From Squalus acanthias (lineage: Eukaryota), in contig CM059432.1 in assembly GCA_030390025.1 (NCBI GenBank), forward strand, positions 91,452,001 through 91,516,000: 64,000 bases of DNA, in the 5' to 3' direction. Shown here piece by piece: positions 1 to 64,000 of the stretch. The position numbers were made by a program, and so were the translations under genes. How positions within the stretch are numbered: the first letter of the stretch is position 1; each line of letters starts with the position of its first letter. A model generated the notes under the pieces. The model ran no database searches and had not been told where the DNA came from. It worked only from the letters and a program-made list of their open reading frames with translations.

Positions 1-114
1 ACATCAACAGGCATATTATAAATGCAAGTTGTTACTAATGTTGCCACTTCTTAATCCTCCACTTTTTCAGCCTTGCAAAGGCTTCTGGTAGAATGAGATG
101 CTTTTAAAACTCAC

Positions 115-227
115 CAATAAGCTTCAATTTTTGTCCCCCCATTGTGACATTCCCTTTAAATTGTCTCATCCCTTTAAGTTTCACCTATGTGCAATTTTCC
201 TTTCTCTCGACCTGTCTGTGTTTACAC
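115..227 (-). other. Candidate internal exon of an unidentified minus-strand host gene
   Basis: Minus strand has acceptor caactccag|G at 227 and strong donor TTG|gtgagt at 115. It contains ATG-RQFKGNVTMGGQKLKLI. Product not recognised. Confidence 0.25.
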
Positions 228-476
228 CTGGAGTTGTGAATAATTATTCAAATTATACAGAGAATTGAGTGCTATTTGTACTTGACCTTTCAGGTGGGAT
301 TAGCATCTTTTAACCCAGTTAACACAGACAGACCTGCAGATGAAAACCCATTCCATTGATTCCAACATTGGGTGCAAATCATAGAAGCAGAGAAGAAAAA
401 TGAAAAAAAAACTCAATGACATTCAAGTTCAATATGTTTACTTGTTCCTCTCCTGTTCAATATTTGCCTCAGTAAG

Positions 477-1455
477 GGGTCGATTTTTACTGCCTTCACC
501 TGGCATTAACGGGCAGTAATGGCCTGATTCTCGCCTTCATTTTCAAAGGGGCCTACCACCGGGTGTCGACAGCACTCACCTGTTTCTGATGCTAGGCCCC
601 TTTTAATATGGAAATCGGGGTCCTATGATGTAAATAGGACCATGACTGCCATTTTAGGTGCGATTTCCATGGGCGAGGGAAATGAAGAAGCCCACCAAAG
701 GTATGTGTCAAATTATTTTTGTAATAATAGGGGCTGCCCCGGGACTCCACTCTCTGTAATCGAGACCACCCACCCCCCCCGCCGCTGCCCCAGAACTTAC
801 CTTACTGGCACCGGCCACAGCCTGGTCAGAGTCATAGAGTCATAGAGGCACAAAAGGAGTCCATTCGGCCCATCGAGTCTGTGCCGGCTCTCTGTGGAGC
901 GATCCAGTCAGTCCCATTCCCCCACTCTATCCCCGTAGCCCTGCAAGTTTATTTCCCTCAAGTGCCTATCCAGTCTCCCCTTGAAAACATTGAGTGTCTC
1001 CGCTTCCACCACTTCCGTCGGCAGTGAGTTCCAGGTCCTCACCACTCGCTGCGTAAAAATGTTTTCCTCACATCCGACCTATATCTCTTGCCCAAAACCT
1101 TGAATCTGTGTCCCCTAGTCCTTGTACCATCATCTAGTGGGAACAGCCTTTCCCCGTCTAGCCTATCCAAACCCGTCATAATCTTGTACACCTCTATCAA
1201 ACCACCCCTCAACCTCCTTTGCTCTAATGAAAACAAATCCAGCTTCTCCAACCTGTCCTTGTAGCTAAGATCCCCCATCCCCAGAACCATTCTGGTCTTG
1301 AGGCTTTAATCTGGCGAGCTACATTGGGACGCCTGTTTAGCGCTCCGCAGCTTGCCTGTCAAATTGAAATGGAGCCGGGGCCTCAAAGCCACCAAAATGG
1401 GTGGGCAATTAGTGTACTTCACCAATCAGTCACCCAAAATTCAAAAATGACCCTC
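477..1455. mobile_element. Old Harbinger-type non-autonomous element (MITE), interrupted by a CR1 fragment
   Basis: Imperfect terminal inverted repeats gggtcgattttt / aaaaatgaccctc; possible 3-bp TSD AAG (474-476, 1456-1458); GC-rich interior like other MITEs in the window. Confidence 0.45.
828..1291 (-). mobile_element. CR1 LINE, 5'-truncated 3' fragment
   Basis: ORF2 C-terminus (LSYKDRLEKLDLFSLEQRRLRGGLIEVYKIM); (TATGACTC)n tail; TSD CTGGTC (822-827, 1292-1297); closely similar to the CR1 at 20090-21075. Confidence 0.92.
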
Positions 1456-2439
1456 AAGTGTTTACTAGCTTATGCTTTCACAGTGAGTCTCTGGGAACAC
1501 TACTGGGATGTAGAATTATCCCAAACTCCCTTGACATTAGAAATCAGTTTATTTTCACTGGAAACCATGAAGATTTGAGCAGGCTTCCACCAGGTAGGTT
1601 CCCAAACACTCAGTGTGACGGCAGGAGCCAGCAAACACCAAGGCACAGTAAGGAGGGCAGATCAAGGAGGATAACATGAAGGACACTGGGTAGAAACAAT
1701 GGTGTGAGGGGGAATGGGTAGAAACAATGGTGTCAAGGGGAACGGAGAGATACAGATAAAAACAAGAGAGAAGAACAGACAGAAAATAAAACAAAGGAAA
1801 GAACTGGAAAGAGAGAAGTTGAGTAAACAGCACACTATAACCTCAAATTTAAGTAGTGCGCATAAGCAGAAGCACACCAGATAAGTATGAAGAGTTCCTT
1901 TTTGCCTTTGTACCGTTGCGCTGATCTGTACATTGGAAATATTTTTAAAATGTGGCTGTAAAATCGTTAGGACATTGCAGCAGTCGCATAAAAATTTCAT
2001 TTCAGTTTCAAATCTCCTTTCACAGAGCAGGGAGCGCGGTATCTGACATTACACGGTCATTGAAGCTGCCAAATTAATTGGTGCATTAAGTTCAGTAAAT
2101 CATGAAAATATAGACTGGTAGTTACATTTAAATAACTTAAACCTGACAAAATAAACATACGTATATCTAAAACCTGCCGTTAATGTTTCAATTCTAGGTT
2201 TAATGCAATGCTAACCATGGACCAGTTGACTGTTGCTGGATACAAACGGTCTCCAAAGTAAAAAGGGCAATTCCTAAATGCCAACAAACGCCCATAGAAA
2301 GAATTTAACAGCCAACCCAACTCCTCACAAAAACCTTCCATTTACCACCCTTATCTACAGGCATAAATGTTCTATTTTTAAAAATTGCTTATTTCTCCCC
2401 CAGCGTTTTAATAGAGAAAGGAAGCGACTACAAGGAGGA

Positions 2440-2830
2440 GCACGTCCGTTGACAGACACGCACAATACGTGTCAGAAATCTCATTCTTAAGCACTTTCTC
2501 AAAGCTGGGACCCCGCAGCAAAAATAGGCACATTTGCAAACCTTCTCTCCCTTCGCCTTATTTTATCAGCTGCACGCACCGAGAGTAACATCCGAACTGT
2601 GATAAGAGGGCTAAAGCTGTGTTCTCACCCAGTTGCTGACAGCGGTCAGTAAGCGCCAACCCATGTTGCAGTCTGGCAGCGACTGAGCCGTGCGCCTGCC
2701 CGCCACCCCCTGACGTCAGCCAGGTGTGAGCCGGCCCGGCCCGGCGCCGCCACAAGCGCACGCCAGGCAGGGTGGCGGCTTCGTCACTGTCCTTTCATTG
2801 GGCCAGCAAGGCAGGCGAAAGCACCAGGGA
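2440..2830. promoter_or_regulatory. CpG-rich promoter-like region with possible non-coding first exon on minus strand
   Basis: Local CpG/GC enrichment in unique sequence; full CRE TGACGTCA 2711-2718; half-CRE ~2782; CCAAT on minus (ATTGG 2797-2801); minus-strand donor GG|gtgaga at 2629/2628. Confidence 0.55.
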
Positions 2831-3099
2831 AATTGAGAATCGGATTCTGGACCACTGCAAAGGGAAATTTTCCAGCTTTCTCCTTCTCGAATATTAAAAG
2901 GACAATTGTATCTGTACACAGATGTGCCATGATAAATCAGCCAAGTGTCACTCATTATTTTGGTGCTAATGTCATGTGTATGAAAAACAAGCACAGATCA
3001 ATATGTCCACATTGTTTTCAGTTTCTCATTCTTATTGATCATGAATATCATTATAAACAACCCCCTATATAGTTAGTTCTGCAATACATAGACTACATA

Positions 3100-3400
3100 C
3101 ATAGATGGAACTGTTTCCACTGGCAGGAGGGTCCATAACCAGAGGGCATAGATTTAAGGTAATTGGCAAAAGAACCAGAGGGGAGATGAGAATTTTTTTT
3201 ACATGGAGAGTTGTTGTGATCTGGAATGAACTGCCTGAAAGGGTGGTGGAAGCAAATTCGACAGTAACTTTCAAAAGGGAATTGGATAAATATTTTCAAG
3301 GCTATGTGGAAAGGGGTGGGGCTGATTGGATAGCTCTTTCAAAGAACCGGCACAGGCATGATGGACCGAATGGCCTCCTGCGCTGTATGATTCTATGATA
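3100..3400 (+). mobile_element. CR1 LINE 3' fragment
   Basis: LFPLAGGSITRGHRFKV...WNELPERVVEA motif followed by CR1 3' UTR and ATTCTATG tail. Confidence 0.85.
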
Positions 3401-3609
3401 GCACGTGGGGCATCTGGCAATTCCCGAGCGTGGCCAAAAACTGCCCAAAGTCCAACAATGGCTTTTTAATATGTTAATGCTTTTGTTTATGTGTCCGAGG
3501 TCCCTAATCATTGCCTGTAGTAATAACCAATATAATTATGCCACTTAGCAATCACATTCAGTGTAGTATGCTTGTGTAATTTCATTAATAGGTCTATGAT
3601 GGTGAAGAA

Positions 3610-3930
3610 ATACCCGCATTTATATTGCACCTTATCACATCTCTCAGAAACATCACAAAGTGTCTCACAAACATTTAATTGCTGTGAAGTGTAATGACTT
3701 GCTACATAGGCAAACACAAGGGAAAATCCACAAACATAAATGAAAGGAATGACTAAGTGCTTTGGTGGTGATTGACAAAACAATGCTGGCCTGATCAAAT
3801 AGTGCCATAGGATCTTTAACATTGACCTAAGCAACCAAAGTATGGGTCTTGGCTTAACATCTCACCCAAAGGACAGCATCTCGTACAATGAAACAATACT
3901 GCAAACCAGTATCAGCCTAGATTGCAGGGT
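3610..3930 (-). mobile_element. Degenerate tRNA-Deu SINE remnant
   Basis: Alignable to the intact SINE copies at 30221-30672 and 50621-51079 (gcatttatat..., atagtgccataggatcttt...). Confidence 0.55.
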
Positions 3931-3972
3931 ACATTTTAGAAATGTGCACTCCTGGTGTGTAGTATTATCTGT

Positions 3973-4894
3973 AGCACTTCACTCTACCGCAAACCCATGG
4001 ACAACCTCACGATGTTCCACTTCTCCAGCTTCCACCCTAACCACGTTAAAGAAGCCATCCCCTATGGACAAGCCCTGCGAATACACAGGATCTGCTCAGA
4101 CGAGGAGGAACGCGATGGACACCTACAGACGCTGAAAGACGCCCTCGTAAGAACGGGATATGATGCTCAACTCGTCAATCGACAGTTCCGACGGGCCACA
4201 GCGAAAAATCGCATAGACCTCCTCAGAAGACGAACACGGGACACAACCAACAGAGTACCCTACGTCGTCCAGTACTTCCCCGGAGCGGAGAAACTACGCC
4301 ATGTTCTTCGCAGCCTTCAACATGTCATCGATGATGACGAATACCTCGCTAAGGCCATCCCCACGCCTCCACTACTCGCCTTCAAACAGCCGCCTAACCT
4401 CAAACAGACCATCGTTCGCAGCAAATTACCCAGCTTTCAGGAGAACAGCGACCACGACACCACACAACCCTGCCACAGCAACCTCTGTAAGACATGCCAG
4501 ATCATCAACACAGATACCATCATCACACGTGAGGACACCACCCACCAGGTACATGCATGGTACATACTCATGTGACTCGGCCAACGTTGTCTACCTCATA
4601 CGTTGCAAGAAAGGATGCCCCGGAGCATGGTACATTGGCGAGACCATGCAGACACTGCGACAACGTATGAACGGACACCGCGCAACAATCGCCAGGCAGG
4701 AGTGTTCCCTCCCAGTCGGGGAACATTTCAGCAGTCAAAGACATTCAGCCTCCGATCTTCGGGTAAGCGTTCTCCAAGGCGGCCTTCGAGACACACGACA
4801 ACGCAAAATCGTCGAGCAGAAACTGATAGCCAAGTGCCGCACCCATGAGGACGGCCTCAACCGAGATCTTGGGTTAATGTCACGCTACATGTAA
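3973..4894 (+). pseudogene. Penelope RT-thumb/GIY-YIG ORF fragment with one frameshift (~4555)
   Basis: ORFs 3955-4575 and 4301-4894 join to give thumb + CxxC linker + GIY-YIG domain. Confidence 0.9.
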
Positions 4895-5233
4895 CCCCAC
4901 CTGACGTAGAGTCATCCAGACGTGAGTCATCGTTGGCTTGTTCTCTCTACACAGATGCGGCCGGACCTGCTGTGATTTCCAGCAAAAAAAGTAAAACGTT
5001 TTTTGTTTTCCATACAGACTCCAGCATCTGCCACATTTGACCCCTTGTGACCCCACCTCATTGTCTTTGATGTAATGTCTTCCTGACTGACCTGTTTGGA
5101 CACCATCCACACCTTTGATTGCCGTGATTATCTCTCTGCCGAGGTGTGATAAAGGACAGTTAGAAAGATTAACTGTAATCATCTGACAGTGTTCTCTGAC
5201 TATATATGCTGTGCCTATATGCATTTCTTCACT

Positions 5234-5270
5234 TCACCTGACGAAGGAGCAGCGCTCCGAAAGCTTGTGA
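5234..5270 (+). ncRNA. Minimal type-I hammerhead ribozyme motif (Penelope-associated)
   Basis: TCAC-CTGACGA-A-GGAGC agc GCTCC-GAAA-GC-TT-GTGA: stem I TCAC/GTGA, catalytic core, stem II hairpin, palindromic AAGCTT in place of stem III. Confidence 0.8.
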
Positions 5271-5404
5271 TTTCAAATAAAGCTGTTGGACTATAACCTG
5301 GTGTTGTGCAACTTCTCACTTTTGTCCAGCCCAGTCCAACACCGGCATCTCCACATCATATTATCTGTCAGCAGAGCACAGCAAGAATATGGGCATAGAT
5401 GTCA

Positions 5405-5470
5405 GTAGGCCCATGGGATTTTCCATCCATTTAGTTCTAATGGATGCAAAATCCTGTGGGGCCACTAACC
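5405..5470. repeat. Palindromic core of an old MITE
   Basis: ggcccatgggattttccatccatt...aatggatgcaaaatcctgtggggcc imperfect hairpin. Confidence 0.45.
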
Positions 5471-5834
5471 TCTGCATCTGAGTTCCTGATTGGCATTCCT
5501 AGTGGGCAAAGCTGTGTACCATAAACAGAAAGTCATGAAATATACCCTCATAAGCTCACTTGGTTTTTGAGGGAGGCACAACCCACAATCTTTCGACTCA
5601 GAAGCAGGAATACTACCAACTAAGTCAAGAATATACATGTCTGTCTGTCTGTCTATAATATATTACAAAGCTTGTATATCGAGCACACTTCCTGTATGTG
5701 TCCCACTTATGTCCTGTAACACTTTCCCTATCACACTTTGTTATGAAGAATTGTATTGTTAAAAACAACACGTCCTTTGATTTGTGTTGAGCAACACCAC
5801 AAGATATCTGTTAGTAATATGTTAAAAGTCTTAT

Positions 5835-7031
5835 TATTTTTTATTTGTTGATGGGATCTGTGCGTCGCTGGCAAGGCCAACATTTATTGCCCATCCCTAG
5901 TTGCCCTTAAGAAGGTGGTGGTGAGCTGCCTTCTTGAACCGCTGCAGTCCGTGTGGTGAAGGTACTCCCACAGTGCTGTTAGGTAGGGAGTTCCAGGATT
6001 TTGACCCAGCGACGATGAAGGATCGGCGATATACTTCCAAGTCAGGATGGTGTGTGACTTGGAGGGGAACTTGGAGGTGGTGGTGTTCCCATGCGCCTGC
6101 TGCCCTTGTCCTTCTAAGTGGAAGAGGTCGCGGGTTTGGGAGGTGCTGCTGAAGAAGCCTTGGCGAATTGTTGCAGTGCATCTTGTAGATGGTACACACT
6201 GCAGCCATGGTACACCAGTGGTGGAGGGAGTGAATGTTTAAGGTGGTGGATGGGGTGCCAATCAAATGGGCTGCTTTGTCCTGGATGGTGTCGAGCTTCT
6301 TGAGTGTTGTTGCAGCTGCACTCATCCAGGCAAGTGGAGAGTATTCCATCACACTCCTTACTTGTGCCTTGTAGATGGTGGAAAGGCTTTGGGGAGTCAG
6401 GAAGTGAGACACTCGCCGCAGAATACCTAGCCTCTGACCTGCTCTTGTTGCCACAGTATTTATGTGGCAGGTCCAGTTAAGTTTCTGGTCAATGGTGACC
6501 CCCAGGATGTTGATGGTGGGGAATTCGGCGATGGTAATGCCATTGAATGTCAAGGGGAGGTGGTTGGACTCTCGTTTGTTGGAGATAGTCATTGCCTGAC
6601 ACTTCTGTGGCGCGAATGTTACCTGCCTCTTATCAGCCCAAGCCTAAATGACGTCCAGGTCTTGTTGCATGCGGGCATGGACTGCTTCATTATCTGAGGA
6701 GTTGTGAATGGCGCTGAACACTGTGCAGTCATCAGAGAACGTCCCCATTTCTGACCTTATGTTGGAGGGAAGGTCATTGATGAAGCAGCTGAAGATGGTT
6801 GGGCCTAGGACACTGCCCTGAGGAACTCCTGTAGCGATGTCCTGGGGCTGTGATGATTGACCTTCAACCACCACAACCACCTTCCTTTGTGCTGGGTATG
6901 ACTCCAGCCAGTGGAGCGTTTTCCCCCTGATTCCTATTGACTTCAGTTTTACTAGGGCTCCTTGATGCCACACTCGGCCAAATGCTGCCTTGATGTCAAG
7001 GGCAGTCACTCTCACCTCACCCATGGAATTC
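5835..7031 (-). mobile_element. CR1/L2-group LINE, 5'-truncated RT and C-terminus
   Basis: DIKAAFGRVWH, GVPQGSVLGP, FSDD RT motifs; KAQVRSVMEYSPLAW C-terminus; frameshifted. Confidence 0.9.
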
Positions 7032-9029
7032 TGTAAGTGTCACACTTACTTACTGTAACATCACACTTTTGATGTCATATTTAGTTGCGTCAGAATAAAA
7101 TATCAGCAAATCAGAATTTAAGAGGTAGGAAACAAAAATAAGAAAAATGGACAGGAAAATACCAATTTAAAGCTGAAGGATTTATGAAAACAATGTATCC
7201 TAAATGAACAGTCAAGGGAAGTTGGCAATAAAAGAGAGAAGGTAAATCAAGCAAAGCACAAAAACATTGAAAAAATATTATTTGTCATGTTTTCTCAGTA
7301 ACTGATTTTTCCCTTTTCCAAAATAAGGTTTGTAACATAAAAAGTCATAAACATTACATATTTCAGATTAACATGATCAAAAATTAATTATAAAGTTACC
7401 TTTTTTATCTTTGAGTATTACCAGTTAAGTTTTTATTTGAAGGTCACAGGCTCTCCCAAAAGCATGGACTTGAACTTGATATTTTAGGCGTGGGCTGTGG
7501 CTCTGTTGGCTGAAGGCAGATCCTGCAGTCTGAGCCTGTGCTATGTACACAATTTCCAAGTATGCATCCATAGGATGAGGGGTCAAAGCTCGGATGAAAC
7601 AGAATACCAAGATTTACACAGTTTAGTTCGATCTGAGCAAGTGGCTTTCAAGGAAGATGGAATCAGTGGCAAGGATGGAGTTATAGGGGGGGCCAAAAAC
7701 AATGGTTTCAATCTTCTCGATGTTAAATTGGAGGAAGTTGTGGCTCATTCGTAACTTCATGTTGCACAGATCTGATAATACTGATAATCTGATTGTGCGG
7801 TCGAGAGGTGAATTGCAATTTACAGTAGAGTTTTCTCCTCAAAACTTGTGATTTGTTTTCAATACCTTCAGGTCTTGAATTTTCTTTCTACATCTGAAGC
7901 CTCTCTTTTGAACATTTGGCAGATGTCAACCGTGGCAACTTTTCTCATAGATTTATTGAGTGGAACAAGTTGACTTCTCAGGTTTATGATACTTCACTTT
8001 GCATGGGTATTTGAAATGCATCTTGCCTTTGTGAGGTTGAAATTATCAACAAGAAATAGGAGGACATCTATCAGAAATTTCAATTGTCAGAAATTTCAAC
8101 CCCCAAAGACAAGAAGAGCTCCCAATATCTGTACAAAACAAAATAGCTCAGGTAGAGAAATTGATGAATTTGTCTGAAATCCAAGTTTTAAAAGTATGGT
8201 ATCCTTTTCTGTACTACTGTACCCAAGACATTCCCATGGGTCCTCAGCTTTCCAAGAGTGGCTATTGTGGGCCATTCACAGTGAGACAACATGCCCCTGG
8301 GACTGTAAATGATTAGTGCACAGATGTATGGTGTTCTTCATGTGCCTTCTATATCACCAGGTCTTGTTCTATGATGAGAGCAGATGGTACACTATGAACA
8401 CATAGTCATGTTTAACCATTTAGGCACTGTATTATCACCATATGTACTATTATGTGTTTATGCACAATCAATATGTATGGATATCATAAAGTAAAATATT
8501 GCGCACATCATAAAAGATGGCAGTGGATTTTGTAGCATTTGAACATCTGTGGTTTTCCTGAATCTCCCATCAGAATAAATCTACTATTCTCTCTTAAGAT
8601 TGTGAGTTGTTTCAGCTGCCTGTTCCACCATCTATTCCACTGTATGCCCTGAGGCTATGTGCAGGTTATGCCTTTAAGCACAACAACAGTGTGGATTGAG
8701 GCAAGATGTTTTGGTTTATGAAAATATCCTTCCTGCAGCACATTCTTTGTCATCATGGGATAAATAACGTAATTTGCATAATCCTATTATTTTCAATTCT
8801 ACCACCTTACTTGCATCACCCTTACCAATATTTTTCTACTGGAGTACAACTGAAGTTTCTGCCATCAATGGTAGGGTAAAAGGAGAGTGGATGAAAAGAA
8901 GGCTGGAGTCAGAAGAGTAGAATGTTCAGGAGGGAATATGGGGTGGGCTGAAGAGATTGCAGAGATAGGGGAGCCAAATTATTGGGTAGCTTTAAAGATG
9001 GAGATGATGATTTTGAATTTAAAACTATG

Positions 9030-9590
9030 GGGGACAGGCAACCAATATAGCTCATGGATGGTGGGTGAATAGGACTCAGTGCGGAACAGGATATGCATGG
9101 CAGAGTTTGGACAAGTTAAAGAGTGGTGAGAATGTGGAACTCACTGCCACAGGGAGTGGTTGAAGCAAATAGTATGGATGCATTTAAGGGGAGGCTAGAC
9201 AAGCATATGAGGGAAAAGGGAACAGAGGGTTATGCTGATAGATTTAGATGAAGAAAGACGGGAGGAGACTCGTATGGAGCATTTGGACTGGTTGGGCCAA
9301 ATGGCCTGTTTCTGTGCCGTATATCCTATGTAATCCTATGTAAAGTTTATGGAAGGTGGAGGATAGGAGACCAGAAATGAGAGGATTGGAGGTAACATAA
9401 GGATGTAAAAGGGTTTCAGCAACTGCAGTTGGGGTAGAGGCTGGCAGTTTTGTGGAGGTGAAAGTATGTAGTCTTAGTGATGGATATGATATGGGGTTTA
9501 AACTCAGCTTAGGGTCAAACAAGACACGAAGGTTCAGCCTGAGAGTGTGGCAGGCAGAGGAGGGAGATGGAGTCAATAGCAAAAGAGCGT
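9030..9590 (-). mobile_element. Degenerate L2 fragment with an inserted plus-strand CR1 3' tail (~9120-9342)
   Basis: NLRVLFDPKLSL / AETLLHPYVTS L2-like peptides; CR1 UTR ending (ATCCTATGT)n. Confidence 0.6.
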
Positions 9591-10789
9591 AGTTACATCA
9601 TCATCAACAATGACACAAGCTAGAAAACTCCAGTATAAAACCAACTTCTCTATTAAAATAGTTCACTATTATTCTATGAAAGCAAAACATTCCACCAGCA
9701 AAGTCTGTACTGAAATAATACACCATAATATAAACAGTCAAACATTTGTTAGTTTCATCTTAATATTTTCCTCCATTTGGATGCTAGTGTACAAAGTCAT
9801 CAAGAAACTCTTTTGGGAGAATACAATAAATGGGAGAGGGAGGAAATCCTGTAAGGATGTGCAATGTCATTCCTTGCACGTGTAAAATAGCAGCTAAATG
9901 TATAGGAACTGTGGGGAACTGTGGGTCTGTGCACAATAAACTGATAATAATGTCCCAATATTAATAAATGTATCTATGATATGTATACACACTGTCACCA
10001 GGGTACTGAAAGTCCTTGATGAATGATCAGATGAATATTGAAGAAATGATACACCGTGGTATTGGTTAGAGGGTAGTCAAATGAATGTGACAAACAAATA
10101 TTCACCTTGTATCCTGTGAGGCCGTTTCAGGATTTTGTTAGAATAACCACAAGATGGCATTAGTGTGAATTCATACTATGTTAACTTTTAAATGTAAAAC
10201 TAAAATGTGCCCAGATTAAACTCTTCATCAAAAGTCATTACAGTTGAATTCAGAATTATATAAAAATCCAAATAAAAATCCAGATGCAGTAAAATTATAA
10301 TTAAGGCAAATAGAAACTGTGTTCATCTTCTCAAAATAAAAACTGTTAAACAATAGTAGCTATGAATAAAAATTACTGACTTTTTATATCATCTTTTTTA
10401 CACATGAAGACAATTTGAATAACACTGACATTATTACATGAAAAATAAATGTTTACGGATATTCAAAATGAATTGCATATGTATGGCCAAACTTTGCAAA
10501 TCACTGCAATGCCATCAGTAGCTGCTACTCTTAAAATCCTGTTCAAATCTTCTAGAATTCTTATAGTTTTGGCGACAATTCCTGTGAGATGATTTCAAAT
10601 TCTATTACAAAAATCTTAAAGTTGATATGCAGTAATTTGGTGATGAAATTTCTTTTGGAATAGTGCACATTCTAATCTGAAAATGTAGAACTGCTTATCG
10701 TTTAAGTTAGTTATAGATTTATTTCATTTCTAGCAGTCTCTATTTAGTCAAAAAGTACATAACATGTGTGCCAATAATAGGCTTAAGAG

Positions 10790-10985
10790 AGCTTAGTTAG
10801 ATACCATGCCAACTTTTAAGAATAGGTTAGATAAGTGATTGAAGGAAAAGGGAAATAAGGGATATGGAAACACAGCAGGCATATGGGATTAGGACTATTG
10901 CTCGTGTGGAGAATAAACACAAACACAGACTGGGTGGGCTAAATGGCCTGTTTCCGTGTTATATTTTCTATGTAATTCTATGTAA
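10790..10985 (+). mobile_element. CR1 3' UTR fragment
   Basis: gggctaaatggcctgtttcc...ttctatgtaattctatgt tail. Confidence 0.7.
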
Positions 10986-11306
10986 AATGTTGGATTTATA
11001 GATCTCAAATTCATACTGCTTTTACATTTACAGCTAACTATCAATCCAACTTATCCAAAATTCCAGAACTCTGTTGTCCACTCCTATTCCATACTAAGTC
11101 CTGCTCAACCATTACCCCAATGCTCACTGACCTCCACTGACTCACGACCCTCATCCTCAATAAGAGATCCCTCCATGGTTTCATTCAACCCTCTCTCTAC
11201 AACTTTCTCTAGCCTCATGTCTGCGCTTGCACCCTCTGTTCTCCTGAATTTGGACATTTGTTTGTGCACCCTGACCCACTTCATCCATCTTTGCTAGTAG
11301 AGATTT

Positions 11307-12175
11307 GGGGTAATTTTAGCTCGCAAAAACGGGTGGGTTTGGGTTGGGTGGGAAGTAAAAATTCTCGAACCCAAACCCAACACGCCTCGAACCTGTCCAC
11401 TTCCAGTTTTAATGGAGGTGGGATAGTAGCCGAATGACCAACCCGTGCCTAGGAGGTGGGCCCCTCATTTAAACATTTTAATTAGACTGCGTGCCTCAGA
11501 TTTTTCTCTGTTCCAGCTTTAGCACCGGGGTTCCCGGGCATCGGGAATCCCGGCGCTAAAGGGAGGTGAGAACTGCCACATGAAACAGGTAAGTGCTTTT
11601 CCAGCACTGCTTGTGGGCCCAGAGGAGCAGGAGAGGAGAAACCTGTTAACCTCCCCGGCGATTGGACTCCCCTGCAATCCAATGCCCTCCCGATGTCCTC
11701 TATGGCCCGCAATCTCCTCCCGGCCCCCCCCCCCCACTCCCATATCTCCCACAGGCCCCCCCACGATCTTCTCCTCCCCCGCCTGATCTCTCTGGGCCCT
11801 TCCCCGATCTTCTCCCCTCCTCTCCCGAACTCACTGCCCCGCCCCATTGATGTCATCACCCCTGGTCTCTCCGGCCACCCCATTGATGTCCCCTCTGACC
11901 CCACAATCTCTCCAGTCCCCCCATCAATGTCCACCCAGATCTCTCCCTCCCTCATCTCTGCTCCCCGGCTGCAGCCTGTTGCCGCAGGCCTACCCACCCG
12001 ACAGCCAGCCAACCTCTTAATCTGGTTGGCTGCGGCCAAGAAATGGAGTCCAAAAATAGTAATCAGGTCCTGCTGTTTAAATTCGGCAGGACCTAAGGGA
12101 AACCCATTCTTCCAGGTTCCTGACCGCAAAACTGCCGTCCCGCTGCTTCCCCACCTCCCTGTTATTATCGGGATC
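11307..12175. mobile_element. GC-rich non-autonomous DNA element (probably Harbinger-type) inserted in an L2 3' remnant (11040-12370)
   Basis: Starts ggggtaatttt; C-rich low-complexity interior; L2 3' sequence resumes after it; right TIR not clearly seen. Confidence 0.45.
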
Positions 12176-12556
12176 AATATCTCTGCTCTCTGGAATTCTC
12201 TTCTTAACCATTCTGCCTTGCTACAACTCTCCCCGCCTGTAATAGCCTCCTCAGAACTTACACACTTGACCATGCCTTCGGTCGCTTTCCATTCAGTGTT
12301 CATTTCTCCATCCCCCACTTTGTAAACCACCATGGGATGCTAAACGTACTATATAAGTGTATGTTCTTGTTAAGCATATAACAACTGTTTCACCACTTTA
12401 TAAACTTATAAAGGGGAATTGTAACTCCCTGCCAGACAGGAATGGAGCATGTGAGGTGTAAAAAGCAGACAGTGTACTTCCTAGTTCGTTGCTACTCTCT
12501 TTGCTGCTGGTGCCATTTTAACAGCGCTCACTTACCAGACGGCTAAGACTCCTGTG

Positions 12557-14292
12557 GTTGGTAGAGGACCTTTGTCTCACGGATGTTTAGTGTAAGGCCC
12601 ATGCTCTCGTACGCTTCGGTGAAGGTGTTGACGATGTTTGGAGTTCGACCTCCGAGTGAGCGCAGACGCAAGCGTTGTCTGCATACTGTAATTCGACAAC
12701 AGAGGATGGGACGACCTTGGATCTGGACTGGAGGCGACGAAGGTTGAACAGTTTCTCGTTTGTTCTGTAAATTAGCTCCACTCCAGCAGGGAGCTTACTG
12801 AGGGTGAGATGGAGCATTGCAGCAAGGAAGATCGAGAAGAGCGTTGGTGTGATGACACAGCCTTGCTTGACCCCGGTCCGTATGTGAATTGGGTCTGTGG
12901 TAGATCCGTTGGTCAGGATCACGACTTGCATGTCGTCGTGAAGCAGGCGGAGGATGGTGACAAACTTTTGAGGGCAGCCGAATTTGAGGAGGACACTCCA
13001 TAATTCCTCATGGTTGACAGTGTCGAAGGCCTTTGTGAGATCAAAGAAGGCCATATACAGCAGTTGGTGCTGTTCCCTGCATTTCTCTTGTAGTTGACGC
13101 GCAATGAAGATCATGTCCATTGTGCCCCTTAGTGGGTGGAATCCGCATTGCGACTCTGGGAGGAGCTCTTCAGCCACTGGGAGAAGGCAATTGAGGAGGA
13201 TTCTTGCGATGACTTTCCCTGTGGCAGACAGCAGGGAAACTCCTCTGTAATTACCACAATCGGACTTGTCACCTTTCTTGAAGATGGTCACAATTACGGC
13301 ATCTCTGAGATCTCCTAGCATGCTCTCCTCCTTCCAGATAAGAGAAATGAGTTCATGAATTCGCGCCAGTAGTGCTTCTCCACCATGCTTTAGTGCCTCG
13401 GCAGGGATTCCATCGCCACACAGTACTGCCCCCCGATTATCAAAATCCACGACAAGGCCTTCAACAACATGGACCACTTTCCATACCTCAGGAGCCTACT
13501 GTCAACAAGGGCAGACGTCGATGACGAGGTCCAACACTGCCTTCAGTGTGCCAGTGCAGCCTTCGGTCGCCTGAGGAAGAGAGTGTTTGAAGACCAGGAC
13601 CTCCAACCCAGCACTAAGCTCATGATCTACAGAGCAGCAGTGATACCCGCCCTGCTGTATGCCTCAGAGACATGAACCATGTACAGTAGGCACCTCAAAG
13701 CACTGGAGAGGTACCACCAACGCTGCCTCTGCAAGATCCTGCAAATCCATTGGCAGGATAGGCGCACCAACGTCAGTGTTCTCGCTCAGGCCAACATCCC
13801 CAGCATCGAAGCATTGACCATGCTCGATCAGCTCCGATGGACAGGTCACATCGTCCGCATGCCCAATACGAGACTCCCAAAACAAGCGCTCTACTCAGAG
13901 CTCCGACACGGCAAGAGAGCCTCAGGTGGGCAGAGGAAATGCTTCAAGGACACCCTCAAAGCCTCCTTGAAAAAGTGCAACATCCCCACTGACACCTGGG
14001 AATCCCTGGCCCAAGACTGCACAAAGTGGAGGAGAAGCATCCGGGAAGGCGCCGAACATCTCGAGTCTCTTCGCCGGGAGCAAGCGGAAGCCAAGCGCAA
14101 GCAGCGTAAGGAGCGCACGTCAACCCAAGCACCCCACCCACCCGTCCCTTCAACCACCGTCTGCCCCACCTGTGACAGAGACTGTAGGTCCCGCATTGGA
14201 CTCATCAGTCACCTGAGAACTCATTTTTAATGTGGAAGCAAGTCATCCTCGGTTCCGAGGGACTGCCTAAGAAGAAGAAGAAGAAGAAGAAG
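12557..14292 (+). mobile_element. RTE-clade LINE with 5' inversion (12557-~13414 antisense, ~13414-14292 sense)
   Basis: RT motifs (DLTKAFDTV, GVKQGCV, QYADN); C-terminal CxxC...HxxxH finger; (AAG)n tail; TSD AAGAYTCCTGTG (12545-12556, 14293-14304). Confidence 0.93.
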
Positions 14293-14559
14293 AAGATTCC
14301 TGTGACAGGCAGGCGTGAGCCTCAAGAAGGGCATGCAATACGGGGTCCTATGTTGCAATTCGGAAGTGCCACCCATCAGCCAACCCGCTAGCGGGATTGG
14401 TTCCAGAGGCAGCAGGCTGCAGCATGTACAGAGGTCATGAGCTCCAGGCACTCAGGCCATTGGTATTTGCCTGCTAGTGTGTTTGTTGGAGTCGGAGTGA
14501 TTTGAAATTTTTATTTATTTAAATTTATTTGTTATACTTTCTTTTGCTTACTCACCCTC

Positions 14560-15425
14560 AGTAAACAGTGAATGTTAATGATGGGTAGCGCTCTTGCTGC
14601 ATTGTCCTGAATAGAGAGGAGGAGCAAGAAGAATAACAGCAACAACAGCAGGAGCAGGGGCCTCAACATGCAGGAGGAGCTGTAGGTGGGCCTCTGAAAA
14701 GACAGCGGGTAAGGGGGCCTGCTCACCATAACCTTGCCCACCCGGTGTGGAATTGCCATGCGACATTACTCCACACAATACGTGTATATAATCGCTGGTG
14801 TGCCTCAAGCATTTTTCTCTTCATGGCCAGACCCCGGATGTCTGGTGCTCTGTCCATCTCAGCAAAGCTAGTAGAGGACAGTGCCCTCTGGCATGTCTTC
14901 TCCTGGGCTGTCTTTGCCACCAGCACCTGCTCCTACTCATTTGTGCTATGTGCTTCACCAGGTGCAGGCCCCTCTAACTCGCTAGCTATTCCACCTAACG
15001 TAACAATCTCTGTGCTGGTACTTGGGATGAATAGAGCGCATGATGATGCTTCTGCAGGGCTGTCATCCTTAAATGTGAACTCTTCATTAGCTTCTTGACT
15101 AGGTTCTTGCTGCTAAGAGGGACTTGGAGGAAAGAGACAAGAGTTAGGATGACAATGGGAGGCTGGACAGTCACACATGAAAGGCTCCACCATACTGGTT
15201 TTGAGGTTGGCTGAAGATGCAATTGCTTGTGGTACATGAAGAAGTACAAGTGATAAGGAGGCATCCTGCTCAGAGAAGCCGCCAGCCTCGTCATTTCCAC
15301 TAACACTTTCTGGGTCATGGTGTTAGCTGCTCCTCCCCTATCTTATTTCTTCCCCTGTTATTGTGCGCTGTCTTCTCCTGCATAAGGAGAGTGTTATGAG
15401 TGGCTACTGAGAAGGCAAATGCACA
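14560..15425. pseudogene. Old internally deleted Harbinger: transposase 5' remnant (+) fused to Myb-partner remnant (-)
   Basis: ATG-GSALAAL plus acidic/Gln stretch at 14581; minus-strand acceptor ttatgcag|EKTAHNNRGRNKIG at 15377, homologous to exon 2 (AKLAHNRRQQQRTGG) of the other partner genes. Confidence 0.6.
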
Positions 15426-16254
15426 TGTGCACATTGGAATACAGCGTAGAATTTCTAAATTTGCCGATGACACCAAACTTGGGGGTGCGGCAAACAGTGA
15501 TGATGATATCAATCGACTGCAAAGGACATAGAAAGGCTAGCAGAATGGGCAGACAAGTGGCAGATGGAATTTAATACAGAGAAGTGTGAGGTGATGCATT
15601 TTGGCAGAAGGAACAGGGAGAGGCAATATACACTTAATGGCAAAGTTTTAAAGAGTGTGCAGGGACAGAGGGACCTGGGAGTTAATGTGCATAGGTCCCT
15701 GAAGGTGGCAGGATATATTAAGAGAGTTGTTAGCACAGCATATGGGGGTAAAAATTCAGTTGGTTGCACCTCCCGTTAGCGCCTTAAGAGGGCGCTAATG
15801 GGGCGCAAAGCCGCTAACGCCCGGGCGCAGCGATGTTTGCGCCGCTCGGGAACTTAACTAGAGATTGTGCGGCGGCGCTAAACCTTACCGCTGCGACCAC
15901 ATGCGCGCGCAGATTGTGACGTCATTCCATGGTGCAACGCCCTTGTGGCGCCCCGGAGCGGAAATTGAGTGGCGCCCCCTGCCTTACCGCCTGGCGCATC
16001 CAACGACCGGAAGACTGGAACGCTATCAATCGCTGTGGGGCTGGGGGGGGGGGCGCTATTTAAAGGGGGCCTCTTCCTGTCTTTTTCTGTGGTGGACATT
16101 TTTGCACCACTCATTCTGAGAGAGAGAGAGAGATTCGGAGAGAGAGAGAGACTTCTGCATTGACTCAACGCTTTGTGAGGTAGTTTTGCCTACTGATCCT
16201 AACTTCGCTAGTACTTTAGTTGCTGTCCTTCATTACTTTGCTTGCAAAGAGACT

Positions 16255-17415
16255 ATGGGGGCTGCACTGATTGGGGGCGTCGTCCTGCTCCAGCTGAATC
16301 GGAGGACACAGAGACGCAGAGAGAGAGTGGCAATGATGGCCAGACGGAGGAGGGCCAACAGGCGTATGTACAGGAGAGCTTACCCTCCCAGGGTATATCG
16401 TGAACAGCTCTCCTACCTTCATATGTCTGAGGAGCTGTGTTTGCGAAGGCTGCGATTCAGCAAGGAGGTGGTCACTGAGCTCTGCCATCTGCTGCAGCCA
16501 GATCTGCAGCCTCAACTGAGGTCCAGGACGTCTCTGTCGGTGGCAGTGAAGGTCACAGTGGCTCTCAACTTCTACGCTACTGGCTCATTTCAAGCTGCTG
16601 CTGGGGACCTCGCCAATATCTCCCAGTTCGCGGTGCATTGCTGCATCCGGCAGGTCACAAATGCCCTCTTTAAAAGGAGACGAGAGTTCATCTCTTTCCC
16701 CATGACCCCAGACAAGCAGCGTGACCGCGCTCTGGGCTTTGCGAGGGTAGCGGGCTTCCCCATGGTGCAGGGCGCCATTGACTGCATGCATGTGGCTTTG
16801 CGTGCTCCGCATGAGAATGCCGAGGAATTCCGGAACAGAAAGGGGTTCCATTCCTTGAATGTTCAGTTGGTCTGTGACCACAGACAGCTGATACTCGCTG
16901 TCAATGCCCACTATCCTGGCAGCTGCCACGATGCTTTTATCCTGCGCCAGACTACTGTGGCAGAACTTTTCGAGGCACCGCATCAGCCAGTTGGTTGGCT
17001 TCTCGGGGACAAGGGGTATGCATTGAGCACCTGGCTGATGACACCGCTCCGTATGCCCAACACCCCTGCTGAGCTGCGGTACAATGAGAGCCATCAAGCT
17101 ACCAGGAACATAATTGAGCGCACAATCGGCGTGCTGAAGCAACGGTTCCGCTGTCTCGACCATTCTGGAGGAGCCCTGCAGTACTCGCCTGAGCGAGTAT
17201 CCAACTTCGTAGTTGTGTGCTGCATGTTGCATAACATGGCAATCCTCAGGACCCAGCCAATGCCACCAGGCCTTGGAGCACCACCAGAGGAGGAGGAGGA
17301 AGAGGAGGAAGAGGACGAGGAAGATGATCATCAGCAGCACCAAGGCGGGAGGGTGGCCCACAATGGTGAAACTGCAAGGGCCGTCCGTCAACGGCTAATA
17401 GCAAGCCGCTTCTAG
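16255..17415 (+). CDS. Harbinger DDE transposase (HARBI1-like), 386 aa, uninterrupted
   Basis: Motifs RLRFSK, LNFYATGSFQ, GAIDCMH, RNRKGFHSLNVQLVCD, PGSCHDAFIL, LLGDKGY, IERTIGVLKQRFRCL, CCMLHN; ATG 16255; TATTTAAA at 16057. Confidence 0.95.
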   Translation: MGAALIGGVVLLQLNRRTQRRRERVAMMARRRRANRRMYRRAYPPRVYREQLSYLHMSEELCLRRLRFSKEVVTELCHLLQPDLQPQLRSRTSLSVAVKVTVALNFYATGSFQAAAGDLANISQFAVHCCIRQVTNALFKRRREFISFPMTPDKQRDRALGFARVAGFPMVQGAIDCMHVALRAPHENAEEFRNRKGFHSLNVQLVCDHRQLILAVNAHYPGSCHDAFILRQTTVAELFEAPHQPVGWLLGDKGYALSTWLMTPLRMPNTPAELRYNESHQATRNIIERTIGVLKQRFRCLDHSGGALQYSPERVSNFVVVCCMLHNMAILRTQPMPPGLGAPPEEEEEEEEEDEEDDHQQHQGGRVAHNGETARAVRQRLIASRF

Positions 17416-17727
17416 GGCCCCTGCTGTGGAAATGGCTTCTGCCATTGCTAACAACATCAATGAACCCAGCACGCAACCCCTAAGCCGGCCAAGGCACCAA
17501 TAATTCCAACCACCAACCATGTATATTTTGAATACAGAAACTTATTTATTTTACAAACTCTGTGTGTGTCAATTCCTCATGACAAACTCATAGAAATAAA
17601 CACAAAAAAACAGTCAATAACATAACTGGTTCTCACAACCTGGAGATAATGTCCAAAACACTAAACAAAAGTTGGACCATGAACCTCGACCTTTAATAAA
17701 AAAATGACCAGCATTTTGTCACACCTC

Positions 17728-19540
17728 CTACTTTTTGCCCTTCGAGGGTGATCTCCTTCCCTTGCGCACTTCCCCCCTTCTAACCCTACTGCTCCTCCGT
17801 AATGGGACCTCAGTGGCTGCAGCAAGGCTGGTGGAAGGCTGCTGCTCGTCAGACCCTGACACTGCAGATGCCCCTGAAGGACGGCCTCGACCAGTTCTGG
17901 GCCTGGAGGGCCCGGCTGCAGACTGCACCAACTCTGCATGGGCGGCAGCAGTCTGTCCTACAGGCGGTGGCAAGTGCAGTGGAGAAGTGACAGTGTTGGC
18001 AGCAGGAATGCTGTCATCGTGAGAGAGGACAGCAACTCCCTGCTCGCCCGACACACTGGCACTCCCATGGGGCAGCACTTCAGCATCCGGAGCAATCTGC
18101 TGGAGAACAGATTGCTGGCCTGCTGCGGCGCGGTGACAGCCCCGGGGACATGTGAACGAACCATCGAGGTTGGCAGCAGTCTGTGCTCGCGTGGCCTCAA
18201 TCTGAGTCTGCATGAGAGCAGTCAGAGATGGGATCACGGCAGCCAGTGACTGAATTGCAGCACTAAGCATTAGTGTGGCATCCACCTGTGCTACAGCGAA
18301 GTGCTCCACACTCCTTGCCAGTGACTCAATGCATTCGGGCACCCTTCCCACTGCACCCATGAGCTCAGTGTGCATGCCCACCGCCTGGGTGTTCATTTCT
18401 GTGATCAGCCGCTCCTCCTCTGCGTCCATTGCAGTAGGAGTGTCTGGCATACTCTCCCTCTGGGGAGAAGGCCCCCGTTCTTCCCTACCCCCATGGCGTT
18501 GCTGCAGCCCGCTGGGTCCTGGAGCTTCACCCTCATCAGACCCTTCCCCCCTGCTCCCCTCCAGGGAAGGCGTGTTCCCAGTGTGGGCATAGGCTTCCTC
18601 GGGAGAGGGTGGCACTGATGCTCCGGCTTCCTCTTCCTCCTCGGCTGCAGCTTCACTCCCAGTGGCAGCTTCAGGACCCGTCTCCTCAGCTGGTGAATCA
18701 CCATCTGAAAGCAGGGAGGTACAAGAGTGGCTTTAGCGTGAGGACAGGGTGGCAGTAAGGGAGGAATAAGTGCAGCGAGTTAGCAAGTTGGATTGAAAGT
18801 GTCAAAGGCTGGTGTTGTGAGGGACAAGTGGAAGGACAGAGGACAAAAAGGTGATGACCTTACCATTGCAGTCCAGAACGGGGTCGGCGTCTCCAGTGGC
18901 GACGGGACCGATCACCCGGCTTGCCACAATCCTGTGGACGCGCTCCTCAAGATCGCTGAGGGGTTGCAGCTGAGGCCGCCCTCCACCTGTCCGTTGCTGC
19001 TGTCTCCTATTATGCGCCAGCTTGGCCTGCAAGTAAAAGGACAGCATCTGAGTAAATATACAGCCATGGTCTTGCCTGATGTGCCTCCCATAGGTGAATA
19101 GCCCTTACTGTATGCAGCCATGGTCTTGCCTGATGTGCCTCCCATAGGTGAATAGCCCTTACTGTATGCAAAGTGTGGAATGTGTGTGTGTGTTTGATGA
19201 AAGGGCCATAGGTGTTGGATGAGTGTTGTGCATTGGGGTTTTAAGACCCTCTGGCCATAGAGTGAGGTTGAGATGGAGGGATGGAGAGGTATTGAGAAAA
19301 AGCCACTCACCCTGACGACCCGAGTGAGGTCGTTGAACTTTTTGCAGCATTGAGTATGGGTCCTGGGCACCATGCTCCTGGAGGAGACGCTCTGAGCCAC
19401 CTCCCTCCACACTCTTCTGAACTCGCGTGGCAAAGGCCTCCTGCCACTCTCAGGGAACAGCATACATCGTCTGCGCTCCACTGCGTCAACCAGAGCATCC
19501 AAGGCCCGCTCGGTGAAGCGCGTTCTCTCACCCTCTCCAT
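17728..19540 (-). pseudogene. Harbinger Myb/SANT-like partner gene, 3 exons (19540-19311, 19026-18864, 18704-17728), frameshifted near the start
   Basis: RFTERALDALVDAVERRR...WREVAQSVS...RTHTQCCKKFNDL Myb-like domain; GT-AG introns in phases 0 and 1 keep the frame open to the stop at 17728; ATG 19540 is out of frame with the domain. Confidence 0.85.
19061..19170. repeat. 54-bp tandem duplication in intron 1 of the Myb partner gene
   Basis: cagccatggtcttgcctgatgtgcctcccataggtgaatagcccttactgtatg occurs twice (19061, 19115). Confidence 0.95.
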
Positions 19541-20376
19541 GCTTGGCAGCAAAATGGATTCACAGGTCTCTCCAGGCTGAGATTCAAGGCTGCAATGAGC
19601 AGGGTGTGGCTGGGGAGCAAGTGGCCCCCCCCCCCCGCTTTAAGAAGTGTCCGGCGCCAGTGTGTCTGTGTTCCCTCGCTAACTGGCAGCAGCTGCGCTG
19701 CGCTCGCGCGCTGAGTTAGCGCCTCACTCCTTGGCCTTTGCGTCTTAAGACAGGTGTGCAGCGCCTGATTTAGCACTCCACTCACCTCCTGGGGCGGTAA
19801 AAGTGAAGTTTCCAGTCAGTGGCGATAATTAGCGCCAGGCGCTAATATTTGCGTCCAGACGATATTTGCGCCCCAAACGGGGCGCGACCTAATTTTTCCC
19901 CCATGGGATCTTGGGTTTCAGAAATAGAGGTATTGAGTACAAAAGTAGAGAAGTTATGCTGAACCTTTATAAAGCGCTGGTTAGGCCACAACCGGAGTAT
20001 TGTGTCCAGTTCTGGTCACCACACTTTAGGAAGGATGTGAAGGCCCTTGACAGGGTGCAGAGGAGATTTACCAGAAGTGTTCCGGAGATGGGCTATCTTA
20101 GCAACAAGGACAGGTTGAAGAAGCTGGATTTGTTTTCATTAGAGCAAAGGAGGTTGAGGGGTGATTTGATAGAGGTGTACAAGTTTATGACGGGTTTGGA
20201 TAGGCTAGACGGGGAAAGGCTGTTCCCACTAGTTGATGGTACAAGGACTAGGGGACACAGATTTAAGGTTTTGGGCAAGAGATACAGGGGGTACGTGAGG
20301 AAAAGCATTTTTACGCAGCGAGTGGTGATGACCTGGAATTCGCTGCCGATGAAAGTGGTGGAAGCGGAGACACTCA

Positions 20377-20915
20377 GGGGGAAAAATTGAGTCGCGCCCC
20401 CATTGGGGCGCTAACTTTGCCGGGGTGCTACTTTTAGTGCCCCGAAGAAATTAGCGCCCCTGTGGCCGAAATTCATCGGTAGCGCCCTAAGAGGGAAGCG
20501 GGGTGCTACTGGAAGTGCCCCGCCTCCCTCTTGGGGCGCTGCAAGGGAATATCGCGACGCTACGTGCCACGGTATTGCAGGCCTTCCTCTCTTCTTAAAG
20601 GGGAGGGGACTTGCGCAGCGCGACCCGGGGTCTAGCTGGGCCATCAAGGATCGGAGTGCCGGGCTCATGGAGCGCAGCCGGCACTCCGCAGGGGGGCTGG
20701 TCAGGAGGCCGGGGACAGCAACGGGGGCAGGTGCTGGCAGGCGGCCAGCAACAAAAATGGTCGCCCGGCACCTCGCCTCTAATTAGCGCCGCCCCAGCCG
20801 CAGGTAGGCCCCCCTGACCCCATCGGACATAACGTCCGGCGGTAAGTCAGGGGGCGCTACCGAAGACACGGCCGGGGCGCTGACGGGAGGCGCAATGCAA
20901 ACAAATTTTTGGGCC
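20377..20915. mobile_element. Harbinger non-autonomous element (MITE, 539 bp)
   Basis: Ends GGGGGAAAAATT / AATTTTTGGGCC; TSD TCA (20374-20376, 20916-20918); empty site matches the CR1 copy at ~980-1010. Confidence 0.92.
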
Positions 20916-21075
20916 TCAATGTTTTCAAGGGGAGACTGGATAGTCACTTGAGGGAAATAAACTTGCAGGGCTACGGGGATAGAGCAGGGGAATGGGACTG
21001 ACTGGATTGCTCTACAGAGAGCCAGCACGGACTCGATGGGCCGAATGGCCTCCTTCTGTGCCGTTATGACTCTAT

Positions 21076-21971
21076 GGGGGAAAAATTCAGTATCGCCACG
21101 TTTGGGGTGCAATTATCGGCCGGGCACAAAGATTAGCGCCTGGCGCTAATTATCGCCTTCGACTGCAAACTTGACTTTTATCGCCCCTGGAGGTGATTGG
21201 AGCGCTAAATCAGGCGCTACACACCTGTCTTAAGGCGCAAAGGCCGAGGATCGAGGAGCTAACTCAGAGCGCTGGCGAAGCTCATGTGATGTCAGTCAGC
21301 AATGGAACACAGACACAATGGCCCCGGCCAGTTCTTAAAGGGGAGGGTTGATCTTGCTTTCCATCCACATCCTGCTCATTGCAGCCTTGAATCTCGGCCT
21401 GGAGAGACCTGTACATCAAATCTGCTGGAAAGAACAACGGAGAGACCAGGGAAAGAGCTCAGAGTGCAGCCCCCACAATCTCTTCTAAATCGATACAAGG
21501 AAGGGCAAATCAAAATGAACCTGCAAAGTGCTGCTCAGTACCCAAAACTCCTTCACACAGCGTTGAATCTCTCCAGAAGTCTCTCTCTCTCTCTCTCTCT
21601 CAGAATGCGTGGTTCAAAAATGTCGCCAACAAAAAAAGGCAGGAAGCGGTCGCATTTAAATAGTGCTCCCCCAGTCCCTTCCTGACTGCAAAACGCTGCC
21701 CTCAACCTGTCGTTGCTAGCGGCAGGCGGTAAGGCAGGGGGCGCCACTCAATATCCGCTCCGGGGCGCTACCGGGGCGTTGCGCACTTGACTGACGTCAC
21801 GATCTGCCGGCGCAGGAGATCGTGGCGGTACTGTTTAGCGCCGCCACAAAATGTCCAGTTAATTTCGCGAGCGGCGCAAACATCGCCGCGCCCGGGCGCT
21901 AGTTGCTTTGCGCCCCATTAGCGCCCTCTTAAGGTGCTAACGGGAGGCGCAACCAACTGAATTTTTCCCCC
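21076..21971 (-). mobile_element. Harbinger internal-deletion derivative (896 bp), inverted relative to 15745-19902
   Basis: TIRs GGGGGAAAAATTCAGT at both ends; TSD TAT (21073-21075, 21972-21974); both halves align to the ends of the full-length element. Confidence 0.93.
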
Positions 21972-23139
21972 TATGAGTCTATGTGTGGGGCTTTTGTATG
22001 TAGTGCCTAAGATTAGAGGAAGAAGCAATATGAGAGGAGACTGGGAACTAAGTGGATTGTGTGAATTGAGGAAGGAGTCATAAGAGGAGGTGCAGATTCT
22101 GCAACATACACACGGTGAGAACAGCATGCCATTAGTGGAAGGTGTAGAGACAGCAAGCAACAGGTGAGTGTGGTTTGCAGACTACCTGATATGGTAATTG
22201 TTTCCTGGGGTGTTTGGAGTGTATCAATAGCATGAAAGCTTCATGCTGTGGTAACCTTCACCGCTACGTAAAGCGCTGTTCCCAGTTCAGTTGTTATCTG
22301 CAGGTGATACAACCCTTTTCCCACCTGTCTTGTGAAGCTGTGGTGGCAAAAATAGGACCCCTCTGATATGTCCAGGTATGTGTAGAGGGGTTTATAAATG
22401 CAGGTCCTAGGGTAATAATAGGTGTGGTCAAAGCACCTTGGGTGTCATTGAACCTGCATCTGTTAACCCCTCATACACTCTGTTTCCTCATCTAAACCAT
22501 GTAGGGGAATACACACTTTCTGTGGTTCACCAGCAACCAACAATGATGAAAGAAGGAAAACAAAAAAATGATAAAATGTCAGAATACCCAGAAAAGCATT
22601 AAGTGAAATTCAGCAAGATTTAACTAAAAACATAAAACAAAGGGGAAAAATTCGTCCCCTTAGCATCTCCATTAGCGGCAGCAGATGGTGCTAATGGGGC
22701 GCAAGACCAGTATCGCCGGGGCAAGGCGAATCCAGCACTGCATGCCAAATCCAGCCCCCCCCCACCCCCGCTGCGCCGCCAGTAAGAGGTATCGCCGGGA
22801 ACATCAATGTCAGGTGGATCGTGATGTCAGTGAGTGTACAACGCTCACTGACTGCCCAATCTGCTAAATTGATTCTCGCCACCTACCTTAGCGCCTGGAG
22901 TAAACACCGACAGGGAGAGCTGACGTGAAACACCAGGAAGCCAGCTCCAGGGACGTAATTTACAGGGATCATCAGTAATCACTCGCAGCTGTCAGGTTAG
23001 TGCAGTTTTAGTGGTTTCTTGTCAGTTTCATCTACTGCAAGAGTTTAATTCAGTAATTCCAAGATTCTTTTGTATCAGGAGTCTTGTGGCTACTGAAAGG
23101 TAGCTACATTTATTTCTCAAAGAATCAAACTGTTACACT

Positions 23140-24410
23140 TGGTAACATTAAAGGGGGCTGTACTGGCAGTCGACCTCGCCCTCCAGGATCTACAGCGGAG
23201 GGAGCGTAGGCAGCGAGAAAGACTGGAGCATGTGCCCAGAGAGAAGAGGAGGGCCATCAGGGCTCTCAACAGGAGGCCTTACCCTCCGAGGGTATTCCGA
23301 CAGCACTTCTCCTACCTTCAATTAAGCGAGGAGCAGTGTATTAGAAGGCTTCGCTTCACCAAGGAGGTGGTCACAGAACTCTGCCACCTTCTGCAACCAG
23401 ACCTCCAGCCTTGTGGAGTTGAGGTCGATGATCAGCCATGATCTTATTGGATGGCGGAGCAGGCTCGAGGGGCCGTATGTCCTACTCCTGCTCTTATTTC
23501 TGTTCTCAGACCAGGGCAACCACGGCTCTCCCAGTGGCAGTCAACGTCACCTGTCGCCCTCAATTTCTTCACCAGTGGATCCTTCTAGTCTGCAACATGA
23601 GACATAGCTAACAGCTCACAGTTCGCCATCCATCGCTGCATCCGGGAGGTCACAGAGGCTCTCTATAGTAGAGAGAAGCAGGACGAGTGTGCATGTAGCT
23701 TTGCCAGGATAGCGGGATTCCCCATGGTGCAGGCGCCATCGACTGCACCCATGTGGCTTTGTGGGCACCGCATAAAAATCCTGAGATCTTCCGTAACCGC
23801 AAAGGCTACCACTCACTTAATGTGCAGTTGGTGTGCGACCATGCACAGCGAATCCTCATCGTCAATGCTCACTATCCTGGCAGCAGCCACGATGCCTTCA
23901 TCCTGCGCCAGCACTCTTCCAGCCACCACATCAAGTTCACGGCTGGCTGGTCGGAGACAAGGGCTATCCGCTCTCCAGCTGGCTCATGATTCCTCTCCGC
24001 AACCCCAACACTCCTGCCCAGCACTCATATAATGACAGCATGGTGCCACCAGGAACATCATCGAGCAGACCATTGGGCTACTGAAGCAAAAATTCCACTG
24101 CCTTGACTGATCGAGAGGAGCCCTCCATACTCGCTGAGAGTGTATCCCATTTTGTGGTGGTCTGTTGCATGCTCCACAACTTGGCCATAATGAGGGCCCA
24201 GCCCTTGCCAGCAGGGATTGCAGGACCACCTCAGGAGGAGGAAGAGGGAGAGGACAAGGAGGAGGAGGACAAGGAGGAAGAGGAAGACAAGGAGGACGAG
24301 GAGGAGGACGAGGAGTAGGAGGAACAGGAGCGAGGGAGGAGGCAGCCACACAATCGGCCTTCCGGAAGGATGGTCTTTGACTGCCTTATCAGACTACGGT
24401 TCAAATTAAT
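23140..24410 (+). pseudogene. Harbinger transposase pseudogene, interrupted by a CR1 3' tail (~23412-23505)
   Basis: RRPYPPRVFR, RLRFTKEVVTELCHLL, RNRKGYHSLNVQLVCD, GDKGY, CCMLHN in shifting frames. Confidence 0.9.
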
Positions 24411-24587
24411 TAAACACCAGATCCCCGTTGCTCACCACATCCCCATCATACCATCCCTGTCGCAGGCCATATCACAGCGCAAAGCTGAATTGAGACACAC
24501 CACAAAAGAATCCAAATGGAATTAATAAATTTATCAAAAATCATGAACACATATTTAGACCAAAAATATTAACTATTCAGCCTTGTG

Positions 24588-26009
24588 CTATCCCTTAGTG
24601 CCTGTCGTTACTGTGCCTTTGCCTACTCTAGTGCTCCTACGATGTGTTGGCCCAGTGGCTGCAGCAGGGCTGGTGAAAGGCTGCTGAGTTTCCGTGTGGA
24701 AGACTTCAGATGGCCTTGCAGGACGCCCTCGACCAGCTCTGGGCCTGGAAGGCCGGCTGTAGACCGCACCCTCCTCAGCATGGGCAGCAGCAGTCTGGGC
24801 TGGCTGGATGACAGGCAGCGAAAAGGGCAATGACGGAGTGGCAGTGGTGGGAGTAGGAATGCTGTCATCCTGAGAGAGGACAGCAGGTTCCTGCTCCACT
24901 GACCCACTGCCACTGCCCGGGGAAGCACCTCAGCATCCCTAGCAATCTGTTGCAGCACAGATTGCTGGCCTGCTGTGACACCGTGAAAGCCCCGGTCGAC
25001 GGTGGTAGGCCCAGCCACGATGGCAGCAGTCACAGTTTGTATGGCATCAAGCTGAGACTGCATGAGAGCAATCTGAGATTGAATGGTACAACCATAGACT
25101 GCATTACAGCACTAAGACATTGCATCACTTCCGCCTATGCTGCAATGGAAGCTGCCAGATCGCCCATCACACAGCGGCATCAGGTCTAGGTTGCCACGGT
25201 CTCTCTGGGAGTCTACCATCCTTTGCAGACTGGAAATGATGGGCTCCATGGTGTGCACAGAGCCTTGTGCAATGTTGGAGGCGGACTGCTCCATACTCCT
25301 TATCAGTGCCGAGAGGCTCTCGGGCACCCTCGCCATTGCACCTATCATCTCAGTATGCATGCCCATCACCCTTCTTCTAAAGGCCTCCCCATCGAGGTCC
25401 TCATCTGAGTCCTGTGCAGCAGAACTCGAGCACGAACTCGCCCTCCGGGGAGCTGGCCCCTGAGCTACCCTTTCCCGCTGCCCTTGCTGCAGACCAGTCA
25501 TTCCCGGTGCCTCACCCTGTGCAGATCCCACTACTATACTAGCCTCTAAAGAACAGCGTAGTGCCAGTATCTGAGCTGGTGCCTGTGGATGAGACATGCA
25601 GTGACGCGGTGTGTTCTTCCTCCTCCTCTTCTCCCTCCTTGCTCTCTATGATGTCCTCAGGGACAGGCTGCTCAGCTGCTTGCTCATTATCTGACAGCAT
25701 AAAGGCACAAGAGTCGGGTTAAGGTGAGGGGAGCGGGGCAGGAAGGGAGAAATGCATGCATACAGCATGATTAGCTGGAAAGTGTGAAACGCTTGTGGGG
25801 TGAGGGGGAAGTGGAACAGGAGAAGAAGGAGTAGGGATGAACATACCATTGTTGTCCCCAAGGGGGTCAACGTCGCTGCTGGCCACGGCGCCTACCAACT
25901 GGCGCCCAATGATTTGCAGCACATGATTCTCCAGCGCAAACAGTGGTTGGATGTCGGCTTGTCCCCTGCCTGTGCGCTCCTGCTCCCTCATATTGTGAGC
26001 CACCTTGGC
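24588..26009 (-). pseudogene. Harbinger Myb partner remnant (exon 2 26009-25847, exon 3 from 25690)
   Basis: AKVAHNMREQERTGRG; exon 2 is 163 nt as in element 15745-19902; C-terminal AGPSRPRAGRGRP-like segment. Confidence 0.8.
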
Positions 26010-26153
26010 CTGCAAGGGAAAGGAAAGTGTGTGAGTGAGTGTGAAGTAACATATCTTATAGTGAGTTGTGCTCCACGGGATTCCAAATGTTCGGAGCTCC
26101 CCCTATCTGCTGTCCACCTAGTGAGAACGCAACCTGCACTGTATAGGAGGCAA

Positions 26154-26484
26154 TAACAACAGAAAATGCTGGAAACACTCAGCAGGTCAGGCAGCATCGA
26201 GGAGAGAGCAACAGAGTCAACGTTTCGGGTCGAGGACCCTTCGTTAGAACTGGAAAAGGTTAGAGGAGAGGTTTTTAGGCAGGGGCAGGGAGGAGGGGAG
26301 GAAAGAACAAAGGGAAGGTCTGTGATTGGCTGGAAGGCAGGAGAGATTGACTGACAAAAGGGATGATGGTGCAAGGCAAAAAGAGAGGTAATGGGACAAG
26401 TTAAGAAACAAAAGATGACTCTAGATGAGTGGCAGAATCATCAACAGCTACCATGTGAGAAAACATTGTATTGTATTGTATTGT
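26154..26484 (-). mobile_element. Penelope-like 3' terminal fragment
   Basis: Same 3' end as 37638-38169 and 39255-42545; 16-bp TSD ACTGTATAGGAGGCAA (26138-26153, 26485-26500). Confidence 0.85.
26215..26251 (-). ncRNA. Hammerhead motif with a core mutation (CTAACGA)
   Basis: AGTT-CTAACGA-A-GGGTC ctc GACCC-GAAA-CG-TT-GACT. Confidence 0.6.
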
Positions 26485-27166
26485 ACTGTATAGGAGGCAA
26501 GCAGGGTCTCTGGAGTCAAGGTGGCTCCAAGATAACAACCCTGGAAACAAAAGATCAGAAACAAGTCAACTCTCGGTGGCAGGCTCAGTAATCCAATACC
26601 TGAACCAGGTAAGTCCACAATCCTCCAAGACACCATCAATGATTGACCAACCAGCTGGGCTCATTAATGGAACTTGGATGGGTAGAAACATCAATGGGGG
26701 CCAGAATTCTTCCCAGTCAGCTCCAGAAAACCCTGCAAGTATGTCTCAAAGGGCAAGGTGCTCTAGCTGCACAAGCAGCGAGAAGCAGCTCAGTTAAATT
26801 TTAGCTTGTTAAACTCCAGCAGTCGCCAAACCTTGGCACCGCCATCCAGCACCTACGTTCCCTAGATTTGGCGAAGTGGGATGTGACCTTAGGGGGAGAG
26901 TGTGTGCACTCCATGGGGGCTAAATCTGATAGCCCCCGAAAACGGCCGTGGGAATCGCGATGTGCAATTAACTCGTACCCGTTCAACGTGATGCAAGCAG
27001 CACTGTTGATTGGCTGCACACATCAGCAGGGGGCACAACATCATGAGAGGCTAGCACCAGTTAAATCTAGCCTGCACTACTTAAAGCCAGCCTGCACCTC
27101 TTAAAGAGGAGGTGCATTGTGGCTGGAGCAGGTGCTGGAAGTTTCTGACCTGGGAAACACTCAATA

Positions 27167-29080
27167 ATGGCACAACATGGGAGAGAGCTTGCTCCAAGGT
27201 TTTCCGACACTGCAATGGAGGCCTTGGTGGAGGAGGTGGAAAGGAGGAGAGCTGTGCTGTATCCACAGGGGACCCTCCAAACACACGCTTAGAAGGCAGT
27301 GGGAGCAGATAGCCATGGAGTCCAGGAGTCATGCCGAGGACCTGGATCAGTGCCATAAGAAGTTCAATGACCTCACACGAGTGGTCAAGGTCAGTGAATG
27401 CATCTTCAAATCCCGTATCCTACCAAATATATCACTAATTTCAGCCATTGCTCAATGTACCACACCCCCATCACTCACCTACCAACAATCGCTATCATTC
27501 AGGACTCATACCTAATATTCATAGCTTCACCTCACCCTCACACACTTAGCACTGCTGCAAGCCTCACACTCACATCTCACAGCTTGCACACACTGCCAGC
27601 TATTCAACCATGACAACCACATCACCCGAACACATCGCACCAAACTCACTGACACACTTCCCTCTCTCTTGCAGGATAAGGTGGCGCACAACTGGAGGCA
27701 GCAGGAGCTAATCGGCAGGGGACAGGTGCGTCTGCCAATGTTCCCTTTAAGCTGCGTGGCCACACGGCCGGGCAGCATGCTGCAGCTCCTGCGGAGCCAA
27801 CTCACCAGCTTTTAATTAGGAAAAACTGTGCATCCGCGGTATTTTGAATGGGCCGCGCAGCCCCTTAAAGGGACTGCGCACCCAAAAAAAATTAAAGGGA
27901 ACATTGGCGCCTGCATCTCCTAACTCACATGGAGGAGAGGGTGCTGGCCATTATTGGGAGGGCCATTGCTGAGGCCATGGCCAGCAGCGGGTCTGAAACC
28001 ATAGAAGATGACGGTATCCTCATACCTAATCCTCCTTCTCACATCCCACTTCCCCCTCATCCCACAATCACTTCTGATTTACAAGCTGCAGATGGTGTAA
28101 GCATACACCTCCTGTTTTCCCCTCCCTCCCCTCACCACAACCTTACCCTTGCACCTTTCTCCTTTCAGATACCCAAGAACTGCAGCCTGGCCAGGCAGTG
28201 GTGGAACAGCAGGAAGATAGTGACGATAAAGACATAACGTCACTTGATTTCACACTTGCAGCCACCAGCTCAGATACTGCTATTGCGCGTAATTTAGAGG
28301 ATAGCATAGAGGCGGGACATGCACGTGGCGGGTCACCGGGCCCGAGTGGCCTGCAGCCTGGACAGGGGGCAAAGAAAGTGCAGGTGCCAGTTCGCCCGAG
28401 GGCGAGAACGCACACAAGTTCTGCTGCAGAGGACTCAGATGAGCATTTCGATGGGTCAGGCTACAGAAGAACGCTGATGGCTATGCACAATGAAATGCTT
28501 GGTGCATTGGGAAGCCTGCCAGAAAGCCTGCGTGCAATGTCAAGGTGCGTGGAGCAGTCTGACACAGGGTTTTGCGCAGAGCTTGGAGCCCATCCTTTCC
28601 AGCATGGAAGTGATGGCCAACTCCATTAGCACACTTGTGGACCTAACCATGATGCAGCATCTGATGACAGATATCTCATCTTCCATTGCAGCACGAGCAG
28701 CAGCCACCCAACGTCTGAGTGCTACAGTGGAAGCTCAGACTGCTGTCATGGCTCTGGATTCCAGTGTTCAAAGGGGGCTTGCAGGGTATCACAGCAGTCC
28801 AGCAATCAGTCCTCTAACAGATTACTAGGATTGCTGAGGCGCTGCCCTAGGTGAGTGGTAGTGGCTCTGTGGAGCACGAACCTGCTGTCCTCTCTCAGGG
28901 TGACAGCATTCATACTCCCACCACTGCCACTCCACCAATACCTTTGCTATTGCCTGTCAGCCAGCCAGCCTAGACTGCTGCTGCTATGCAGAGATGGTGC
29001 AGGGCCTCCTAGACCCAGAATTGCTCGAGGTCGTCCTTCACGGCCATCTGCAATCTCCCCCACTGAAAGTCAGCAGCCAC
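27167..29080 (+). pseudogene. Harbinger Myb partner pseudogene (exons 27167-27389, 27675-28013, 28169-~29080)
   Basis: MAQHGRELAPRFSDTAMEALVEEVERRR...QCHKKFNDLTRVVK|DKVAHNWRQQ; GT-AG introns; frameshifts and a hAT insertion. Confidence 0.85.
27736..27906. mobile_element. hAT-type MITE (171 bp)
   Basis: 15-bp perfect TIR CAATGTTCCCTTTAA; 8-bp TSD GCGTCTGC/GCGCCTGC. Confidence 0.9.
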
Positions 29081-30047
29081 CACAAATCTTGACACCCGCT
29101 CTGTGAGTACTGCTGGGCTCCTCCAGAGTGGTCCAGGCAGCTGAAGCATTGTTTCAGAACATCATAGTCTGCTCCATCACATTTCATGTGGCAGCATGGC
29201 TTTCATTGTATGCATGCTGCCCAAGTGTCCGTGGGTTGCGCACTGGTATCATGAGCCAAGATGTCAGCGGATAGCCCTTGTCCCCCAGTAGCCAGCCTTT
29301 GGTTTGCTGTGGTGGCTCAAATGCAGATGGCACAGCGGACTGCCGCAGAGTGAAGGCATCATGACTGCTGCCAGGATACCGGGCATTGACCTGCATGACT
29401 CAGTGCCTATGGTCGCACAGCAGATGGACTATGAGGGAGTGGAATCCCTTTTGGTTCCGGTACATGGCAGAGTTGACATGCAGGCACCCGCAAAGCGATG
29501 TGTGTGCAGTCAATGGCACCCTGCACCATGGGAAAACCTGCAAACCTTGCGAAGCAGCGTGCTCGCTCCGCCTGCTGCTCTCTGGCGAGAGAGAATGAAA
29601 TATATTCAGCTCTCTTTGAATAGAAAGCGGCAGTGACCTCCCTTACGCAACACTTGATGGCAAACTGTGAGATGTTGCCAATATATCCAGTTCCAGGGTG
29701 GAAGGAACCCGACGCGTAAAAATTCATCACCACGGTCACCTTCACAGCCACTGGCAATGCGGTCCTTGTCCTGTTGCAATTGTAGCTGCAGCAGGTGGCA
29801 GATTTCAGTGAGGACATCCTTACTGAAGCACAGACGTCTCACACGTTGTTCCTTGCTGAGGTTCAGGTCGGAGAATTGCTCCCTGAACACCCTGGACGGA
29901 TATGACCTCTTGCTGAGAGCCCTTCTCCTTCTCCTTCTCCTTCTCCTCCTCCTCCCTCTTCCAGCAGCTTGTCCTGCTCTGCGTGGCCTCTGTTCATTCT
30001 CCAAGTCTTGCTGTCCTCCAAGGGGAATTCCTACTAGTGCACCCATG
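29080..30047 (-). pseudogene. Harbinger transposase pseudogene
   Basis: MGALVG...YPSRVFREQ, FYASGSF, GFPMVQGAIDCTH, PGSSHDAF, LLGDKGY, YNESH in shifting frames. Confidence 0.9.
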
Positions 30048-30220
30048 GCTGGTAACAAGTGGTTTGTGCAGAAGCCTTGAAGTCAGGAAAAAGTCTTTCA
30101 GCACCTGCCACACCACTCCCTGTCGACTTTAGCAACTTTAAACAACTATAGAAAACACCAAACACTTGCAGACATGTACCAACAGCCAGAAGAAATCAAC
30201 CAGCAACTAACCTGTAAGTA

Positions 30221-30672
30221 AAAAAAAAGAAAGACTTGAATTTATATCGCACCTTTCATGACCACTGGACGTCTCAAAGCACTTTACAGCCAACGAAGTA
30301 CTTTTTGAAGTGTAGTCACTGTTTCATTGTAGGAAACGCGGTATTCAATTTGCACACAGCACATCCCACAAACGGCAATGTGATAATGACCAGATATTCT
30401 TATTTTGTTATGTTGATTGAGGGATAAATATTGTCTGGGGCACTCCTCTGCTCTTCTTCGAAATAGTGCCATAGGAGCTTTTATGTCCACCTGAGAGAGC
30501 AGACGGGGCCTCGGTTTAACGTCTCATCTGAAAGACAGCACCTCTGACAGTGCAGCACTCCCTCAGTACTGCACTGGAGTGTCAGCCTAGATTTTTGAGC
30601 TCAAGTCTCTGGAGTGGAACTTGAACCCACAACCTTCTGACTCAGAGGTGAGGGTGCTACCAACTGAGCACT
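30221..30672 (-). mobile_element. tRNA-derived Deu-domain SINE (SacSINE1-like)
   Basis: Reverse complement of the SINE at 42885-43349; (TCTT)n tail. Confidence 0.85.
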
Positions 30673-31085
30673 GCGGGGGTGGTTCTTCCTGCTGCTGAAC
30701 GCGTGTTCAGCTGTGCGAGTTTAAGAGAGGGCGTTAGCTGGAGCGTTGAGCTCCAAAATGGCAGCGCTGGCATCAAATCAGCGTTGCACGCTGATTGACG
30801 CCATGATGTGCCTGCTCTGCATCATTCTGGCGGGCGTTCACTGCACGCTCGCTAATGCCCTCACCAATATGCCGCTGGGCGCAATTCACCATGGACGCCA
30901 TTTTTGGACCTTTAACGGCACTCGTAGCGCTCTTAATCTGAATTTTGTGCCGCATATTTCTTTGTAGCCTAATTTGGAGATTCTTAAACATGCTGATGGG
31001 CTTCGGAGCATCAGAAACCCAGCTGGCCAAAACAAACCACCAAAAGAAAATAATTATCTCTACACTTTGGCTAGACTAGACCTAG

Positions 31086-31545
31086 TGTCAGCTGTGGCTC
31101 AGTTGGTAGCACACTTTGCCTCTGAGTCAGAAGGTTGTGGGTTTCAGTTCCACTCCAGAGACTTGAGCACATAAAGCTAGGCTGACACTCCAGTGTAGTG
31201 CTGAGGGAGTGCTGCACCGTCAGAGGTGCCATCTTTTGGATGAGACGTTAAACTCTGCTCTCTCAGGTGGATGTAAAAGATCCCATGGCACTATTTTGAA
31301 GAAGAACAGGGGAGTTATCCCCAGTGTCCTGGCCAATATTTATCCCTCAATTAACATAACAAAAACAGATTATCTGGTCATTAGCACATTGCTGTTTGTG
31401 GGACCTTGCTGTGCGCAAATTGGCTGCCGCGTTTCCCACATTACAACAGTGACTACACTCCAAAAAAGTATTTCATTGGCTGTAAAGCGCTTTGAGACGT
31501 CTGGTGGTCATGAAAGGCGTTATATAAATGCAAGTCTTTCTTTCT
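31086..31545 (+). mobile_element. tRNA-derived Deu-domain SINE (SacSINE1-like)
   Basis: Pol III A box TGGCTCAGTTGG; Deu-like core (GATGAGACGTTAAA...AAAGATCCCATGGCACT...GTGTCCTGGCCAA); L2-like tail. Confidence 0.88.
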
Positions 31546-32107
31546 AATATAACATTTAAGGGTTACTTTTAAGATACAAGACATGTCAGCTAACAAAGCA
31601 TTATTATGGGGACGGCACTGAGCAGTAAAGTTGCAAAATAATATTAAATAAAAACAGAAAATGCTGGAAATAATATTGTATGTTTGAAAAGAAAATCCGT
31701 GCCCATTTTAACTTGATGCAGAGTTTTTGCAAATTGTCCTGTTCGCACAGAAGAACGGCCAAGCAGACAAGAAAGGTGTTAATTCGTTAAGCTGTATTTA
31801 ATAAAGTGAAACATTCCCTAATAATTAACAGTCTATGAAATCTTTGGTTGATTTTATCTCACACATTCTCTTCCTTCTTGGAAACCAATCTCTATTCTTC
31901 CAACAAAGTATAACAGATTTCACACGGCCGATCGCATTAGCAAAAGAGAGCAATCATTTCGATGTGCAAAAGCATGTCATCGCCATAAATACGTGATTAC
32001 AAAACTGGAAAAAAAAGACAGAGTAAATTAAAAGTGGGATCGTATCACGAATCCGTGGGGACTTTTGCAGATATCCAAGGATAAAGAGTTTAATTCTGTT
32101 CTGTAAA

Positions 32108-32324
32108 ATGAGGAAACCCCACTGTCTGGGAGGAGTGGTTGCATCCCACATGATGTCATGCAGAAAGCCAGCTGCCAAGCACAGGTTCGCGGTATCACCA
32201 TACAGGGCAAGGGAGCTGGAACAGTGGAGCTGGAATAGCAGAGCATCTAACCAGCTGACTGTTAGGTCAACAAAATATCCGGAATGGTTTAATCCATATG
32301 CCTATTTAACCTTTTCAAAGAGGG
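32108..32324 (+). other. Candidate exon in a repeat-free island
   Basis: ATG-initiated 72-codon open frame ending at a consensus donor GGG|gtaagt; product not recognised. Confidence 0.25.
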
Positions 32325-33022
32325 GTAAGTGAGTTTGTACTTTTTTAAACAAACATTTTTTCTTTCACAAACTGAATGCAAATACTTTAAACGGTAATTA
32401 AACTGTGATAATTCAGTGCTTGCCTTACATTTAGTAATTATTTCCTGTTTTGAAAAGGACATCGTTAGACAATGCCATTGGAATTTGGGGAAAAATAAAA
32501 GGCGTGGTTTTGCAGCAAAACATCTGGTGGGCAGGCTATTGTTTCAGAACACAAAGAGTGTCGAAGAAGTGATCTGGGATTAGGCATTTTAGCATTCTCT
32601 ACAGAAAAGCTTCTTTACCGTGGGGAGCTGGGGCGCTTGCATGTCACAAGGTTTCAGTGTGTCCCTTGGATGTATTTCTTTTTATTGTAATGTCAGATTT
32701 CTAGGAGTGTAAACCTACCAAGATGGATAGAACACATTTGATGTTGCCATGTTTTGTCATTCTTGAACAGAAATATTGAGCCACACAAAGCAGACTATTG
32801 TGCCAAGTGAGCCAGACATACATCCTAATTGAAAGTGTTATAGGGTTTATACCATGTGTGTTCTGGCTTGGGGCAATGGCACAACTGTTAATTGTCAAAT
32901 TGGTGGGAACTACTCTGCCGAATATATACATATGTTGCTATGATGTTGATTTGTATTTTAAAATTTTCAGTAAAAAAATAAAAATAATCTTTAAAATGTG
33001 AATGATCCCTGTTGGCTATATA

Positions 33023-33402
33023 TGTAGCAATAATACAATTAGTGGTACTGTACAAGACTCTCAATTGGATTGTTCTGGAAATAACTTGTGATTTAGTGGA
33101 CTTCCATAACTGGTGAGTGATAAAATCCTTGGTTAGTTATGCTGCAGGGTTAAGCTACCAATAGATGTCACATGTCTTCTACAAATGTTTGAACCAGTGA
33201 TTAGTTTGCTGAATACCTAATTGGTCTCCTTTATGTTTACTCCATGGTAAAACAGATGTACACAGTAGTTCCTGAATGTAAATGATTATCACTATACATA
33301 GAAATATTCCTCAGCTGACTACCCAGATTAAATCACCATGTTATTTCCAGAACAATCTAATTGAAGGCCATGTACAGTAGTGCTAATTATATTATCATTA
33401 CA
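33023..33402. mobile_element. Old palindromic DNA-transposon-like element
   Basis: ~75-bp imperfect terminal inverted repeats (…caattagtggtactgtaca…caattggattgttctggaaataac / gttatttccagaacaatctaattg…tgtacagtagtgctaatt). Confidence 0.7.
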
Positions 33403-33561
33403 AAATAATTAAACTGTTTATTTGTAAGAACATATAAGAAATCAAAGCCTTACTTGATTTAGGAGCACCATGGATATAGGGGCTCTACCTGAGGACTGGA
33501 GAATATCAAATGTTACTCCAGTATTTCAAAAAGGAATGAGATGTTAATCAGGGAATTATAG

Positions 33562-34010
33562 GAACATATGAACAGGAGTAGGCCATTCAGCCCCTCAGGC
33601 CTGCTTTGCCATTCAATTAGATCATGGCTGATCTGTACCTTAGCTCCATGTACCTGCCTTAGCTCCATATCCCTTAATACACTAATCGAACTAAAATCTA
33701 TCAATCTCAGTCTTGAAAGCTCTAATTGTCCCAGCATCCACAGCCTTTTGGGGCAAAGAGTTCCAGATTTCTACTAGCCTATGTGTGGAAAATTGCTTCC
33801 TGATTTCCCTCCTAAATGGTCTAGTTCTCATTTTATGATTATGTCCCCTCGTTCTTGATTCTCCCTTCAGAGGAAATGGTTCCTCTATCTACCATATTGA
33901 ATCTTTTTAACATTTTAAACACCTCGATCAGATCACCCTCAATCTTCTATACTCAAGGGAATACAAGCCAAGTTTATGCAACCTATTCTCATTATTTAAC
34001 CCTCTAAGAC
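33562..34010 (-). mobile_element. CR1 3' fragment
   Basis: ggagtaggccattcagccc 3' UTR plus decayed ORF2 end. Confidence 0.8.
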
Positions 34011-35895
34011 ATGTATCATTATGGACCAGTTTTTCTCATTACTGGGAAAGATGCTTGGTTTTTATTGCATATTATTAATATTTATTTTAAGATCATGGAG
34101 GCCAGAGAGCATAGTCAATGTAGTTTCAGAAGTGAAAGGGCAAGCCTCACAAATTTTCTGGAATTATTTGTGGAGGCAGTTAAATTAGTATAGGCAGATA
34201 TCGAGTAAATTAATTTACTTGCATTTTCAGAACATGTTTGATAACATTTTAAAGATATTAAAAAAATCTTTCATTTGTATAATGAAAAAAGTGGTTTGTG
34301 TATGTTGACTTACATTTTGAAGTGCAGTGACTATTTTGCAGGCAGATGCCTACTGCAAAATTCTAGTAATCTGATACATGACCTGTTAATCTGCCTTTGC
34401 TGGTACTCTGTGAGGGAGGGATGTTGGCCAGGACACAATGAGGAATCCCCCTTTGAATAGTGTCAAGGGATCTTGATGTTTAACTGAACCATTAGAACAA
34501 ATAAGCTCAGCCACAGTTTGATGTCTCATCCAAAGGACAAGTGAAAAAAGTTTAGGGCTAAATAAATTAATGGTAAATGACAAATGTAAAGGCTAGTTTT
34601 GGGCAGTGACTATTAGAGTTCCAGAGGGAACTATTCTAAATCCCCAGGTATCAAAGTGATGTGGAGAAGAGTATGTTTACTAATATTATTTATGCTTAGT
34701 GTCAATATTATGCTTAGTGTTTTTTGAAGATGAATAAGTGAAAGGTATTTCCAGTATAATGTATTTGCTGATTAGACCAAACTATGTGAGGGAGGTTAAT
34801 ACATTCAAAAAGTTTAAAGGAAAAGCTAAAAAATGGTCAATAGATTTCAGCATGCATATATTAAAGGTAATTTATGTTTAAGCAAGGAGCATGAAACTTA
34901 GATACATATTAGCAAAAGTGGAAAAAGAAAATACATTTTGTAATATTTAGTGTATTCAATTAATATGAAGCAGTTGACAACAAGGTTAATCAAGCATTGA
35001 TTGATAACATTTGATTATAATTTGATAGTAGTTATTTTAACCCTGTGCAGCTCATTAGCTACGCCATATTTAGAATAATGTGTGCAATTTTGGGCACCTA
35101 CCTTATCATGTATTGTATAGAGTTTGGACTCGGGATTTAATGTTATGCAGTGGTGAGATTTACAGCCTGGCCTTTCATTGGAGAAGAGAAGACTGAAAGG
35201 AGATATGATTCAGGTTTTTGTCATGTTGATGGACATAAATAATTTAGATACAACCAAACTGTTTAGCTTGGAGTACAGAACTTAAAAGGCCTCAAGTACA
35301 ATGTAAACAAGCCTCAAGTGATACCGGAGGTTGGAAGAAACTCCTCCTAAACATACACGACTACTAATAAAAGGAGTAATTTCTTTGTTTAAATATTTTT
35401 TTTTAATTAAACAGTCGGGTATGTATTTAGCTAAGAATGGAACAGAAGATTACAGGATAGAATGAAATGTTCAAGAACAGCAGACATCAATGTTTCTTGT
35501 GCTGCTGGGATGACAGATGAGTCATCTGTAACATGCAACTGGCCAGAGTTGAATACCGTGGGCAGGAAGAATTGAATACTATCTCAGAAGTTTCCTTGAC
35601 TATCTTTGAAGATCAGGAAGAAATTTTACAAAACTTTAACTTTTTTAATGTTTGTCACCTCCCTCAGAATGTTGAGTAAGTTGAACAAATGTCTTGACAG
35701 GGCAAATTATACATAGTCTGTGGATAAATGGCTTTTTCTGATTCAGTGCTTTCTATGTCTTTATCTTAACAATATTTAATAATTCTACATCAGCTTTTGC
35801 TGATGACCTATTTGACATGGAGTTAAAAGCATTACATTTAAGGCTGTAATACACATCAACATCTGAAGTGCATCAATATGTTTTATACAGTACAT

Positions 35896-37152
35896 GCATT
35901 TACAAATTTAGTGATTTGGATTGGCAGATGCTAGAAAACCATTTTGCAGCTCGGTGAAATGGTGTTAACTCCATGGCAAAGACTAGATTTCCTGAAACCC
36001 ATCAGTATATAGAACAATAGTGTTACACTCGGTTTCTAAAAATCATTTTCTTATTCAAATGGCTTGAGAACTGTCTTCCATAAGCGTGCCATGTACCTTA
36101 CAACATGAAATCTGTACCTTTCACTTTCTGACTTGCAGGGATAATGCAACTCAGATCTAATATTTAACTCTAGTAAAATTATATACTGAAATAATGGAGG
36201 AATTTTGTAGGCAGTGTAGATGAAAGCATAAAATTACAAAGGGAAATTGATCGATTAAGCAAATGGGCAAAACTGTGGCAAATGGATTTCAATGTAAGCG
36301 AATGTGAGGTCATCCACTTTGGACCTAAAAATGATAGAACAGGGTACTTTGTAAATGGTGAAAAGCTAAAAACAGTGGAGGTCCAAAGAGACTTGGGGGT
36401 TCAGGTACATAGATCATTAAAATGTCATGGACAGAGACAGAAAATAATCAAAAAGGCTAATGGAATGCTGACCTTTATATGTTGAAGACTAGAGTACAAG
36501 GGGGTAGAAGTTATGCTGCAGATATACAAAACCCTGGTTAGACCACACCTGGAGTACTGTGTGCAGTTCTGGGAACCACACCTTAGGAAGGATATATTGG
36601 CCTTGGAGGGAGTGCAGCACAGGTTTATCAGAATGATACCCGGACTTCAAGGGTTAAGTTACGAAGAGATATTACACAAATTAGGGTTGTATTCCCTAGA
36701 ATTTAAAAGGTTAAGGGGTGATCTAATCGAAGTTTTCAAGATATTAAGGGGAACTGATAGGGTAGATAGAGAGAAACTATTTCTGCTGGTTGGGGATTCT
36801 AGGACTGGAGGCACAGTCTAAAAATTAGAGCCAAACTTTCAGAAGTGAAATTAGGAAACACTTCTACACACAAAGGGTGGTAGAAGTTTGGAACTCTGTT
36901 CCGCAAATGACAATTGAAGCAAAGATATTAAGTCAACATTATAAAGTACAGGGCAGTATCTTAAGGGACATGGCACGCTTATCAGTTCTCAAGCCATTTT
37001 AATAAGAAAATGATTTTTAGAAACCCTGAGTGTAACACCATTGTTCGATATACTGGTGGAAATCTAGTCTTTGCTATGGAGTTAACATCGTTTCACCGAG
37101 CTGCGACAGTTTTCTAGCATCTGCCAATCTAAATCACGAAATTTACAAATAC
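35896..37152. repeat. Long inverted repeat (arms ~35896-36110 and ~36962-37152) bracketing a CR1 fragment
   Basis: Arms are reverse complements over ~200 bp with scattered substitutions and indels. Confidence 0.85.
36205..36925 (+). mobile_element. CR1 ORF2 fragment
   Basis: FNVSECEVIHFG, YKTLVRPHLEYCVQFW motifs. Confidence 0.9.
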
Positions 37153-37637
37153 AGAATGGATCTTAATGTGTTGGGAGATTGGGCTCATGAGTGGCAAATG
37201 ATGTATAACTTTTAAAAGTTCAGTGTTATGCATGTGGGCAGGGCAAATGCTCAACATTCATAACACCCTTCAGGGAAAAGCATTAAAGAAGGTGGAGATG
37301 GAAAGAGATCTGAGCATTCTAGTGCATACGTCTTTAAAGCTACTTGAGCAATGCTGTGATGCAATAGCTAGAGTAAATCGGGTGTTGGGGTGTATCCATA
37401 GGACAATTGAGTACAAGACAAGGCATACTATTTTGTCCTTGTACAAGACTTTGGTCAGGCCACACATGGAATACTGTGTCCAGTTTTGGTCTCCTCACAT
37501 AGAGGGTGATATTGAGGCTTTGGAAAGGGTACAGAGGAGGGCCACTAGACGAAGTCCCAGTTTAAACCATCTTAGTTATCAAGATAGTCTAAAAGAGTTG
37601 GGACTCTACACTTTAGAGAAGCGTAGATTTAGAGGTG

Positions 37638-38169
37638 CAATAGCAAAATACTGCGGATGCTGGAAATCAGAAATAACAACAGAAAATGCTGGAAACACTC
37701 AGCAGGCCAGGCAGCATCCGTGGAGAGAGAAACAGAGTTAACGTTTCAGGTCTGGGACCCTTCATCAGAACTGGAAAAAGCTGGAGATGTAATAGATTTT
37801 AAGCAGGTGCAGAGGCAGGGAGAGGGGCGGCGGGGGCGGGGGGGGGGGTGGGAGGGGAAGAACTGAAGGAACATTCTGTGTTCAGGTAGGAGGCAGGAAA
37901 GATAAAATGTTGCAAATGGGAATGGCAAAATCATACAGCCTGAAAAATGGGGGCAGGGGTTATAGTCTGAAATTGTTGAACTCAATGAATGTTGAGTCCA
38001 GAAGGTTGTAAAGTGCCTAATCGAAAGATGAGGTGCTGTTCTTCGAGCTTACGTTGAGCTTCATTGGAACAATGTAAGAGGCCGAGGACAGAGAGATCAG
38101 AGTGGGAGTGAAGCGGAGAATTAAAGTGACAGGCGACTGGAAGCTCAGGGTCACCCTTACAGACTGAAA
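37638..38169 (-). mobile_element. Penelope-like 3' fragment
   Basis: GIY-YIG C-terminal coding end plus hammerhead-bearing terminal repeat; approximate 13-bp TSD AGATTTAGAGGTG/AGACTTAGAGTTG. Confidence 0.85.
37736..37772 (-). ncRNA. Minimal hammerhead ribozyme motif (intact core)
   Basis: AGTT-CTGATGA-A-GGGTC cca GACCT-GAAA-CG-TT-AACT; palindromic AACGTT in place of stem III. Confidence 0.78.
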
Positions 38170-39990
38170 AGACTTAGAGTTGATCTGATTGAGGTTTATA
38201 AGATAATGAAGGGAATAGATTGTGTTCCATTTGACAGTTTATTCCAATTAAATAGGTTAGGGAGGACCAGGGGTCACAAATTTAAGTTGCATAAGGCCAG
38301 ATCTAGGTTAGATGTCCGGAGGTGGTTCTTTTCTCAGAGAATAGTGGAACTCTGGAACAGGCTGCAGTCTCGTGCGGTGGATGCTGATTCGCTGAATTCC
38401 TTCAAGTGAGAGCTGGACCTGTTTCTGGCTGGGGCGGAGATCACCTCTTACAGAAGGTAGGTACTGCAAGGAATTCAGGGCCAGAGTGATTTCCTGGACT
38501 AGTTTCGATCGCATAGATGGATCGGAGAGGAAATTCCCAGATTTTTTACCCCAAATTGGCCTGGGTTTTTTATCTGGATTTTCGCCTCTCCCAGGAGATC
38601 ACATGGTTTCGGGTGGGGTGGAGAGTATATATTGTGATACACAAGGTATCGCAATTGTGTGGGACAGGCTCGATGGACCAGAGGGTCTTTACCTGTCCGT
38701 CATTGTTTATATGTTTGTACCTTTTAAGTGGACATTCGAACCATTTTATATTTTAAAGAACTAATTGCCTCAGCTCTTTACTCAGTTTCTTTGGGGGAAA
38801 AAAGACATCTCTCACAATATCCCTCAGGTGAAATATTGAACACCCATCAGGATTCCAAACAGAATTAAGGAACCACAGAAATGGCTTTTACTTTTATCTT
38901 CTATAATTCCTTTGAAAAATAAATAATTTCATTGATGTAGATACCCAGAGTTCCTATAACAATATTACCATCAATTATGCAATTGAGAGATATTTTTAAT
39001 GGAATCAGAACCCATCACATGCAGCTTTTACACATAAGAGCTAGCCATTTTAACACATGAAACAAATGGAAATTACATTCATGTCACATTTGAAATCATG
39101 ATAAATATATGTAAATTACAAAACACATTTAATAGCTAAATGTTGCAGGGTGCATATTTTCATACTGCTGAAATACCATTCATTCTCGCTTAAATCATAC
39201 AGCTCACAATATAGCTCACAAGCTCAATCTGTCTACCACAGTAATTAAAAACTATTATAAAAACAGAAATTGCTGGAAATACTCAGCAGGTCAGGCAATA
39301 TCTGTGGAGAGAAACAGAGTTAACGTTTGAGGTTGATGACTTTTGTCAGAACTGAAAAAAGTTATAAATATAACAGGTTTTAAGCAGGTGCAGAGGCAGG
39401 GAAAGGGGGGAGGGGAGGAAAGAACAAAAGGGAAGGTCTGTGATAGGGTGGAAGGCAGGAGTGGTTAAAAGGGGGAAAAAAAGAGCTGATGCTGCAAGGC
39501 AAAAGGAGATGGTAATGGGACAACTAAAGGAACAAAAGATGGGTCTAGAAGAGGTGTAAATGGGAATAGCAGAATCAACAGCTGCCATCCGAAAAAATGG
39601 GGGCAGAGCTTATGTTCTGAAATTGTTGGACTCCGTGTTGAGTCCGGAAGTCTGTAAAGTGCCTAATTGGAGATGAGGTGCTGTTCCTCGATCTTACGTT
39701 GAGCTTCATTGGAACAGTGCAGGAGGCCGAAGACCGAGAGGTCAGAGTGGAAGTGGAGCGGAGAATTAAAGTGTCAGGCGACCAGAAGCTCGGGATCACG
39801 TTTGCGGACTGAACGGAGGTGTTCCACAAAGCGGTCACCCAATCTACGTTTGGTCTCCCCAATGCAGAGGATACCGCATTGTGTGCAGCGACTACAGTAT
39901 CATAAATTGAAAGAAGTACAAGTAAATTGCTGTTTCACTTGGAAGGAGTGTTTGGGGCCCTGGACGGTGGGAAGAGAGGAAGTAAAAGGG

Positions 39991-40627
39991 CATGCATGCA
40001 GCAAGACCTGGACGACATTCAGCCCCTCAAGTGCTAGGTAATGACTATCTCCAACAAAAGAGAGTCTAACCACCACCCCTTGATATTCAACGGCATTACA
40101 ATCACCGATTTCCCCCACCATCAACATCCTGGGGGTCACCGTTGACCAGAAACTTAACTGGACCAGTCACATAAATACCGTGGCTACAAGAGCATGTCAG
40201 AGGCTGGGTCCTCCTGGCTCCCCAAAGCCTTTCCACCATCTACAAGGCACAAGTCAGGAGTGTGATGGAATACTCTCCACTTGCCTGGATGAGTGCAGCT
40301 CCAACAACACTCAAGAAGCTCGACACCAACCAGGACAAAGCAGCCCGCTTGATTGGCACCCCATTCACCACCTTAAATATTCATTCCCTCCACCACCGGT
40401 GCACTGTGGCTGCAGTGTGTACCATCTACAAGATGCACTGCAGCAACTCGCCAAGGCTTCTTCGACAGCACCTCCCAAACCCGCAACCTCTACCAACTAC
40501 TGTAGAAGGACAAGGGCAGCAGGCGCATGGGAACACCACCACCTTCTCATGAGGCAATTAGAGATGGGCAATAAATGCTGGCCTTGCCAGCGACGCCCAC
40601 ATCCCAGGGATGAATTTTAAAAAAAAG
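39991..40627 (+). mobile_element. CR1/L2-group LINE 3' fragment (same family as 5835-7031)
   Basis: MEYSPLAWMSAAPTTLKKLDT; same 3' end with A-rich tail. Confidence 0.88.
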
Positions 40628-41445
40628 ATGTTGCATCTCCTGCACTTGCATGGGAATGTGTCGTGGGAAGGGGAGGAGGTGTTGGGTGTGATTGAGGAGT
40701 GGACCAGGGTGTCGCGAAGGGAACAGTCCCTTTGTAATGCTGAAGGGGGAGGAGAGGGGAAGATGTGTTTGGTGGCGGAAATAGCGGAGGATGATCTGTT
40801 GAATGTGGAGGCTGGTGGGGTGGAAGGTGAGGACAAGGGGAACGCTATCGTGGTTCCGGGAGGGAGGGGAAGGGGTGAGAGCAGAAGTGCGTGAAATGGA
40901 ACAGACATGGTTGAGGGCCCTATCAACCACTGTGGAGGGGAATCCTTGGTTGAGGAAAAAGTAAGATATATTGGAAGCACTGGTGGGGAAGGTGCCATCA
41001 TCTGAACAGATGAGATGCAGAAACTGGGAGAATGGAATAGAGTCCTTACAGGAAATGGTGGGAGAAAGTGTAGTCAAGGTAGCTGTGGGAGTAAATATTG
41101 GTTGATCGCCTAGCCCCAGAAATGGAGACCGAGAAGTCGAGGAATGAAAGAGTCAGAGATGAACCATGTGAAGGCGAGAGAAGGGTAGAAATTGGAAGCA
41201 AAGTGAATGAAATTTTCTAGTTCAGGGCGAGAGCAGGAAACGGCACCGATACAGTCATCAATGTACTGGGGGGACAAAAAAGTGAGGGAGGGGACCGGAG
41301 TAGGACTGGAACAAAGAATGTTCCACATATCCCACGAAAAGGAAGGCATAGCTTGGACCCATACGGATTCCCATAGTTCTTATTTGGAGGAAGTGAGTGG
41401 AGTCAAACGAGAAGTTGTTCAATGTGAGAATAAGTTCAGCCAGGC

Positions 41446-41613
41446 TGGGGAGGGTGGTGGTTGATGGGGACTGGTTGGGCCTCTGTTCAAAGAAGAAGCG
41501 GAGCGCCCTCAGGCCGTCCTGGTGGGGGATGGGGAGGGTGGTGGTTGATGGGGACTGGTTGGGCCTCTGTTCAAAGAAGAAGCGGAGCGCCCTCAGGCCG
41601 TCCTGGTGGGGGA
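41446..41613. repeat. 84-bp in-frame tandem duplication in the Penelope RT
   Basis: Unit starts at 41446 and 41530; peptide IPHQDGLRALRFFFEQRPNQSPSTTTLP repeated. Confidence 0.95.
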
Positions 41614-42884
41614 TGGAAGTGTAGAGGAATTGGATGTCCATGGTGAAAAGCAGATGGTTAGGACCAGGAAACTGGAAACTGTTAAAGTGGCGGAGGGCAT
41701 TGGAAGAGTCACAGATGTAGGTGGGAAGAGCCTGGACAAGGTTTGAAAAAATAGTTGAGATGGGAAGAAATCTGTTCCGTGGGGCAAGAACATGCTGAAA
41801 GGATGAGTCTACCAGGCCTTGCCTGTTTGTGGATCTTGGGAAGGAGGTAGAAGCAGGCAGTGCTGGGCTGGGGGACTGAGGTTGGAGGCCGTGGAGAGAA
41901 GATCTGCAGAGGAGATGAGGTCAGTGACAGTCTTGGAAACGATGTCTTGATGTTCAGTAGTGGGGGTCATAGTCTAGGGGGAGGTAGGAGAGGGTGTTAG
42001 AGAGTTGGTGTTCAGCCTCCGCAAGGTAGAGGCCGGTTCGCCAAACAACAACAGCACCACCCTTGTTAGCAGGTTTGATGACAATGTTATGGTTGGATCT
42101 GAGTGAACGGAGTGCTGCAAGTTCAGAGGGAGGTAGGTCAGAGTGAGTGAGGGGAGCAGAGAATTTGAGACGGCCGATGTCACACCGGCATTTCTCAATT
42201 AAAAGATCTAGAGAGGGTAAGCGGCCAGAGGGAGGGGTCCAGGTGGAACGAGAATTCTGAAGACGGGAGAAAGGTTCTGCTCTGCGAGGGGAAAGACTCC
42301 TGGCCAAAAAAGTAGGCGTGGAGGCGAAGACGACGGAAGAGCTCAGCGTCGTGCCAAGCTCAAAATTCATTGAGTTGGGGGCGTAAGGGGATGAAGCTGA
42401 GGCCTTTGCTGAGGACTTATCGTTCAGAGTCAGAAAGGGGAAGGTCAGAGGGGATCGTGAAAACATGATAAGGAGTAAGATTAGAAGAAGAGATGGGGTC
42501 AGAGGAAGAAGGTTCCGGAGGGGCTTTGGTATCCAAGAGCTGTGCTATTTTGCTTTTGAATTAAAAACTATTGTCCCGTTCAAAAAAAGCGATGAAAAGT
42601 TGCTATTGTCACTTTCAGAATAGCTATCTCATTCCCTTTACAAGATCATTTTGAAATGAAAAGGAAATGGTCAGCTTTTTAACCTTTGTTTAGACTTGTT
42701 TAAAATTACTGCTGGTGCTTTATTGTACTTTAAAATAAAAGGCACAAATTTCACAATTTAAAAATCTGGTAACTTCACATTTATCAATTATTCCCACATT
42801 ATTGAATTAATTTTTAAATGGCAAAAGACATTTATTGTACAAAAATAGCAACTTGTTTTGAATTATAATTATGGCCCGTAATTT

Positions 42885-43349
42885 GTCAGCTGTGGCTCAG
42901 TGGGTAGCACACTCGCCTCTGAGTCAGAAGGTTGTGGGTTCAAGTCCCACTCCAGGGACTTGAGCACATAAAGCTAGGCTGACACTCCAGGGCAGTGCTG
43001 AGGGAGTTTCCACTGCACTATCGGAGGTGCCGTCTTTCTGATGAGACGTTAAACCGAGGCACCGTCTGCTCTCTCAGGTGGACATAAAAGATCCCATGGC
43101 ACTTTCGAAGAAGAGCAGGGGAGTTATCCCCGGTGTCCTGGCCAATATTTATCCCTCAACCAACATAACAAAAACAGATTATCTGGTCATTATCACATTG
43201 CTGTTTGTGGGACCTTGCTGTGCACAAATTGGCTGCCGCGTTTCCCACATTACAACAGTGACTCCACTTCAAATAGTACTTCATTGGTTGTGAAGCACTT
43301 TGAGACGTCCAGTGGTCGTGAAAGGCGCTATATAAATGCAAGTCTTTCT
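42885..43349 (+). mobile_element. tRNA-derived Deu-domain SINE
   Basis: A box TGGCTCAGTGGG, B box GGTTCAAGTCC, Deu core; TSD TAATTTGT (42879-42886, 43350-43357). Confidence 0.9.
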
Positions 43350-43807
43350 TAATTTGTGGTCGGGGCGAAGCAAAGCCGTTTGCTGCTGGCCCCAAAGTAA
43401 GCTTCCTACAAAGATCTTGCAATCTCGGTAGCGAGAATTTCGGCTTTTCCAATGCGTAATTGAAATCAATGCAAGTTAATGGGGATTCCCAGCAAAGAGC
43501 TGCTGCGACGTCAACAAGCTGTCTAAGCAGCCAATCAAAATGCAGAATTCTCAGACAGTGAACTTTTAAAAAATGTTAGAGAGCAAAACAAGGATTGGGC
43601 TCTTTCGGGGAAAAGGCAAAGATTTTTTAAAAAGTTAAAAACTTTATAAAGTTTCTTAAAAATTAAAATGGGTAAATTTGACACTCCACAGAATTAAAAT
43701 TAGCTTTTCAAGGCCATAACCTTTGTTTAGCAGTCAATATGCTGTTAAAACCCCAGTTACACCTAATCCAAAAGGGTAATGGGATTTTGTTAATGGGGTA
43801 TTTAACA

Positions 43808-44264
43808 ACAACAGCAACTTGTATACAGCACCTTTAACATAGTAAAACGTCCCAAGGCGCTTCATCAGACAAAAAATTGACACCGAGCCACATAAGAAAT
43901 TAGGGCAGATGACCAAAAGCTTGGTCAAAGAGGTAGGTTTTAAGGAGCGTCTTAAAGGAGGAAAGCGAGGTAGAGAGGTGGACAGGTTTAGGGAGGGAGC
44001 TCCAGAGCTTAGGGCCTAGGCAGCTTAACCAGGAGCCAATGTAGGTCAGCGAGCACATGGGTGATGGGTGAACGGGACTTGGTGCGAGTTAGGACATGGG
44101 CAGCTGAGTTTTGGATGACCTCAAGTTTACGTAGGGTAGGATGTGGTAGGCCGGCCAGCAGTGCATTGGAATAGTCAAGTCTAGAGGTAACGAAGGCATG
44201 GATGAGGGTTTCAGCAGCAGATGAGCTGAGACGGGCGATGTTACGGAGGTGGAATAGTTAAATA
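43808..44264 (-). mobile_element. L2 LINE 3' fragment
   Basis: (GTT)n tail and L2 3' UTR; TSD GTATTTAACA (43798-43807, 44265-44274). Confidence 0.85.
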
Positions 44265-45461
44265 GTATTTAACAGCGGTATTACCGTGGAAGAGCCGACG
44301 TTTTCGTCCGTTTCTATGACTTGACAGATTACACTGATCTCCGGCTCTGCGGTTGCGGGGGGTGGGGGCGGTGTCCACATCGCAGCCTATGGAGGAGCAG
44401 TGAATGACAGGCCGCAACTTCAGGATTTCTGCATTAGGCTGCGCATGCGCTAAATCCTGAAGTTGCGGTCAGTTTCAGAGACGAAATGACGACAAACGCT
44501 GCCAGTTCGCTGTCATCAGGACCACAAATCTGGGCCATTCTGTTTTATTCTAATGTATGGGACAAAAATCATGTTTAAATCTGAATAGCAAGAAGTTGTG
44601 CTTTAAACAAGATTCTGATTATTTTAAATGAACAATACCTAGTCCATAGTGACTAAAATGGCTAGTGATTTTATTTTTATATATAAAATGGACTTTAAAT
44701 AACTTTTATATTATTTAGTAACTGATGACTAGAATTACTGTTAGTGATATTAGAGATGAATGTTTAAAAAGTTTGTTTGACATTCCTCTGTCCATATTTT
44801 AATGGTAAACCATTTGTAGACAGAATAATATCCTTCAAATATATTAAATATTCATCCACCAATATTGCAAACAGCAATTTTTACCCTTAAAATTAGAATT
44901 TGTAGCTGGCCTATACCCTATCTATTTAATGTGAGGTTCTTGTGTAGGATTAATATAACTAACACTCTATCATGCTCCCACAATGGCTTAGTTAGCAGAA
45001 GCCGCATGCAACTAAGTGATAGTGACCAGCTGAATACCTTTATACAAACAAGAGAGGTGATGCGAGAAAGAGAAGTGCAAGCGATATCACAGCACCACAA
45101 AGCAAGTGGTTAAGGGTCCAAAGTGATATTAGTGTCTCAAAAGAAAGCAGTAGCTGTGGGGGATTCTATTATTCAAGGGTTAGATAGCCTTTTCTGCAGC
45201 CAAGATCAGGAGTCCCGAATGATCTTTGCTTCCGAGGTGCAGGGGTAAGGAAAATAATGGAGCAGGTGGACAAGATTCAGGAAATACAGAATAAGCAGCC
45301 TGAAGATTTGGTTTGGTTGGGAACAATGGCTTAGGGAACATTGGAACAGGAGTAGGCCATTCAGCCCCTCGAGCCTGTTCCACCATTCTGTTAGATCATG
45401 GCTGATCTGTAATGGGATGGAACTCTTATAAAGAGAACTTGAAGCGTTTCTCTTCGCTACT

Positions 45462-46995
45462 CTTCGGCAGTCCCTCAGAACCGAGGATGACTTGCTTCCA
45501 CACTAAAAATGAGTTTTCAGTTGACCGATGAGTCCAATGCGGGACTTACAGTCTCTGTCACAGGTGGGGCAGACGGTGGTTGAAGGGGCGGGTGAGTGGG
45601 GTGCTTGGGTTGATGTGCGCTCCTTCCGCTGTTTGCGCTTGGCTTCCGCATGCTCCCGGCGAAGAGACTCGAGGTGTTCGGCGCCTTCCCGGATGCTTCT
45701 CTTCCACTTTGTGCGGTCTTGGGCCAGGGAATCCCAGGTGTCGGTGGGGATGTTTCACTTTTTCAAGGAGGCTGTGAGGGTGTCCTTGAAGCGTTTCCTC
45801 TGCCCACCTGGGGCTCTCTTGCCGTGTCGGAGCTCCGGGTAGAGCGCTTGTTTTGGGAGACTCGTATCGGGCATGCAGACGATGTGACCCGTCCATCGGA
45901 GCTGATCGAGCGTGGTCAAAGCTTCGATGCTGGGGATGTTGGCCTGAACGAGAACACTGACGTTGGTGCGCCTATCCTGCCAATGGATTTTCAGGATCTT
46001 GTGGAGACAGCATTGGTGGTACCTCTCCAGTGCTTTGAGGTGCCTGCTGTACATGGTCCATGTCTCTGAAGCATACAGGAGGGCGGGTATCACTACTGCT
46101 CTGTAGACCATGAGCTTGGTGCTGGATTTGAGGTCCTGGTCTTCAAACACACTCTTCCTCAGGCGACCGAAGGCTGCACTGGCACACTGAAGGCGGTGTT
46201 GGACTTCATCATCGACGTCTACCCTTGTTGACAGTAGGCTCCCGAGGTATGGAAAGTGGTCCACGTTGTCCAAGGCCTCGTCATGGATTTTGATGATCGG
46301 TGAGCAGTACTGTGTGGCGGGGGCAAGTTGGTAGAGGACCTTTGTCTTACGGATATCTAGTGTAAGGCCCATGCTCTCGTACGCTTCAGTGAAGGTGTTG
46401 ACGATGGTTTGGAGTTTGACCTCAGAGTGTGCACAGATGCAAGCGTCGTCTGCATACTGTAATTCGATGACAGAGGACGGGATGACCTTGGATCTGGACT
46501 GGAGGCGACGGAGGTTGAACAGTTTCTCGTTTGTTCTGTAAATTAGCTCCACTCCAGTGGGGAGCTTACTGAGGGTGAGATGCAGCATTGCAGCCAGGAA
46601 GATCGAGAAGAACGTTGGTGCGATGACACAGCCTTGCTTGACCCCGGTCCGTACGTGAATTGGGTCTGTGGTGGAACCTTTGGTCAGGATCACGGCTTGC
46701 ATATCGTCGTGAAGCAGGCGGAGGATGGCGACAAACTTTTGAGGGCAGCTGAATTTGAGGAGGACACTCCATAATCCTTCACAGTTGACAGTGTCGAAGG
46801 CCTTTGTGAGGTCAAAGAAGGCCATGTACAGCGGTTGGTGTTGTTCCCTGCATTTCTCTTGTAGTTGACGCGCGGTGAAGATCATGTCCATTGTGCCCCT
46901 TAGTGGGCGGAATCTGCATTGTGACTCTGGGAGGAGCTCTTCAGCCACTGGGAGAAGGCGATTGAGGAGGATTCTTGCGATGACTTTCCCTGTGG
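45462..46995 (-). mobile_element. RTE-clade LINE, 5'-truncated
   Basis: Long open RT frame (ORF 45755-46948: YADD, GVKQGCV); same family and 3' end as 12557-14292. Confidence 0.93.
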
Positions 46996-47208
46996 TAGGG
47001 AAGAGTTTGGTGTTAGATTAAGCAACAGGACAACCAGGATTGTAATTTCAGTATTACTGCCAGTTGCACACGCTGAGTCAGTTAAAGAGAAGCAGATTAG
47101 ATGTATCAACATGTGATGTAGAAGAGAAGGTTTCAGATTTCTTAGGCATTGGGGTAAGTTCTGGGGCAGGAAGAAGCTCCATGAATGGGCTGGGCTTCAC
47201 TTAATCCA

Positions 47209-49263
47209 GTACCGAAACAGCTCTTCCCAAAGTCACAAATGACATCCTATGTGACACTGACAAAGTTAAACTGTCCATTCTCGTCCTTCTCGATCTGTCT
47301 GCAGTCTTTGACACGTTGACCACTCCATCCTTCTCCAATGCCTCTCCACCATTGTCCCGCTGGGTGGGACTGCACTCGCCTGGTTCTATTCTTATCTATT
47401 TAATCGTAACCAGAGAATCACCTGCAACGGCTTCTCTTCTTGCTCCCGCATCATTACCTCTGGTGTCCCCCAAGGATTTAACCTTGGGCCCCTCCTATTT
47501 CTCATCTACATGCCACCCCTCGGTGACATCATCAGAAAACACTGTCAGTTTTCACATGTATGCTGACGACACCCAGCTCTACCCCACCACCTCTTCTCTC
47601 GACCCATCCACTGTCTCTAAATTGTCAGACTGCTTGTCTGACATCCAGTACTAGATGAGCAGAAATTTTCTCCAACTAACTATTGGGAAAACCGAAGTCA
47701 TTGGCCCAAAAATTCGTGAGGGAGCCTCCGTGCGAGGGTAAGGCTTCCCCGCGATCTCTCACTGCGCGCTGGCTTTTTCAGTCCCAGCTCGCACGAACTT
47801 GATGTTCTGGACAGCAGCTGTGCAGGGCTTCCGTATCCCACAGGCGTAGTTAATTCGTGCGAGCTGTGGGATCACGTGACTCAGTTAGAGCCAATGGCAG
47901 CACACCATCTTTCATTCATAGCTTTCACATAAGTGCTGTGAAAGCTATGAATCTATACCCCCCCAAAAGAACAGCTAAACCTCAATTAAATTTTTAAAAA
48001 ACCATCACATTAATAAAATAAGTATAGTTAAATAAATTAACCATTTTAAATAAAAAATTAAATTTTTGAAAAAATTTAAAATCTTTTAAAAAGTTATAAA
48101 AATAAACTTACCTGTCTTTAAAGTCTCTAAAAAAAGATATACCTGTTTAAAAAAAATTCAAAATAATACTTAATTAACTACTTACCTTGTTAAAAGAGGG
48201 TCTTACGCCTCCTTTCTTTATGTGTAAAATCTTCCATACTTACCTGCGCGTTCAAAGCACTAAGTGCACTGCGTGCGCGCAGCCTGTAGCGCGCACGCGG
48301 TTCACTTAGGAACCGCCCCCTTTTGAATTCACCAAGTGCCGGTTTTCAGCGCATGCACAGTGCATGCAGAAAACCGGCAATTGGAGACAGAATATGCGAG
48401 AGTACACAGTGCGTACTCTCGCGTAGCAACACACATTTTTGGGCCATTGTCTTTGGTCCCCACCACAAACTCTGTTCCCCAGCCACTGACTCCATCCCTC
48501 TCCCTAGCAGCTGTCTGAGGCTAAACCAGACTGTTCGCAACCTTGGTGTCATATTTCAACCTGAAATGCGCTTGCGACTACATATCCACACCACAACTAA
48601 GACTGCCTATTTCCACCTCCGTAACATTGCCCAACTCCGCCCCTGCCTCAGTTCATCTGCTGCTGAAACCCTCATCCATGCCTTTGTTAGCTCTAGACTT
48701 GACTATTCCAATGCATTCCTGCCTGGCCTCCCACGTTCTACCCTATATAAACTTGAGGTCATCCAAAACTCGGCTGACCGTGTCCTAACTCGCACCAAGT
48801 TCCGTTCACCCATCACGCCTGTGCTCGCTGACCTACATTGGCTCCCGGTTAAACAACACCTTTATTTCAGAATTCTCATCCTTGTTTTCAAATCCCTCCA
48901 TGGCCTCGCCCCTCCCTATCTCTAATCTTCTTCAGCCCCATAATCCCCTGAGATATCTGCGCTCCTCAAATTCTGCCCTCTTGAGCATCCCTGATTATAA
49001 TCGCTCAACCATCAGTGGCCGTGCCTTCAGCTGCCAAGGCCCTAAACTCTGGAATTCCCTCCCTAAACCTCTCCGCCGCTCTACCTCTCTCATTTAAGCC
49101 GCTCCTTAAAACCTATCTCTTTGGCCAAGCTTTTGGTCACCTACCCTAATTTCTCCTTATTAGGCTCAGTGTCAAATTCTGTTTTATAACACTCCTGTGA
49201 AGCGTCTTGAGACGTTTTGCTATGTTAAAGACGCTATATAAATTCAAGTTGTTGTTGTTGTTG
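47209..49263 (+). mobile_element. L2 LINE 3' half, interrupted by a MITE
   Basis: STETAL, LLDLSAVFD, GVPQG, HMYADDTQLY, IHAFVSSRLDYSN, LHWLPV; (GTT)n tail. Confidence 0.92.
47703..48445. mobile_element. Harbinger-type MITE (743 bp)
   Basis: Perfect TIR GGCCCAAAAAT; TSD ATT (47700-47702, 48446-48448); L2 frame continuous across the empty site. Confidence 0.92.
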
Positions 49264-50620
49264 TTTATTTCCCCCTGCACTATCTGGATTAATCTAAAAT
49301 AGCTCAAAGGTAGAGGTATGGAAAGACTATTAGGAGAGTGTTTAAGGAGAAGTACAGTGAAGGAAAGAATAAGAAAAAAGTAGAAGTGATGTATGATTGG
49401 GTCAGAATCACAGTGTTTATGTGTGAATGTATAAAGTATTAGAAATAAGTTGAAATTAGAAGCACTAATTAGAATGGAGGGACTTGATATATTTTGTTCC
49501 CAATCTTACCTCTATTGAAGTCAAGAAACTTGGCTTCAGTCTGGGCAAAACTCGGAACTAAATATTTCCTGCTACAACATTTTCAGGAGAGATAAGGAAG
49601 GAAAGAAGGAAGGGGAGGTGGTCGTATTAATTAAAGATCCAGTTACCGCCATAGAATGGAAAGTTGTTAATAATGCTTATGCTCAGTCTATTAAGGAATA
49701 TGTTACCATATTGGGATACAATTATAGATCACCAAAAAGTAGGGATGAATTTGAGGATGATACTTGTAGAGATTTTAGATAGTTTTCCAGTCGTAAGAGT
49801 GATAATAATGGGGTACTTCTATCCTAAGGTAGATTAGGATAAGACAAGGTTAGTGGTCAGAATGAGGAAGGGTTCTGTTTTATTAATCAGTCTGCTGCAT
49901 GTCCAGCAAGGAAAGATGCAGTGCTAGATCTGGTTCTGGGTAACCGAGCAAGGCAAGTAAATTGAGGATAGGAGAAGACTTGGGAAATAGTGACCATAAC
50001 ATAATTACATTCACCTTGAAAACTGATAAAGAAAAAGCATATCCTAAGATAAACATGTTGGCCTGGAAATTAGTAAATTTCATTGAAAGAGAACCTGATT
50101 AATTGTTTGGAAGAAATGGCAGATCAAACAGCAGGCCAGCATATGTAATTATGGGATGGATAAGGTGCAGGTTAAATACATTCTGACTGGGAGTAAAAGG
50201 CTTGCATCAAAGGTAGGAGTTCCATGGCTAGAGAAGCTAGAACAGAATGAGTTGTTTTTTTAAAAAAGAGGCATATGATAAATACAGAAAATGAGAAATA
50301 TAGAAGGGAAGCAAAAATGGAGATTAGGAAGACTAAGAAGGAATATGAAAGAAGACTGGTATCAGCATGAAGGAAATTGCAATGGCTTTTATAAGTACAT
50401 AAGAAGTAAGTGGATAGTCAAAGAAGCAGGGGGACCACTTACAGATGAAAGAGTTTTCTTTTACTTGACCATGAGGGAAAAGCCGGTGTTACAAATTTTG
50501 GGTCTGCATTAGATATCCTCTCTGGAGGTACAGCGGTGCTAATCACTCCCATAAGTGGTATGAACATCTTGAATTCAGGAGTGTGTCCATACTGACCAAT
50601 ATGTAAATATACAATAGCAT

Positions 50621-51079
50621 AAAGAACTTGCATTTATATATCGCTTTTCACAATCTCAGGATGTCCCAAAGCACATTACAGCCAATGAAGTACTTTTTTT
50701 GAAGTGTAGTTGCTGTCGTAATGTAGGGAAATGCAGCAGCCAATTTGCGCACAGCAAGGTTCCACAAGCTGCAATGAGATAATGACCAGACAATCTAATT
50801 TAGTGATGTTGGTGGCACAATAAATATTGGCCAGGACACCAAGGAGATCTCCCATGCTTGTCTTTGAATAGTGCCATGGGATCTTTTACGTCCAGCTATG
50901 AGGGTAGACTGGGCTGCAGTTTAACGTCTCCTCTGAAAGACGTCCCCTCCGACAGTGCAGCTCCTCCTCAGTAGTGCACTGAAGTATCAGCCTCGATTTT
51001 GTGCTCCAGTCTCTGGAGAGGAACTTGAACCCACAACCTTCTGAGAGGCGAGAGTGCTACCACTGAGCCAATGCTGACA
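50621..51079 (-). mobile_element. tRNA-derived Deu-domain SINE
   Basis: Reverse-complement homolog of 42885-43349. Confidence 0.85.
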
Positions 51080-51840
51080 CATGTGAAATGAGGCCAGATA
51101 CAAATTGTTAAACTGCTTTATTTTACAGACAGAAAATTCATGTACAGAATAACAGATATAATCAATTTTTATCTTGATTCAACTAACTACTGAATGCTCC
51201 TTGAGTACAAGAAAAATAATAAAAAATATGCCACACTTATCCCTATTAGCAGTCTTGCTCAGCATTTTCTGATCAGCCTTCTCTTTCTGACTGGCTCTGG
51301 GTTTGAGATGAGTGAGTTTCTTCCTCGTTGGATCCGGTTTCCTCCCCAGACCTTGCCAGCTTTATAGCACAGTGCAACATTAGCATTTTGTTTACCAGCC
51401 TAGGCTTTTATCAATGAGTTCAAACTTCGATTAGTTAAAAGGATCCTTCCGGAGCCTAATCAATATATATTTTGGTGTCACTTAATACTCCTGTGTGAAG
51501 AGTGTCTCTTTTGGGCGGTTTCCATTTTTCCTACTGCTGTTATGTGTTAGCTCATTGGCCTATCTATTTATCTATAATGATGGTGGTGTATATGATCCCG
51601 GAATCCTTACATAACTCTCAAAGGGAAGTTGTATTAAATTGATGAAGCATATCCTGACATAGAAAAATGTGACATTCAAAATTGAGCTCTGGAGGCATTA
51701 AAGACTTTTTCCCGCAATCTTCGGTTTGGATGTTTTGCATTCTATTTCTGGTTACTCCAGCACACATCTTTTCTGGCACACTAAGCAAGAAAGGAAAGCA
51801 AAATCTTCGTGTACTGCAAGTGAATTGTGGTGCATTGTAT

Positions 51841-51934
51841 CGCACTTCACCTGACGAAGGAGCAGCGCTCCGAAAGCTTGTGATTTCAAATAAAGCTGTT
51901 GGACTATAACCTGGTGTTGTGCGACTTCTCACAT
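51841..51934 (+). mobile_element. Solo Penelope terminal mini-fragment
   Basis: Near-identical to 5230-5325; flanked by TTGTAT (51835-51840, 51935-51940). Confidence 0.88.
51847..51883 (+). ncRNA. Minimal hammerhead ribozyme motif (intact core)
   Basis: Identical to 5234-5270. Confidence 0.8.
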
Positions 51935-53234
51935 TTGTATTTTATGTTCGTGAAATTTTGAGGTTGGTGTTGGGCAGCAAAACTGTCAATTTAACAATAA
52001 TTGCTGTCATTATCAGAATTATTTACTTACATAATTATAAATTAAACTAGAAGAAAAGGTGAAAGAATATTTTTTCACATAGAGGATTCTGAGAACATGG
52101 CTGATGAGGCAGAGACAATATCATTTTAAGATAATTGGATAAATATTTGAAAAGGAAGAATATCAAAGCCTATGAGAAAGGGCAGGGAAATAGGATTAGA
52201 GTACATAGCTCCAGTTGAACAGCTTAACAGCACAGACACATTGAACTGAATGACCTCCATTTCTGCTGTAATTTCTGCGATTTTTAATTTCAACAGAAAT
52301 AGTACCAAGGAATCCCACAACTTTTGATAGATTACTCAAACATAATTATTCAAAATGCAGATGCATGTATTGTCCAAATTGTTAGTTCTTTTATTTTATG
52401 CCACTGGTTTGTGAAGTAATTGTACAACATGTTGACTGGTGCTATTTTCGAAAGGTCCTGGCATGAGACACCTACAGCTACAGTGTGTGATGAATGAGTC
52501 ATAAAGTGCACCCAGTAGTTTAGCTCATCTCAAGCCTCTTGCACCAAAATTTTAACAATTACAAAAGCTGCAACTAAATAAAAATTACACACACAAAGTA
52601 AAATCTTACATTTAAGTACATAGATGACACATGCTCATCGATGCCACGTATTAGTCCAAAATACTAGATTCCATCACCATAAATGGTGGCTACAACTCCA
52701 CAAATCTCAAAACAAGAGATTTTTTTGTAAAAAAAACGGAATGAATGGTTGGCTCCTGTGTATAGTGTCAAGCATTTGTGACTGTTAACTGCATAATTAA
52801 TTCATCAATTTGTTGTTTGTTGGTAATATTTGCTGCTGATTTAAAATTTGTAAATTGTGGAGTCTGCTGTAGATCATCTGTTCACTCTGCATTTACATTT
52901 TGTTGCTATGGTACATTGGAGCTTTTAATATTGTTGTTATGATGACTGCCAAAGCTTATAAATATGCAATTTGTAAAGACTTAAGTATTACATATGTGAC
53001 TTCAAATAAATATGCCAAATATTGTCAGGATCAAAGAACGATATGTGAAACTTGATATACAATGGCAATAGATCCATATTTGACACTTGAAAGAGAAATT
53101 ATATTTAATATCCACTCAATCTCGACATCAGTTGTTGAATTTTCCCTTCTACCTTGGTTGAAAGATTAAATTTGTGATGTAAGTTGGTCATGTGACCTTT
53201 TCCAGTCTGAATGTTGGTAGCAGGTCAATGATAC

Positions 53235-53970
53235 TAAGGCTTGGAAAAAGAGAGAGGGTAAGTTGGCATGGGGTGGATTAATCACAATACTAATCCAACA
53301 GCCAGTTTTACCCTCCATTCCTGATGAGAACTGTGTTGGGTGTGTGGGGGTTAAAACATCAGCGACGTGGTACTTAACTTGTTCATGCTGGACTCGTGCC
53401 CTCCGCCATTTTGACAAGTGTATTTAGGGAAACGTCAGAAGCCCTTGACCCAGGTAGGGCGAGGGCATCATTGAAGTGCAAAAGTCGGGGTCTGATGATG
53501 TCATTTAGACCTGATGATGAGATTTTAACACATGGTTGCCCTTTCATCACCTGGTGCCGTTCTTGCCAGAGAAACCACGCAGGAGCAGGCCCAGAAAAGG
53601 GGTGAGAAGGTAAGTTAATTTTATTTTTTCATGTTTCCTTGTTGGGGCCAGGCTCCAGGGCCCACAAGGAAACATTAACCCTCTTCTGCCCCGGGCTCCT
53701 CCCCCAACCGCAATTGCATCCAACCCCCTCCCGTGTACTTACCTGACTGCTGGGGACTGTTCTTGCAGGTCCCCAGCAGCGGCCTCCTGCCCCACCCCCG
53801 CCCCCTGATCGCCACGTCATTCTCACTGGATGCGGGCAGGGGTAGGGCCTGGAGTATGGTAATGAGGCCCAGGAGTCTAAATGGCCCAGGCCTTGTGCTG
53901 GTGTGTTGTGACGAGCCTGCCACTCGCCCCATGCTCTCCTCTTGCTCCAGGTTAAAATCGTGCTCCAATT
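53235..53970. mobile_element. Old GC-rich non-autonomous DNA element
   Basis: Shares interior motifs (aaggtaag...ttgttggggccagg) with MITEs at 11307 and 477; ends uncertain. Confidence 0.4.
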
Positions 53971-54364
53971 TTAGTGTTTTATGCCATTGCTACTTCCAGT
54001 GGATACATTCAGTAGAACCTGCTCTGGTTTTACTCAAGAGGACGAGCTGTAAATCTAGTTTCCAGCACCATTAATAGCTTGAATATGGTTTCCAATCCTT
54101 TCCTTAGCTGGACAACTGATTTATGTAAGTAGCCCACTCAACAAGGATGTTAGAATATGAAGAGTTTGAAATACTTCTTCAAGGTAAAACATTCTAAGAT
54201 TTGGAGAGGAACTAATTTTCAGCTACTAACAGCACTTGGGGAGATTATCTTTAAAGAAAACTGTGTGTGGTCATGTCAAACAGAGTCAAGGTGCTTTCTA
54301 GAAAGAAAGTGGGGACCATTGGTGGACTTGTCATTTCACATGGCTCTCACTCGCATCATAGTAA

Positions 54365-54790
54365 AAGCATAGGAACAGGAGTACGCTATTCAGCCCCTCG
54401 AGCCTGCTCTGTCATTCAATGAGATCATGGTTGATCTGTATCCTAACTCCATCCACCCACCTTGGCTCCTTTATCCCTTAATACCCTTGGCTAGCAAAAA
54501 TCTATCGATCTCAGATTTATTAAATTATTAATTGAGCTAGCATTTACTGCTTTTTTTGGGAGAGAGTTCCACACTTCTAATCTTTTTGCGTGAAGAAGTG
54601 TTTCCTAGCTTCTTCTCCTGAATGACCTGGCTCTGATTTTAAGATTGGGTCACCATGTCCTAGATTCCCCCACCAGCAGAAAAAAATTCTACCTAGCTAC
54701 CCTGTCAATTCCTTTCACGATCCTAAAAACTCAATCAAATCACCCCTTAACCTTCTATATTCCAGGGAATACAAGCCTAGTTTATGTAGT
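54365..54790 (-). mobile_element. CR1 3' fragment
   Basis: cataggaacaggagta...ttcagcccctcgagcctgctc 3' UTR plus decayed ORF2 end. Confidence 0.8.
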
Positions 54791-55723
54791 GTCTAGTTTA
54801 AGCACATTAGAAGTTAACTGCTTGCCTGTTTCATTGAGTTATAGTGCATACCAATGGAGTGAGAAGGTGCAAGAAAGCCATTTTAAAATGGATTGGAGGA
54901 AATAAAGTTTAGAAAAGCTACATTTGTGCCATCACTATGATGCATGATAAAGTTGTTCCACTGAACATTGCTAATCCAATTTATAACGTGACATTTCCAG
55001 CAGTGATTTGGAGCAGAGGTTTATGATTGCCCTGAGTCACTCCAGGAACGACCTGTGGAAAGCTGTCGGGAGCTGAGCTTGTTCCTGACTGCTGGAAACA
55101 TTCACCGCAGGAGACAAGGACATTGAATTCCTGTCCTTCAAACACTTCATAATTTAATCTATTTGTTCAACACTTTCTATTAACTTGCTATTTATTTTCT
55201 TGAAATGATAAAAGCGACACTTCATTCAAAGTTGCAGAATAGTATTAAATATAGTGCAAAGTTCTTTTAACACCATATAGATTATAGGCTTCAAACTGGT
55301 GTTTTTGAACCCTCTTGGGGAGGGATTCCAGTGTTTGATAAACTCAGCATTTTTTTTTGGTTCACTGATGTAAAATGCTTTTTGAAGTCCCAAGGAGTGA
55401 GTCGGTATTTGCAGGGGGTTCCCTATGCAATGTTAGATAACCACTGGTGTAGCAATTCAATGGTCCTAATATTAAATGCTTTACAGTGGACCCACTTCAG
55501 GGTCCCTGGCAGATCATGAAAACAGGTGGGTAATCAAGAGTCCCGAAATTTTGTTTTACAATTTGATACAGAAGTGATGATGATTACAATACAAATAATA
55601 AAAGAAAATGATGTAGTTTTAACTTCTCACACAAGACTTTATCCTATGAAAACTTTGGTGGGTAATTAGGAAGAAAGATAATTGGCGTATGGATAATGAA
55701 GGTTCTACTGTGTCACTAATGTA

Positions 55724-56148
55724 CAGGAAACTTTCGTTTATCCGGCATCGACGGGACCGGCGTGGTGCCGGTTTATCGAAAGTACCGGATAACAGAGAGT
55801 TATATCTACCGAGGCTATTTTTAACAAAGAGACTCCAGGCAGCGCGGGAGAATCAACTCCTGCTACTGCAATGTTTCGGACTTACAACAGCGCCAGGAGG
55901 CCGAGTAGTGGCACTTTTGAAAAGTACCCCTGCTGACTAAATCGGCGTTCGCGGACTCTGACTCGGACTCGGGATCGGCAACATTGCCGGTTATTTGAGA
56001 GGATTTTTCGGAGCACTCGGCGTTCGCGGAGACTCGACTGCGACTCGGCAACATTGCCGGTTATTTGAGAGGAGTTTTCAGAGGATGATTTTTGCCGGTT
56101 AAGCGAGAATTCCGGATATTTGGGTGCCGGATAAACGAAAGTTTCCTG
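55724..56148. mobile_element. Tc1/mariner (pogo/Tigger-type) MITE, 425 bp
   Basis: Perfect 24-bp TIR CAGGAAACTTTCGTTTATCCGGCA; TA TSD; CpG-rich; internal ~70-bp imperfect duplication. Confidence 0.93.
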
Positions 56149-57174
56149 TATTACAGCACATTTTTCCACGATATGTGAATAATTTGTCTCACTGAAAAGA
56201 ATTTTGTAATTTGCTTCATATTTGTACAGACGAATCACTTGGCCATAACTTGAATGCATTTGTAGAATTTGTAGCACAGAAACCGTCTATTTTGCTGGTG
56301 TTTTTCTCCACATAAGATGCCTCATCCAATCCTGCTCTCCTACCCATTCCCCATACCTCTTTCTCGTCAATGTTCCTGTTTTTTCAAACAATAATCTAAT
56401 TTCCTTTTAAAAGTGATTATGGATTCTGCTTCAACAAGGGTTTGTGGCAAATAATTCCACATTCTAATCATGCTCTGTGTAAAGGCATTGGAATAGAGTA
56501 TTCGTCTTCACCGCCTGGGCAGTAATCTGCCTGTCCATTAATAGAACCTGCCCAATTTTCATTCCATTGATTTTTACCCCTGCCCAATACTGCCAGAAAG
56601 CCTGTGTCAAAATACAGGAAATTCCTGCCTTCAGTGTCTGAGCTCACACATGAAGAATGGAACCTGGGCAAGCGAGGTACTGGAAGTTGTTGGCGCCCAT
56701 ATAACCATATCCAAGCAAGAGAAGAAAGGAGAAAAGAAATGTGGGGGGAGAGACGGAAATACAAAACTACATTTTAGAGGGATAGTGCCTCTTATAATAA
56801 AGATGGGTGAGCTGTAGATTACAAAGAAACTGACACTTTAACTGTTGAGCTGAAATAGACAGGAAATAAAGGGGGGGAAATTAAAAATCATTTGGGAAAT
56901 GCCAGTATTATGCGGTGAAAACATGCATTTACATCTACCATAGATTTAGTCATCCTGACATCACAATGCTAAGAATAGGACAAAAGGGGGTTGTCACCAT
57001 GATTGAAATGTCTTTCAAAACATTTTACTACATTAGTATAAGGAGTACTGTGTGTGATAATGGAGGTGGTGCAACAGTCATCCAAATTATTATTTTTCTC
57101 AACATATATATTTGCGACCTACATTGATCAAGTTTCTATTGCAGCTGAGTAAACATCTCCTGCAGGATGAGTAA

Positions 57175-57452
57175 AAGGGTCGCCCTTTTAGAACTGAGAT
57201 GAGGAGGAATTTCTTCTCTCAGAGGGTCGTAAATCTGTGGAATTCTCTGCCCCAGAGAGCCGTGGAGGCTGGGTCATTAAATACATTTAAGGTGGAGATA
57301 GACAGATTTTTGCAAGATAAGGGAGTGAAGGGTTATGGGGAGCGGGCAGGGAAGTGGCTTTGAGCCCAAGATCAGCCATGATCTTATTGAATGGCGGAGT
57401 AGGCTCGAGGGGCCAAGTGCCTATTCCTGCTCCTATTTCTTATGTTCTTATG
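57175..57452 (+). mobile_element. CR1 3' fragment
   Basis: FRTEMRRNFFSQRVVNLWNSLPQRAVEA plus UTR ending (TTCTTATG)n. Confidence 0.88.
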
Positions 57453-59372
57453 AACCTGCCAGACAATTCATTAGAGTTTATTGAGAAGCTGCTCTATCCA
57501 CATTCTGCATTTACTACATGTTTAAAGTTCCATTCAGTATAATCTCACTGAAACTGACCATCAAAAATGTTTCCATGTATAATATTTGTGTTCTAATTAT
57601 AAATAATAAAACCTCTAACTGGATAATCACAACACAGAAAGAAAGGAAACCTATGCATAGTTGCTAGGGTTGCCTATGGTATGAAGAAATGCATTCTTGA
57701 TTAATTGTTAATTCATTATAAGTTTGTGCATTGGCTTAATTTTTGATACAGATGTCATAGTAATGTCAAATCATTGTCAGTCTTGATATGTAATTGCAAG
57801 TAACCAACACTGGATTATATGCTTTTTTTTTAATGGACATGTATCTGCATTTCTTATTTAAAGGCTACAGATGTGTTTGGCTAGACTGCCCACACTCCGG
57901 AGCATTATTAAGCATGTGGATATACATAACTCTTTAATCACCACTTGTGTGCTGTGGTGTAATGCTCCAGTGTTTTTTAAAATTACAAAGAAAACCCATG
58001 ATTTTAGAACAAACCTTAAAAGAAAAACCCCAAAATGGAAATTAGCAATATGTATCCTAATATAAATTTCAAATTCATTCTGATCATTGATTCTTATTAA
58101 CATATTTGACTTAGTCAACAAACCACCTAGAGTCCATATAAACACACATTAGCAATTCTGTTAATGGACATCGATTACATGGGCTCATTAAAAGTGGGCC
58201 TATTATTGGGCCTTACAACTGGGCTCCTTACCAGGGATGATCGAGACTAGAAGTAAATGAGAAAGTCTAATGACTGCACCTTCACATGTGAATCCAATAG
58301 TGAGTGGATGTCACAACACTGGGACATCAAGGCAGTGATTTTTATTTCCCTATTGCCCTTTTTAAGCTGAAAAATGGGGCGGTAGGCAGACAATTTTTTT
58401 ATAAACTACCACGCACTGGCCATCCAAGGCCCATCCCACTCGACTTTTCGAGCATGCCTTGAAAGGGTAGCCAGGGCACCTGCCCGAAACAAGCGAGAAC
58501 CTTACTTAAATCGGGCACATATGCCAGTTATGACCACAATGCAGTTTTCAGGAAACATTGGGCGAAGTGTGCCTTAAAGGGGCCACTGCAGGCCGCTCCA
58601 AAAATGCTTCCAAAAGACCTTTTTGTCACTGATTTTTGTAGGGCCTGGAAGAGCAAAAAACCTACTGGCCCACTGCCGGTCCTTCCGTGCTTCTCTTTCT
58701 CCTACAAACCCCCCGCCCCACCCTACTCCTTTAACCAGGAGCTGCCAGATTTTCATCCTCCCCCAATTGGCAAACTGTCTGTTGGTGCTTGTTGAGTGGC
58801 AGCAACTCACCCAAATCATGCAGATGAGACCTGACCATGAAAATGGTGCGGGCCTCCCGCTGGTGTCACTGGGCGAGAGTAGACCACTGTCCGCCCAATC
58901 TGCTCCAAATTTGAAAATTGTCTTCTCAGGGCTTCTTATTGCTTAAACATCCTCTATTCCATTCTATGTCACCAATTTCAAAATAGTATTTTTGGGTTGT
59001 TAAAAATATATAGGTAGGGAAAGATGAAAGCAAAATACCTTGGGGGTTTAGTTGATTATTTCAGCTTCACAATTAAAACCATCATATCATTTTTCAGCAT
59101 CAATTATGTTTCTTGCTTTGTAGTTCTCCCTGTTTCCATTATTCAATGTAAAACATAGAGAGACAGACAGAATTCCCTAAAATCAATACCGGAATTTTTT
59201 TATATGGACATGTTTTAATGTGTGGCAGACTGTTAGGATACAAGCTCATTTTGGGGATTTCTACAGTCAGTGGATTTCAGCGCTGTCGGGGACATGATCT
59301 GACTAGAAATAAAAACAGAAAATGTTGGAAACGCACAACCGATCTATTGACATCAGTAAAAATAAATGACGT

Positions 59373-59524
59373 GGGGTAAAATTCAAATTTGGAGGTGTAA
59401 AATGGGCCGTAGCGGATTGGGGGTCTGATTTTCCTTTCTATTGACTGCAATGAAGAGGAAAATTGGGCAGGGTATATTATAGGTAGCCGACGAGCTATCG
59501 CCCACTGCAGTTGAAATTTACTCC
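59373..59524. mobile_element. Short old Harbinger-type MITE
   Basis: GGGGTAAAATTCAA / TTGAAATTTACTCC ends; central palindrome ttttcctttctattgactgcaatgaagaggaaaa. Confidence 0.6.
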
Positions 59525-61436
59525 TAGAATGAAGGAAATATAAAGAATCTTTATCTCTAAAGTTGCTTTACCCCTATACAGAAAAGAGCATTCAGCTAAA
59601 TATAAGGAAATTATGTGTCACATGAACACACACTGCTTTCTGCAATGGCCCCTCATTTTCTACCAGCACCTAGTTATCCTCCTCTTCTCTTCTTTCTCAT
59701 CCCCCATCTTCCCTTTGTGTCTTAGCTTACATAAGAACATAAGAAATAGGAGCAGGAAGAGGCCATTTGGCCCTTCCAGACTGCTCTGCCATTCAATAAG
59801 ATCATGACTGATCTTCTACCTCATCTCCACTTACCTGAACTATCCCCATATCTCTTGATTCTATTAATATTCAAAAATCTATCGATCTCTGTCTTGATAT
59901 ACTCAACGACTGAGCCTCCACAGCCCTCTGTGGTAGAGAATTCCAAAGATTCACCACCCTCTGAGTGAAGAAATTTCTCCTCATCTCAATCCTAAATGGC
60001 TGACCCTTTATTCCAAGACTGTGACCCCTGGTTCTAGACTCCCTAGCCAGGGGAATCATCCTCCCTGCATCTACCCTGTCAAGCCCTGTAAGAATGTTGT
60101 ATGTTTCAATGAGATCACCTCTCATTCTTCTAAGCTTTAGAGAATATAGGCCTAGTCTACTCAATCTGTCCTCATAGGACAATCCTCCCCATCCCAAGAA
60201 CCAGTCTGGTGAACCTTCGTTGCACTCCCTCTATGGCAAGTATATCCTTTCTTAGGTAAGGAGACCAAAACTGTACACAATACTCCAGATGTGGTCTCAC
60301 CAGGGCCCTATATAATTGCAGTAAGACGTCTTTACTCTTATACTCAAATCCTCTTGTAATAAAGGCCAACATACCATTTGCTTTCTTAATTGCTTGCTGT
60401 ACCTGCATGTTAACTTTCAGTGATTCGCGTACAAGGACACCCAGGTCCCTCTGAACACCAACATTTCCCAATCTCTCACCATTTAAAAAATACTCTGCTT
60501 TTCTATTTTTCTACCAAAGTGGATAACTTCACATTTCTCCACATTATATTCCATTTGCCATGTTCTTGCCCACTCACCTTAGCCTGTCTATATCCCCTTG
60601 AAGCCCCCTTGCATCCTCCTCACAACTTATATTCCCACCCAGCTTTGTATAATCAGCAAACTTGGATATATTACATTTGGTCCCCTCATCCAAATCATTA
60701 ATGTAGATTGTGAATAGCTGAGGCCCAAGCACTGATCCTTGCGGTACCCCACTAGTTATAGCCTGCCAACCCGAAAATGACCCGTTTATTCCTACTCTCT
60801 GTTTTCTGTCCGTTAACCAATCCTCAATCCGTGCTAGCATATTATCCCCAATCCCATGAGCCCGAATTCTGTTTAATAACCTCTTGTGTGGCACCTTATC
60901 GAATGCCTTCTGAAAATCCAAATATACCACATCCACTGGTTCCTCCTTATCTATTCTGCTAGTTACAACCTCAAAAAACTCTTAATAGGTTTGTCAAACA
61001 CGATCTCCCTTTCATAAATCCGTGTTGACTCTGCCCAATCCTATTATTATTTTCTAAGTGCCCTGTTACCATGTCCTTAATAATAGATTCTAGCATTTTC
61101 CCTACTACTGATGTCAGGCTAACTGGTCTGTAGTTCCCCGTTTTCTGACTCCCTCCTTTCTTAAATAGTGGGGTTACATTTGCTACCTTCCAATCCGCGG
61201 GAACCGTTCTAGAATCTATGGAATTTTGGAAAATGACAGCCAATGCATCCACTATCTTTATAGCCAACTCTTTCATCAGGTTCAGGGGATTTAGCGGCTT
61301 TCAGTCCCATTAATATCTCCATTACTACTTTTTTACTAATACTAATATCTTTCAGTTCCTCATTCTCGCTAGATCCTTGGTTGTCCACTATTTCCGGGAA
61401 GCTTTTTGCATCTTCTTCTGTGAAGACAGACACTAG

Positions 61437-62589
61437 CGGGGTGATTTTTGCCAATGGGACCACGCTGGAGGTGGGACTACTGCTTGGTGGGTTTTAGTCC
61501 CGCCTCCATCGACTTGTGGCCAACCCACGCTATTTTCCCATGATTAACCTTGTTAAGCCCGCCCAGCGGGCTTAGCAGGCCAATTAAGGGGAAGCCGGTT
61601 ACAGAGAATTGTCATCGTTTGACAGCTCTGTGAAGCTGTCAAACACGGACATTCTCTGTTGTTTGATGAGTCCTTGTATTCAAGACTCATCAAACCTATC
61701 TGCTGAGCAGAAATCAGATGGCTGTTGCATCGGAGAATGCAGCAGCCATCTGTCATAGAAACATAGAAACATAGAAACATAGAATCTAGAAGCAGGAGTA
61801 GGCCATTCGGCCCGTCGAGCCTGCTCCACCATTCAATACGATCATGGCTGATCATCCAAATCCAGTACCCTGTCCCTGCTTTAATCCCCACAGTACACAT
61901 ATCCCACCCTACCCCCGTAACCCCACGTATTTAATTCCCCCTAACATATCCCATCCTATCCCCATAACCCCACATATTTAATCCCGCCTTAACACGAATG
62001 GGTCAATTTATCATAGCCAAATCAACCTAACCCGCACATTTTTGGACTGTGGGAGGAAACCGGAGCACCCGGAGGAAACCCACGCAGACACGGGGAGAAT
62101 GTGCAAACTCTCTGCCAGTGAGATGCGGGAGTCTCCGGTTCCCCAACTGTTGAAGCCTGCAGGAAGAAACAAAGGTAAGTAAACATTTTCTATCACTTTT
62201 CACTCACCTCACATACTTACCTCTCCACACTTGCACCCATCACTTACCTCGACAGCGCACTTTTGGACCCTTCCGACCCCCTCCGACCCACTGCTCGCCT
62301 TGGTGACCCTGGCAGGGTTTCCCGACGTCAGGAATCTCGCACCTCTGCTGGAAAAATGGGGATACTCCTCTTAACTGCCTGTTAACTACCTGTTAACAGG
62401 CAGTTAAGTGGCTGTAATCCCCTTCCCGCCTCCAGGAGACGGGACCCGGCGTGGGTCAGCTACCTGCCTCCTGGGAAGATGGCATGGAGGCGGGTTGGGG
62501 GTGGGATGGGTACCCGTCCCCAGATTCTGCCATTTTCTCGGCAGTCCCGCCTCCAAACCCACCTCCCCAGGGCTGGCAAAATCGCCCCC
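61437..62589. mobile_element. Harbinger-type MITE nested in CR1
   Basis: Ends (C)GGGGTGATTTTTGCCA / TGGCAAAATCGCCCCC; CR1 resumes on both sides. Confidence 0.75.
61756..62110 (-). mobile_element. 5'-truncated V-SINE (HE1-like) with CR1-derived tail
   Basis: V-domain GAGTTTGCACATTCTCCCCGTGTCTGCGTGGGTTTCCTCCGGGTGCTCCGGTTTCCTCCCACAGTCC; (TTTCTATG)n tail; TSD TCTGTCA/TCTGCCA. Confidence 0.85.
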
Positions 62590-62749
62590 AAAGTATTTGT
62601 TTAATTTCTCAGCCATTTCCTTATTCCCCATTATAATTTCTCCTGTCTCAGCCTGTAAGGAACCCACATTTACTTTCGCTAATCTTTTCCTTTTTACATA
62701 CCGATAGAAGCTTTTACAGTCTGTTTTTATGTCTCTCGCTATTACTGCT

Positions 62750-63600
62750 CCGCAATCACAAACTGGCACATATCTCTTTCCAAGAATATGTTGTACAGCA
62801 GACAGCATACCGTTCTCATTTTGCCAGCTATCTCTGGGGCATACTGTTGCACCTCGGTTTTGCCATAAACATCAGCACTATTGTTTCAACACACCATATC
62901 TGCTCTGAGATTTTTGCCTCTTGCATGTGCTTCGTTGTAGAGTATTTTCTGGGAGCAGTCTAATGATCTATTCAACCTGTTGTCATAGTGGAATATGTGA
63001 GGGATCTTTTATTCCCATGATAAGGGGATCCACGAAAATAAGGTGTTGACCTGCAGAATTCTTTGCTGATAGTCGAACAGCATTTGGACATTTATATAGA
63101 ATGGCATTCTTTTCTGTTGATGAACATGGTGGATGTTGTACAGTGTTTCAGTGACCACATTGTGCACCCTGAAAATGCCACGTCTTTCCAAAACCCTTGT
63201 GTGCCTCTTCTGCTCCTGCCATTTCTCATTTAATGTAGTCACCAGCACGTCAAAAAGGACATCTGTGAGCTCTTTTGCCATTGCCTAGTAAGAGGCAATG
63301 GCAAAAGTAGTTGAATGCCATTGTCACGTTTGCCACTATTAGCAGCATTTTGCTGATGTTGCTTCTCAGTTGCAGGTCACATTTCATCTGTGGCTTCCTT
63401 GTGAGACAAAGCCTTCTCATGAAGTTGTCCTTAATGAGGTTGAGTTAGCTCTACCATCTGCAGTAGAGACACTGACTGGTGGTAGCAAGACCTGGTGGTT
63501 CTCTTTCTATGTCCTTGAATCTTTCTGGCTCTGCTCTGCTGATGCTTTCCTCCCCCAGCATGTCCAATATTGGTAATTAATCCTTGCTGCTGTGTGCACT
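62750..63600 (-). pseudogene. Highly decayed Harbinger transposase
   Basis: INRKECHS/INVQMLFDYQQRILQVN, YNEAHARG..VLKQ, YAPE...VCCLLYNI remnants. Confidence 0.75.
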
Positions 63601-64000
63601 AAAACAGTTGAGTTTCTTCTTTGAATGTAACATGCTGTGCTCTGAGTTGGACCACTGCCTCAACTACACCTTTTAGAAAGGCCATCAGTAAGGTGATGTG
63701 AGCTGGAAGGCAAGCATGAGCAAATTTTTTGCATTTGCCTTTAATTAGTATTTAACAAGCCAGTACCATTAGCACTGGGTCTGTGCATTAACCTGGATTA
63801 CTCTCTGGAGAAATGTTAGGGACATAGACAAAAATTAGCAAACAATGTTTTACTGCTAATGCACAAAATTACATGAGTGCAGCCTTACCATCTGTATTAG
63901 GTCTAATGCACAAAAGAATTTAATTCCTTTGGAAAGCTGGAGACTGATCTATTAACAATAACCTGAAAAGGGCTAGACTTCAGAAGTGAAGAAGCTCACA

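Follow-up and report, generated by a model that had tools for sequence, protein, structure and literature searches.

The window, the whole 64,000-nt stretch of Squalus acanthias DNA analysed here, carries a full-length Harbinger-type element, which is bounded by terminal inverted repeats (TIRs) and a target site duplication (TSD), contains two convergent genes and interrupts a host LINE fragment that we take to be CR1-like. The features of the locus are as follows.

15440..15741, + strand: host LINE fragment, left part (start approximate; in one contig with 19903 onwards in runs X10 and X12)
15742..15744, no strand: left copy of the TSD, ATG (from sequence; empty-site contigs skip the element plus three letters)
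15745-19902: Harbinger element, full length, 4,158 bp (TIRs, TSD and empty-site contigs)
15745..15756, + strand: left TIR, 12 bp, differing from the right TIR at position 5 only (from sequence; contig joints end at 15745)
15757..16040, no strand: left subterminal region, CpG-rich (observed/expected 1.16; short motif three times)
16255..17415, + strand: single-exon transposase ORF coding for 386 aa, with D176-D252-E288, the DCMH motif and an acidic tail
17416..17727, no strand: AT-rich stretch separating the stop codons of the two genes; hexamers resembling polyadenylation signals at 17595 (+) and 17545 (-), both read from sequence only
17728..18704, - strand: Myb-like exon 3, 977 nt, uninterrupted until its stop codon (tblastn: related segments in two decayed neighbours)
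18705..18863, - strand: Myb-like intron 2, GT-AG, predicted from sequence
18864..19026, - strand: Myb-like exon 2, 163 nt (48% identical segment in a decayed neighbour, 25848-26009)
19027..19310, - strand: Myb-like intron 1, GT-AG, predicted from sequence
19311..19540, - strand: Myb-like exon 1 from the ATG at 19540, Myb/SANT domain, frameshifted (7-bp deletion at 19516/19517)
19640..19890, no strand: right subterminal region, CpG-rich (observed/expected 1.00; short motif three times)
19891..19902, - strand: right TIR, 12 bp (from sequence)
19903..19905, no strand: right copy of the TSD, ATG (from sequence; empty-site contigs)
19906..20376, + strand: right part of the host LINE fragment; a further copy, 92.5% identical, lies at 991-1296, and a second Harbinger-type element cuts in at 20377

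A preceding sequence-only reading had described a complete, young two-component Harbinger, and its delimitation of the element proved accurate. The TIRs begin with GGGG and agree at 11 of 12 bp, ATG stands on both sides, and contigs of X10 and X12 join 15741 directly to 19903, skipping 4,161 letters (4,158 + 3), as expected of the empty site; comparable TIRs plus TSD would arise by chance at one given pair of ends with a probability of ~3e-8. At TIR position 5, the matching end of a related element at 21971 has the letter of the right TIR. An alternative duplication, TAT/CAT, with the element shifted by one base, would leave the same empty site, but requires more changes in the TIRs and is also contradicted by the contig joints, which end at 15745 and 19902. 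The focal triplet reads CAT on the other strand; two neighbouring elements are flanked by TAT and TCA, respectively; TAT, the triplet of a related element, also stands at one end-to-start junction. At the three sites compared, the focal one and its two neighbours, the extended palindromic motif A-N-N-Y/R-N-N-T is matched at 3 of 4 positions in the focal case and at all four in the neighbours. An X1 contig in which four different letters link 15740 with 19906, on a side of 41 letters, was not counted as an insertion polymorphism, because it is indistinguishable from a paralogous copy of the LINE.

Both ends are indeed CpG-rich compared with the window as a whole (observed/expected 0.45), as the earlier reading had stated, but this is a weak sign of youth, because the ends of visibly decayed neighbours, with end coordinates chosen by eye, still reach 0.63-0.93. 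A short motif (TTAGCGCC or its complement) is repeated at 15776, 15791 and 15874 in the left end and at 19716, 19829 and 19838 in the right end; these copies are candidate Myb-binding sites.

The transposase gene is open, and its description as an uninterrupted 386-aa DDE protein with the D, D, E triad and a DCMH motif is upheld by the ORF, the alignment and the match to Pfam DDE_Tnp_4 (E 8.4e-39, 133.2 bits, cut-off 24.8). The triad residues recur among homologues (D176 in 95 of 116, D252 in 90 of 114, E288 in 77 of 117), and in the predicted model (pLDDT 89.3) D176 lies in strand 171-182, D252 after strand 248-250 and E288 in helix 271-297. This corresponds to the placement described for the PHIS superfamily, in which the aspartates lie at strands, the second one after a strand, and the glutamate in a helix (passage in PMC4482050), and points to D176, D252 and E288 as the probable catalytic residues. 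Nor does the protein depart from its homologues at any of the 90 columns with at least 80% conservation. The sequence-only reading had noted DCMH for the conserved DCTH, as might follow from one CpG-type ACG>ATG change at 16787, a position outside the 40 of 224 variant positions listed. That DCMH is the lesion that matters is not supported: methionine occupies the same position in 19 of 115 homologues, so that it is a weak lesion, and the disabling change is instead the frameshift in the Myb gene. Two decayed neighbours have DCTH, encoded by other codons. Among the 120 homologues listed, 115 are named from sharks and rays, with a best identity of 70%, and only 50 retain all three triad residues. 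In a tree confined to the proteins from this homologue search, the focal protein groups with sawshark and ray sequences (99/99), apart from two conserved groups carrying DCM. A search by sequence for solved structural relatives yielded none (four chance matches), Foldseek on the model gave weak integrase/transposase matches alone (best E 0.019), and a pattern scan of metagenome contigs returned 0 matches.

The convergent three-exon Myb/SANT gene, also reported previously, stands as regards its layout, its GT-AG borders and its domain (Pfam PF13873, Myb_DNA-bind_5, E 3.2e-07, 30.6 bits, cut-off 21.7), but it is frameshifted, on which the earlier reading was silent. The predicted exons total 1,370 nt, which is not a multiple of three, and the spliced product from the ATG at 19540 would end after 114 aa, whereas addition of seven letters restores 459 codons. 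Seven extra letters at 19516 are found in contigs of three runs (X11, 207 of 207 depth; X10, 23.1 of 23.1; X12, 24.3 of 69.9), this longer form resting on one contig per run. Because exon 1 without the 7-bp deletion is present in these runs, the predicted reading frame is best regarded as broken ahead of the DNA-binding domain in the focal copy, and the locus does not bear out a 'complete' element, if that means one with both genes intact. X1, the deepest run and the one from the best-matching organism, shows the extra letters in 0 of 405,634 summed depth, which may reflect short contigs that fail the 90% filter; the deletion could also mark a whole subfamily. From 19517 onwards the frame is open for 448 codons, but no in-frame start codon precedes the Myb domain and the first in-frame methionine is residue 19, within the Pfam match, although a start might conceivably come from a further exon upstream that escaped recognition. 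A search for full-length Myb relatives with a 69-aa piece of exon 1 scored 0 of 79 candidates, which is weak evidence. Intron 1 contains a 54-bp tandem duplication (19057-19164). No RNA run is listed among those containing the element's words. Contigs of X11, a run guessed to be RNA, are unspliced through intron 2 (18681-18875) and over the border of exon 1 and intron 1 (19141-19389), and none of the 15 contig joints listed, out of 85, is a splice joint, which speaks neither for nor against expression.

Further changes are private to this copy. Among the 40 listed of 224 variant positions, six fall in the element with at least 95% of the X1 depth reading another letter; three are at CpG sites, and five are coding, all of which change a residue, including a cysteine in the Myb domain (19346), for which almost the entire X1 depth gives arginine. 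The focal copy thus has at least five private amino-acid changes besides the Myb deletion, with no bias to silent ones.

The family itself is abundant. Summed X1 depth is 1.7e5-1.8e6 across the element against 32-124 in five bins of unique flank, which suggests, as a rough estimate, hundreds to thousands of copies, and 11,073 of the 51,696 X1 contigs placed on the window, flanks included, are at least 99% alike. The focal copy differs by 1.0-1.3% from the dominant contigs and the host LINE by 2.5-3.0%, so that the Harbinger insertion is, judged by divergence, younger than the LINE; in the unique flank, X1 and the window differ at 7 of 830 letters (0.84%). With the rate of 7e-10 mutations per generation of the epaulette shark (CI 1.4-14.1e-10; PMC10587355), 1.0-1.3% amounts to 14-19 million generations (7-93 million) and a divergence of 0.3% to ~4 million, estimates that are too high by an unquantified factor owing to CpG decay. 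The copy is therefore young in sequence, yet its age is probably millions of generations at shark rates. Accordingly, the earlier description of a recently active vertebrate family holds for an abundant shark family of low divergence, but in terms of sequence alone. As for reconstitution by one or two repairs, the abundance of the family and the small distances between its copies put a consensus with both genes open within reach; the focal copy itself carries the 7-bp frameshift and at least five further private residue changes.

Taken together, these observations make it very probable that the locus holds a full-length copy of an abundant shark family of PHIS/Harbinger type, which inserted into an older LINE, is decaying neutrally and, with its Myb gene broken, is non-autonomous. 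Harbinger transposition needs both proteins, as described for Harbinger3_DR and Ping/Pong (passages in PMC2836001; also PMC9179366). By analogy with the reconstructed zebrafish Harbinger3_DR, the Myb-like protein of the parent family would bind the element ends, import the transposase into the nucleus and recruit it to the TIRs, and the DDE transposase would excise the element and reinsert it by 3-bp staggered cuts at a target of loosely palindromic form. Lacking a Myb protein of its own, the focal copy is therefore non-autonomous; it could be mobilised only if another copy supplied the Myb protein, and could at best contribute a transposase that may or may not be active.

That the copy is complete, working as it stands or after a change of the DCMH residue only, is very hard to reconcile with these data: the transposase ORF is open with its triad in place and the Myb frame is open from 19517, but the missing start, the 7-bp gap against three runs, the cysteine for arginine at 19346 and the mismatch in the left TIR all speak against it. 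Retention by the host as a domesticated gene pair akin to HARBI1/NAIF1 deserves next to no credence. Homologues are annotated as 'putative nuclease HARBI1', and sharks and rays do possess domesticated-looking relatives with ~90% identity across orders; instead of a single-copy gene at an orthologous site without TIRs or TSD, however, the locus presents TIRs, a TSD, an empty site, high copy number, a broken Myb gene, private changes without silent bias and a transposase that falls outside the conserved DCM groups. A possible, though on balance doubtful, proposal concerns the family rather than the focal copy, namely, that it is still mobile, with intact two-gene copies in the shark and insertions segregating. 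The high abundance, the many X1 contigs at least 99% alike and the longer exon 1 in the dominant contigs of three runs favour continued mobility, and a divergence of 1.0-1.3% is comparable in magnitude to the 0.84% seen in the flank, so that such insertions could still segregate; against this, the same divergence equals 14-19 million generations at 7e-10, and the run contigs contain neither an intact copy nor a locus-specific empty allele. Continued mobility of the family is compatible with a decaying focal copy, since it bears on the age of the family.

Recent horizontal transfer among several marine animals has precedents in published Harbingers (passages in PMC8437027 and PMC9179366), and at least half of the element's words occur in 18 of the 23 runs listed; these 18 carry seven different organism labels (A-G) or, for two samples, none. 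Contigs of X10 (label E) and X12 (label F), to which the contig comparison was confined among labels B-G, are 98.7-99% identical across the element. However, both runs cover the host LINE as thinly as the element (depths of 32 and 43), show both element subfamilies with the same excess of ends and, among the contigs listed, have none of the unique flank; the ratio of GA-microsatellite depth to element depth is 3,922 in X10 and 325 in X12 against 1.7 in X1. Because of the LINE at the element's depth, the unlisted flank and these skewed ratios, the near-identical copies under other labels look like trace shark DNA of which only high-copy repeats assemble, and transfer is accordingly very improbable. 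The same small probability attaches to the bolder proposal of a natural two-gene Harbinger that is mobile to this day, has a relaxed TSD, neither TWA nor CWG, and recently passed at ~99% identity into several other marine animals (labels C-G). X22 and X23, which share study and label with X8, contain almost none of the element's words, which is no proof of absence.

With a DDE transposase, a Myb/SANT gene, albeit frameshifted, TIRs starting with G and a 3-bp TSD, the element has the hallmarks of PHIS, but its duplication, known from one site of the family, fits none of the groups delimited by target site in the relevant passages of Han et al. (2015; PMC4482050). Strict PIF/Harbinger elements resemble it in their two ORFs, TIRs of <60 bp starting with G and mean length of ~4,124 bp, but are defined by TWA and not by ATG. 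NuwaI has TIRs of 12-61 bp starting with GGG, DDE and Myb/SANT ORFs, a size of ~4.2-4.5 kb and animal hosts, all comparable to the focal element, but is defined by CWG, and the hosts named in the passage include no cartilaginous fish; NuwaII and Pangu, with C|TNA|G or ANT, do not accommodate ATG either. The same source calls elements with two intact ORFs autonomous, which the frameshifted Myb gene precludes here. Zebrafish Harbinger3_DR and Harbinger3N_DR, the former reconstructed by Sinzelle et al. (2008, as cited in PMC2836001 and PMC3016246), likewise combine a DDE transposase, a Myb-like protein, short TIRs, a 3-bp duplication and nearby non-autonomous derivatives, and the two-protein mechanism may be shared by the focal family; their target, AAACACCWGGTCTTT with a CWG core, differs, as far as its description goes, from the ATG found here. 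Harbinger-Snek of sea kraits, as portrayed in passages of PMC8437027, is another abundant vertebrate Harbinger with full-length copies, short derivatives and, like the focal element, copies with a single intact gene, but it arrived by horizontal transfer, has 269 intact copies in one species and RNA cover, whereas relatives of the focal family occur throughout sharks and rays. The closest of these, 'putative nuclease HARBI1' proteins such as P0001 and P0002 of Pristiophorus japonicus, are 61-70% identical and belong to the same clade, but are automatic gene models, many of them decayed and without element anatomy. Our verdict is a new family of a known superfamily, represented by an ordinary, decaying copy.

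According to a passage of PMC4350176, DNA transposons are scarce in cartilaginous fishes, and a 2022 survey, in the part concerned, lists the elephant shark without Harbinger and calls for the examination of other species (PMC9179366); repeat tables of the whale shark and grey reef shark do list Harbingers (parts of PMC8455134 and PMC12498223), so the presence of Harbingers in sharks is already known. The significance of the locus is thus modest, the single copy examined being an ordinary broken one. It nevertheless adds the full anatomy of an abundant shark Harbinger family of low divergence, with a duplication that matches no PHIS group delimited by its TSD. Should intact copies occur in nature, the family would provide a ready vertebrate two-protein system for studies of target choice, and its insertions would yield markers in a genome that evolves slowly.

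The focal element, a Harbinger-type two-gene DNA transposon of 4,158 bp (15745–19902), interrupts a LINE fragment (the host LINE), presumably CR1-like. It is bounded by 12-bp inverted repeats, matched at 11 of 12 positions, and flanked on each side by ATG; the chance of such a repeat and ATG pair at one given pair of ends is ~3e-8. The pair was absent among the 25 longest of the 70 inverted repeats in the repeat-finder listing. In X10 and X12, public sequencing runs with organism labels E and F, a single contig each (358 and 299 letters, respectively, with nine differences in either case) joins 15741 to 19903 and skips 4,161 letters, that is, the element plus one copy of the 3-bp duplication, which independently proves the boundaries. 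These empty-site contigs are paralogous host-LINE sites, not alleles of the focal locus. The observed/expected CpG ratio is 1.16 and 1.00 at the element ends versus 0.45 in the window. Thus, the terminal inverted repeats (TIRs), a target site duplication (TSD) of 3 bp and the CpG-rich ends described in the sequence-only reading are all borne out.

The same holds for the open 386-aa DDE transposase: the frame at 16255–17415 is uninterrupted, its product matches DDE_Tnp_4 (E 8.4e-39), and no residue is more frequent in the homologue alignment than D176, D252 and E288 at their respective columns (95/116, 90/114 and 77/117). An AlphaFold model (pLDDT 89.3) places D176 in a strand, D252 after a strand and E288 in a predicted helix, and the protein deviates at none of the 90 columns conserved at 80% or more among homologues. 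The departure from a DCTH motif, also pointed out earlier, stands insofar as T is commoner at position 178 (79/115), but M is frequent too (19/115) and unproven as a defect. Among the 50 of 120 homologue rows retaining D, D and E, T178 occurs in 39 and M in seven, and M at DCxH is also carried by two groups of Harbinger-transposase-like proteins (P0019/P0022/P0057 and P0038/P0040) that keep ~90% identity between orders of sharks and rays. M is therefore common at this position and no demonstrated defect. Its guessed origin from ACG is plausible, since CpG decay occurs elsewhere in the focal copy. Both protein groups look domesticated. Of the 120 homologues listed (291 in all, E up to 1e-20), 115 bear shark or ray names, headed by a sawshark protein (70%), so that the host would be a cartilaginous fish, probably a shark.

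The convergent three-exon Myb/SANT gene was likewise recovered, with opposite-strand exons, GT-AG borders and a Myb_DNA-bind_5 match in exon 1 (E 3.2e-07).

Predicted exons of the Myb-like gene
19540–19311, minus strand, exon 1, GT-AG border
19026–18864, minus strand, exon 2, GT-AG borders
18704–17728, minus strand, exon 3, GT-AG border

What fails is the claim of a complete element with both genes, a lesion having been overlooked: no start codon upstream of the domain lies in the Myb frame, ATG 19540 being in a different one, and the predicted spliced product from this ATG ends after 114 aa (exon total, 1,370 nt). The Myb frame is open for 448 codons from 19517, its first Met being residue 19, within the Pfam match. 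In three of the four runs compared, seven extra letters appear in contigs after 19516 (depth 207/207 in X11, 23.1/23.1 in X10 and 24.3/69.9 in X12, one contig per run), with which the exons amount to 459 codons. X1, the deepest run with the best-matching organism, speaks against this, having the seven letters in 0 of 405,634 summed depth, and the gap may be common to a subfamily. The lack in X1 may reflect short contigs over the element, in which a 7-letter gap fails the 90% filter.

At six or more element positions, at least 95% of the X1 depth supports another letter.

Positions with at least 95% of X1 depth differing from the focal copy (among 40 listed of 224 variant rows)
15901, 16417, 18068, 18402, 18591, 19346

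Five of the six are coding and all five alter a residue: the transposase has one such change and the Myb protein four. At 19346, Cys in the focal copy stands against Arg in X1, towards the end of the Myb domain, presumably in the recognition helix. Three of the six are CpG-type. Although the numbers are small, this pattern is the one expected under neutral decay. Myb intron 1 contains a 54-bp tandem duplication (19057–19164, 98% identical); on that side, 19141 is where the longest contig listed for each of X10, X11 and X12 ends, a hint that only the focal copy or a subfamily has the duplication.

The family is abundant, with an X1 summed depth of 1.7e5–1.8e6 over the element versus 32–124 in five bins of unique flank. 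The ratio of median depths, ~7,300, or ~240 after division by the largest possible overlap, is itself no copy number and roughly suggests hundreds to thousands of copies. On the longest listed contigs, differences from the focal copy number 26/1,978 letters in X10, 22/1,673 in X11 and 20/1,972 in X12 (1.0–1.3%), or 33/2,216 (1.5%) in X12 with the second-subfamily contig included, against 2.5–3.0% for the host LINE. Part of the 1.0–1.3% is subfamily difference, because several variant rows are split between letters in X1, X10 and X12. At the epaulette shark mutation rate of 7e-10 per generation (CI 1.4–14.1e-10; PMC10587355), this distance equals 14–19 million generations (7–93 million), and an assumed private 0.3% equals ~4 million, both inflated by CpG decay. 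By sequence, the element is young, as proposed; the family may have been active recently. X1 differs from the window at 7/830 letters of unique flank, so that insertions as old as this one may still be segregating.

At least half of the element's words occur in 18 of 23 listed runs, with labels A–G and two unlabelled samples; the contig comparison covered four (labels A, A, E and F). X10 and X12 contain the element at 98.7–99% identity and a median depth of ~42–43, and horizontal transfer of the family into other organisms would be one reading of this. We consider it very improbable: both runs carry the host LINE piece at a depth equal to that of the element, both element subfamilies and a matching surplus of ends, and neither has a unique-flank contig among those listed. 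The GA-microsatellite bin relative to element depth reaches 3,922x and 325x in X10 and X12, and 1.7x in X1. A trace of this shark's DNA, from which high-copy repeats alone assembled, explains the pattern in full.

The host LINE fragment holds three Harbinger-type insertions, as two non-coding elements lie in it besides the focal one. The first (20377–20915) has a TCA duplication, and the LINE copy at 833–1296 provides its empty site (flanking matches, 92.5% and 93.2%). The second (21076–21971, 896 bp), in the short-repeat tail, has perfect 12-bp TIRs and a TAT duplication and is 78–82% identical to both focal ends. Right-to-left end joints (19902 to 15745) occur in X10 (depth 36.1) and X1 (47.1) via 11 letters, seemingly one LINE-tail unit, so that they look like a pair of insertions spaced by a single repeat unit. 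Related families are represented by two further two-gene Harbingers, both decayed (22642–26050 and ~26900–30900), with transposase DNA 67–69% identical and with stops, frameshifts and inserted repeats; the Myb region of the latter is also rearranged. LINE reverse-transcriptase copies at 12557–14272 and 45461–46998, presumably RTE-like, share 93% identity, and one of them has a frame open for 420 codons.

The focal element displays the superfamily features tested, namely DDE_Tnp_4, Myb/SANT, G-starting TIRs and a 3-bp duplication. Its ATG is none of the TSDs defined in the available text of Han et al. 2015 (TWA, CWG, C|TNA|G and ANT; PMC4482050), and we therefore would not place it in strict PIF/Harbinger or NuwaI; a single site says little about the preference of the family. 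An A-N-N-Y/R-N-N-T flank fits at 3/4 positions here and 4/4 at each of two neighbour sites, three sites in all. Harbingers are listed for whale shark (PMC8455134) and grey reef shark (PMC12498223), and sea kraits have abundant families including copies with one gene (PMC8437027). The literature searched (main texts, few of them from subscription journals) describes neither this family nor any full-length Harbinger from a shark.

In reconstructed zebrafish Harbinger3_DR, transposition needs both proteins, the Myb-like one binding the ends and the transposase and carrying the latter into the nucleus (PMC2836001, PMC9179366). By likeness of working mode, the parent family would have operated similarly, with both proteins; a subterminal motif repeated three times per focal end, and present at the ends of neighbouring elements, is a likely candidate site for the Myb protein. 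X1 joints such as 16085–19768 and 15883–19562, together with the related 896-bp element, point to internally deleted derivatives. The focal copy is an ordinary, broken member of its family, probably non-autonomous, that could be mobilised in trans provided that its ends, one TIR mismatch included, remain recognised.
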